DNA of 64,000 bases from Lytechinus pictus (GCF_037042905.1 NC_087251.1:5768001-5832000); one strand, 5' to 3'; positions 1-64,000 are shown, numbered from the stretch's first letter. Notes: a model not told the origin generated them from the sequence alone. Made by a program: numbers and translations.

Positions 1-146
1 TGATTGATTGATAAAAAAATTAACGACACTATCAACACATGCGTGTCATATAAGTGTCGGACAGTTAATCTGGAAAGGTTACTATAATACAGTACAAATT
101 ACCCTAATGCAACTTTACAAAGGATCAGGATTATAATCGAAAAGAA

Positions 147-199
147 GATAGTATGGGGTTAAGGATGGTCCGGGGTTAAGGATAGTATGGGGTTAAGGA
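147..199. repeat. Short tandem repeat (about 3 copies of a 16-17 bp unit, GATAGTATGGGGTTAAG)
   Basis: ggggttaagga recurs three times in succession. Confidence 0.7.
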
Positions 200-341
200 A
201 ATACAGTGTGAAAAGCATAATACCTTCCCCCATCTTCATTATCGATTTGTGGTTACCAATACTGCAATTGATGATCATTGTTCAACTATCTGATATTCAT
301 CTGGGATTTATACCAAATCTATATAATGAAAATAAACTTAC

Positions 342-571
342 TCTTTGGCCTTCAAACAATGCCACAAATTCATCTCCAATCCGTCTCAGTTCTCGTCCAG
401 TAGCGATCTCGGGGGCAACGGGTCTCGCTGGAGCAGAATTGGCTCTACTCCGACGGATAGTTATGAGGTCTGGTAGGGGTTCGGCAAAAGAATTGTCTCC
501 TGCTGGCTCATTAGGAGGGACTGACTCTGGCTCAACGCTTCCCTCAGAGAAGAACCGTGTTCTTCTAGATT
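342..571 (-). CDS. Coding exon of a BH3-only protein (Bim/BCL2L11-like with Bad-like motifs); contains the BH3 domain; gene continues left of the window
   Basis: Minus-strand acceptor tttcag| at 573-572 and donor |gtaagt at 341-340. The 230-nt exon is phase 1 to phase 0 and translates (E)SRRTRFFSEG...RRSRANSAPARPVAPEIATGRELRRIGDEFVALFEGQR. The LxxxGDEF BH3 core is at 389-366. It is phase-compatible with the upstream exon ending CAA G|gtaag at 7218. Confidence 0.9.
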
Positions 572-3500
572 CTGAAAGATACAATTCAAATACAAACATA
601 TGATCAAGGAATATACACAAATTATATGTATCAATCCAGTATTATAGTTCTCTTAAACAGTTGGTCCCTTTACCAGCAATTTTGATGATGTAAAGAGTTG
701 AGTATGAAACAACCAATTCTCATCTTTTCTCTATTTACACATTACAAATAAATCAATGCACTTCTACTAAAGTGTATGAACATAATGCAAGCGCACACTG
801 ACCCATCAATACTATATCTCAATGTCAGCAGAAGATACATACTTCCTGGCGATGCCATATCTGATCGACCATCCACTGATATACAGGCACAAATAGGTGG
901 TCTTAACTTCATAGTGCAGCACATCAAAAGAACTATTACCTTATCCAAGTACTCTTGTATAGTAAACTGACTATTCTATGCTCTAGCCAACAGTTTTTCA
1001 CTGCCCACTCAACTGTTTGCCTATTGTTCACACCCCCACACCCTTTCGACTAACGATGACTAATCACTGGAACAGAAATAGCCCTATTACAAGGAAGCTA
1101 ATAAACTTGGCTTGTGCACCTTGCAACTCTGTGCCCATTGTTTGGTTATGATGACTTGGATCCAGTGGCATCACCACCACTGGGTCCCCCTTCCTTGTCC
1201 AAATTATCTTCAAGCCTTTGAGCCACGATAAAGTTCAACAATCCTGTCTGGTTATGAATCCACATGAAGTCTACTGAAACATCTCATCTGGACTTCATTT
1301 CTCATAAAAGGAAGTTGTGGTCAGGGTTTTATTACAAGTAATCAAAGTCACTGAAGATGTGATCATGTGGGTCGCTATCCGAGAGATCACTGTTCTTTTC
1401 ACAGCCACTGTTCCAAGTCCAACTGAGGTGACTCACCATGTGTAGGTCTTCTAGTATTGTTTTGGTCCTGCAGTCATAACAAAGAAGACCTTGGGTCTTA
1501 TGTCATTACCCAGGGACCAGGGGAATCCCTATGATGCAACTCTATAAATCCCACTAAAACGTATGGTATACCAGGGAGAATTCCCTGGGTATACATATGC
1601 AGTATGCAAATGAAGAATAGAATCTGATGCCTGTCCAAACCTGCCCTGATTTTCTTGCACAAAGGCTATGCAATAATTGTTCAAATATTGTGAACTAAAT
1701 TAGGAGGGACAGAGAGAGAGAGACTGAAAGAAAGAGAGAGAAATAAAAGAAAGAGTTACAATGACCAATATGATTGACGAACAAAAACATTGATCCTAGC
1801 ATTATCATGCTAATCAACCTGAAGACTCTACCATCTATTACACCTTTTGCCTCTAAACAAAGCAAATCAATCTACATGTAATCAACCTTCTATTTTCCTT
1901 CTCACTTGTTGTTTGTTCCTCTCTTCCCATTGGCCAATACTTTCCAGTAGGCTCTGTACATATTCCCTATGTGTTTACATGTGTTGCGTACTCTCCTGTC
2001 AATCAATAACAATGGTCTAGTCTTCGTACCATCCATATGTATGTATTTCTTTTTTTCAATCATAAAGTAAACCCGAGGTTTACCATGCTTATAGGGAAGA
2101 CGAGTGGAACAGGTGGAAAGACAATTTTTATTTTCTAGTAATAAACATGTTTCGACATGTATATCTCAGCTTTAATCAATCATTAAAAAAAAAACTTTTC
2201 TTCTCTTTGGGGTATATTCACACAGACTATCAGGACCAGTGTGTACAGTAGTAGACAATGCAAAGAGAATACGGTTGTTGTGTATGTTTGTGACTGGATG
2301 ATTGGTTAGTTATCATGCTTTGGCTGGCTGACTCATTAGCATACAATGATGTAGAGAGGTAGATTGGGCGTGGTTCCAGTACCCCAGCCTTTCCAGCTCA
2401 GAGGAAGGCCAGGGGTGCTAGCTTCTACCAAACTACCAGTCAACTGTGACCTGCTTTAAGAGGACAAAAACATCCCCTCCTCTCTTTTCAACTTTCCATC
2501 TCTCCTCTTCATTCCTTCCATCCTTCATATTTCTCTTTGAATTTCCCGCTTCAAACATCATTGATGTACTGTTATTTCACATTGAGCAAATGATAGGGAC
2601 GGGAATCAGAGTCAATATTACTGTCATGCTAAAATCAAGGGAGTGGGTGGGGGTTACTACTGTTTATTATTAATGCTCCTTCAAAATCATTTAGGAATTT
2701 CTTTCCACCTCTAAAGAACTGATGTTTCACTATAGATTTAATAACAGGTTTATTTTATTTTCAAGCTTCTTCGATGTTCATTAAATATTTTCATCGCTAA
2801 TTCAACATGTCTTGACAACCATGGACATTTCTATCTACATGTAGGTCTCAGTTGAGGTATCATTCCCCACCAATCACCCCCCCCCCCCCCCCTCTCGCAC
2901 AAAAATTACAAGGTCTATAATTGGGTTAAGATGATGCAATTGATGAGTTGGTCTTAGTGAAGTAAAAGTTCCAAAGTAAGAATATCATTGATATTTCTGG
3001 TGATGTTAAGAATTAAACCTTCAGACCTTACATTTCAAAGATCAAGTTGAATAACATACAACCAGACTCGCTTATGTTTATGTACATAGTCCTGAAACAA
3101 CACACTTTTCACAGATTCAATTACAAAAAAACATCAAAGTTGAGTGTTTATAAATGCACACCACCTGGTTATCTCTCTACCACCATCTATATTTCCTAAT
3201 TTGGTTATTTTACAATGCTGATGTAACCTATTTACTGTTGATATTGCACAACATCTGAGCATTGAGGGCCCTGGGAATCCCGATTGACCTTCAGGTTTTA
3301 GACTCTCTTCTGTCAGATGTACCAGAAAGGCTATCATTTGTATCAGGCTACAGATCTATTTATATTCCACCTCTCACATCCCAACACGTGGCTAATCATA
3401 TGAACATGTCCAGATACTTGACATAGCTTATGTTGCCAAATACAGGATCAAAAATTGTTATTTCTGCGGTCACATGCTGTTCAAGTACTTCTGTGTAACG

Positions 3501-6289
3501 TATTGCTTGCGTCTGCAGGAGGCATGCATAGACCTATCAGATTCATATGAAATTACTTTTGTATACAGTTTGCTTTGTTTTGATGGAAGCCAGTTTGCAA
3601 AAAGTTTAGGCCTTTAGACTGTGAAGAGGATATTAGAATGGCACTACTGTCTGATCAAGCAATTAAACTTAATGCAAATACATAACTCTACAGGCCTACA
3701 CATTGTGTGTAAGCCTACCTGTATAACTAACACCAGTATCGCTCTGATGATCAATTCAAACAAATACATGTAACCTTGATGAAAGAGTTTTGTTTATAAA
3801 TTTCTTTAAAAGGAAGGTGCTTTTCACCTCAGGCACTGAGCTCATGATCATGAAGTCAATTGAATTATTTGCTGGAGTAATCATCTCTTGAAGACCATGT
3901 TCATTAATAATTGATAATACTTCTTGTACTACATGTAGTACTTCTGAATACAAAATGTATGACAAAACATATTTGGCTATCAAAAGCTGTGGAGCTAGTA
4001 CTGTATTGATCAATAGTAAACAATACCCACCTATCCTCAACAAGGGAGTCCCAACTTCACAGTGCTATTGATTACTTAGTTTGTCATAAAGCTCATTATG
4101 TTCTATCTCCGCATTTCAAAGGACTTTGCTGGCGATGGGAGTCCCCTCTTCGCATTGCTCGTAAAGGCGTTACCCCATACCATGATTAGTAAAGAGTTCT
4201 CAAACATTCAAGTTTCTGTTTTTAAAACTCAAAGCAAATCACTAACATATTATGCAGGTAGAAAATTGATTTTTTTTCCTTCTGACTGATGCATTCCAAA
4301 GATAACTGTCATAGCTTACCTGCATATTTCAACAATTAATTTCTTACTCATGACTAATGTATTCTATAAACTGTTAATGAACTAAATTCCCTAAACCCGA
4401 GTGTGTATTCAACAGTGACTTGTTTGTTTAGGCATACATAAAAATGATGTAATATGCCCATTTCCGAAAAGTGTCGCATAGATTTTTAGTAATTAATAAT
4501 AGAGGAAATATACATTTTCCTTTTTGGCATGCAACTGATTAACTGATTAGATGCAAATAAGCTTGTTCCTCTTTATAAACTTAATCTTTCCCTATAAAAC
4601 TAAATAAAAAATAATTGTTGGTAACTGATAAGTGATCCCCATTCAAATTAGGCCCGTTTTGGGTACACGTGTACACACCCGGTCAAGTCAGTGCACGTAT
4701 ACTGAATTCCATGACCGTGTAAAGGTAGCATCTGAATAAAACTTGCGTGGGAGTTGTAAACAAGTGAACAATTATTTAATTGAACACATTTCTATTACAA
4801 TGCTCACAGCCTCACATTAATTCTAGATTGTCAGATGCTGCACAAGTTTTAATCACTAAAATTCCACTTTCATACCCACCCTTGAACCCACAGTACTCAC
4901 TCACATTTCTTTTATGAATGAAATCTGTCTTGGGCCGGCGTGCACGAAGTTTACATATGATGCAGTGACTATTTAGCCATAATCACATTTCTTGGCAATG
5001 TGTCAGACCCAACCAAACATGGCCACATCATTCCTTCATCAGTCACATACATAGTTTAGAAATTCATACTGAGCTGCACTCAATATTAAGGCATATGAAA
5101 CAAACAGATTGCAAAGAGGCACAATAATTTATGAAAATAATCCCTTTTGGATAAGGGCCAAATATAATCAACCTTTGGAGTAGATGAGGTACAGTAGCTT
5201 GCTTAATATACAGTATTACTCTTTACAGTTTTCTGTGTAATAGTTTCTATAACCCTGACCTTTTCAAAAAGTAAACCTCTCCAACAATCTTTGAAAGAAA
5301 CTTGAATAAAAATACCTAACTTTGGAAATAATCTGTATCATTTCATTATGGTTATCCATTGCAGAGTGGCTGATAGCTATAGTATGCATTTTCCATAGTA
5401 ACAAATAAGACCCTTTTTGCATTTTTGGATGGCAAGAGAGCAATGTAGAAAACCTGTATTGATCAAATTAATACTGTCACTCTAAAATGACCCTAACAGT
5501 TAACAAATGTTGATAAAAGGCTTGCAAAAGTCTCACTCATCAGAGCTATCAAGTTCTTATACTATTTAATGTAAGACTGTTGCAGTGAACAATATCTCCA
5601 AAGTGCATTGACATTTGTACAAGAAGATATAGAAACAAATACTTTAATTATACAATAGATGTGGGGAGGGGTGTTCATGCTTTTTGTTTCATACAAGTAG
5701 GCCCTACATGTCTTTAAAAAGCTCTAGATGTTTGTTTGTGTGGGGGTGTGAAGAGAATAAGGGACTAATCATCTCTTCCCAACAAGAGTTCATTTCTATA
5801 AGCTGGAGATGTAATCAGTCTCTTGTAATAAATTATTCATCTGAAGGCAGGCATAGAAGCATCCCATGAGGACCGATGAAAATCCATTGCACTTTTCAAA
5901 TTCAATTTGATAAGCCCATGTTGTAGTAGGTCCATGATTAGCCATAGGAGCGATTTGCATGATAACATTACTTCAAATCAGAGGCAATAAAGCTGAAATC
6001 CATCCATCCATCCCTGGTATCAAGGTTTAAATTCATCCACTCAAAATTTAGCCTTTGAGAAACAATCTCTATTCTTAATCTCATCTTTATATTCTAAACT
6101 GTTTTTTTTCCCCTTTCATTTTTGCGATGAAACAATAAAATGACAAACTCGCAGGTAAACTATGATGGAAAATCAATTGAAAGTCATCAGAAGATGAATA
6201 CTAAGTGATACATTATTGTTATCTTTATTATTATTTGTTTGTGATCACCTGTGCCTGGGAGGAGAAAAGTGAACCGAATCACTGTACCC

Positions 6290-6607
6290 ATAGGTCTCTC
6301 CTGATATGGGGGTGGGGTGGGATGCAGGTGGACCACTATACCAGGGTATCCCCCTACTCATGAATAGTGAAATGGGTTCTTCATGTACAAAGGTGATGAC
6401 TCTCCTCTACAAGGGGCCTCCATTTAACATCCTATCCGAGGGACGGAGTGTTTTCCACTTTAACATAGCCTGCATTTATGGAATATGGAACAGGGGAGGG
6501 ACATGTTTACACACAACTAGGGCTACGGTCATCTGTCCGGGGTGGACTTGAACCCATGACCTTTGGTTTGACAGGCAGACAATTTACCAACTGAGCCCAC
6601 TCGCTCC
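6290..6607 (-). mobile_element. tRNA-derived SINE
   Basis: Minus-strand head GGAGCGAGTGGGCTCAGTTGGTAAA...GCCTGTCAAACC...GGGTTCAAGTCC with Pol III A and B boxes, followed by a non-tRNA body. The 3' boundary is approximate. Confidence 0.7.
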
Positions 6608-7217
6608 CTCAAATCGTTTAAACTCATACCATAAACATATGTAAACATACATTACTCATACATTTGTTTAAACCCCTACCATATACAAAACCATTTCCTG
6701 AAGAAGTCATTTCATGAAGGGACAGAAAGGAGAAGTGTAACTAGAAAAAAATTTACTGGTATGATAAAAGCTATAAAAAGAAAGAAGAAAAACCCCATAA
6801 TTTTGACTTATATACAGTATATATATATGTATATATATATATATACTGTATTTCAGAAGATGCAATGGTTCTAAAACACGTTTGACGTACCAGTAATTGT
6901 GAAGACCAGAAGTAGGTCATATATCTTGACCTTACAACTAATGGTAATATCCTCTTAAGTGGTTATGATTATGCACTGTATGGGTTCAATGTAAAACACA
7001 CATCAATCATTCCTATTCAGCAACAGGCCTGGTCAGTGGCACTAAGGTGTAAAGTTTTGAAATCCTGAACAGCTTGGGCAAAAATAGAGTTGAAAACATC
7101 CTTTGAATTTTCATAAAATATTTTTTTTGGTGATTATTGACATGTTTTTAGAATTTATAATTAATAAATCAAATCACCTTACGAAATGCAGATGATTAAT
7201 GGGTGATGAAATCTTAC

Positions 7218-7836
7218 CTTGTCTTCTGATCCTCATTAGTTCCTGAGGTGATGGCGTCAAGTCCTGATCACTTGAATCAAACAATCGTAAGCTGATTGAT
7301 GTCTCCAGCAAGACTGGTGAGAGGGGCGGAGTCTGGGTTGAGGTACTTTGGAAGAAACGCGGTGCTGACCCATATCCTGATGAGAGCGGGGAAGTTTCTT
7401 CCGGAGGTGAGGAAAAGCGGAATAAATACCCGAAGGAGCTACTACGGGTCGGGGTCCCTATAAAGCTTCCTGTTCCTATTGGACTGAGGAGTGGAATAGG
7501 GATGGGCGGAGAGGTTCCCATTGTTACTGGAGTCTCTGGTCTGGAGGCAGATATGTCCGAAGTCATGTTCTCTGAGAAAACATCCAGCTCCTCATCAATT
7601 ACCTCATCAACACCACTCTCGTCTTCCGATGCTAGTTTCATTTTCATACTCGCTTGGTCCATCTGCATGTTACCCGGCTGAATGAAGCGGGCAGAAGGCG
7701 CCCCAGGGCCGTTACATACATCAACGATCAGTTTCCTGGACGACCTATCACCACTGCTACCTATACTACACACAGACACCTCCACGCTGTTGATACCACG
7801 CAGTGGGGTGCTCACATGGATTTCAAGTTCACTCAT
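7218..7836 (-). CDS. Large coding exon of the BH3-only protein (Ser/Pro-rich, probably disordered region, Bim-EL-like)
   Basis: Polypyrimidine tract plus ctgcag| acceptor (exon starts 7853), ATG at 7836, and phase-1 donor G|gtaaga after 7218. It is open for 206 codons and encodes SPLSSGYGS and FQSTSTQTPP, resembling Bim RSSSGYFS and DKSTQTP. Confidence 0.85.
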
Positions 7837-10800
7837 AATACAGCAACAGATCTCTGCAGAAGATAACACACAAGAAAAAAAATAAATCATATGTTAACAC
7901 TGAATGAGTTCACTTCTATCATTTAAAACTAAGTTATTGTTTGCAATCCTTCATATCCTAGAGGTGCTGAGATTGGTAAACAAACAGGCTATGTTTGCAT
8001 GTTCTCTTCCAAGCCCACTATTAAAGAACTGAGGTCACTCCCTGTACTTTGGTCTCTCTCTTCTACAACACAGGGGATAGATACTACTGGTACACCAGAG
8101 AAAATGAAATTGTTTAAACCTTCAAAACAAATTCATCATAAGATGTCATCGCAATCACAAGATGGGATGAGCCATTGGGATCAAATATCATAAAGCAATA
8201 TCACTTCAGTGTTATTAGATCTTTGCATGTGCACATCCAAATCGAAATGACATAATCTGACACAATAGAAGGTAAGTGTTACATAATCCTCTATTTTCCT
8301 CCCTCAGCTCAACACACATGGCCGATTTACAGCTCTTCATGGCTCCATATTGTTCATTCCAGTAAACTCTACATTAATGTTACCAATCTGCACCTCCTAC
8401 CTATGACGTAAATGGTATACTCCATCACTATTATTTTCTTTCTGGCCCAGCCTTGGAATTCATGTCTGGACTTGTCCATGTTGGGCACGAGCCATCATTG
8501 TTCTGAGAGTGTGACTACCAGATCATGAACTTAAAGGATATGGTGTGTTTCCAACAATGAACTCACCAGAATAATTTATTTACATAATAAAGCCACAAAG
8601 GGTGTTTTTATAATTTCTATTTTTACACTGAACTTACATACATGGAAATTCTACTCTCATGTAGTATCTCAGGATGTTCTTTACTCTTTGGGGGGCTTAG
8701 AGTAGGAAAAGGTATCACTAAAAACCTGCCTTTACTTAATTTACAAACGTAATGCAGGGATAAGCATATCCCTCTAAACACAACCATAACAAATTAACAA
8801 TAGACTTTTAAACTGTATCTTCTCCTTGCTCCTTTAAAGAAACCAGAAACTGTCAACAGATGAGTCCTAAATATATGGTTGTGTTCCTCCAATGCCCAGT
8901 TTATGTCATGAAAACATAAATTGCCTAGTGATTGAAAAGCAACTGGATTGTCCATCCATCCCTGGCACCTACTTCCCAAGTTTACTTGCTTCCCTCCTTG
9001 AACCCAACCCGGTTGGAGCCATGCCAAAAATCTTTTGCAGTTCAGAAACAAAGTTTAGAAGTTTGGAAAGGGAGTGCGCAGAAGATTGATCAGGTGGATC
9101 TCCACTTTATCAGCCTTACCAGAAGCCTGGATTCTTGATGTTACATTTATTTTGCATCTCTTGCATATAACTATAAAGAACAATATGCTACACAAATATA
9201 CTCATGGATTCTATATGTAGGCCGAGATATTGGAAGTACACTGCTGAAAATTGTTGATATATCCAATACGAAATTTGCAAGAGTGCAGTATTGGTTTAAT
9301 AATTAAATACATGTAGCCAAAACAAAATGCTCAACAGTAAAGTCTGAAACTGACATGACAGATAATTTGTTATGATCCTCATCAGTACCCAACTCCCAAA
9401 TTAACTAGAAAATTTATAAAATTAATTTATATCTCCTTAGTTAGGTCAAAAAGTTGTATGTCCCTTTTCTAATCTTCTTCTGACAATAAAACAGCATCAA
9501 TCACGAATTACTATCTAATAGAAGAAAATTGCATGTTTTCTTGCATTGATCATACTGTATTACAGATCAGGTGAAAAGGTTATGTCAGTGTATCTCAGCT
9601 GATGATAAAACAGCTTGTTGAAGCGATAAGAATGGTGTTAATTTACACATTATGAGTGCCATCAACCTTTCCAACCCTCTGACAGCCTATTATCACTTGA
9701 CAGCTGAAGATGATATATAACTGTAGATGTGAAACCAGGAATATGACAGAATACATCATTTTTAAATATGTAGGTCCTATGTGTTGCATGAAAGAGATGA
9801 CTCCAATTCAATGACTAACATTTTCAAACATTTTCTCACAAAAGAAATAAAAAAAGTTAGTTATTTTAATGAAAACGACCCTCTGACTTCAATATGACAG
9901 AGATTATTACCATTATGAAACTCAATGCCTTTTGTTGATTGCCACAATTCTTATACCAAAGGGCGTGAAAACTTTGGCATCAGTACCCAAGGGTAATTAA
10001 GATGTCATTATACGTCTCCTCATATCATATTACAATTGGTGGAGGTAATACAACATCCAATTGGCAATGCAAAACATGTCGTTATTGATTCATGAAGCTC
10101 CCTGATCTGTTGCTCTACTCAACATACCAATCACAATGATCATACCTTCTACCTATGTTTGAAAGCATTTCAATTTCACAATCATCATGATGTCAAAATA
10201 TTATTAGCAACTTGAAGTGTAAACAGTTTCAGATGGACTGTGGGAAAGAACTAGCAATTCCGATATTGCACCTCCAATATCAAATTGATTTGATGTATCA
10301 TCTATTGCTAATGTCAATGTGAAAATATTGAAACAAATAAGATATGTAGGGCATTTTATCATCAAGTTAATTCTGGAGATTCCAAGTATTGTCTATCATT
10401 ACGTGCTTAAAATGTTCATAATTATTTTGTCTCATTATGACATACATGTATGACCTATATATTGTTTCTGAAACAACAGAGATACCAAAAAAAGTACATA
10501 TAAGCCAATGATACTGTTTCTAGATAGAAAAAATGCAAAACCACAAATCAGTGTATTCATCCACAGAAAAAAATAGCAATCAACCCTTAGATGAAAGTTA
10601 ACATTTGGTTTTGACTATCAGCATCACACACTTTTCATCCTCTGCTCTTTACAGCATCCCTCCTTGCTGGAAGACTCAAATCAAGATGACAAGTGCAACT
10701 CACTGTCACATTGCCAAATCTCCAAAGATAGACAGGTGAAGCAAGAAAGAGGGTCAGTGTCTCGTCTGGTCAAAATTTTGAACACCTCACGCTCCTCACA

Positions 10801-12689
10801 CTCTGTAGTATTATGTATTTTGAATGTTTTTTTTTTATGGTGTTTTTCAGTGACAGACAATAACACCCCAGGAGCAGTAGGGGGCATCAGTGGGGTTTCC
10901 CTGTCAACAACTTGACCTGACAGCTGGGTGAAAACTTCCCAGGGTAACACTAAAGTATGAGCAATAAGTTCAACTTGTCCTGTTTCAACGAATACAAATT
11001 GAGATTAATTTGATTGTGAAATCAATGGCTTTTAAATTAAAGCGAGTACATGTATTGTGGCTCATTGAGACATTTTTTTTTTTAAATTTCAGTTGGTAAT
11101 CTGAAGGGCCTATTTTAATTTTCAATGGCTTCTTTTTTAGGAGCGATAAAAAAGAAAAGTTGGGCAGAACTTAAAAAAGTTGTATGACACAAACACACAC
11201 ACCCTCACAAAACCCCAAACAAACAAGGTTGGTGTTACAATTGAAAAACATCATAACACAGCTGTGAAACCAGGGTCCTTTTAAAGCATCCAGGGTAAAG
11301 AAAGGAAGGAGTAACTAAAGAAGACTCAATCCCAGTTTTCTCTTTGTCTGGAACTTCTTGCGGTCAGACAAACGAGACTGGAGTCCACAAGCAACCCACA
11401 AAAACAGTTTTTACACAGATCGACATCTAACCTCGGAGTTGCAAGCTCACAAGGAAGTAGATCCCTCCAATCTTTAGCCTGTCTGCTTTCATGATGAAAA
11501 ACAAATCCGTTGAAAGAGAGAGGTGAAAAACAAGTCATGAAAAGGTTCAGAGCAAAATAAGCTTATCTCCATTCTCCCAAATTGAGCTGATCAGAATTCA
11601 ACGGATCAATAAGTTAATGGATATTCGCAAATTAAAAACATTGTACATGTACTTAAAAATATGACACTAATGACAGGAAAATGAACAAGAATCAACTTCC
11701 TGACATCCCTCAAGCAGATAATTGATTTTCTTTTTCTTTTTTTTGGAGGGGGGGGGTTAGAGGGTACTTAATAGTACAAAAACACAGTGTGGTGCAAGCT
11801 ACACATCGGCCTAACACCGTGGCAAATCATATTTCCTACAAGTTTGAAGTTCATATGAACCTAAAAAAAAGGCCATGCTTTTGAAGACTCACTTGATCAT
11901 TAAATGATATTTAGTCCCCTTTTCCAGACAATGAACAGAAAAGAATTTGGGAGGGGAGATCTTGATATGTCTAAAGGGATAAATTACCTGTCCTTGTCAG
12001 GAAGTAAATGAGGTTATAAACAGGTTACAATGCCACAGGAGTTCAAAAATCAATTAGCACATTTTCCTGTTGTTCATATTAGAGTACAGAAGTTCTCTAC
12101 AGGTGTAGAATGAATGTTTAATACTTTACAGAGAAAACAATTTATAAAAATAATACAAAGACTTACAAAACAATAAATCTCTTTATCATTGAGAATAATT
12201 ACTTTATTTGTTAGGATTGCACAAAGAAATAAAATGAAACAATCTATATTTCAGAGGATGGTGACAAAGGAACAAACTTTGAGGTTAATTCTCATATCAG
12301 AGTCTATCAAAGTTCTTTATATGACACTCATATGTCATCAAAATGACAGAAGGGATAATCAATACAAACCACAATATTAATGACTTCTTTATTAAGATGT
12401 GAACAAAAATAAACACCACAGATCAACAATAGTTCAACAGAAAACTTGCCAAATAGTTTATTGTGGTTTCACCTGAACTGAAGCACTGGGTGAATCAATT
12501 ATGCCAAAGACAGACAATATGACTCTGATCTAGACAATAAAAAAGGTTTTTGTTATGGGCTAGGATTAATGGGACAAAGAAAGCAAGAAAGAAACACCTA
12601 ACCCCCCCCCCCCGAACAGTCAAACACATGCTTCAAATCATTCCTCCCCTAACTTATGAAAATGTAGGTTCTACAAGTATACCCCCCCC

Positions 12690-13184
12690 CCCGGGGGGGG
12701 GGGGGCACACACATATATTGGTGGTACAGGGACTTTCGCTAATTTTCAGTTCTCTAGATACTCCGATTGACAAAAGTTCAGTTCAGATGCCGCCCAGCCC
12801 CGCTCCCAAAACCCCGTTACGAGACATCTCAGTTCCCTAGCCCATGCAAAAATTGTCAAGCACGAGCACCACATGCAAGAGATGCACGCATGGCTTCGCA
12901 ACTCCCTCCATATACCGGTAACTAGTATAGCTGCTCCATGCATGGCTAGTGCATGCACAGCGCTATCATAGAGCTATTATAGCTCTATGGCACTATCATG
13001 CACCGTACACCTACAGTGCCGCGATCCTGTTCCGTAGACCGTTTTTCACACCGCGCAGTATATATTTTATAGTTTGCAGGAACCTGTACTTTGCCATTGT
13101 AGTCATTTCCTTAGACCCCCATTTCAGAGTTTCGTGAGGCACATCCCCATCAAAATTTAATTTGAGTGCCACCCCCCCCCCGGG
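12690..13184. mobile_element. Non-autonomous TIR DNA element with CCCGGGG...CCCCGGG ends
   Basis: Left end cccggg(g)n-gcac, right end gtgcca-(c)n-ggg; GC/CpG-rich interior in an AT-rich context. Confidence 0.6.
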
Positions 13185-16100
13185 TATTTCCCCCCCTCCC
13201 CTTCGTTTGACGAACAACCCAACCAACCACCAATGCCGCAGCCTCTCTGTTGAAATCTTTGTCAGTTTAGATCTAAAGATCTATTTTTAAATGTATCATT
13301 TGTATTGGAAGGTTGCTTGGTGTGTGGTTTTAGAATGTCAACAAAAGGCGTTTAATTACTAACTACACCAATATTAGCAGCCAGATAGTCCCCAGACCTT
13401 GGAACACCCACAATTTCAGGAGCCAAAGAAAGCAGACAAAGTGGTCTTTGTGCAAAATCACATCATCAAAAGTATAAATGAGCCCTAAGGGTGGCAATGA
13501 TGAACTTTTCTGACAAATTAATTGTTCTGTAAATTTCACCTCACATTTCCTCAAAAAAGTGATAAATCCTTTCCAGGTTAAAGCATTGGCAATGTCTCAT
13601 CACTTGTAAAATAAAAGAGATCCATCAATGTCATTCTGTAAATCTTTCCTTTAGGTTACGACCACAATAACCCTTTTTATGACGGATGGATCCTACTGCA
13701 ATCCATGCTATAACTTAAGAGAAAGAAGAAAAAAAACACAAAAAAGAGAAACTACTTCACCTAAAACTAAACAAATAATCTCTCTCTCAAATTGTCAAAT
13801 CCACAACATACCTTTTTATGTTTTTATCACAAAGAAGAAGAAATATTGACCCCTGCATCTCGAACAATATACAATAATGTGTTGCCCATTCTGCATAAAG
13901 AAGTTCCATTAGTTTCCATTTAGAAAGATATATGATTGACAGATTGAACATCATTGCTACGTGATGTACATGTATCATTATTGCAACCAGCCCTACACCT
14001 GAGAACAAGGGCTGATAGGCCTACATCTTGCTTTGGTAGGTCCCTGATCCTGTATGGTAGATACTCCATGCTGTATCCAACACCATGCATGATTTGTACT
14101 CCCCAGTTTATCCAAACAATATCCTCAGTAGTAAGTGCCCCCTAATTAATCCCTTGGATTAAGGTTGACCTGAGGTGAGGACAAGGTTATACCCCTCCAA
14201 CAACTTCCCTGGCAGGAAAAGAAAGGTCATGGAGAGGTCTACTTGCTGTATTCTGTTTATCAATGATTTAGCTAAATCTTCCCTTAGCCTCAGGCTTTAC
14301 CTGCTACTCTGTCTAGACTCCTTGGTCTAGTCATGGAGATATTTTGTATCCAGGGAATTGTGAATGAGATGGTCTAGCCAAGGACCATGATGGAAACCTC
14401 AAGTCTACCTTGCTATTCTACAGTAAAAAGTACTAAAACGGTGCAACCAGTACATGTAATAATTAAAAAAAGCTTCTGATGGCCCATGTGCAGCTCTTTA
14501 CTTTACAGCTATTTGAAGTATGAAACATTTGTAATCTAAAAATAGAATCATAGAAACTGACAAAAATATGGTGTAAATGCATAGGCCTATATTCTAATAA
14601 AAAAATGATACCACACAGAAAATGACTTAAGTAGTTTTTCCATTTGAAGCGTATCTTTATATACATTTTTTCCTAATTCAGACAAAATTTGTCTACTGGG
14701 AGTGCTTAGTCCATGACACACAATATACCAGTCAAATGAGGTAATCAAACTGCTGTTGGACTGGTTATTATGGGTATTTCCCCAAGGAGAGAGCATTTAC
14801 ACCTACTCTAAAGGTTGCATGCTGGCCTGGTTAAAGGGACCACAATTGTCATCAAAAATTGATTGGGATAGCGGCCATTCTACACTGCAGTATTAAGGCC
14901 TACATGTAATCAAATTGGTTCAATATTAGCTGCAAAAGCCACGTGGAAAACAAAAATAATGAGAACCCCATTTTTCTTTGTTCCATCTGTGGATGCCCTG
15001 AAAAAAAAGTGGCACTTCCCTTAAAACATAGCAAACAGCAATGTACATGTAGACTTACATTCAAACTCTTTATATTTAGTTCACAAACCTATTCTAGCCG
15101 TGGAAATGCACTTTTCCATCTCAAACTATACATGACATGTATTTATTTTCGAGAACATGAAGACATATATGATCTAATACATGTAGGGATAACACAAGAT
15201 CTTGTACACTTGTGAATTATGAATGATTTTGGACTTTTCCCCAAAGTGCTTGAAAATGACAAAGATATGAGGAACCCTCCCCACTCTTCAGTATATCAAT
15301 ACAATTCCCAATGATTCGTTAGTCGAAGTCTACTGAAGCGTAGTGTTAATATCATGGTCAAGAGGTCACACTAATGGAATGAAACCAATGACTTGACCGT
15401 ATGTCTGACACGAGAGCAATGCATCAAGAACCATAAGCTTTAGCCAATTTTATATCAAATCTAAAAGTAGCTGATTGGGAGAATCCAAATAGGAACTGAT
15501 CGCACTCTGAATAACCCAGACTCGCTACCCTGGGAATTTCTAGGTTCATGAGTATATATCATGCTGTTTACTGGAGTTAGAATCAGAGAGGCCTACATTA
15601 AAACATTTTTTCTACTCAGATTTCCAAATATGGTTTGTGTCAATGACACGCTGGTTTGCTACCGGTAATCAGTTAGCAATTTAACACAAACAGCACAATA
15701 CATGTTAATATTGATCTCATAATTACATGTAAATGTAGGACAGGGTTAGAAAGGCCAGTGATTTACTCACCAAATGACTTGATTGATGTGTAAGAAACAC
15801 AATCAACAATTCTTGTTCTCAATTCTCCTTCACTTTCTTTTTAGTATGATTGAGGCTACACTGGAGCAAGGATAATGACCTTCAATCTAAAAATAGAAAT
15901 TATGTTTCTATTCACCAGGTTTGCCTTTATTTCAATGCTACCCATCCACATTTGATAAGATTATCTAATCAAGCTTTGTCTTCAACACATCAAAAACTTG
16001 TTTTGATATGAGGGTATTGCCCTGTGATCTATCTAGCTTCTGTGTCGTTTGTTTTTCTTTCAGGAGGTTTCAAAACTAAAAAAAAAGGGCCTCACACTAT

Positions 16101-17716
16101 ACAGCTGGTAAGAAGTGAAGCTGGTTATTATGGTCAAGTATATTTTTACAACTTATTGTACAAGTTGAGACACGTTGGTATATTTATCACTCATTCAAGA
16201 GTTATCACTTGTTGTTGATGGTCTAAGAATAGATAGAGACCTTATAGTCTACATACTAATTACCCATAAATTGAAAGTGAAAATAAGAAACTTCTGAATG
16301 TATACACCCGAATAAAATATTCACTGACTGTTATCTTCACTCAATCAAAAGTATTTATTTCTAACATTATATGACCTAACCAAATAATACTTATTGTAAA
16401 GTTAGGATATATTTTGTGTTTTTATGTTTTCTTTTTCTGAACAATTTGGTCTCATGTGAACAAAATCAACTTGTTGGCAATTATTCTAGCGATTATTGGC
16501 TAAAGGATGTGACCTCAATATCTTAATTCTAAATTCACTACAATCATTTTCGCACACATACCACCCCCCCCCCCCTTCAATAACATGTGAATAATCTGGG
16601 CTGATGGAAAAAAAATGTTGCTGTCTCCACTTTTACATGTACACAAAAAATACCGGTACAGGCAAGACATTAAAAAAAAGCCAACTGACCCTTACAAATT
16701 TCAGACTTTTTTGGAAAAGTCAACTTGTACTTTCCATCTTTCACAATCATATTCTATCGAAAGCATATATAAACATTTTTTTATTCAGGGACAAAGGAGC
16801 AAGCAATATTCAATTTTTCCAGGTAAAATTTGAAAATCAATACTAGCTTGCCTGTTAGCACTAAAATTTGTTCACTTAAAATCTTTTGTCCCTGCTCGAA
16901 CTCTAAGCCATAATCTTAGAAATTACAAGCATACACACTACAGAGAAATGGAGTGATTAACCTGACGTCCAGTGCCCTAACCCAGCCAGCTTGCCACGCT
17001 TCTATCTACTCCTTAGAGCAGTCAAGAAAACGGAGGTCACTAATAATTCTTAGAATAGTTGTGAATGCACTAAGGCGTTATGAGAAAAACACAACAAGGG
17101 CAACAATAATTACCACATCAATATATTTAGCATTACATCAGTTGAAAGAGAGGTTATGACAATAGGTACTATAAAGACCATATGTACCTAGACAACGACT
17201 AAGAGGTTGGCACGTATCCCAAATTTGACCTTAAGTTTATTGATCAGGTATTGCATGTACCCATCTTTGTTTATTGTAAACATCCAAATCTGGGTACTTA
17301 ACTACCATATCTAATGAACCTCACTGATTGATTACACATGCAGATCATAATGAAAACTGAAAATCAGACAAACAAAAACACTCCTGAAAGTACAAAATTG
17401 TCTGTATTTATTTTTTCGTTACAGGCCCTAAATTGTTTTTTATAAGACGGCACTTGCTTGAATACCAGATTCCACTCGGAAATATATTTAGGTACCTGGG
17501 GCTGAGCCATCCAGACTTTACAGATCAGGTCAGTCTGGCCTGGGAGTCCTGTACCTCAAGCTACATTTTATACCTCAAACACTGCAGAACAATAAAGGCA
17601 CATCTTCAGGTGTTTCCATTTTAAACAGCTCAAATGCAACTTTTGTCTTGCCTGTCTGGATGAAAGTTTCAACATCCTCATTACTTTCATAAATTTCTTT
17701 GTTTTCAACCACTTAC

Positions 17717-18300
17717 CAAGTGAATATTTTAGTTCCTTGCACAGGATACAACTCTTGTCTCTGTCCTTAGTTTTACGAAATATGTTTAGCTCCTTGAAAG
17801 TCGACACCAGGATATTTATCTCCCAGAACATGCCAACAGACTCTCTCACGAGGCGGCATCAAAGTCAAACAGATACCGGTACTTGATGTGAATGAGTTTT
17901 CGATACAAGTTTTTATATCTAGCTTCAGTTTACAAATGTAGCTTGCATGAGAAAAATTTTTCACAATGCTTATACCTTGGTTCATACAGTTCAGAGCCTT
18001 CAGTTTGTAAATCCTGGCACAATGAATGAATGGAACCCATAGATCAGCTGAGTACAGGTCAATAATAATAATATCCACAGACTGTCAGGAGGCAGCTTGT
18101 TAAATGCTGCAGAGCTGATAATGACAGGTTACTACTATACTACTATGATTCACTCAACCAGATTTTTTTTTTCTTTTCTATCTGCCTGATTACTACAATG
18201 GTGTGTGCAGTCAAAACACAGTCATCAAGGGCACTGCCTAGGTAAACAGACTGATCCATTCTGAAGCAGGGAAGCTGAGGTGGTTGTGTTTTTGTATTCC
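17717..18300 (-). other. Candidate alternative first exon of the BH3-only gene (5' boundary approximate)
   Basis: Strong donor CTTG|gtaagt at 17716-17715 lies directly downstream (minus sense) of a promoter-like motif cluster at 18360-18590. An ATG at 17831 would be in frame with the 7853 acceptor. Confidence 0.35.
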
Positions 18301-18359
18301 CCTCATCCAGTCTCCATATAATACATGCTGTCTCGCTCGGCTGCACATGGTCACGTTCT

Positions 18360-18590
18360 GTGAGTCACCCCTCTACAGGAATGTTTACAACACAGTCGGC
18401 AAGGCTGGGCAGCCAGCCAATCAGAATGAAGCTCATTTGCATGATTGAGGCCCTTCCCACTTACTACTTCATGAATAATTCATGTGACAACAGTGAGGAG
18501 CACAGTCCCACCAATCATGATAAACTCATGTGATATGTCATCGGCCAATAATAGTCCAGATCTGATTGTCTACGTCATAAGGCGGGAGAC
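18360..18590. promoter_or_regulatory. Promoter/enhancer-like motif cluster
   Basis: TGAGTCA (AP-1) at 18361, TGTTTAC (Fox) at 18382, CCAAT at 18417, 18511 and 18545, ATTTGCAT (octamer) at 18435, ACGTCA (CRE half-site) at 18572 and GGCGGGA at 18581, all within about 230 bp. Confidence 0.45.
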
Positions 18591-21500
18591 AAGCTAAGCT
18601 AGGCAAGTCAATTCTACAAACACTTATTATCATGTTAATTATGTAAATCCTACTGCCCATGAGGATTAGAAAGAATAGCAACTCTTTATCTCCTACTGTA
18701 TGTATTTCTTTGGTTAGTTACCAGCAACTCTGCAAAACATTGATCTGCAGATGTTTTGTCTTACTGAAATAATCCTCTGAGATTAATGATAACATTAGGC
18801 AAACAATAATCCTAGAAAAGACAATGAAACGAAAGTTGAAATTAATGTCAGCAGAATCACTTTCGCTTTCTAAACTGCCCTGTCAATTCATCTTTCATCA
18901 GTAGGTATGACTCACAAAGAAATAAGTTTTGTAATTACACACCTGCAAAGGGGGCAATCTTTCTCTCATCAGGGTTAACCCCTATAATTTACAATGCAAC
19001 CACAAACCTGATGAAAAAGAAGACTTTTTTATTCTATCTTTTTTTCCCTGGAAATATCAGAGGGTAGATGTAGTATACCATTGTTCTTTAACTTTATTTT
19101 TGTTACCTGCTTCGTTTTATAGTTGCAGGCATATATAATATCATGGTTCATCAAAACACATGAAAGAGGTTTGAATAATAGACTAAAAGAGGTCAATGTA
19201 GCTCATGCACTGAAACTGTCTAACCAGTCTTCTCTCAAGAAGAAAATTAGTCTATCCCTGCAGACTTTCATTTGATTCACTTATTATGCGTGTGAACCCT
19301 ACAGTACAATCAATTGTAATACATGTAATTCACCCATCTTTTTCTTAAACAAAATCACACACTTCCAACTATACAGATTGATAAGATCATGAACACTGTA
19401 TAACATTCCTAGCACCTTTTCTATGATTTGCAATTAACCTCATTGATGTGAGATAGGCTTTACATTTTGACCTAATTCCTGCAAAGTGCATAAAGTTCAA
19501 ATTAAAATCATGATGAATAACAAAAAAGAGGTTGTCTTGAGATCAATACCTAACCCTTTCTTGAATTCAAAGAATAAACATGCCATAGATGTTTCACTTA
19601 TCTATATTTACTGATCTATATTGTACCCATAGATTTGATACACACCCATGAACAAAAAGTGCAGGAACTTCTTTAAATTTCACAAATATCTATTTAAAAA
19701 GAGAATATGCTCACGTTCAGTTCAAAGAAAAAGAAAAGCCACATGAATTAAACACATGCTGCTGTTGGTAAGCTCATGAATCATGAATTATAAAATTTAT
19801 TAAAAAATAATAGTTTCACTGCAATGTAGATGACACCAAGCAGGGGGGGGGGGCAGACCATAAGATGCCATAAACTTTCAGGGGGCATTTCATAAAATCA
19901 GGGAAATGTTCCTGTTATTTTAGGCTGTAATTTAATGGATACATCCAATATTTACATTATAAATAACAAAGGGGGTAATTTTCAGTTATACCTGTAATAA
20001 TCATTTTGGGAAAAGTGATAATGATGAGGTCTAAATGCCAATATATACACACCAATCAATCATGCTTTTAAGACAGCCTAAGTTAAAGCAATGCAAGATA
20101 GCAAATTGGGATGACAATGGGGGGGGGGGGTCTGCTAGTATACCTGTCCTGGCTTGCAGCCAAAAAGCTTTACCTGTGTACTGTACTGTGCTGTTTACAA
20201 AAATAACTGGAGAGAACAAAGAGATTCAGTGTGTTTATCATTCACCTGACAGCAGACAAAAGCTGCCAATCTTTCATGGTTTACACTCATGCTATCTAGA
20301 ACATTGTATCCCCACTTCAACAGTGTAGAGAAAGGATCAAAGGAGTCCAGACATTTCTTTTTTTGTGTATGTGTGTGGGTGTGTGTGTGTGTGGGGGGGG
20401 GGTGGCGCTGGTAATTCCAATGGGGAGGGAGGGGTAGAAATCATTTTTCCCCTCAATTTTAAAAGACAGTTCACCTCAATACATTTTCCCCTTTCATTTA
20501 ATGTTTATCACTGGGGGTAACATTCAGGCCTGCTCCCTTTCCCCTCTCCCATAACTTTTACCAATGTGGTATGATTCACTCTAGGAAAGGTGGTCACCAA
20601 CTTCATGTTTAATACCCCCATTGGGATTTCAAGCAGGGTTGATATATGTTTGTAACAGGGTTAGGTGCAAACACATGTCATCGGGTGAGAAGTATTAATT
20701 CAATACATTGGAATTACTTTTCCAGCTGTTTGCATCAATCATATTGCCATTTACCAGTTAAGTACAGTATGCCTAACAACCAAGTGCTGATCGTTTTAAG
20801 AGTAATTATGGACATGACATCAAGTGGTGAAAGCCATATCCCTTCTTCAAGTGTATATTGTTGATTCCAACTTTTCCACCAAATACATACCATCAAATGA
20901 ATTTGATATCAATCACACTGGTAGTCAAAAGGTGCTTAATCAAAACAAATTACTGTGTGAAAACGTCTGATATAAACTTGGAGGTCATCAAATTATTTTT
21001 TTTTTAAAGCTTGACTGTTCTACAGAATAATTTTTCAAGTTCCTCTGAAGCATTAACAGAACAAGAGCTGATATGGTCTACAAGGTATGAATGGCACCTG
21101 GATGCAACATAACCCTGATCAGATCAATATTATTACATCAGCTTAGAAAATCACTTTCATTTTGAGAAGAAAGATAGAGAGAAAGAGGATCGAGAAAGGA
21201 GAGAGAAATGGGGATGAAAATGAGGGAAAGATAATAAAATGAGATGGAAGAGGATGAGTTAAATTTAAGAGGGTAGGTTGCACATCTAAGTCTGCTGGTA
21301 CTTTCAATACCAATATGCAATTACAGCTCTGATTAATTGTGTCAATCCCATTAGAATACCCATGATAAAAAATATGTTAAATCCCTTTTTAATTAAAATA
21401 AAAACCTTTTATATTGTATATACCCAGCAGATCCCTTTTTTGAAACACCTGTGAGCATTAATATAAAACAGACAGAATGAATACAGAAATACATTAAATA

Positions 21501-22240
21501 ATCAAGCAATACAAATTGCATAGATTTAAACAACTAAAATCCATGTTTTCTTTGACTGACAAATTCAATTAACTAAATTGGCATATTCAGCAACCTCTCT
21601 TGGTTTATTATTTGTGCATTAATTTTTTATCTGTAGATTTTATTTACACTTTTTTCTTCAGAAATTACCATTTCCATCCTTCACTAAATTTTCACATAAT
21701 TTCACCAAAAAATATGAGAAGCAAAATCATTTTCGCTTTTCCTTTTGATTTCCTTTTGAGACGTCTTGATTATAAGCAACATTAATTAATTTGTGGGCAT
21801 TTTCTAACACGTTCTTTTAACACCTGTTTATTGCCCATAACTTTTATAGCAACTGAACTTGTTAAAAGGTGAGGCAAAGCATGAAAAAAAGGAGCTGATG
21901 AAGGTAATCTAATCCTCCATACTGTGCGACCTAAATACATATCATTAACCCTCAAGTGCACTTTCATTATCACAGCAGTAGACTGAACTCTTTCCTTTAT
22001 GCATTTCATGCAACAATAGACCATTATTCAAAAAGTACAAAGAGGTTCAACTTTTAATCTAAAAATGACAAGGAATTCTTTTAATCTGAATTAACTTCAG
22101 TCTATTGAATCAGTTTGTATACATCACTTGCTTACAATGCATTAAAAGAAAGTCATGATTGCAATGTGCATTCTTCCGATTGTTAACAGGTGGATGTAAC
22201 ACCTTCTTACAGAGATAGATCACTTTGAATCATCAAAAAT

Positions 22241-22470
22241 ATATACACAACCCAGGTGAGATAACTGGGGCATGTACTGGTATGTAGGAATAGATTGAGC
22301 TATAAACACAAGTGTGCAACAAAAGCTACTCTATTTACTCTAGGGCTATTACAAATACATACACACAACCCAGGCGAGATAACTGGGACATGCATGCAGG
22401 AATAGATCTATTGAGCTAAAAACACAGGTGTGCAACAAAAGCTGCTCTATTTACTCTAGGGCTATTACAA
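22241..22470. repeat. Tandem duplication of about 115 bp
   Basis: acacaacccaggYgagataactggg...gtgtgcaacaaaagctRctctatttactctagggctattacaa is present twice. Confidence 0.85.
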
Positions 22471-23507
22471 TTCAAAAGCACAGATTCTTGATAGAGAAGC
22501 TTTATATTTAGATATGTAATCAAAATTTTGCGCATTCCTCCTTTCCAATATTTTGGGACATTCATAAAAGCATGTTTTAAATAGAGAAACAAGAAATATA
22601 TGAAGACTTGATTCAAAGCATTATAATGTTGTTCCTACATCAACAGGCGAAGGAATACCAGGTCATGCCTCCAGAAATGAAATAATTTCAACATGAAAAG
22701 TCAATGGGACTTCACATTCATATAAAAAATATTGGAACATAGGCCCAGTCTCCCTGAATGCTGCGACTATCACTTGGAAAAAAATACACTGAGGTAAGTC
22801 TTTATTAAAGGCAAAATCTTTTGCTTACTAATATGACCCCTAACCCTGACAGAGATTACAATAAACCTAATTGTGACCTAGATAATTTTAGAATCTTGAA
22901 CCCCAAGGTACCTATATTTGACCACAGTGTGTCCATGAATGGCACTTCTTGCTTTATTATTGCTTGTTTCAAATTAGATTACTAGTAACCTTGAATCCCA
23001 ACAAAATGTTGTCAGCACCAGAAAGAAAGCGGTGCCCTCCAATGTTTTTTTCTTCAAATGAGGAAATGATGATTAGCAAGCATCTAATACCTCATAATCT
23101 AATTGATTCAGCCAATAATCATGGATTGTACCCCCTTGAGAGTAATATGTTGGATACTAGAAGGAAACCAAGGATGTTAATGGTAGGTGGTTATCTGTTT
23201 TGTCATCACCACAAAGCATTCTCAGGATTAATCTTTAGTCTTTTACAAGGACAGTGTTGTGATAATATCTAATAATTAGCTCCTATCACTGCCTAATTAT
23301 TGATTTGATTAGAAAAGAAATTCAATTGGGATGGATGTGAACAAGGTCAAACAATTGTTTGCACTGTTAACATACAATTTTGTGGAAACAAAAGAAGACA
23401 AAAACTCTTGGCTTTAGTCCAGATAGAACTCAAACTTTTCTTTAAATCATAAAACTGCCATAATGGCCATCAATTGTAATGGACCTAGAAACAATGCACT
23501 CCCATTA

Positions 23508-23981
23508 GGTGGTTTCAGACCGCCTCGAAGTTCGTCAGTTCCAGGTATTCTCTGATCGGGAAATTTACCCCGATCAGAAAATACCAGGTATTTTGGTAAT
23601 GTGAAAGCAAACTACGCGTAATTTCCCCGAAAGAAAATACCCGCTAAATAGTAGGTACTTCGCGAAATTACGAGAACTTTCGCAGGGATTTTTCCAAGGT
23701 CGCAGGTATTTTGGTAATGTGAAAGCAATTTACGGGAACTTTTAGCCCAGTGTGTCATTGGGCGCGGGCGCCGTGGGTGGCTGCTGGGCTAGTGGTTTTG
23801 AATCTCGCGCCTTGCCTGCTTATTAGACCATACTGCGCATGCTCCTAACTTCAGGAATTTATCCCGAAGGGTATGTTTCGGGGCGGTGTGAATGCAGGAA
23901 TAATTAATGGGTATTTTTTAGCCTAAAAAAGTTCTCGTAATTTAACGGGGATTCTTATGATCGAGGCGGTTTGGAACCACC
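23508..23981. mobile_element. MITE with 21-bp TIRs
   Basis: ggtggtttcagaccgcctcga ... tcgaggcggtttggaaccacc (2 mismatches). Flanked by TA/TA, or by ATT/ATT if extended 1 bp. The internal repeat caggtattttggtaatgtgaaagcaa occurs twice. Confidence 0.85.
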
Positions 23982-24099
23982 TATTAAAACGAATATGTGT
24001 GCACAGAAATTGAGATGTATTCAATGAAATCCAAGTTTATATTTATTACATGGTCTGCCTAAATCATCAAGTAAAATAAAACTTCAAAATGAGTGAAAC

Positions 24100-24103
<4 letters not shown>

Positions 24104-24132
<29 letters not shown>
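24104..24132. repeat. (GA)n microsatellite
   Basis: Pure GA run. Confidence 0.9.
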
Positions 24133-24137
<5 letters not shown>

Positions 24138-24315
24138 TGGGTGGAGCATGTTCCAATCAAGATTTGCATATCATGCATATATACATAATAGTATATGGTA
24201 GTAAAATACGAGCTGTGATTGGATAGATTGGTGCCACGTGACCTCCCTTCAAAAAGTTATATTTTACATATGTTCAATATAACTTTCGATTTTTAGAGGG
24301 TAAAACCCATGTTAA

Positions 24316-24910
24316 AGGGGAATCCAACCCAAATAAAAACTTGTTTTTATAAGGAAAAGAAAAATCAGACAAGTTGATAGGTGAAAGTTTGAACAATATT
24401 GGACAAACAACAAGAAAGTTATGAATTTTTAAAAGTTGTATATATTGGTAATCACTATACCCATGGAGACTTAAAATTGGCCGCATATGGGATGTCATAG
24501 TGAAGTAAGGCAAGGACTACTCTTCCATGTACTCCAATACATATTATGGCTAAAATTTCATTTTTCCTAAAAGTTTTATTTCAAATTATATTTTGCTTTC
24601 ATGAGGACATAAAACAATATACTACCTGGGTTAAATTTAGATTACTGCCCCAGGGGAATGGGTACTTAGGATAAAACCACAAATCCCTGATAATAAAATA
24701 CATGGCCTATGGGAAAGTTGTCCTTGCCCCTTGTCATAATTTACTTACCCAGTTGCCAATTTGAAATCTACATAGTATTAGTGATCTCAATTTTAAAGCA
24801 GCTATAACTTTCTTATTGCTTGTCCGATTTCTTTCAAACTTTCACCATTCTGTTTGATTCATTTTTCTCCTTCCCAACACAACATTTTATAGCCAAGGCT
24901 GGATTCCCCT
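24316..24910. mobile_element. Non-autonomous TTAA-TSD DNA transposon (Kolobok-like)
   Basis: TTAA|aggggaatcca ... tggattcccct|TTAA; AG..CT termini. Confidence 0.85.
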
Positions 24911-25204
24911 TTAAATGAATGAGGAGAATATCGATTAATGGCAATGCACATTTAGCCAGTAAGTCTGCATTTACTAAAGCGCATGCAATGCGTTGAATCT
25001 TCATTTTTATAGTGACGTCACCTTTATCTAACCCGCACTAGGGATAATTTCTTACTTGTCGTACATATAACCCAGTATACAATAGATTGTACACTATTTA
25101 TATAATATTGTTCATTTAAAGCATACATGATTTTTAGTTCCTGAAAGTATGTAAACCATCATCTCAAAATCCCTAAAAATTTGAATCTGAAAAAAAAAGT
25201 CAGT

Positions 25205-25350
25205 GAGGACCCCTCGGTAGACCAGCAGCACCATGATTGATGCTGCTGAGTAGGGCCATCCTCCCGTTATTTTTCATTTATCAATTTTGCATCATCGTTA
25301 TTTGTTTTTTTAACGGAAATAAATTCAATCAGTCAATCAATCAATCAATT
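25205..25350 (+). repeat. Probable 3' end of a non-LTR retroelement
   Basis: A GC-richer segment is followed by AATAAA and a (TCAA)n tail. Confidence 0.4.
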
Positions 25351-26890
25351 AAGCATTATCTTCCAGTCATAATGCAAAATTTTATGTTACTAGTATTTGC
25401 TCTTGCATCAGTATGTGTGTTTTACAGTATATACAGCTGTATAAAAGATTTTATTATTACCATATCACTTTAACTGTGTTGTGTTTTATAGTGCAATACT
25501 GTATGTTTTTGTGTGGACTGCTATTAACACCCTCACACATACAAAAATAAAAGAGCAACCAGAAAATTCTTAAAACAAAAAGTAAGAAAAAAGTTTGAAG
25601 ATCCAAAACATACCCAACAAGCTGTACTCCATTATTTCACTCCAGATGTTCTACACATGAATGAAAATATGAAACACTAAAATTCAATCAGTCTGCAGTG
25701 CTCAGTGCAAGTCACTTTAAAATTCACAAATTGCATTATGATATATCATGGAATCAAAACAGTCATGAATGAAAGCCAGCTGGGGGAAGCAACCTATAAT
25801 CCTAGCTTCCATATTGATAATTCTGAGTTCATTTTGTGACAGAAGTAAACCAGAACTTAGAAGCAGTCACCTTTAGGCACAAATGTGAGCGACTATGATC
25901 ACAATTGGCAATGATTAGAACATCTCCATCTTACAGCAAACATTCAATAACAGAATTGACTCTGATGAAAAGAACATCCATCCCGCCTGAGTCACATTTG
26001 TGCATCAACTGGCAAGCATCAACTGGCAAGCAACTCATTCATCCAACGATCATGCACGGTACATGATCTGTGTGCTTTTCCGATCCATCTAGCTTGACTT
26101 GGAGTGCGTGCGCGAGATGCATGCTCATATAACGATGACTAGATGATGCGTCAACGAACCACTGAGCAGGACTGGAGTATCATTCAGCCAGCATAGAATG
26201 GATGAGAGCCTCTATGAAAGTGGAGCTGAGGGGGCGAATGTTTGCTTTGATAATGCCCAGGATATTGTTAAAGGGATATGATTTGATTTAGAAAAAAAAA
26301 ATTAAAAAGGGGCAACTAAAAAGAAATTGAAAGGAATATCATACCAAAAAAGATCTAACCAATTGATAGAAATACAAACTAAAAAAGATAAAGTTTATGA
26401 ACCATGTACATGTAAGAGAATATTTTAGAAATGGATAAAAAATATAAATATTTGACAGGATAGTCATAATTACCATGAGTGTAAAGTATGGTAAAGCAAA
26501 AGATTTACCTGTATATCAGTAAATCTATTCTATTTGGCAAAGAGGATAGCAAAGATAGTAAAATGGTCTCCTTGATTTTTGTTTTAGTTTTTAGACTGAT
26601 GATGTAAATGTCTATTTTCGAACATAATGTAATACACTACACACACCAGTCACAGAAAAATGATTTCAGAATGAATCACATTAAATGACCCTCCCCCTCG
26701 CACAGAAGTCCTCCCAACTGCTTATATCAGAAGATGGTTAAGAATCCCCATTCAAATTCCATTAATCAAAACAATAGTTTATAATTATTTTGAAATAATG
26801 ACAGTCTTGTTAAAAACTGGTTGTCCCCTTAGTGGGCAAGTATTCATTGATTCTAACTTAACATGTAAAGATAGGTATTATTCTTAATAA

Positions 26891-27491
26891 AGGACAAGTC
26901 CACCCCAACAAAAAGTTGATTTTAATAAAAAGAGAAAAATCCAGCAAGCATAACTCTGAAAATGTCATCAAAATTCGATGTAAAACAACAAAGTTATGAC
27001 ATTCTTAAGGTTTACTTAATTTCACAAAACAGTTAAATGTACATCCTGGTCGGTATGCAAATGAGGAGGCCGATGACATCCTCCACTTACCATCGGTATT
27101 TCTTTTGTATTTAATATGAAATATGACATATTCTAATTTTCTCCTCAATGTCATGTGAAACAAAGATTTATTACTTCTTGAACATGTGGTATTACCATTA
27201 TTTTAACATTTTATGTTTCAGTGAAGTTGGTTCTTATTGTAAAATGTGTAAATATTTGAATATTGTACAATTCAAACAATAAGAAACAAAAGAAATAGTG
27301 AATAATGGGCATCATCGACTCTCATTTGCATGTCACCGAGTTGTGCATAACTGTTTTGTGAAAAATAAGCAAAATATTAAATGTCATAACTTTCTTATTT
27401 TACATCCGATTTTGATGAAATTTTCAGGATTATACTTGCTTGATTTTCTCCATTGATTCAATTCAACGTTTTTCTGGGGTGGACTTGACCT
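26891..27491. mobile_element. Non-autonomous TTAA-type DNA transposon (Kolobok-like)
   Basis: ATAA|aggacaagtccacccca...aagttga and tcaacg...tggggtggacttgacct|TTAA form imperfect TIRs of about 29 bp. Confidence 0.8.
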
Positions 27492-30477
27492 TTAAGCATG
27501 AAATGGTAGCTGAGGAACAAATGCATGGTTTTAGGAGACTAAGAAAAAAATATATATATAAATTCACTGAAGGTTTTAATTGTTCATAACTTAAAGACTA
27601 ATTTTACATCTTCTTTAGATGATGAATCACACTTTGAAAGCAGAAATCATATTGACATCCGATATGTCTATATTGGAATCTCTTTTTAAAATTAATTTCT
27701 TCAAAAAACCAATGATTATTCAGAAGAATTTATGAGAGACTTGTTCTACATCTTCAGTAGATCATTAATTTGGAGAGTTGTTTGGTATGTTGTTTTACAT
27801 CTTCATTAGATATCAAGTGATCAAAGTAGGATATGGCATTTTATCTGGGGACAACTGTTTATGTGGAAAATCTACTTTATAAAGTCACACATGTATATGA
27901 ATACCTTTAACTCCAAACCCCTTAGAAGAAATGTAATTTCATAAAATCATCACACAATTTTTTTTACTTTATTGAAGTAGCTTGTTATCGACCCAATTGA
28001 TGTAAAATATATTTTATAAAAATATGTTACAAAAATCGATGGGTGACAGTATGTGAGGTTTCTGTTATTTGCTAATTCAGTTGGCTTTTATAAATGTAAT
28101 TTTACACAATCTTTCTCAGCATGATTCCAAAGATCCATACATTTCTATGCACTCTACCTCTTGCCTGTACTCTTGCACAGCATAATGGTCAAAATATTGG
28201 TCATATAGCATCTAGATATGACAGAAAATAAACAATTTTACAGGAAGTACAACTATTGGAACTTAAGATTTCTCTAACTCTATTCACACATTCTCATCTT
28301 GTTCTCTAAAAGCCTCTCCTATTCTGAATATTTTACAAACTTTGCATCAAATATAGCTGTTTCTGATAAAAATTGATTTTTTTATTATAAAAACTGGAAC
28401 AATCCCCTCAATTCAAGACCAACTGCACCCACCTGTTAAGCAATAGATGATTCCATTAAATATGATGATTTATCATCGTTTCCTAGCAATATGCTTTGAA
28501 CACTCAACCGAAGAACCTTTAATATGATTTGGGTGTGCAATACAGTTTGAGCCTTGTAATATATATTTTTCAGACCCAATTTTTTATGATTTGATCAGCT
28601 AGACAGCCTCCTGTCAACGATTTGGAATAAATAATGAGATATTTTTTGGCTCTCTTTCTGCGATTCATCGCAAGCATGTACACAGACCACAGTTTTTCCA
28701 AGACTTGGGTTCATACAAAGTTCAACTGTGTGCTGTGTGTGTCATTACATGCACCAGAGATGCAGCGCTCTCAGAAATCCATCGCTGAACACTGCTGTGT
28801 TGTGGACGCCATGGTATACATTCACAAAGGCTAACCGATACATTCATGGGACACCATTGTCAAACACAATATCATGACTGAATGTTCACATTACTATGCC
28901 AACGTTCTGCATCTCATTAGAGTACTCAGCTGTTTGATATCTGATTCGCTCTCTTCAATAGCCGAGGGACGAGCTGCTAAATGGGTTGCTCTCCCTTCTC
29001 TATGGGCAATGCATGGATTGCAGGATGCTATATAAAGAGGATGCTACGGTGGATTTTACAATCGTAGGAAATGTGCATTGAGTTCCCAATATTTTGAAAC
29101 GACCAAGTGAGTACAGATATTCAATAAGTTTCATGTTGATTTTTGTCAGATCAATCATACCAATGTTATAATAAAAAATCAATTAAATTTCTTTTTTAAT
29201 TTTATCTGATCAGTCAAAATTCTAATTCTAGAGAACACCTCCCACTGAACAAAAGTACACTAATAATATAGACCAGAGTGAGTGATATGTAAATACTATA
29301 AATTAAAACAATTAGATAACAAGGTTTGTAGGCCTATAGATTCCAAGGAATATGGTGACCACTTAAAGACTGCATGCCTGTATATTCAAATCTTTGGGAT
29401 AAAGTGACAAAAATATACATGCTTCCATTTTGAAAATCAGTGGAATTAAGAATGATGCATCTCATTATTGCCATCCTCAAAAATTCTCTTTTGTAATTTT
29501 TTCTTCAAAATCTTGACTGGTTATATTAGAAGCAACTTTGTAAACCATTTTATTACACAGTAAAAACGCTGTTTTTTTTTTAAATGTTGATACAACTACT
29601 GTATGAACCATACAGTAGTTGTTTATTAAAAAATGCTTAAGATATTTTATTTAATTTTAATATTTTATTCTAGTTTAATTTTTAATATTTAATTCTCAAT
29701 AAACTAAGCATGGTAACTAAAACTGTTAAACTACTAAAAGATTTATATAGTAAATAGTGTTTTATCAAGTTTAAAAAGCTTTTTTCTGTGTAAGGAACAC
29801 ATATCATTATATATATATTTTTTTTTTTCCTCAATTCAAACCAGCACTTTATTAAAGGGTGCATTAATTGCAAGTATCATAATAGACTGGAGATCTATAG
29901 GCATACATGCATAAATACATTGTACAGTATGTCAATGTAAACGATTCCTCTCTGTTTTGAATGCTAAGCACAACTCATCCAGTTTGAATGTATCAGTATA
30001 CAAGACAAACAGAACACCATTTTTATCTTTGCTATACTGATTATAAATGGGCACCATTTATTTATTTATATTTTACTCCCAAGAAGCTGCATTACTGAAC
30101 CCAATTTCTTAATTCCTACGTGCAGTGTAAGTCCTATTTGGTTTACCCCCATTAAACCTTGAACTAAAGTGCATATTGAAGCACATAAATTATGAAGTTG
30201 GTCAAAATTATCATTTTTTTAAATAACTACTAAAACCAATATTATGGATAGAATGCATGCATAGTTTTGCCTTTGTTTTCAAAGTGGGTTGTATACAATT
30301 ATTGTAGGGCATCTTCAATTGCTAAAAACTGAAAAGAAAAAAATGTTGACATGTACCTCTAGATATCTAGACTATAGTATATATAGAAGGAAAAAATCAA
30401 GGTAGATCCAGACCCAACTCTTATTGTATTCATCTGATCCATCATCCACTTCAATACTGAAAAATGTAGGTCCACAT

Positions 30478-30620
30478 CTACCTCAAGCGATGTTCGTGCA
30501 GGCTCCACTCCACTCCACTACCACTTCGGGTAGGTGCAGCGTAGTCTACGGCCGTAGTAGGTGGAGCGTAGTGTAGCGGTAGTAGTGAAGTGGAGCCTGC
30601 ACGAACATCGCTTGAGGTAG
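30478..30620. mobile_element. 143-bp MITE with 32-bp perfect TIRs and a 7-bp TSD
   Basis: ctacctcaagcgatgttcgtgcaggctccact and its exact reverse complement; TCCACAT at 30471-30477 and 30621-30627. Confidence 0.9.
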
Positions 30621-31810
30621 TCCACATCCAGATCAAAAATTATAAGTTATACAAAATAGATTACAATAATGTCACATTACAGTAATTGTTAATCAAAGGC
30701 CGCTCAAAAACAACAATATGCCATCAGTTATAGAATCTAGCCACTAACTGTTAGATCTAATCTAATTGAACACTTGAAATGATTCTGACTGGTGACCCAT
30801 GACTGTTCAATAAAATATATCAAGTCAATATGATAATTTGTAAAATGTAATTAAGCAATTGATTGATAAAATATATTTGTTTTATGCCAGTGCATGGTAG
30901 ATTGATTTAAAAATTGGTAGGTCTAGATCTAATTGTGACTAAGTATCTATAAATGAACTTTCCACTTAGCACCCTTGAAATAAGAAAAGAACTCACTTTA
31001 ATTCTTATGCCATTCCATCCAAAAACCCACTCTCTTGATAGAAAATAAATCTGACTGTATCAAGCACTGAAAGTGAAGTTACAGATTCTCATCTTAATCC
31101 ACTGGTAGGTATGAAGTTCCGAGGTCCACCGAGACAAAACTAAATGAGAAGGTATCGATGATTAAAGTCGAGTCAAACTTGGCCCAAGTAAAATCATGCC
31201 ATGATTCATAAAAGTTTCGACCATGTCCATGTCAACTCAAACTGTAATGTAAGACGCCGATAATTGAAACGAAATTAAATAAATTGCCATTCAAGTTTAA
31301 CTGTAGACGTATTTTGGCCTGATAGCTTTCATTTCAAATTAACAATCTTTTTAAAAAACTTTTGGAAAAAGCACCAAATCAAGTTTTTTAATGCTTGATT
31401 CGTCGATTGTGCCGAAAAGATGTCCGCCCACGCACTCTTTTACTTTCAAGGAGCCTACCGTACCACCAAGCAGGCACGCGAAGACTTGAATAAACTCGTT
31501 CATCTCGACTCGATCGACAAGACCGAAACGTTGCGAAGCTAGCAAAGCTGCTCCAACGAAACATGCACGCCACGACACGAGCGTACAGGCTTTAGCGATA
31601 GGGACCTTACTACTCCTAGCTTGTAAAAATCAACAGAATGGTAAAGAGCTCACAAAATGCGGGAATTGTTCAAAATCATGGTAGGCCTACTGAAGTCAAA
31701 GGCACGAAAAATATTCGTAAAGATAAAACTTTTCTTGATAAAAGAACAAAAAAGTGAGGCAGATAATGCCACTCTTTGAAGGAATCTTGATGAAATTTGA
31801 AGTAACTTAC

Positions 31811-32400
31811 CTGAATTTAACTTTGTCTTTGTTTTTGTGGAAATGCTCGAATATTTCTCTCAATGTTTACATCAGTAGTTTTCCTAATTTCCCGCGTTAT
31901 AAAACTTTGGCCGAGCTTTTTGTTTGTAAGTGCGCAAGCACGGGCGCCGTTTTTGGTAACTGCTCTGAAATGATGTCATCCTTGGGCTCCAAATAAGGGA
32001 CGGCCTCTTCCAAAATGTGCATCGGGTTGGTTCAATATTCTCATCCTTGAAAGCAAGGGGGTGGGGTGCCTTACTACCTTTAATCGACCAATGGTAAAGA
32101 AGAGCTCTGGGTATTGCAACATGTCAGGACACGAATTCCCGCGCTTTTCTGGCAAGAGCCCAGGATGACAGAGTATTTTGTCGATCAACAATTCTCCTTT
32201 TTTCACCATCACCAATCGACCGGTCATTTTATAACATTCAATTGGCCCTGGTTTCTCGATTTCACCGACCAAAGATGGCGCACTGCCATCACACACATCA
32301 GTGCCGTATCGTCATCACTCAATACCAGATCAATTGATCCTCTCGATAGAGAACATACAACGTTTCGTCACACATTATAATCTTCCATCATGCACAACCT
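31811..32400 (-). other. Candidate non-coding first exon (5' UTR) of the BH3-only gene (5' boundary approximate)
   Basis: Consensus donor CAG|gtaagt at 31810-31809 lies in a locally CpG-rich region (about 31380-32500). There is an in-frame TGA upstream, so the exon would be untranslated relative to the main ORF. Confidence 0.5.
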
Positions 32401-33616
32401 ATTTTAGAAAATAATCACAATAAGAGCAAACCCTAAACAAAAACAACAATAGAAAGCTCTAAAAACGAATACATAATCCTCAGCAATATGGCGGATGGGG
32501 CATCATCGATGATCTATTTTTGAAAGCAAAATTCGGAATAAAAAAGGAACAATAAATTTAAAAAAATCTGTAGATCGTAGATCACTAAATTCAGTTGTAC
32601 ACTCTAGTTGTACACTCTGTAACTCCCATTACCATATATTTTTTCCTCTCTTGTTTAAGTTTTCAGTCTTCATCTGTCATTTACCAAGAATAATACTATC
32701 GTTGAAAAAAAATACTCTAATGCTGTTTAATTAACTGTTTCGCACTCAAGATCTAAATTTGATTTGAAGTTCACTTTGACCTACAAGTAAATGTATATTC
32801 TAAAAAGAAGAAAGAAAAGGGGGGGGGGGACAAGAGGTCATGCTGGCCAGCACAGATCATAAACTAAAGATTGACGTTTTTTCAAAATTATGAAAGTTTT
32901 GACAATTTTGAGCTTTCCGGCACAATTCACTACTTTGATTGATGTATTGATTGATTGATTTTATTTGCGAAGTTCTCAAATGCAATGGATTTTATACATC
33001 GAAGAAAGGAACTCATGCTTATGTAGTAAGCCTACTCACACGATCTACCTTAACTTTTACTCTAATCATCCCACATTGTCTAATCGTAGTTCTATCGCCA
33101 CCTTTTGCATTTTATCATATAAAATTATGTGTATTCAAATTTTGTCCCCCAGGATGATATTGTTTTAAAAGGAGTGCTGATTAAATGTGTAAGATAATCA
33201 TTGCTGCACCTCGTTCTGTTACAAGGGAGACATGTTATATACACATGTATGAAAATATGTAATAATTATGATTTTATGTATGTAATATGAAAAAGGAAAT
33301 TTGGAACATGGCGTTTGATAAGGTTTTCTTTCCATCTTTCTCTTTTAAAAGTCAAACTTTGTTTATTCTTTCGAATCTGAATCTGAATAGCTGAGTTGGC
33401 ATATTTCGCTTGATGACACATCTACGCTAACTTGGAAACACTAATCTCTTCTCAGAAAAACTATATAATACTTCATTTATTATCATCTTCAACTACGAGT
33501 GTCTTTAAGAATTTGGGGGAACCCCCTTGCTTTGAGATAAAAATAGAACTTGTTTACAAACGTATTTTGACCTTTCAGATGTCTGATGCATTATGGGAAA
33601 ACTTTTTACAAACAGA

Positions 33617-33672
33617 ATGGCGGCCAAAGTCTGCGATAGCGATGGAAGAACTGGATTTTCACAGCCTTTGAA
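33617..33672 (+). CDS. Candidate first coding exon A of the kinase gene (MAAKVCDSDGRTGFSQPLK)
   Basis: AGAATGGCGGCC start context; donor AA|gtgaga is phase 2 and compatible with the phase-2 acceptor at 40996. Confidence 0.4.
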
Positions 33673-33765
33673 GTGAGATATCTATATAATTTAGCATTTT
33701 TTATGTAGAGCTTTATCTAGAATGGGGGTATCGTATGTCTCGGGTTTTATGAATTAATTGTTGTT

Positions 33766-33917
33766 ATGTGGAAATGTAATGAAAATAACAATTATCGGTG
33801 CATTGTCGAAGCGGAATCTGGTGCGTCAAGTACGCCGAAGGCTCGGGTGGATATGACTTACAAGTACGGTACAGTACCCGGTCAGTGTGGCGGCACCGTA
33901 GTTCGTCTACTGACTAA
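33766..33917 (+). CDS. Candidate first coding exon B of the kinase gene (MWKCNENNNYRCIVEAESGASSTPKARVDMTYKYG...RLLTK)
   Basis: CpG-rich open frame from ATG 33766 to the strong donor AA|gtgagt, phase 2, compatible with the acceptor at 40996. Confidence 0.4.
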
Positions 33918-34084
33918 GTGAGTAAGTCTAACTCTAAGACTCGAGCTCGAGGTTCAGCTTGATTGAATTGACGATGACGCACATTGAATGTTTACTTGTG
34001 TATGGGGTGTCTAAACATAACTTTTTAGTTATTATAGATACAATTAGAAATTGACTATTCAATCAAATTGTTATGACCCTGGTA

Positions 34085-36158
34085 CAGGGGCGGATCCAGC
34101 CTTTTGGCATTTGCCAATACTAATAATTACCAGTAGGGGGGGCCCGGAATTTTTTATTCAGCCATATTTTCCCTGATCGGCCGCTCGAAGATGATTTTCG
34201 GTTTCTTTGAAGGGGTATTCCTAATAGTTACTTCTTAGCTTCATTCATATAAATTGACAGAAATGTAATATCATAATCGTTATTTATATAGAGCGCGAGC
34301 TAATTATTTAAAAAATCTGTTGTATTTTCTCATAAATTTTGAACATTCTGGGCAATGATGTGTATGCAACTACATAATTACTACAAACGCGTAGTGCGAG
34401 CAGAAATGAACTGATGGAAAAGGTACCTATTAAAGACTGCATGCAGCTAGCCATGAAGACGTACATATCTTACAAATGAAATAATGCTTAAACAGAATAG
34501 CCATAGGTATATAGCTAAACAATTGATGCGAGCGCGAAGCGCGAGCGGAAAATTTTGAGATTTAGACCTACTGAATGAGACACTTTATTCATGTTTTGTA
34601 AATCATGCAAAGGATGAGTAATTACGTTATTAATGTAATCCTTACATTAATAATGCGAGCGCAAAGCGAGAGCAGAACATTTTTCATATACGTTTTGAAC
34701 TGTTCTAAAAGGTACCTGTTAAGGACAGCTTGCACTTAGCCATGAAGACGTTACATATTTCAACAATCAAATAATGCGAGCTGAAAATTTTTGACATTTC
34801 TACATAAAGAATTGAAAACTTTAATCAATTTTTTTAATCGTGAACAAGATAGCTTCATAACTAAACATGGAAAAAATTGAGGTATTTAGACCTAAAAAGG
34901 GGACACTCTATTCATGTTTTGTAAATCATGAAAAGAATGAGTAATACTAATAAGGGATCTTCCTACATTGATAATGCGAGCACAAATAGCGAGCAGAAAA
35001 TTTTTGATATTGTGATCTGAAACTGAGAACAAGATGAGTATATGAACATACGCGCGCGTGTTTCATATTTAGACCTAGAATCTAGGCATTCTAAATACAT
35101 CTTTTATCATGGAAATCAAAGCGAGCGCAAAGCGCGAGCTTAAACTATTTTATATTCCGATCTGAAAAAAAGAGTCAATTTCAGCTCTATATTTCAAAAA
35201 AAATTTGTAGGAAAATTGTGAGGTGGATATTGATTGCACTTAATAAAGAGTTGATATTATTCATTATAATTACTTTGAGTTTTGACATAGGACCGGGACA
35301 TCCTTCGGATATGAAAATGATGACTGTCTTCCTATTCCTCTTGCTAAGCGCGAGATGAAACAAAAGGGACAATTTAATTATTAAATCAATATCTTATTCA
35401 TTAATGCCTAATGAGGGTGCAAAATCTGATGATATTATGACCTGAAAATTGGAAATTTCAATCACTTTTGTAATTATGAATATGATGCATCAGTTAATAT
35501 ATTTTCAACCATTAAATCAAGCGCAAATTATATGTATATATTTTTGTACACTGTCATGAAAAGGGGATTTTAAGTAGTTTGTTGTATAATCAATATTGAG
35601 TCATACAAACTCGCCAATCAAAATGCGAGCATGCAGCGCTAGTTGATAGTTTTGGCAATCAGACCTGAAAAGTGATATTTTGAAAACTTTATGGAATACC
35701 GTACATGAAAATAATAGGTACCTGATAAATCAAAATTTGCGAACGCGCAGCGAGAGCAGAAAATGTTGATATTCAGAGCATAAAACTGACATTTTACATA
35801 GCACTTTTTAAAAATCAATTTGTAAATCACACAAAATAATGAAAGTTCGATTTCCGAGATGAAATATGTTTTGTATATTGACTTCCAAACTTGATATTTA
35901 AACTCCATATTGAACAAGATATGGAAATCACCTAACAGGCAATGCGAGCGTGAAGCATGAGCGAAAATTTTATATAGTGACATGAAAGATTATATTCATT
36001 TTTTAAGTCTTCCCCTCATCTTATTTTATTCACTCGTCTTCCTCCTCTCTTTTCCCTCTTTCCCCCCCTTTTTTTCTTTCTTTCCCTTTTTCCTATTTTA
36101 TGCTCCGCCAATAGGGGGGGCCCGGGCCCCATCGGGCCCCTCCCTGGATCCGCCTATA
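34085..36158. mobile_element. About 2.1-kb non-autonomous TIR element with internal GCGAGCGCGAAGCGCGAGC repeats
   Basis: caggggcggatccag ... ctggatccgcctata ends; about ten degenerate copies of the GC palindromic motif spaced through an AT-rich interior. Confidence 0.7.
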
Positions 36159-36194
36159 GATGTGCTACTCCAGCTACCATTTTTTTTGTGCAGT

Positions 36195-36617
36195 CAGTAG
36201 AGGCGCACGGCCAATATGGGAGACTCTATCCAATATGGGAGACAATCTCCCATATTTGAGACTTGCTTTGCTAAAGAACAAAAGAAACAACACTACAAAA
36301 GCGTTATTTTTCCACCCAAAATGTTGTCTCAGAGGTCAGAAGCCCATTTATTTTGCGTGTGGATGACAACAACAATCCTTATCAAAACAAAAGTAGACAG
36401 TGAAAAGGGGTAATTTTTCATAAGGAATATGCTTATCACATTTTTATTTGCCGCCAAGGTAATCATTTTTCAGCAAATGTAAACAAAGGAAATTGGTCTC
36501 CCAAACTGGAGACTGTCTCTGAAATTGGATACCAAAATTCTTTACAAAAGTCTCTGATATTGGAGATAATCTCTCTCACGGGAGACAGTCTCCCATATTG
36601 GCCGTGCGCCTCTACTG
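36195..36617. mobile_element. 423-bp MITE with 31-bp perfect TIRs and a 5-bp TSD
   Basis: cagtagaggcgcacggccaatatgggagact ... agtctcccatattggccgtgcgcctctactg; GCAGT at 36190-36194 and 36618-36622. Confidence 0.9.
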
Positions 36618-39163
36618 GCAGTGTGCCAGACTAACGTTAGACCATGATGTAGACCAAAAGCTTCGGTCTCTGTTAAATAGATTGTTCCGCTGAACTCCGT
36701 TGGCTCCAATCACCAAATACACAGAGACTGAAGTTCTAACTCGATCTGTACAGGGACTCAATGGCCATATGTTTATGTATTAAGTTCGGATAAACTAAGG
36801 AAGTGGGAGTTGCGCGACAGCCGAAGTAAATCACTGTTTTTGTCCTTTCAAGTTTATTTTTCCCGTTTTGGTGCATTTCAGGCAAAAACGGAATAATAAT
36901 CTTTATTTTGGTCCAGTTCTTTTTATATATTTTGATGAAATAAAGACAAAAATTGATGAGCCCCGTCTTGGGGATTTTTTAATGTTAACCCCTAATGGTG
37001 GCTGCACGATCGCGAGCCATCTGTGTACAAGGAGAAATAAAAAAAATTAAAAATGTAAAAAAAAACTCCTCGAAATAGACGGCTGCCAGCTGTAAACCAT
37101 GATGTAGACCGAAAATCAGTTTATTTCGGTCAGAATATACACCGCTCAGACTTTGTCTGGCTTCGCAGTATCCCCTCCGTCTATAGACTAAAGTCTCCCA
37201 TAGGACTCATAGTGCTGGTGCTTTGCATGACGCTTAACTACAGCGTTTATGCCCTATGGAGAAAAAGCTACTGCACCCCCTCGATTACTGCTTAATTCCC
37301 TCTTTTGGTGGGGGAAACAGAGCACAATGTAAAGTTGTTAACGAAGAATTAATCACTTTACCAGTTTCGGGAAATATGTGATTTGATATCCAAAATTTTG
37401 ATTTCAAAGAGTCGGTGCAGGTTACAACAATCGATTGTTGTCATATTTATTTTGCAGCGTGAGCATACAAATGTGCCAGTCAACCATGTTCATGTTGCCA
37501 TTTTCAGTTCATTATAAGCAAGAACGTCATGAATTATGCAAATTTGGAATGGCAAAGTGATTGAAGGGTAAATTTTAAGTCACCTATTTGAAACATCCAA
37601 TACACTTTACAACACAACCATATAGCACATGTGCACTTACATGCATCATAAACAAAGAGTATTGACTCGCTGCGTTCTCAAAGCCTCTCTGTGTGTTGGG
37701 ATATAAGTTACATGTAAGGCACCACCCCTCTTTCTAAAAACATTTATCACCCCCATTTTCAGAATGGATTGATTGCGAACAATTTTTGAATATTTTTATT
37801 TTGAGATCAAATATTGTTAATTAGTGGGAGCATCTCAATCCGTCGCCCGAGAAAAATGGCAGCTAAAATTTGGACTGAGTATGCGAGTCGAATTTTGACT
37901 GTGCTAAACTCCTTTGTCTTTAGCTGGATCCCTTTACCAAACATTGCAACATTTTAGGGAATTACTAAGGATTAATATCAGACGTCACATGACACCCTTC
38001 AGCATTGCAAATTGAGCAGCATTGAGTGATCGAAAGCCAAGGCTTTTGACTTTGTACCTCTGCTCTATTATACAAATATTCAATGTTGATGAGTGCGATC
38101 GTCCAGAATATTACATGAGTGTGCAAGTTGAATAGACTGTTTCAACTTGCACGGAACAACATTGAATATTTGTTTTATACAGCACCGATAACTTACCGTC
38201 GAACTAGCAATAACAAAGTTTGGGGTAGCCATGATCTAGTCCTAGGCTCTTATAAAGCCCACATAAACGCTAAAGTGCGTCGTCCAAGTATAGGCAGCCG
38301 TACCCTGGGAATGATTAGCAATTAGCAACGTACGTATGCGCATTATGTTAAGCTAGCTTAGCAACGTGCACATATGCGCAGTGCGCATACAGTCGTTGTC
38401 GATCTATCTATGTGTTGTATAATTGCTAATATAGCCAAGAATATTTTACAGATAGGCCTATTGCCTACCTAGAGTTTGAATATAACATTTCCTCTCCCCG
38501 ACGGAGCTATATTTTTCCCAAGGGAAAATATTCTCCCAAGGGAAAAATATACCTTCAGAGGGGAGTTGAAATGTTATTTATTAAAAAGATAGACCAGGCA
38601 ATGTCTGTTATAGTCTATGTGGATTAGCCATCAGAGATTGCATTCATCTCTGGCTCTCTGATTAACCCGAAATTCTTGCTGCAGCTCTGATCCATTTACA
38701 TGAATGTCTTAATAGAAAAATTTTGGAAAATAAATCAAGCGCGTTCTTCATGCAATCGACGCGTTAACACTAGCGCGTACATCAAATAAACTACCCGATT
38801 ACGCTACTTGTAAGCAGCGAGTGACGTCACCTTAGTGAATATAACGCCGCAATACAACGCAGAACTATTCACCGAGGAGACGTCAAAACCTAGAATATAA
38901 CAAATGCGATCCTCGCAGCTATGGTCACGTGATGGCGTATTGACCTATCACTGATTCATATCTACATAACCTATGTAATATATCATATTGTTCAATGCCT
39001 ACTTGTACATGAAGCTTGTTGTACACAAGCAAATGGAAGGCTGGATGTCAAATAAAGCTGGGGTAATAGTGCACCTCGGAATAGTTTATTTTAAGACTGA
39101 TAACACTATATAAATGCCTAATTTGATGATTATGTTATTATTATTTTTATTAATATTATTTTA

Positions 39164-39199
39164 AGTAGTAGTAGTACATTTAGTAGTAGTAGTAGTAGA

Positions 39200-39279
<80 letters not shown>

Positions 39280-39340
39280 TAGTAGAAGTAGTAGTAGTAG
39301 TTAGTAGTAGTAGTAGTATCATTATTATTACTACTACTAC
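39164..39340. repeat. (TAG)n microsatellite followed by short (TAT)/(TAC) runs
   Basis: Long gtagtagta run; it is the source of the poly-Thr ORF 39161..39415. Confidence 0.95.
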
Positions 39341-40995
39341 TATTAAAGATTGTGTGATCTCAATATGAGTGGGTTCGAGTCCCACTCTTGAAACAATAGT
39401 GTTGTGTGTTAGCATGCCTCACAGTTCATTGCTACATGTAACTTGAATGCAGTTGGAAAACACTTTGTCTATTGGAAAAGACACAAATATTCTTCCTGTG
39501 TATCATGTAGAATCACAACCTATGCATGTTTAAAACCAGAGTAGGGTGTTTATTGCACCTGTCACTCCCAGCATACTATATAATGGTAAGATACATATAA
39601 TACACCCAAAATGAAAGGTGGTTTGTACTAAAAATGGAAGAAAAACAATATTTTGGTGGAAAGAAGTTAATCATTTCATACTCCAGGCTGAAAATGATTT
39701 GAACAGATAACGCAATATCAGAGAAACAACTTTATGCCACTTTAAAGCTTTGCATTATTTTGGTATTATAACAGTTGTAAGCATGTCCTTCTATATGTAT
39801 GTTAATATGCAATGATCAAGCTGATGATGTCTATTCCAACATCCTTTTGTATATACAAATTTTATCCACCAAGAATATAGAAAAATAGAATGTCAACCGA
39901 TTTAATGCATTTATATTAATTCCTGCAACTTACTTTGCTAATAGTACAAGGGAGTCATATCATAAAAACATGTATGAAAATATCCAATAATTTGATTCCA
40001 TGTAATAACATACATGTAAGAAAAGAGAAAACATCATTAGCCCACCTAATGAATATTTATGATGGTGTGTGTATTTATAACTGTTTTCACAAAATATTGT
40101 TAGAATTTAAGATTCAATATTTTTGTCATTTGTTAACCATATTTTTATGAAATTTCCAGCATTTTACTTTGTGATTTTACTATTTTTATTTATTCAACTT
40201 GAAATACCCCTTTAATCTAGAGAGAGGGTTTGTCTTGCAAAAATCCGATGTTGGTAGAAAATGTGTAAATATACATGTACTCAATGAAATTATAAGATTT
40301 CAAATAAATTTTTGAATCTTGTCTGATGCTCCTGAATATTCATCATAATCTTTCTTGTAATGTACATGTACATGTATATGTATATGCACTATGGAGTTGT
40401 TATATTAATATCTTTGTTTAGTGTCTTTGATATGTTATCATTTTAATTGTCCTTATGCTATATTTTCATCAGTAATTCTAGAACATCAGCTGGTGAGGGG
40501 GGGGGGGAGGGCAGCCAGGTGATAGCAATTAAGTTTGCTCTCCTTTTTCCTGGCTGCCAACTGGGTGCATTGGGTAAATTGCAACTAAAAATTGCACTTT
40601 AATGATCTGTTTTTAAATTGATTTTGTAACTACATTAATAATGTGTTTGAATTGCCGAATAAGTAATAAATTATAAATAGTATGCACAGACTTATGGGGC
40701 ATTGCCAAAACTTCTGTTCAATTGCAAGTTAAGCTTCAAGTATGGGGTGCTGGAAGGAAAGTTGAGTTCTAGTTTAACCCCAATCTAGAAAAAAATTGCA
40801 TTTAATCAAATGATTAAACGCTTTATTTAGAATTGAATTTAAGTTTATTGCAACGCGCATCGACCATTCAGGAAAGACACCATGCGGCTACCAGATTTTT
40901 TCGTTTGACTTTCATCACTTATTCAGCTAGACTTTGCATAGGTCGTGCTCTCATTATTTTCAAACTCATTTTCTTCACCCCTTTCATCTTGACAG

Positions 40996-41111
40996 AAATT
41001 CAAGTACAAAATGGCAACCCCCTCCAAGAAAACACTGTATTGCTCAAGTCACAGGTGGACTAGAAGACATCTATACAAAGATAGAATCTGGTTGGCAAAA
41101 TGCAGATGAAG
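40996..41111 (+). CDS. Kinase gene exon, N-terminal to the kinase domain
   Basis: Pyrimidine-rich acceptor cttgacag| and donor G|gtaaaa. It encodes NSSTKWQPPPRKHCIAQVTGGLEDIYTKIESGWQNADE, and its phase-1 end matches the next exon. Confidence 0.7.
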
Positions 41112-41976
41112 GTAAAAGTTTGTGCCCCAGTGATTGTTTGTGTGTTTTATTTCCATATATAAAGTGATATAATACATACAAACTACATACATGTAAAACA
41201 TGAAATGATATAGGTCAAGGTTAGAATACAGTAACAAATGGTATATATGGCTGGTAATTCATATTCACCTGCAATATTGTATTGCTGCTGGTCTTCCATG
41301 GAGCCAGTTTACTTGAATAATGGATAATGATTAACGCAATGTATAGGAAGTTGACCATAAAAAATAAAAAATAATTAAAAAAAAATCTTATAACCCACAC
41401 CTAACCCCCCTTTTCCTGGTACAAATCATTGATTTAATTTCAATAGGCACAGATGTATTTCAAAAAGGTACTCTGAAAAGAACTGAAAGTGGTGACATTA
41501 CAAATTCCACTTTGCATACTGTGTCATTAGTTTTCACAAGAATAATTTTGCCTGTAATGTTTTGAATTATGCAAAGACTTGGTGGTCATTTTGCTTTATT
41601 ATTACAGGATAGGATATTATAGGATGATTTTGTCATTACTACCATGACAATGGTTTTTCCACAGAGATTTGAAATTTCAAATTGTGTCTGGTTCAGGTAT
41701 TGGTACATATTTGTAATGCATCACAAAATTGGTCAAATCACACTCGTGGGATGTATTCTACCCGACATAAATGAATGATATTAAATAACATGTGGGGTTT
41801 GGCAAAACATCACCTTAGATTTATTGGTCTCCAAGTATCTTTATTTTGATAATTTGAAGATATTAATTCACTATTTAGTGCATTGTGCTCTTCTTTACTT
41901 CAGATTTTTCAAAGTGCATCAATGAGGAAAATTTCTTCCAACCAAATTCTAAAGGTGAGAGCACTAGTATTTTACA

Positions 41977-42270
41977 AATAATAATAATAATAATATTGGT
42001 ATATTTACCCAGGGAAGCCACTTCAGTTCTGAAAACTGTTCTCCCAGCAGGCCCTGCTATCACTATTACCCATGTTTTAGCTGGGCTGCCTAGGCGCTCA
42101 AAGCATTCAAGGAATTTCTTCCTACCGGGTACCCATTCACCTCACCTGGGTTGAGTGCAGCACAGTGTGGATAAATTTCTTGCTGAAGGAAATTACGGCA
42201 TGGCTGGGAATCGAACCCACGACCCTATGTTTCAAAGTCAGAAGACTAATCCACTGGGCCAGAACGCTCC
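41977..42270 (-). mobile_element. tRNA-derived SINE, near full length
   Basis: Minus-strand head GGAGCGTTCTGGCCCAGTGGATTAG...GGGTTCGATTCCC (A/B boxes), central GCACTCAACCCAGGTGAGGTGAATGGGTACC, and a (TTA)n tail. Confidence 0.85.
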
Positions 42271-42669
42271 ACTGTGGGGATAATTTTTTTTTTCTTTCAG
42301 CTATATACATCAGAACTGTCACTGTCACTGTCACATTTTTAGTAAGATTTTTAAGGGAAAGTGACACTGAATACAATTTTTCCCATTTGAAAATCTTATA
42401 GGATTTTTGAAATTGTACATATTTAAGAATGTTATTATTTAGTATGGTTTTCCTTTCTTGAAATTTGAAACAAAAATAAGATATTAGGTTTTAATAGGAA
42501 TTAAAAAAAATTAAAAATACGGTTTTCCCCAACCAAGTCTGGCATCTCGGAAGTGATGTAGCAGAATGTAGATATTGATTGAAACCATTGATAAGATTTA
42601 ATGAAGTTAAATTTGATTTTTATTTTACTTTGTGGATTTCTCCTAATTTACTGGATTTTTTTTCAAAAG

Positions 42670-42821
42670 GAGGACTGCTAGCAGGGCGATACCAGGTAAT
42701 ACGTATACTTGGACGAGGTATTTCATCAACCATCTTACAAGCTCAGGATACATTTAGACCAGGTCTCTATGAAGTTGCCATTAAAGTTCTGAAACCAGAG
42801 TTCTACAGACTGGGCTATCAA
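42670..42821 (+). CDS. Ser/Thr protein kinase exon, subdomains I-II (CMGC, DYRK/PRP4/CLK-like)
   Basis: aag| acceptor and |gtaagt donor. It encodes GLLAGRYQVIRILGRGISSTILQAQDTFRPGLYEVAIKVLKPEFYRLGYQ, with a Gly-rich loop and the VAIK lysine. Confidence 0.9.
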
Positions 42822-43457
42822 GTAAGTATTGAGCATAGACTGTATGAAAAAGGAAAGCCCTGTTCATTTAAAACAAATTTGTAATCAGCCTCAGCTCTAT
42901 GATTACAATTAGGTATAAAGGACTGAAGGAACACATGAGAACAAGAAACATATGGAAATAAATTTGAAAATAAATTTACATGTTTTAGCATTCAAACATG
43001 ACTTCCTTTGCATGATCTACATCTTATTTTGAACTTAATGTTGTAAAGCTGCCTGAGGTGAAAACAATATTTCTACTGAATGAATCTGGAAAAAAAATAA
43101 GGCATGTATGGCAATAAGAATGATGATGGTGATAACAAAATATCAACCAGAGCATCAACATAAAAGCAACAAATTTTTATACAATGACGTAGATAGAATT
43201 ATTGCAAGTATTTGATATATTTTAAGTGCATTTAAATGGAATAAGTAAGTCAAGATAAATAGTATGTAACATGTATTATGTTTTGTACCAGAACATTTTG
43301 CTAGTTAACCAAAAAAATTTATAACTTGTAGAATATGATGAATTTTAATGCCAGAACAGTATACTAACCGAAACAAATTTATAATTTGTGCAGTAACATG
43401 AATGTGAAAATGAATATAACATGCATTAAACTATTCCTTCTTATTAACCTATATCAG

Positions 43458-43526
43458 GAGAGCCACCTTATTGCAGAGCTGAATAAGGCAGATAGTCATA
43501 ACTTCTGTGGAATCGTCAGATTGTTG
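43458..43526 (+). CDS. Kinase exon, subdomains III-IV
   Basis: cag| and |gtaagt boundaries, 69 nt, phase 0/0. It encodes ESHLIAELNKADSHNFCGIVRLL (alphaC Glu, IVRL). Confidence 0.88.
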
Positions 43527-44545
43527 GTAAGTAATACTATTTATTTTTCAAAAATGCCAATATTCCAAACAACTTTTTTGTCATGCCTGTTTGGTCAACT
43601 TCATTGGCTTTGTATTACTTTGGTGATTTGCCTCCTCCTTTGCTGATGAGAGATATACATCTTTTGCTGCATTTTTTTATAGTTGATATTGCTACCTTGA
43701 CAATGAGCGTCACAAGTCACCAAATTCACTTATCTCTTCCTTCCTGAGATATATTGCAATCACAATTTTCTATCAGATATGGATTTGAACAAGATTAACT
43801 TTGAGTATAACCATAGATATCCCTAAATTTCTAAAAGGAAATTCTTAATTTAGGTAGATATACATGTAGTTCAGTTTTAGTTGTAGGTTAAATATGCTGT
43901 CAGAAGGCTCACATTTGTAATGAATAATAATACTGTTTGTGACAGGTTTAGACATGTGCAACTAAATTTATCTAATAGCTATGAGTGGGTGAGTTAAACA
44001 ACTTAGAAGACAAAGGATTTTTGTACTTTTTTTATTGAAGTTAGGAACTTTTGTATATTGAACACATTGCAATTGTGCGGGCAGTGATGGTAGTCTCAAC
44101 ATGAGTTAAAACAGAGTCCAATTAAATGACTGTCTAAGTATTTGTATATGTATGAATAAAAATATATGCCAAATGATTCTGGTAGAAAGTAATAACACAC
44201 TGTCCCACTTGTGCTTATCTGTGTTTGCAATCTTCAGTGATCATTTTTTCAGCATGGATTTTAAGATTTCACAAAGTTAGGTTATATACCTCATCTATAT
44301 CTACAGTGATGTGGTGACAAATTTGACTTCAAAGATTTTCTCATGCAATCATTGTTTGCTGCAGTTAAATAAGTTTAGCTTTAAAGAGTTCTTGATCATG
44401 CATCATCAACTTTCACACAATACATGTAAGTAGTCAGTTTAAAGAAGCAAGTTATAATTGTCATGTTTAATGTACATTACATAAAGAGTATGAATAACAT
44501 GATATAAACTGATTCAATGCATTATTGGTGATGTTTTCCTTCCAG

Positions 44546-44644
44546 AATACATTTACACTAGGATCTTTTTTCTGTATGACATTTGAACTTCTACGACCTT
44601 GGCCCCTTCACCAAGTGTTCAAAAAGATTACTGACAAGAAAGAG
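44546..44644 (+). CDS. Kinase exon, subdomain V (hinge)
   Basis: ttccttccag| and |gtaagt boundaries, 99 nt, phase 0/0. It encodes NTFTLGSFFCMTFELLRPWPLHQVFKKITDKKE; CMTFELL is typical of DYRK/CLK/SRPK-type CMGC kinases. Confidence 0.88.
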
Positions 44645-47600
44645 GTAAGTTAAAAAACTCCAAAAATATTCAATTGAAAGTATTGATTTTGTAAGTATTT
44701 TTCTTAGCGGTTTACTTGGCGAAGCAAAATGCTTAAACTTGTATTCAGATCACATCTAAGTATTTTACTTTTATCGAGCCAAATTTAAACAAAATACTGA
44801 CTGGTAATAACCATTGTGATGTCATAAAATTTGAGCCAACTAACGTGCAATGTATGTATCCATCTGTACGCATAATATGTAATTATGTGTATCACATTTG
44901 TAAACTGCACGCAAGCCAGACCTAAGTTTGGTAGGCGGCTGACATAGAATTAAGCAAAATATTTAGCCAAAAAATGCAATTGAATACCAATGGTTGATAA
45001 GTACTTAAGCAAAATACTGAGTAAAATACTTAAAATTCTGGCTTAAGTATCAAGCTGAATACCGGCCCCGGTATGTAGGTGAGACCATGATTGTTAATAT
45101 TTCAATTTGCAGACTTTCAGTTTCATTATTTTCACTTAAAGAAATATTAGAAATAGAAGACACCTTGAAAATACATACCAGTACAAACAAAAAAAGTCCT
45201 ACTTTTTACAAAATGCAGTTGTTATTCAGTCTGCATATTATTCATTTGCTTCCTGATCATGCCTATGGCACAATTCTGTTGAAAAGTAAGAAAATAAAAT
45301 ATAAGTTCTCTCTAACTTTGTTTTTATGTTAAGTTTGAAGTATGTTGTCAAATGAAAAGGAAAGAGTTTTATTAGAGAGAGAGAGGGAGAGAGAGAGAGA
45401 AAGAGAAATAACAAAATAAGCATGGTGCTTAGATTCCATCGAAATCAGAAGTAATATTGGATAATGGCATTTTGGAGGGGAGAGATAAAGAGTAATTGGA
45501 GTAATAGTGTATTTGAAAAGATTCCTTTAAGTCTTGTTTTTACCACAAAGAAATCATGGGTTCAAGAAGGATTTGCAATCCAGGTACAGTATTGTGATGG
45601 TTAAATCATGCTTGTTAATGGAAGCTTTGATTGCTTTCCTCATTTTGAAGAAAATTTCTGTATCCCTGCCGTATTTAGTCTTATAAGAAACATTGTAATT
45701 TCAATCTGTATTTTGTGTATTATCTCTGCAGGAACCATTTAGCGAAGTATTTACATAAAAGGGAAAATTCTCTTGGGCTAAGCTTTCAAAGGATTTAAAT
45801 GGCATTACGTGATACATCAAAGCAATATCATTTCATAGAATAACTGTTGGCTTATTTCACTCACTTGATATCACATAATTTTTTTTAAAGATTCCAAGGT
45901 GCACACATTCTTGAGAATGTAGGAATCTATAGGCTAATTATCAGTTTGTTGACACTTCCTTAAAAATTAGTGTTAGCCGATACATACATTTTCCAATTAA
46001 GGCAACAATATACAGACTCAACTCAATAAATGATAAGGAAAATCCTACATGTATATCCTAGCTCTAATAAGGGAAGATATGGTACATTTAATAAAAAAAA
46101 ATTAGTGATCATTTCATCCCAATATGTAAGAAACACCATAATTATATAAATGTTATGGGAAACATTTCAGATTTTTTTCTTTTTTATTCCCGGATGCACT
46201 GTGAAGTTATAACATAGGCAATATTGTGTTTCTTGTATTTAGATGCTATTTAGTCATTAGTAGCAGATAAGAATATCTTGCGATCATCAGGTCTCCAGAG
46301 GAATAAACTTTTTCCAAGTCAGTAGGATTGAGAAGCAAAAAAACAAAAACAATATAAAAACAACAGAATACCTTCAAAATTTTGGGAAGGAATTGAATTT
46401 GTTTTGGTTCTGTCTCAATGCATTCAAGTAAAAAAAAAGACTCCCAGTAGGCCAGAACCATTTAATATGTATGGTTTGTCTAGATGTATTTGATGTACCC
46501 ACATATCTACAATAAAATCTCATAAATCTCTTTACTAACACTAATGATGTACATGTAACAATAAAAGGCATGAACTTTTAAACCATTTATGAGTACCAGT
46601 AGAAAGTTTGAAAGAGAAGTTGAACTCTAGTTCAACTTCCTTTCATAATTCAGAATATTTGGTAAGAAGTCTCAAGGTGCCATGCAACCAAATTTGATTT
46701 TTTTTGTTGATGTGCACATGTATGGATGCAAACAAATCATTTATCAAACAACTATATAAAAAAATATTTTCTGAACCATCACCTGGTCTTTGCAAAACAT
46801 GATGTTTTTCAGGATAGGTACAACTGAGACATGTAGAGATGAATGATAATCATGTACACTTCTTTCACTACATTTCATAATCAGAACAATTTTACAAAAT
46901 ACATTTTTTAAATGTCCCCTTTGAATTTTGATAACCTACAATCTTGCTTTTATTTTTTACTCATTATTATCTTAATGTATCAATTACATTTCTAAACAAG
47001 TAATGATAAATATTGATGGGAATAAATGTACTTCATCCAAGCTATTTTTGTATTTTTTTTAAAGTTTATTTTTATGTTTATGAATATTTCATTTAATTTC
47101 CAGGAACAGGTAACATATAATAATATGAAAAAAATGAAAACTTATTGATATACATGTATACGGTACATGTTTAACCAACGTAAACAACAACCAATGCCTT
47201 AGGAATCCCTGAAAAGAAATATTCTTGTTTAAAGGCTCTTGTCAGTGGGAAAAATAAGTTTGCGCCCCGGCCCACGCGGCAGGCTAGCCTCTGATTTCGG
47301 CCACTTTTAGACGTTTTCGGACACATTCGGAGATTGCTGGACTAGTCCGACAAATATACATGACGTACGAGGTTTGTGTACGATTGAATGGGGCTTACGG
47401 AATTGCACATTCTACTGTATCTCCCGATTGCTTTCCACTTTAAAAGTTGGTGGATCTAGTTCATAGAAATAGGACATAAGAGCAATCAAGTATCCTTGAA
47501 CATCCTGTGCCAGATTCAGGTCACGTGACCAAGGTCAAAGGTCATTTAGGGTCAACAAACTGGTAATGTTGGGGGTATTTGTGGAATTGTCATCATAACG

Positions 47601-50220
47601 TTAAAAGTTGATGGATCTACATACTTTTAGTTCATGAAACAGACATAACATCCTAGGTCACTTCAGATCAATGGACATAGTATTTTATTGTCATATGAAT
47701 GTTTTCCTTTGTGAATAATTATTCAATGGCTATTTTCAAAGTCAGCACTGATGCTATATCAAATCGCGTAATGCAGGAGAGACTGCCAGATGTGTTGCAC
47801 TTGTACATTTTAACAGTGGTCATATTTCATGTACACTGTGAGAGTTTTTCATTTTTGTTTCTACATAGAACTGTTTTAATACTAAATACTATCATTTTTT
47901 GTGATGATGTTTCATAAAAAAATATGATGGATTTGTTAGAGATTTTTTTATTGACATTTACCCCTTTTATATGTTCTTCCTGGAGCCAGGAGCCAGTAAG
48001 CCTATTTTGAACATTTAAATTAATAAAACATAAATAGGAATTACAGATCATGTATTTATATCAGGCAAAGAGATCATTACATCAAATGCACTTAATTTTA
48101 CACTTTGTTTTGATAAGGATTCTCTAATCTTTCTCAACTTTAGTTGGAAGTAAAGATAATGTGATCTCAGTGCATTTGATCAGTTTTTCAGTTGTAATGA
48201 AAGAAGAAAAGCAAAATCACCACATATCTTTTCACAACATACATAATTGTGATTGACAATGCATTATGAGAAATAGGTCATGTAATTCACTTACATGTAG
48301 CTTGATATTATATAGGATCATGCACCCTGTCACCTTTGTAAATGATATATAATGAAGTTGGAGCCTGTGTAATCATGGATTTCAATGTATGTTAGGTTTT
48401 TTTTTTTGGTTATATTTTCTTTACCAATACTCAACGGTAAACATGTCAGCTTTTTGCTGTAACACTAAAAAAAAATGAAAATAATGTTAATTGAATTTGA
48501 CATATTTTCTAAGAACAACTTTTAAAATTTTATTCGAGTTTCTTTTCTGAATATTCATTTGTTAGCTTCATTAAGGTAACTTTAATAATGATTGACTTGC
48601 CTAAATTTAGGCATACATCTCTTTTGTATGTTTGATTTGATTGTGATTGCTCTTATACCCTTCATTTAAAATCTACGCAATTTTTTTATAACTTCCTGAT
48701 GAATCAAAATATATTGAGTGGAGGCTTTAAATATTGATAGATAAACTGTTATTCAAAAATCAATTCAAACATTATCTACAAATTCAAAGTACATGTAAGT
48801 AGTGATAAAAACACAAATCATAAGATGTGTCTCTATGAAAGAGAAAAAGACAACACTGCCCTTCTGCTGAAGTTAATAAACTTGCTTTCAGACTTTTGCT
48901 AGTAAACCATTTCTTCTTTTGTTTTCCAGTGCAGTCTACTTCCCTCAAACTTTAAGAATCTTACAGAACTTGTCAAGTTTGATGAGATCAGTAATCTATT
49001 TTTCTCACTTCCTTATGTACAAGTCTGAGATATCATTAGCCTTATTACTTTCGCTGGCGTTTCATGTTTTTTTCTTAAAAAACAAATCCCGACCATTGTT
49101 CATTCATGGAACATGTGACTTAGATAGAAACTCATTGGTATTCTCAAGACATGGCAATCATTCAATTTTCATAGGAGGATGAATCTTTCAATCTGGTTCA
49201 CATGCATTGTACTTGTAGTGGAGTCAGACAGACTGTCTTGGCAGGCTTTTAGGCTAGCATGCCGGCAATCCAGCAAATGAATAAATTGTTTTTAATTGCT
49301 CAAGATGAATTGGAAATGTGGTTGTGGGAGGAGTGTAAAGAAGAAAACGCATCTTTTCATCTTCTTCTGACTACATGTCAGTTGCAATGGATGAAGATTA
49401 TGGATGGTTCTTAGCAGAAAGAAACATCTCAAGGCTTATTTCAATTCAAAGACTATTGATCAGAAATTGATGAATCCTGTCCATGCCACTCAGTTTGAAG
49501 GCATTTGTCAAAACAAAATAAAATAAAGTACAAATTAGAATTTTAAGAACTTCCTTTTTTCTACAAAGTTGTGAAAGATAAATTGCTGAAGGATAATACA
49601 ACAGAGTATGCATACCAATGTCAACCTTCCATAAGCTGAAATAATCACTTAAGTTGAATAAGATTTTCTGATCAGTTTCAGGAAAGCTTGATTATTTACC
49701 TCTTCCATGTTGAATTTTGCTTAAGTCAGACAAATAAATTTCACTTTTGACTAGTAAAGAGTCACCTGTGTATATTTAATTCTGTATTTTGTGATTGAAG
49801 AAATATTTTGATAACATTTGCTGCCAAAATTATGGTACTGTAGCTGGATTAATATACATGTAGTCTTAGATTAGGCCTATTGTGTACCTTAGGACCACAC
49901 TATAAATTTCTGTTCATGATTTTCAGTGAATTTTAGTGTATTTCTGAAGACAAAAAAGAGAGATAACAGTCACTTTATTCACGACCTGCACTGTCAGGTG
50001 TTAACCCCTCACTCCACTGCTGATGTAGCTGCTGCCCACTGGAAATTAACACACTGGCCAATGCACAGTTTTTGTTATGATAATTCAAAAGGCCCTGAAC
50101 AGTTTATCTCTGTAATTTCAAATACTAAAATGGATTCAGAACTTTGAAATTAAGCATTCTCCACTTGTATACATGTAGATAGCCTTCAAGCCGTCTATGC
50201 CATGTACACTACATGTAGTT

Positions 50221-51057
50221 TAGGGCTGTTATCGATAACCTATTTATCGCTAGTCTTGTCGATAATCACTTGTTTTTTGCCACTTAGCGATAACAATAAC
50301 CTTTCGCTCGTTGTCAATAATACCTGCTATTATGTAGGGACATGACAGTGATTTTCCGCGATTTCATGGAATTCACAGAAACGGCATTTTGAAAGTAGAT
50401 TTTCAAACGGAAAATCGCAGAAAACATATTTTACCTCAAAATGCACAGAACAGCAACAGAAATTACTCTAAAATCTCAACAAAATACAAATATTTACTAG
50501 CCACAAAACACGATCTCACTTCGCTATAATCATGACAATCCAAACATCGTGACTGCACTCGACTCCATTCGATCGTATTTCGAAAACACAAGCACAAGCT
50601 CAATTTTAGCAAAGTACCAACATACATGAGAAGGCAGCACACAGCCGTGTGTTGCTGCCCTCTGCGTTCAAAGATGTACAGCACGATATCAAAATTGCGG
50701 ATAGGCAAAAGACGTTGACTGCTCAGAACGATGTCCAAAAAGCCCCAAAATTATCAGTAAAACTTCATCCAACCCTAAAATAATGCTAATAACGTGAAAG
50801 GTGAGGATGTATTTATGCTAAATATGTTCATTAAAAGATGTTATGTAATCGTTTACATCCAATGAACGCGGATTTAAAAACGTTCTTGGTCCAGTGGCAG
50901 ATACAAATTTTGACCAACGCCAGTATTGTGTAATTGCTATAATGCATAAAAAATGTGTATTGATTACTTATGTTCTTTCGTTGATAGTTATCGATATCGG
51001 TAAGAAGTTTTTTTTGCAGAATAACGACAGAGAATTTTCTTAACAATAACAGCCCTA
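50221..51057. mobile_element. Non-autonomous hAT-like TIR element
   Basis: tagggctgttat ... ataacagcccta ends with subterminal gataac/gttatc motifs; no clear TSD. Confidence 0.65.
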
Positions 51058-51377
51058 CTATACCTATGAGAGGAAAAAGAGTATGCATTACCACAGGATT
51101 TCTAACTCACTATACTACTATTGTACTTACATGTAAATATTTGAAACAGATTTATGGACTGATTTAGACCCCTATATTAGACAAGAATGAAGAGGAGGAC
51201 AATACCTCTTTCCCACCTTGCTATTAAGAGTTTAAACAGTGGAATTAAAAAGTTTTTATCCAGTGATAGGCCCCATTTTCACTGTAGTGGTTTCATATCT
51301 TCTTTTGATTGCTTACACAAACTGTCTTTAATCCCCCATTTTTGTTTATTTTTCATTCACCCCAAGTTGGTATACAG

Positions 51378-52315
51378 CAGGGGTTCTCAAACTTTTTCTT
51401 TAAAGGGCGAGATGAGACTCTAAATAAACCTGAAAGGGCCAGGGTGAAGTGGATACTTAGAAAAAAAAATGTGCGCGAAGCGCGAAGACCCTTGCGGCCG
51501 GGGTCCTAGATGCTCTCTGGTGAATTCTGGCCCTTATTTTGGGAGAATTTAATCCAACAAATTTATAACAGTTTCATATAGAACAAAGGCAAAATTAGAA
51601 AAGATTTCAAAATACAGCAAGAGTCAATAGAAATGATAACAAAATTGTAGTACTTTGTTAAAAGGAATGTATATTGTACCTATGTCAATTTAACACATAC
51701 CTGTAATGGAAGAGACAGATAATGTTTTGTAGTAGGCCTATCAATATTTTTTTAGTCAAAGTAGATTGGCCAACACATTGGCCTTGTGCTCGATTGCGGC
51801 AAAATGAATGCATATTTCTCTGTCCATTGTTCATGGAAAACACGATTTTCAGCATCCACCTTTCTTTTCTTTGCAGAATTTGCTGCCATCTTGACCTAGC
51901 TAACAATTAATGATGACTTATGTATCCCTGAGAAAATCTGTTAAACTGAACCGGCAATTGAGTTTACATTTTAACCAAATTGATCGCGTGTTGGAATGTG
52001 TGCGCACGTGTTTTCAAATGCAACGTACGTGTTATCACGTTTGACGTGAAACTACTTTTTTTTCAATGTAGCACCGCGCTGGTCATCTAATAAGAAAGTA
52101 GTACAGACAGAAAAGACTCCACTAAACTTTGTTTAAAAGTCAAATTAATTTGACTGCCATTACTTTTATTACGGTTTCATGGATACACATTGTTATTGAG
52201 CTATGTTTCATATTGTGACTTAAAAAACAAACAAAAAATAGCAGAGTCTTGCGGGCCGGATAGGGTGGCTCCGTGGGCCGAATCCGGCCCGCGGGTCGTA
52301 GTTTGAGAACCCCTG
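51378..52315 (-). mobile_element. Internally deleted hAT (Charlie/Buster-type) transposon
   Basis: 16-bp TIR caggggttctcaaact / agtttgagaacccctg; perfect 8-bp TSD GTATACAG (51370-51377, 52316-52323) with central TA; transposase remnant inside. Confidence 0.92.
51773..51889 (-). pseudogene. N-terminal remnant of a hAT transposase (SPIN/GTF2IRD2/EPM2AIP1-like)
   Basis: ATG at 51889 gives MAANSAKKRKVDAENRVFHEQWTEKYAFILPQSSTRPMC, then similarity is lost and a stop follows. This matches the KRKVD.E.R.F...W...Y.F...P.C start of this transposase family. Confidence 0.75.
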
Positions 52316-52424
52316 GTATACAGTGTGAACTGAAACCAGCTTGGTAAATGAATTCTGATTTAACTTCCATTCAATATGATATGATGCACTTCTTATTTTC
52401 TGTGTATTTCAAATAAGTGATAAG

Positions 52425-52497
52425 GTATGTATGTATGTATGTATGTGTGTAAGTATGTGTGTTTGTGTATGTGTGTGTCTATGTATGTATGTATGTA
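52425..52497. repeat. (TATG)/(TG) compound microsatellite
   Basis: gtatgtatgtatg...gtgtgt runs. Confidence 0.8.
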
Positions 52498-55121
52498 AGT
52501 AATTCATGGATTTCTTGGACAAACTGTTGTAAAAATAATTTTGACTGTTAGGAAAAAGAAAAAAAAAATGTAGAGGAGTAGGAGGGGAAAAAATGCTCAG
52601 AAAATGCGAGGCAAAACATTGCTTCAATAAAAAAAACCCTCACGGTCATTGAGAGCTGAAAGAGAGAGTCTTTAACCAAAGTGAGAGAAATATAGGGGAA
52701 GAGAGTGGGGAAGGGGTGAGGGAGGAAACAGACAGACAGAGAGAGAGAGAGAGAGAGAGAGAAAAAAAGAGGGGGGGGGGGGTAAAGTAACAGACAGAAT
52801 CATATCCAGAGTGAAATGAGGGAATACAGCTGACCTGGGAATATCTAGCCTTGACAGATGGGGTTTCCTTTCAGTAGTCTTTCTTGCTATAATATCAAAA
52901 TACCAATAGTAGTCAAAAGATGTTCCAAAACATTCTCTGAAAAAAACCCCAATCACATGAGAATAAAAAATCACGCACAAACAATTATACCCTGTACTTC
53001 TGAACAAATCTCTAAGTCTGGAAAAAAGAATCATCCATTTATGCCCTGACTTTAACCCCAACAAATCCAACGGTTACACCAATGCGGCGATCATTTTGAC
53101 ATAGCCTGGAGAAAGGTTTAGAGTTGCCGGTGTGTGAGTCAACAAGAACTAATGACACGTGGAGGGAGGGTGTGGTGATGACTCATACCTTTCCAACATT
53201 CCATCTCTACATTTCTCACTCTCTTCATCTTCTTCGCTTTGCTCTTGTTCTCTCTCTCTGTCTTTTCTGCTCTTTCTCTTACTATACTGCTCTTTCTTCA
53301 AGTTTTTGGTTCTTGCTTCTATAGTTTCCCTTTTACATTCTTCAAGAACTTTGGCCTACTTTCAAGAACATTTAGGAACCCCTGTATAAATCTTCTTCCA
53401 TTTTCATTTGCATGAAAGTCCTCATATAATAGTATTAAGTGAAATAGATTATTTCGTTTTTAATCTATAAAAAATACAATGTGCATCCATTCCAATGAAT
53501 CACATTGGTTGCTATGGTAATAAATGACTTTGACATTTATATGATGTCAAAAGAGCATCATGACAAGATGAATGGTGTACAGACTTTGTAATGGATTCTA
53601 TAAAGTATATAGCTTCTGAAATTCTGTAATGTATAGGAGACATCCTTGAATGTTCATCATTTTAATGAAGTACTGCTTGCATCAATTATTCTTGTTTAAG
53701 ATTTCAGCAATAGAAACATTGAGGCCAAGGCTCGAATAACGCTGTTTAAGAACAAAAGATACGACCTTGCCCTACAACGTGAGCTTCTGTTGGATTCATT
53801 CCAGGTTGTACAGTGTAGGCAGAGGTAATCAAATTAATGCAAATGACAATTAATGCAGATTAATGGTAAGCTGAATAAATTTCTTTAATAGACATGGATA
53901 TGTGCATTGTTGCAAATTAGTGCATCTAGACTCTAGAGTACAATTATAGCAAGATTACTAGAGTGAATCAAATGTAGAGGGATGAGTGGGTGAAGACATT
54001 AGGAACCCCTGATCATTCCAAAGCAAACTCCATATAAAATTAGTTATTGGGTAATAATTGCTTTATTCTGACCCAAAGAGAAACATTTGCTCATCTACCA
54101 AACATTCTTCCAAGTTCCAACCAATCTCTTCTAGTCTTGTTGCATGTCATGTTTGACGTCAGCTTGTATTGATTAACCAGGTGTTTCCACGAACAGCGCT
54201 CCATCACCTTGTATCCGGGACGGAGCCAGGGTACAGGGTGGTAGCTACATGTATGGGAGTGAGGGAGACGGGAAGGATGGAAAGAGACATAGAGAGAGTG
54301 AGAGAGAGAAAGGGCAGGATAAAAGAGGGATAGATGAACTGAGAGATTTAAAGTAAGAGTCAGAGTCAAGGATTTCTAGTGAATTATATGATATCAATCT
54401 TGATATGTTTGTCATTTAATTTCGGCCTTTTGTGTGTTCATGAGAGATAGAGAGAGGAAGAAAAAGGACCAGGAATGTACATGTGGAAGAGGTGAATTGT
54501 GAGGGAAAACAAAAAGGAAAAAAACCCACAAAATAATACTATGCCAGACCCTACTATTCAAGGAGATAAGAAAGAGAGTAAGAAGAGAAAGGGTGAGGGG
54601 GATGATTAGATAAAACTTCATCTCCTATGTAATGATTGCGTCAATGTCAAGCACCAATGCCCATCTTACCTGGGAATGGCCTTGTCAGAAGATTGAGATG
54701 CTATGCTTCATCTCTGCTTTCTCTCCGCTATTGTGACAATTTTTATCTCATTTCGCCCGAACAGCAATCATAATTGTGTAAAAAGATTTTTCTTCATCTT
54801 TATTGCAAAAAAATTATAACCTCTTTTCTATAAAAAGAATTTTGGTTAGATATACATTAAGTTATAAGTGAATTAACATTTATAATATAGTAATGGAAGC
54901 AGATATTGCAAGCTTTATTTTGTCCTTCTCATATACTATTTGCACATTTTCTATTTTAACTATTTTGTCATCCTATTTTCATGCATAATTCACTGTCAGA
55001 GGTAATACTAGATATTTATTTGATAGAATTTGGGATAAAGAAGAGTTAGAAATTTACCTTTCTACTTTGAAATAAAAAAGAGATTAGAGGAAGGAAAGGT
55101 GGAGAGAGGGTGTGAAAGGAG

Positions 55122-55158
55122 ATAGACAGACAGACAGACTGACTGAAAGAGAGTGAGG

Positions 55159-55190
<32 letters not shown>
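55122..55190. repeat. (GACA)n and (CA)n microsatellites
   Basis: Visible simple repeats. Confidence 0.8.
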
Positions 55191-58100
55191 GTCAGAGGCT
55201 TGTTACTCTACACTGTGATACTTTGTTTATTCTATAATGAAACAACTGGACCAAAATTCCTAATGTAATCATCTGTATGGAGCATTCTGCAAATTAAAAA
55301 ACAAAAAATGCCCAAGCACTGAAAATTTGATGAGTCGAGCCCATGCAAGTTTGAGTAAATGACACTGAATAATGAGTAAACGACACTGTTAACAGCCATG
55401 CAGTTACAGTGTTCCATCCAGGGTTCAATTAAGCCGGACAAACGGGAGATCACCTCATGCATGGTGCTGTAGCCTTAGCCAATGGCAAATAAAAAAACAC
55501 CGGCCAACGAGTGAACGTGACACAATGTCTCTAGCCCTTGTGTCCCACCCACAAATCAAATCAGGTATAAACTTGATTGAAAATTGGTAGGGTGTGGGCA
55601 AACACTGAGTGCAATAAGTCTGACTGGTGGCCAGAGATAGGGGGAGGTCAGGTGTGAAATTATGTGATTAGACTCCATGCTTTTTTATTGGTTTAACATC
55701 CATTTGTCAAATTGCTTTGCTTAAAACTGCTTGAAATAAGGAAAAATAACACTGAATGACTTAGCAAAAATTGCATTTAGCTTGTCCAATAAAAAGATTG
55801 AATTTTAAGAAACTTTTACATAAGCAGAATTCATGATATATTAAACAGAGGAAGAGAAATAGGCTGGTTCGATATCATATTTGAAGCATTATCATTTTTG
55901 ATAAGCCAGTAGCAAGTCTCCAGTCATTTGTTACATTATCTTTTTTCAGAGGAAAAAAGGGAATTTTATATTATATTATAGTAATGATGATGATGATCAT
56001 GATGGAATATTCTGCGTATGAAGTATAAAAAGGCTACAGAGCAAAGATAATTTTTAATGTGAAGAATTCATTCAATCAGCTGACCAGAGAAAATAATGCT
56101 TACTGGTACTTAATATTCATCCCTTCACATTCTTATCACAACAATGAATTCAAGATGTCAAATTATCTCTTTTTTGTTTGCATTACCACTAGTTACAGAC
56201 TACATGTATAGAGGTCTGCAAACAACGTAAATATAGTGGTTGATGGGTTTAAAAATTAAATCAATATTTAAACCTTAGGTTGAAAACTTCCTTCTTCCTT
56301 TCTATTAATAGTAGATAATTTGTCTTGCACTTCTTGTCGAGACAAAGATTTTGCAAATAAAAGAGCCATATTAAAAACACATCATCTCTTTATACATATT
56401 ACACTTATCAATTTATCTTCATAGTTACAAGTTCTTTTTTAGCTTCCAGAATGAGCTGCAGAAGGGATCGATTGTTCAAGGTACACCTTTGTAATTCTTA
56501 TATCATATACATGTATTCTTAACTCCTTGCTTGCCATTTTTAAAAACTTAAGTTTCACTTGTATTACACTAATATCTTGAACACAGATAATTTCAATCAA
56601 ACTTACTCCATCATCGAAATATTTAAGAGCTCACTCCTATTTCATCCCAATAGTTTGATCTATCATCTTTTAATATCTTATCAATTTTCCTAAACTCATG
56701 CATCTATATTAATTGAAATTCCTACCTCTTGACAGATCATAAGAATAGTGAGTCAGATGATTTCTCTCCCTGAGTAATATCAAGTCATTTATGAAGCAGG
56801 AGAAAGTACTTTTCCATCTGAATGTTGTGGATAAAAGTTACAAAGTGACTGATGCGAGTATCACTCTCTGATATCTATTTAGGAACCCAAGGACAGACAT
56901 TGAGTTTCCACAGAAACAGATCATAACAAAGCATGAACAAAATATTTATTAAGCAACTAAAAAAAAAACTTAAAATACTGCTTAAAGTGCATCATGCACT
57001 GAGTGGAAATGATCAACTTTCTTTTTCAGCAAATTAGGATTTTGCCAGTCAATTATGATTGCACCTCAAGGTTACTCTTTGGGTGCGGCAGACCGCCTGG
57101 GGTGTAGAGACAACAGAGCTACGTGCGTGTGCCTGGCAATTTACCCTTGTCACGTATCCTCCATCCTAGTTTTGCTCCCAGTATACCCTGGAGATTTCCT
57201 GTTCATTCAGCCAAGATTGCTTTTGGCTTTCTCATCTTCATGACTACCAAATTTGTGATTTATGGAAATTATTTTCACACTTCAAGTGACAAAGCAGTTT
57301 TAAATATGTCTAATGATGATTACATAATCAGGTTCCCCCACCCCCTGTTGGAAGACTGTCTTAGTGTTTGTCTTTAAGCATTTGAGCAAACATTTCCCCC
57401 AACTAAGTCTTAATTCTAGACTAGGCTCAGAGTGTCTATGTGACAAAAGCTGCGATGCTTAAGGTCTATTTGGATTAAGCTCATAACAGCCTGACATCCT
57501 CAAATATTTAATGCCTGCTTTTTGGATAATGTAAGGTGTCTAACCAAAGCAAAGAAAAGTTATCATTTGAAGCTTGTTTCCTCTCTGACTGGAAAAGCCT
57601 AGAAGCAGGTTTTTGAAATGTTAAAGATAATTTAAGACATAAGTAGGTCACAAATCCAACAAATTTTGAAGAATTAATATTTGGTTCTCTCTAGTAGTAC
57701 TTTGACATCTACTATAGATGCGGTTACAGATAAGTCGCTTTTCACTTCCAATCTGTCCTCACCTTCACAATTTTTTCCACAAATATATAATAGTTATTGC
57801 AGTTTGTTTTCAAAATACAAATGATAGATTAACATTTGACACCTTTAGATGGTGGAGATGGTTTTGTTAGAAATAGTTTGTTCATATCTAACACTGATTT
57901 ACATATGATGGTCTTCAAATTTGTACTTTAAAAGACTAGTTTAAATTTTTCTTGTATGTCTTTCTGATTCTATTTACCTTATTAAGTTGACCTCTGATGA
58001 CCTTATATTTGCCATTCATAGGGTGAAGATGGTATTGCCAGTAAGCTAATTAAGATAGAAAAGTTGGTTTATTTCAATTATTCTTGTAACCAGCCATCCA

Positions 58101-59316
58101 GATGTTCCCAGTCCGTCTTAACTGACGTTTTTTGCTTCAAGCTTGATCAGACCACATAAAGTGGCATTCTTGTTAACCTGCTTGTGTCTAGCTGTTAACC
58201 TAGTTTGTAGAGGAAGTATCTCCTAGGTGACACATGCGTAGCAAATCTTTTGTCTACTTTAAAAAAAAAATATCGCATAGAGTCTGCAGAAAGCTTTAAT
58301 TGTTGCAGGCAATCTGCCCTTAACTGCCAAAAGGAAGCAAGTGACAGAAATCCTACAATATGGCAAATTGAGAGTGCTTTACATCATCCAAACCGTGGTA
58401 TCACACATATGACTGTGGAATCCCATTTCAGAGAAAATCAACTTCAAAGTTTACTATAATATTCACACTTAGTTCCCCAACCTTTCAACATATTCATTGC
58501 TAGAAAAATACATGTTGGAAAGACCAATACAATTGCTTGACATTGGTATATTTATTTTTACACAAAACCAAGGATCAGAGAAAATATCGCAAAAGAGCTA
58601 CATACGTGTAATTTCGGTTTAAGAGGTTTAGATTTCCTTTGTACAAAAACGCTATAGGGGATACAACAACTCAGACTGCGATTTCAATGCGCGTGGTCAG
58701 TCAAATGTCTATCGCTTTTTCATGTGCAAAGTCAATGCAGTGCCAATAGGATGGTCTGGCTGACTGCTCATTTGCATATTAAGTGCGCACAGCTGTTGTT
58801 TGCTTTGCTACAGTACACGTTTCCAATGGGAGTTGCGCATTTTATCAAAAATTTGTATGGCATCGCCGTGGAAATCGCCACATACCTCAGAAACTGAAAT
58901 AAATTGCTGCCTAGAAATTTTGTTAAGAACAGAATATGACGTGTACTTTCATTTCCTGCAAAAATCTCAAAATAAATTTTTTGACCAAAATTTACTGATA
59001 CGACGGTTCAAATGAACACCGACGATAAGACACCAATGCATTACCATGATGGTTAATCTCCTTTTAATAAATTTTGTTCTGAAGGGGACATTAATATGTA
59101 AAAAAAAAACCCAACAACCCAACAGAAAATCAGTTTGGTCAATATGACACTTCCTTTGGTTAAAGTAGGAAAGCAATGTCACCATGGCTTGTTTGATGTA
59201 GAAGTAGCCTAGGGCTTTGACATCTTGATAGAGCTCTCAAAGACTAGCTTGAACATTTTCACATACTTTTTAACTAGTGATATCTGTCAATGGAAATGGC
59301 CTCATGAATGGCCTCT

Positions 59317-59530
59317 GGGAACGATGTGTTCTGATGGTGCTGACTCTTACCTATGTAATAGAGGGCCAAGGATTTGAATCCCAGCCAAGTCATAATTTTC
59401 TTCAGCAAAAAATGTTCTACATTGTGCTCCACCTAGATGAGGTGAATGGGTATCCAACAGGATTAATTCATTAAATGAACCAAGTGCATTAGGTAGCTGG
59501 AGCTAAACCTTGGGTAATATATACTGCACC
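59317..59530 (+). mobile_element. Degenerate SINE copy related to 41977-42270
   Basis: gatttgaatcccagcca...ttcttcagcaa...attgtgctccac...gaggtgaatgggtatcc aligns by eye with the minus-strand SINE. Confidence 0.65.
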
Positions 59531-61185
59531 ACTGATAACAACTAGATAATTGGTGCCTCGTTGTTTAGTATTATTTCAATAAAAAATTATCTCAATGCCC
59601 AGGTGAGAGAAAATGTATTTTCAGGAAGTTACATGGAAATTATAAGCATTGTATAATGTTTGTGCCTGTTTCTTAAAAGTTTGCTAAGTTATATGACTTT
59701 ATGAACAGCTGAAATATGGAGTGTCAAAATATTACCTTTCTGGCAATTTGATATAATGTGAGTATTTTTAATAATTTCATACACATTGGCTCAAATAATA
59801 TTGAACTAAAGATATATGTGACAATTGTAAAGCTTGTTCATAACATTTTACGTGACATTGCTGTACTTCAACTTTAGCTGTCACAATTGAATATAATAGA
59901 GAAACACGCTCGGCTGGCCTTATTTAAGTCCTGATCAACTTTACAAAAAGCTTCATGAAATTTATTCCTTGGTTCATGATAAGATTAAATGTGAAAGGGA
60001 TAATTTTCTGCAGTTGACATACAATTCACTCTCTTGTTTTGTGAACGTGAATTTAAAATATTGATAGGTTGCTTTGAAATCCAAAATATTTTTTTTTCTC
60101 TTAGGCTCCTACATTTCAGTCCATAAAATATAAGGTATCAGGTTTCAATGGGTATTAAAGAGAAATCTTAATTCCTGAAAGAATATTATAACTTGCAATG
60201 GATTTATTGGGAGCACTTCAATATGATTGTATATTATTGTGGTGTCAAAGCTGTCAAACTGACCTGGGAAATGCAAGGAGTTTCTAGATTATTATATCAA
60301 AGCCTTTCCTTTAAATCTGTAGCTAGTCAGGAAGGGCTGCGGCTACTTCCACTTCTATTGATTTTCCTGAATAATTAACAAGGGTTGAGAGATAGACCTG
60401 GATTGATTTCCCCTACTCCCTTGGTATTCCAGGCTTCTCATCTTCAAAACCAGTTTTGTGTTGATTTAGTTCCACATGCGATAATAAATCTGTCCTCGGA
60501 TTATGACGTTTGGGACTGAGACCACTCCCAGTCTGCCGCTATCAAAACAAGGGCGGCAACAAGATGCGGTTCCTTAAAGATGGTTGTTGCAATCGCCTCC
60601 TGAAATCAAATATTGAAAAGTAATTCCTAATTCAATCAAGCATTTATGAAAAGGCTTGAAGATAGGATTGTCTTTCTGTGATTCTTGTAGAGCTTTGTTT
60701 ATTATCCTTACCCATTAACATTTGATGAAATGAGGAGGGATATGACTTTCAATGTCAAAAAAATATTTTACCATCAAATCAAGCATTTATCTGTACATCA
60801 ATGAGAATGACTTAACTGAAATTGAATCATATATTGCCATCTATGTTTACACCAGATTCCAAATTGAATAATTATTTTTATATGACACCTAGATAGATCC
60901 TTGTGATTTGATTGATTGTTTGACATCGTTCATTCAGCCCATTTTACAATGACGTCATCAACTGTGCAATTTTGGATCCATTCATCGTGCAATTTTGGAT
61001 CCATACGATTTTGTCCATTGCACGCGCGCACCGAGACTGCAGCTCAGGCACCAGCAGTGCGCGTGTTGTAATGACGTAACAATCAACAGACCAAAATCGC
61101 ACTGCATGAGCATGTTTTGCATCGAAATTCATAAATTTCATATGAAAAAAAAAAAAAAAGATTTTTACTTTTTTTTAGGTGTCAT

Positions 61186-61360
61186 ATAAACCAAATAATG
61201 AATGTTTTTTTCATTCGTGCAATGGACAGAATACTTCATTCGGTGAAGGATGAAATAATGATCCATTCAATTCGGCTACGCCTCGTTGAATGGATCATTT
61301 CATCTTTCACCTCATGAAGTATTCTGTCCATTGCACTCCTAAACATTCATTATTTGTATA
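61186..61360. repeat. Long imperfect inverted repeat (about 175-bp hairpin)
   Basis: Arms caaataatgaatgttt/aaacattcattatttg, gtgcaatggacagaatacttcat/atgaagtattctgtccattgcac and aatgatccattcaa/ttgaatggatcatt surround the loop ttcggctacgcctcg. Confidence 0.85.
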
Positions 61361-64000
61361 CTGTTGCTTTTATACTAGACTTAACATGTACATACTTGGC
61401 TCTTCTTATTTTGAGCTATATGCTGTAATTTACCTCATCTTTTTGCTATACCATAATCCCATCAAGATTACAGTACATTTTCCCTTTGCATAAGTTTATC
61501 TGTATTTACTAAACATTACAAACAAGCAATTTACACAATTTTCCTGAAGATTTATGAAGAGGTAATCCCTTTAATACACCAAATCAAATGTAATTGTATT
61601 ATTCATGTCTGTAACCTTTATATGAACCCTGCATTCATGTTAATATATGTAATTAGATTCAAGAGACAATGACACAATACTATATTGGTTGGACTTGATG
61701 CATTGTGGATATGAATTTAATCAATTGGTCTACTAGTATGTGATTCTAGTTGCAGTGTTTTGCTTTTAACATTGGGCATATGTATGAGAATATGTTCAAT
61801 GCATGTAGATTTAGGACAGGGTAAAGATTAAGCAAAAAGAAGAGAAGAATACAATCAGTCCCTCATTTGAATGTAAGGAAGATAGAAAAAAATATTTTCA
61901 TGGAAATAAACCTATACTTTATTATGTTTAGATGCAACATATTGATGAAAGTACTAAAGCGGAATTCCTTTTTACCACTAAAGCAATCAAATTATAGTAT
62001 GCATTGGCCAACGGAAGTGTCACCTCGACATGCTGTGTCTATAAATGAGATGGCTAGCCCTTCTTGTTGTGGATCTGTTTATTTGTGGTTACCATGACTA
62101 CAAACCACTTGGTTTTCCTTGGCATCAATTGAGAAATCATAGAACTTTGTGTTTATATGGATGAAGAATAGATATGCCAGATGATAAGCTAATGAATATG
62201 TTCTTGAAGGTTTAGATAATGAGTAGATAGCAGCCTTGAAGCAGAGGTGTCGAGTCAGGTTTTTTTTTAGCCCTGTTCTTTGTTTTATGCTGAAAAAGGG
62301 GGTCAACAAAGTACATCATTATAGAATTCAAATCCTTGTGTTCTAATTATTAGCCGTAATTGTGGAATGATTTCTAAATTTAGCTTGTAAGAATTTCAAA
62401 AATAAGCTATATTCCCGCAGGTCTTCAAAAAAGAATTAAATGTCAATAGTTCAGTTTTTCACTAATGAATGCATCTTTCCAATCTATTCTTTTGAGAAAA
62501 ACGGTTGTTCTTCTTTTGCTGTGCATGTGAGGTGAATACTTTGTGGTGATTTCATTTTCACAACTTTTAAATTTAGTATTTGCAAAAACCTTTCATCATG
62601 CAGAAAAATTGCAACATACATGAAATGTAATATTTTGACTTGGTTTCAACATACCCCTACTCTCAGTTTTATATCTTTCATGATATTTTTCTTTATGAAA
62701 AGCAATGAAAAACCAGATAGAAGCTAAATACTCAGTAATGCCAGTTAATTCTTCTCAAAGATTTTGATGGGGCACTCCATTGTCAACTCAATTGGTTGCT
62801 AGAAAAAGAATCACATGAAATCATCCATCAAACAAAAGGTGGTATTCTGCTTTTAACAGATTTGATCTGAAGAATCATAACAAACACTATTCTTATCTGG
62901 AGTATGCACAAATGAATGTGCAATTAATAATTGTAAAAGTGTGTAATACTAGCTTAGATAAAAATGTGTTGCATTGTACTAGTATCTCATATTGTACCCA
63001 TAATCATCACCCATGTCTACAGTGAAGGCAAACACAATATTCTCCCCTTCCTAAAGATCATTCTGATGTGGAATATAAAGCAAACAATTACCTTTTGATT
63101 CTAGTGAATGTGGGTCATGAGACAAATTATCAATGTCTCAGTTATAAAAGTTGAGATGCCCTTTCCTTTCTGCTTTGCATTTGAAAATATAGCTATATTA
63201 CATCCAAATTGCCTTACAAATCATAGTTCAATACATTGTTTTCACCAGCATTAATTGTTTGCTTAACAAAGAAGTTTTATTTTGATTTAGTTATATTTTG
63301 TAATAACCATACCACATTGTAATATATTGCTCATTGGTACAAGTTCAAGTATCCAAGCATTTAAAATGCTTGACTGCACATGGCACAATTACTTGCTTAT
63401 GACGCTGCATGGATGTTACTAACCAAGGCTATGTTTGTCATCATTGAGGAGTCATTAGGATCATAGATTACAATAATACCATCCTGGGATTCATTAAGTA
63501 CACCCTTCAATCACAATTATTGATCTGAGTTCAGCGGAGTGTGGTATGGTCCAGTTTCATCATCTCTACATTTTCCTTTCTGATCACAAAATTTCTTTTG
63601 TCTTTTGTTGATACATTTGTATTGTAGTTGCAGTAATTATTATTTAGTGTACAGTACATTGTATATACAATCCCTGCATTATGTAGTGTTTTTTGTCTTC
63701 TTGTATTAAGTTTGATAAAAAGAAATTGAAATTTTGATATGTTTTAATAAGTTTATATCTAAAAAAAATGATGATGGAAGCTCACAGGTCTGGCTTAAAA
63801 TAGGAATTGTTTATAGGTAGAAACATGACAAAAAATATAATCTCATAATGAAGTGAAGTCATGCACCAATCTAATATTGTATCAAGTTGCCATATGTTCC
63901 CATTATTATTCCACATTTATGTAAAAAATGACTTCTATTACATGAATCATTATACAGCCAGTGGCTGATTTTTTTTATGATGTATCGACATTTGATTTCC

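Follow-up and report, generated by a model that had tools for sequence, protein, structure and literature searches.

A sea urchin BH3-only-type gene with Bim/Bmf-type and Bad-type motifs in one polypeptide, and its possible relation to vertebrate BAD, BMF and BIM

Vertebrate Bim carries an SSGY-x-S string near TQT and ends in a C-terminal hydrophobic membrane anchor. TQT is the anchor through which proteins dock onto LC8, which counts both Bim and Bmf among its clients (PMC12017986, PMC3078936), the LC8 motif of Bmf being EDKATQTL (PMC3078936). For vertebrate BAD, Ser112, Ser136 and Ser155, phosphorylation-dependent 14-3-3 binding and calcineurin have been described (PMC3403084). Among echinoderms, a 373-aa protein of S. 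purpuratus and a 350-aa protein of A. planci were recovered in searches seeded with human Bim, Bad and Bmf and reported as “potential BH3-only proteins” (Banjara et al. 2022, PMC8998228). Of these proteins the paper appears to present the BH3 region alone, and its main text contains none of the strings “14-3-3”, “dynein”, “LC8” and “phosphorylat”. The Lytechinus pictus gene described here, LOC129265098, is the orthologue of the S. purpuratus gene: P0008 (LOC100888667) has the published length of 373 aa and shares 87% identity with its L. pictus counterpart. The orthologues are thus already known as potential BH3-only proteins, whereas we found no published report of the motif combination or of the synteny argument below.

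The window, the whole 64,000-nucleotide stretch of L. pictus DNA analysed here, contains all but the last coding exon of LOC129265098. The coding sequence of the gene is spread over at least four exons; the RefSeq model has four, encodes 370 aa (P0005) and spans about 20.7 kb of the minus strand. Its features are as follows, with residues numbered on P0005.

17717..17831, minus strand: exon A, coding part; annotated start Met, 38 codons and the first base of a split Glu codon
7218..7853, minus strand: exon B, 636 nt; N-terminal region, SPPIPIP, SSGYGS, STSTQTP and the previously proposed start ATG at 7836-7834
7492..7512, minus strand: SPPIPIP, residues 153-159; conserved S-x-P-I-x-I-P island
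7366..7383, minus strand: SSGYGS, residues 196-201; invariant in five of five echinoderm proteins
7327..7347, minus strand: STSTQTP, residues 208-214; TQT anchor at 7338-7330, candidate LC8/DYNLL docking site
572..7217, minus strand: intron B/C, 6,646 nt, phase 1; GT at 7217-7216, AG at 573-572; removed in four of four RNA runs
1120..1424, minus strand: alternative exon within the B/C intron, spliced onto exon C
342..571, minus strand: exon C, 230 nt; both RxRxxS sites, PLPD and BH3
546..563, minus strand: RTRFFS, residues 254-259; first basophilic-kinase/14-3-3-type candidate site
468..479, minus strand: PLPD, residues 282-285; conserved island
429..452, minus strand: RSRANSAP, residues 291-298; second candidate site, RxRxxSxP
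354..416, minus strand: BH3 helix, residues 303-323; core GRELRRIGDEF at 398-366
340..341, minus strand: donor GT of the last intron, preceding the off-window exon D
G000:C7:5765161-5765292 (window -2839 to -2708, ~2.7 kb before window base 1), minus strand: exon D, final coding exon, 43 aa, ending GSSV

LOC129265098 is a real, expressed sea urchin gene, and its exons B and C are joined in frame as a preliminary description of this DNA had stated (minus strand, 7853-7218 to 571-342). The donor is CAAG/gtaaga at 7218/7217 and the acceptor tttcag/AATCT at 572/571. The joint 571->7218 skips 6646 nt, with ends that read CT..AC on the plus strand and GT..AG on the minus strand; it is present in single contigs from runs X1, X15 and X5, in four raw RNA-seq reads of X24, and in P0005, which is annotated as “uncharacterized”. 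Exon B is fully covered by contigs from X1, X15 and X5 with 0-3 differences. Minus-strand open reading frames at 7893..7174 and 641..297 contain every motif quoted earlier, namely SSGYGS, STSTQTP, RTRFFS, RSRANSAP and GRELRRIGDEF. Counting from the ATG at 7836 to 7218 gives 206 codons and from 571 to 342 another 77, or 283 in all; a further donor, AGA/gtaagt at 342/341, follows exon C and explains why the protein had been described as “at least” that long. This donor is in use, because transcript contigs X15 record 8 and X5 record 17 stop matching exactly at 342 and then continue elsewhere.

The central two exons had therefore been placed correctly, but the gene extends further than described. 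Exon B starts at 7853, upstream of the ATG at 7836, and is joined to exon A in all four RNA runs (joint 7853->17717, skipping 9863 nt, GT..AG on the minus strand), and exon D lies off the window. Residues 1-38 of P0005 match exon A at 100% identity (tblastn), and the exon A donor is CTTG/gtaagt. Upstream of the coding part of exon A, the transcript leader reaches at least position 18000 and contains several ATGs. Translation may start at either of two candidates, the annotated Met of exon A or the ATG at 7836. Exon D contributes 43 polar, Ser/Arg-rich residues with no hydrophobic anchor. The TQT side of the protein is encoded by exon B, and the 14-3-3-type sites and BH3 by exon C.

Profile searches support the proposal that the product is a BH3-only-type protein, as they recognise a BH3 and detect no Bcl-2 fold. 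The Bclx_interact family (PF08945, cut-off 25 bits) scores 27.7 bits on exon C and 28.3 in the genome scan, though 24.5 on the full-length protein, and the Bcl-2 fold domain (PF00452), at a limit of E<=10, matches none of P0001, exon C and P0005. Of the other Pfam families suggested earlier as a check, Bcl-2_BAD (PF10514) stays below its 28.2-bit cut-off in L. pictus (20.7 bits on exon C, 19.0 at full length, 17.6 in the genome scan), and Bim_N (PF06773) has no match at E<=10 in five echinoderm proteins. The same holds for BMF (PF15185) in these five proteins; a weak BMF match (16.9 bits against a cut-off of 27) occurs in one of 20 aligned family members, that of Ptychodera. Bcl-2_BAD matches 18 of the 20 at E<=1 and passes its cut-off in three (A. 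planci 29.2, Antedon 29.8 and Ptychodera 29.7 bits). Searching the PDB with the echinoderm profile gave 33 matches, of which the top 17, at E 7.3e-5 to 0.038, are all Bim BH3 peptides; BAD peptides begin at rank 18 (E 0.051). Bim BH3 peptides are also the best matches of the single L. pictus sequence (E 0.12-1.7).

The genome holds about seven Bcl-2-family loci, those with a Bcl-2 domain all being on other contigs. A predicted complex of the LOC129265098 protein with an L. pictus Bcl-2-like ORF on contig C5 reached an ipSAE of 0.90, against 0.02 for the best of three controls, although this is a textbook pair and likeness to solved complexes may explain the pass. Of 78 solved complexes, 51 reach this mark, as do 2 of 108 mismatched pairs. 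At least 86% of contacts are shared between runs, and partner pLDDT is at least 64. The modelled interface comprises residues 303-323, with D317 on R161 of NWGR and L312, I315 and F319 in the groove. As the BH3 helix is the single recognisable functional element, the protein may well be a BH3-only death trigger.

A family profile searched against 1.84 billion representatives (E<=1e-3) returned 47 hits. Named hits come from six phyla, and the family occurs in echinoderms, hemichordates, amphioxus, brachiopods, annelids and molluscs. As the preliminary description had remarked, invertebrate BH3-only genes are poorly annotated, and the named invertebrate members are all labelled “uncharacterized”, “unnamed” or “hypothetical”. 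The motifs follow a fixed order: S-x-P-I-x-I-P, TQT, RxRxxS, PLPD, RxRxxSxP, BH3 and a basic/aromatic tail. TQT and BH3 occur together in all 22 long members, with TQT always upstream; in 19 of these members the stretch between them holds two or more RxRxx[ST]. The co-occurrence of a Bim/Bmf-type TQT with two Bad-type RxRxxS sites in one polypeptide, first noticed in L. pictus, thus extends from molluscs to amphioxus, together with the BH3. Short motifs arise easily in disordered protein, a caveat for all function inferences from motifs. We regard those here as beyond chance because they are conserved in orthologues.

Conservation is concentrated in a few islands. Among the five echinoderm proteins, from urchins and a starfish, the invariant columns include SSGYGSAPR, STQTP, R254, R256 and S259, R291, R293 and N295-P298, and G309 to F319; PLPD is also invariant. 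In the 20-sequence alignment, which includes fish BAD, R256 is invariant and R254 nearly so; P155, P159, T211, Q212, T213, L312, R313, R314 and D317 are nearly invariant, and D285 is nearly invariant across phyla. SPPIPIP is a candidate calcineurin PxIxIT-like motif, judged against the PxIxIT consensus; P-x-hydrophobic-x-hydrophobic-[PQR] precedes TQT in 20 of 22 long members. In the natural LC8 consensus position -3 is basic, which it is not in the urchin TQT. SSGYGS had been read as a Bim-like beta-TrCP degron, and the string is indeed present, but [SD]SGY next to TQT is confined to echinoderm sequences; lophotrochozoan members carry DSGY close to the N-terminus instead. The second site, R.R..S.P, is found in 21 of 22 long members, the last having Thr. 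Its Ser (S296) lies 16 residues N-terminal to the BH3 Leu L312, and this spacing is 14-16 in the 12 deuterostome members; among the 10 others, nine have 18-20. The urchin BH3 has Thr at h1, the first hydrophobic position.

Outside the BH3 the family most resembles BAD, and within it Bim. Like BAD, the L. pictus protein has two RxRxxS sites N-terminal to BH3, in the second of which, RxRxxSxP, the Ser precedes the BH3 Leu by 15-16 residues (15 in fish BAD), a GR[EQ]LRR-x-x-DEF core followed by a short basic/aromatic tail, and neither a membrane anchor nor a Bcl-2 fold. RTRFFS aligns with RIRLSS, and RSRANSAP with RGRSNSAP, of fish BAD P0049. Against fish BAD, BLASTP gives 6e-8 for A. planci (40 aa over the second site and BH3) and 3e-6 for L. 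pictus. Fish BAD is also the sole vertebrate among the 47 profile hits (E 5e-4). No Bim or Bmf protein is among them, so there is no significant sequence link to either outside BH3 and TQT. Unlike the matched fish BAD, the L. pictus protein is about twice as long (370 vs 163 aa), and its long N-terminal half has SPPIPIP, SSGYGS and TQT, none of which is found in that BAD by motif scan or alignment; its BAD Pfam score (19-20.7 vs 28.2 bits) is also under the cut-off.

Likeness to Bim extends to PEI, two residues and x-ELRRIGDEF, which align with PDB Bim peptides better than with BAD peptides, to the Bclx_interact score (above cut-off on the exon, just under at full length), to a TQT-type LC8 candidate upstream of BH3, and to SSGY-x-S near TQT. 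On the other hand, the protein has no Bim_N match, its last exon is polar where Bim has its anchor, and it bears two 14-3-3-type candidate sites. The earlier reading of RRIGDEF as a Bim signature does not survive comparison: the BH3 Gly occurs in 6 of 47 relatives, all sea urchins, L. pictus included, whereas the Ser of Bad (RR-x-S-DEF) is present in 41. Within the family, this Bim-like glycine is a novelty of the sea urchins. With Bmf the protein shares a TQT LC8 candidate before BH3 and a disordered, anchorless character, but its BH3 is of Bad/Bim type and the BMF profile goes unmatched. ESM Atlas neighbours are BMF, PUMA/BMF and Bim clusters at 0.80-0.87, under the 0.9 level and leads only, with no BAD cluster among those listed.

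Marker genes for synteny were picked from the neighbours of the human genes. LOC129265098 lies at 5.77 Mb of contig C7. The same contig holds the sole BUB1 gene at 17.43 Mb, the two PLC-beta genes at 1.33-1.39 and 43.62-43.67 Mb and the sole EHD gene at 18.90 Mb; this linkage is at chromosome scale only, as the markers lie 4.4 to 38 Mb from LOC129265098. GOST_TM is ambiguous, with one gene on C7 and one on C15, and PLC-beta_C and ANAPC1 gave no match. In mouse, Bmf, Bub1b and Plcb2 fall within 180 kb (PMC3435402 Table 3); the single- or two-copy counterparts of these Bmf neighbours are on C7. In human, BUB1 and BCL2L11 fall within one 1.7-Mb 2q13 deletion (PMC13397852), and PLCB3 and BAD, both given by band alone as 11q13.1, form a fusion transcript (PMC5370005), which we read as read-through of adjacent genes. 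Since mammalian paralogues of BUB1, PLC-beta and EHD flank BIM, BMF and BAD, the linkage supports a single ancestor. Under such a single-ancestor history PUMA may be a fourth copy, its gene BBC3 lying at 19q13 with EHD2 nearby.

So, is this simply an invertebrate BAD? The reading we favour, and consider rather likely, is that LOC129265098 is a four-coding-exon BH3-only gene of a Bilateria-wide family and the unduplicated counterpart of BAD, probably also of BMF and BIM. A search of the 812-Mb L. pictus genome with P0005 matched only its own four exons, and the PF10514 scan found this locus and no second BAD-like one; the separate Bad gene that had been raised as a possibility is thus not found there. 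In such a protein, free BH3 (303-323) would enter the groove of pro-survival Bcl-2 homologues and release Bax/Bak-type effectors. Survival kinases of Akt, RSK or PKA type may phosphorylate S259 and S296, judging from the motifs, and a 14-3-3 dimer would then clamp both sites and mask the BH3 that begins a few residues later, as in vertebrate BAD. TQT could bind an LC8/DYNLL dimer in the manner of Bim and Bmf, which would add dimerisation or sequestration.

The deeper history is more tentative, and we put it a little short of an even chance: one ancestral bilaterian BH3-only sensor, with the TQT module and the double 14-3-3/BH3 module on separate exons, would have been copied in the 2R duplications with its neighbours BUB1 and PLC-beta, to give BAD, which retained the 14-3-3 sites and lost TQT, and BMF and BIM. 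The last two probably retained the TQT side and, once the vertebrate genome had duplicated, dropped the 14-3-3 sites. An ancestral sensor of this kind had been suggested for L. pictus from the motifs, and synteny now lends it support, although the unmatched Bim_N and BMF profiles and a last exon without a Bim-like anchor do not.

The unmatched profiles also suit a narrower reading, in which the family is the invertebrate BAD orthologue only, TQT is an old trait of the BAD lineage lost in vertebrate BAD, and Bim and Bmf are separate, having gained TQT and BH3 independently. The family profile recovers BAD alone from vertebrates, the similarity to BAD covers both a 14-3-3 site and BH3 at matched spacing, most members have Bad's BH3 Ser, and BH3-only proteins have been called polyphyletic (PMC11463336, citing Aouacheria 2013). 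We nevertheless think this unlikely, if by no means negligible: the neighbourhoods BUB1-BCL2L11, Bub1b-Bmf-Plcb2 and PLCB3-BAD are those expected if three genes were duplicated with their neighbours, sea urchin has one BUB1 and one family gene on the same chromosome, and the stretch from PEI to the BH3 core fits Bim peptides more closely than it fits those of BAD.

Under a further reading the resemblances to Bad, Bim and Bmf are short linear motifs that converged in a disordered protein, and the family is an independent invertebrate BH3-like one without a vertebrate BH3-only orthologue. Every shared element is 3-12 residues long, most L. pictus profile scores are under curated cut-offs, and the single-sequence PDB matches have E 0.12-1.7, yet RxRxxS, RxRxxSxP and BH3 keep the same order and spacing in fish BAD and deuterostome members, the pairwise E against BAD is as low as 6e-8, three invertebrate members lie above the BAD gathering score, and synteny agrees with orthology; convergence is accordingly improbable. 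Slightly more improbable still is a protein that is not primarily a death trigger, its BH3-like helix and phospho-sites serving metabolic or autophagy control or LC8/14-3-3 scaffolding. In favour of this, echinoderm apoptosis may depart from the mammalian scheme (PMC8998228, PMC7022251), and the urchin BH3 has Thr at its first hydrophobic position; but the genome offers about seven Bcl-2-family loci as potential partners, the complex model puts the helix in the canonical groove with an Asp-Arg pair, and L312, R313, R314 and D317 hardly vary across phyla. Should the single-ancestor history be true, at least three of the eight BH3-only genes of mammals would be monophyletic, contrary to the usual view of unrelated origins, and sea urchins would be a system for studying the undivided sensor.

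The locus also yields a second transcript form. The joint 571->1120 (skipping 548 nt, GT..AG on the minus strand) has a depth of 5.4 in X1 and 15 in X15, is seen in one read of X24 and is absent from X5. Contigs cover 1120-1415 and 1120-1424, and this alternative exon may be either a first exon or a cassette exon. Read from an ATG 17 codons upstream of its donor, the frame that continues into exon C stays open.

The BH3-only gene is real and expressed in Lytechinus pictus. The translation of exon C, which carries the BH3, is 100% identical to the RefSeq 'uncharacterized protein LOC129265098' (P0005, 370 aa), and the window corresponds to G000:C7:5768001-5832000 of the 812 Mb source assembly. 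The relevant features are:

7893..7174, minus strand, open reading frame holding ATG 7836, SSGYGS and STSTQTP
641..297, minus strand, open reading frame holding RTRFFS, RSRANSAP and GRELRRIGDEF
7218/7217, minus strand, splice donor CAAG/gtaaga
572/571, minus strand, splice acceptor tttcag/AATCT
342/341, minus strand, second splice donor AGA/gtaagt
1120-~1424, minus strand, alternative exon inside the 6.6-kb intron, linked to exon C by a joint from 571 to 1120

The motifs quoted in the preliminary description are all present in these two frames, its count of 283 codons is correct, and the exon join that it proposed is found in RNA. Four data sets were aligned to window positions 1-18000: two transcript contig sets from organism A, a third from organism B, and the unassembled reads of an RNA-seq run. 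The joint 571 to 7218 (6,646 bases skipped, GT..AG on the minus strand) is carried by one contig each in X1, X15 and X5 and by 4 reads of the raw run X24, and is thus present in 4/4 runs, as is a joint from 7853 to 17717 that skips 9,863 bases. Transcript contigs part from the genome exactly at 342 and then continue elsewhere, which indicates that the donor at 342/341 is used. Read-through of this donor (VSLFSLYRFGINPR*) is ruled out because the contigs leave the genome at 342 and the RefSeq protein continues into exon D. Residues 1-38 of P0005 map by tblastn to 17831-17718, and residues 327-370 map in a search of the genome to C7:5765161-5765292, which lies 2.7 kb beyond the window. Together, these placements give a gene of about 20.7 kb with four coding exons. 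A phase-1 intron precedes the exon with the RxRxxS sites, and a phase-0 intron follows 8 codons past DEF.

In the annotation, translation starts at a Met in exon A. The exon A 5' leader (window 17832-18000, minus strand) holds several upstream ATGs and short uORFs, among them a uORF that overlaps this start, and these uORFs may control translation of the gene. In crinoids, brittle stars and one starfish, the annotated start of the orthologue is the equivalent of ATG 7836. Given the upstream ATGs and the orthologue starts, both the exon A Met and ATG 7836 are candidate starts; the annotated N-terminal 44 residues may not be made. The alternative exon is joined to exon C in X1, X15 and one X24 read, and its reading frame starts from an ATG that lies 17 codons upstream of the donor. 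Tentatively, it could yield a short, Bad-sized isoform with the 14-3-3-type sites and the BH3, without the TQT half. Haliotis rubra (128 aa) and a sea cucumber (118 aa) likewise have short forms in their annotation.

Searching 1.84 billion representatives with a profile built from five echinoderm proteins gave 47 matches at E ≤ 1e-3, none of them a Bim or Bmf protein. Source names were looked up for 10 representatives and obtained for 8. The named sources are crinoids (Antedon, Anneissia), a brittle star (Amphiura), a hemichordate (Ptychodera), amphioxus (Branchiostoma), a brachiopod (Lingula), an annelid (Owenia), abalones (Haliotis) and one vertebrate, the fish BAD (E 5e-4); seven of the eight are invertebrate and labelled 'uncharacterized' or 'unnamed'. 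In the motif scan of 52 family sequences, the BH3 pattern occurs in 47, and 22 of these are at least 230 aa long. All 22 long members have a TQT upstream of the BH3, and 20 have a P-x-I-x-I-P-like motif ahead of the TQT. At least two RxRxx[ST] sites lie between TQT and BH3 in 19/22, and R.R..S.P is found in 21/22, with Thr in the remaining sequence. The Bad-like sites, on whose conservation the preliminary description had staked its proposal, are thus conserved in orthologues. One family member, the 720-aa P0016 of Amphiura filiformis, has about 400 extra N-terminal residues ahead of the family core; these reflect a genuine gain of a domain or else a gene model that fuses two genes.

One of the Bim signatures fails: the Gly of RRIGDEF occurs only in the six sea urchin sequences (41/47 have Ser, as in BAD). 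SSGY beside the TQT occurs only in echinoderm members, and because the motif at that place is confined to them, the reading of SSGYGS as a beta-TrCP site is no more than putative. Lophotrochozoan relatives (P0027-P0051) have [KR]RDSGY-x-[ST]D-x-SPA near the N-terminus, a motif that deuterostome members lack at that position and whose DSGY-x-[ST] does not align with the echinoderm SSGYGS. It fits DSGXXS, the beta-TrCP consensus as given in PMC13097077, and is a canonical-looking candidate degron. At the other end of the protein, a GS[SAP]V C-terminus (P0005 residues 366-370, exon D) is common to sea urchins, starfish and two hemichordate sequences. We take this to resemble a class I PDZ ligand, and it may be a PDZ-binding tail, to our knowledge not a feature of Bad, Bim or Bmf.

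The BH3 itself is recognized by Pfam on exon C. Exon C alone passes the Bim BH3 profile Bclx_interact (27.7 bits vs a cut-off of 25) and remains below the cut-off for Bcl-2_BAD (20.7 vs 28.2 bits); full-length P0005 scores 24.5 and 19.0 bits, respectively, below both. The exon B part has no Pfam match, and no Bcl-2 fold domain was found in P0005 by Pfam. In a single-protein search of PDB sequences, 16/16 matches are Bim BH3 peptides (E 0.12-1.7). When the echinoderm profile is used instead, Bim peptides take the top 17 places among 33 PDB matches (7.3e-5 to 0.038), and a BAD peptide first appears at rank 18 (0.051).

Potential partners are encoded at about seven Bcl-2-family loci in the L. pictus genome (8 domain matches; two loci each on C5, C16 and C19 and one on C9), including a homologue at C16:22.47 Mb. 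The gene at C5:9.35 Mb (L008 1492-2130, minus strand = G000:C5:9354748-9355050) combines a Mcl-1-like BH3 (LRRVGDEV) and an NWGR BH1 in one 213-codon ORF. A complex of P0005 residues 288-340 with residues 70-210 of the C5 Bcl-2-like ORF was modeled with a score of 0.90, and the best of 3 controls scored 0.02; the score mark is reached by 51/78 solved complexes and 2/108 mismatched pairs. Contact agreement between runs is at least 86%, and partner pLDDT at least 64. In the model, D317 sits on R161 of NWGR, and L312, I315 and F319 occupy the groove. BH3 and Bcl-2 form a textbook pair, so a passing score reflects resemblance to solved complexes and is not proof of binding by the L. pictus copy.

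Similarity beyond the BH3 points to BAD. The distance from the second-site Ser (S296 in RSRANSAP) to the BH3 Leu is 14-16 residues in deuterostome members and 15 in fish BAD. BLASTP aligns fish BAD with the starfish protein at 6e-8 over 40 residues spanning the second site and the BH3, and with the L. pictus protein at 3e-6. Among 20 aligned members, 18 match Bcl-2_BAD at E ≤ 1 and 15 match Bclx_interact, with one weak BMF and one weak PUMA match; three invertebrate members pass the Bcl-2_BAD cut-off. A search with P0005 residues 186-330 (18 candidates scored) gave 3 matches, all echinoderm, and did not retrieve vertebrate Bim or Bmf. The comparison of SSGY-TQT with Bim/Bmf rests on the motif strings of the preliminary description, PDB BH3 peptides and motifs quoted in papers. 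ESM Atlas neighbours lie at 0.80-0.87, below the level that counts. Judged from sequence, the evidence supports a family closest to BAD in which Bad-type and Bim/Bmf-type motifs in one protein are a conserved bilaterian state.

A separate Bad gene was not found. The six-frame search of the whole L. pictus genome with P0005 scored 5 candidates and returned 4 matches, all of them to the four exons of the gene itself, and the search with PF10514 (Bcl-2_BAD) gave only this locus (1 candidate); exon-by-exon searches are of limited sensitivity, so that the missing second BAD-like locus is absence of evidence. The family protein exists across invertebrate phyla, apparently as a single copy. The PF08945 (Bclx_interact) search matched the locus and, weakly, a second place in the genome, on C3 (18.2 bits, E 2.67; L007 1489-1623, plus strand = G000:C3:32440169-32440225). 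The C3 match is a BH3-like ORF with LRDIGDEF, not near any Bcl-2-domain match, and may be a further BH3-only candidate or a chance match.

Are Bim and Bmf derived from the same ancestor? Human BAD, BMF and BCL2L11 adjoin PLCB3, BUB1B/PLCB2 and BUB1, respectively. On mouse chromosome 2, Bmf (118,354,493), Bub1b (118,423,992) and Plcb2 (118,533,253) are close together, with Bub1 at 127.65 Mb (PMC3435402). Both partners of a PLCB3-BAD fusion transcript are assigned to 11q13.1, given as a band only (PMC5370005), and we read the fusion as read-through of adjacent genes. One 1.7-Mb 2q13 deletion takes in BUB1, ACOXL, BCL2L11, ANAPC1 and MERTK, as described in part of PMC13397852. In L. pictus, the sole Mad3_BUB1_I matches are at C7:17.43 Mb, the sole two PLC-beta PH_14 matches at C7:43.67 and C7:1.33 Mb (a PI-PLC-Y match near each), and the sole EHD_N match at C7:18.90 Mb; the remaining PLC genes are on C1, C2, C6, C12 and C14. 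C7, assuming that it is the record carrying P0005, is about 49.7 Mb or about 6% of the genome. The chance of four independent genes all falling on C7 is about 1e-5, a rough figure given that we chose the markers ourselves and that the two PLC-beta genes are perhaps not independent. GOST_TM is represented on both C7 and C15, by a single gene each and with ambiguous orthology, and PLC-beta_C (PF08703) and ANAPC1 (PF12859) have no match anywhere in the genome and are uninformative. The linkage, which holds at chromosome scale only, fits a pre-duplication segment with BUB1, PLC-beta, EHD and one BH3-only gene that later gave the BIM, BMF and BAD neighbourhoods. The positions of EHD1-4, BBC3/PUMA and the TAM receptors would extend the synteny to 19q13. 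The interpretation in the preliminary description is supported in part: the proposal that one protein carries both motif types stands, and a shared origin with Bim and Bmf is plausible with synteny support, not proven.

RxRxxS is the Akt-type consensus and RSxSxP a 14-3-3 binding mode. According to PMC3403084, phosphorylation of Ser112 and Ser136 with binding of 14-3-3 keeps vertebrate BAD inactive, the BH3 Ser155 serves as a second lock, and calcineurin reverses the state. LC8 binds the TQT anchor of Bim and Bmf and restrains both, according to excerpts of PMC12017986 and PMC3078936. The sea urchin protein has both site sets in the right order, from which one would expect a BH3-only sensor with two gates, one in which survival kinases and 14-3-3 mask the BH3 and one formed by docking of LC8; the motifs are candidate sites only. 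The conserved SPPIPIP resembles the calcineurin PxIxIT docking site, and its role as a calcineurin dock is speculative. The two toolkits sit on different exons, so loss of one module would be easy.

The origin of the BH3-only death triggers is an open question, and the usual view is that these are unrelated proteins with no more than a short motif in common. They are termed polyphyletic in part of a review (PMC11463336). With human Bim, Bad and Bmf as seeds, Banjara et al. 2022 (PMC8998228) found two 'potential BH3-only proteins', one of 373 residues in S. purpuratus and one of 350 residues in A. planci, and called for experimental confirmation; its main text has 0 occurrences each of 14-3-3, dynein, LC8 and phosphorylation. 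The L. pictus gene is a new member of this published candidate family. In the open-access literature, we found neither a proposal of one ancestor for Bim, Bmf and Bad nor a description of an invertebrate BH3-only protein that has both TQT and 14-3-3 sites. What appears to be new is the conserved architecture with two toolkits, together with the argument on ancestry. Putative Bad phospho-switch and Bim/Bmf LC8-handle motifs in one apparently single-copy protein across invertebrate phyla, along with the paralogous neighbours of mammalian BAD, BMF and BIM, provide a concrete and testable model in which subfunctions were partitioned once the genome had duplicated. These points also suggest a function-based name for genes labelled 'uncharacterized' in at least six phyla, and the sea urchin embryo is a tractable system in which to dissect how survival kinases and the cytoskeleton feed into a single BH3-only protein.

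Rfam and ARAGORN gave no matches within the window, including at 6480-6600, which is tRNA-derived in appearance by eye. RNA-contig depth reaches hundreds to thousands, with many internal joints and loose ends, at 1-220, 4650-4820, 6225-6600 and 12700-13180, suggesting that these are dispersed repeats transcribed elsewhere. Tandem GGGGTTAAGGA-like units occupy 120-200.
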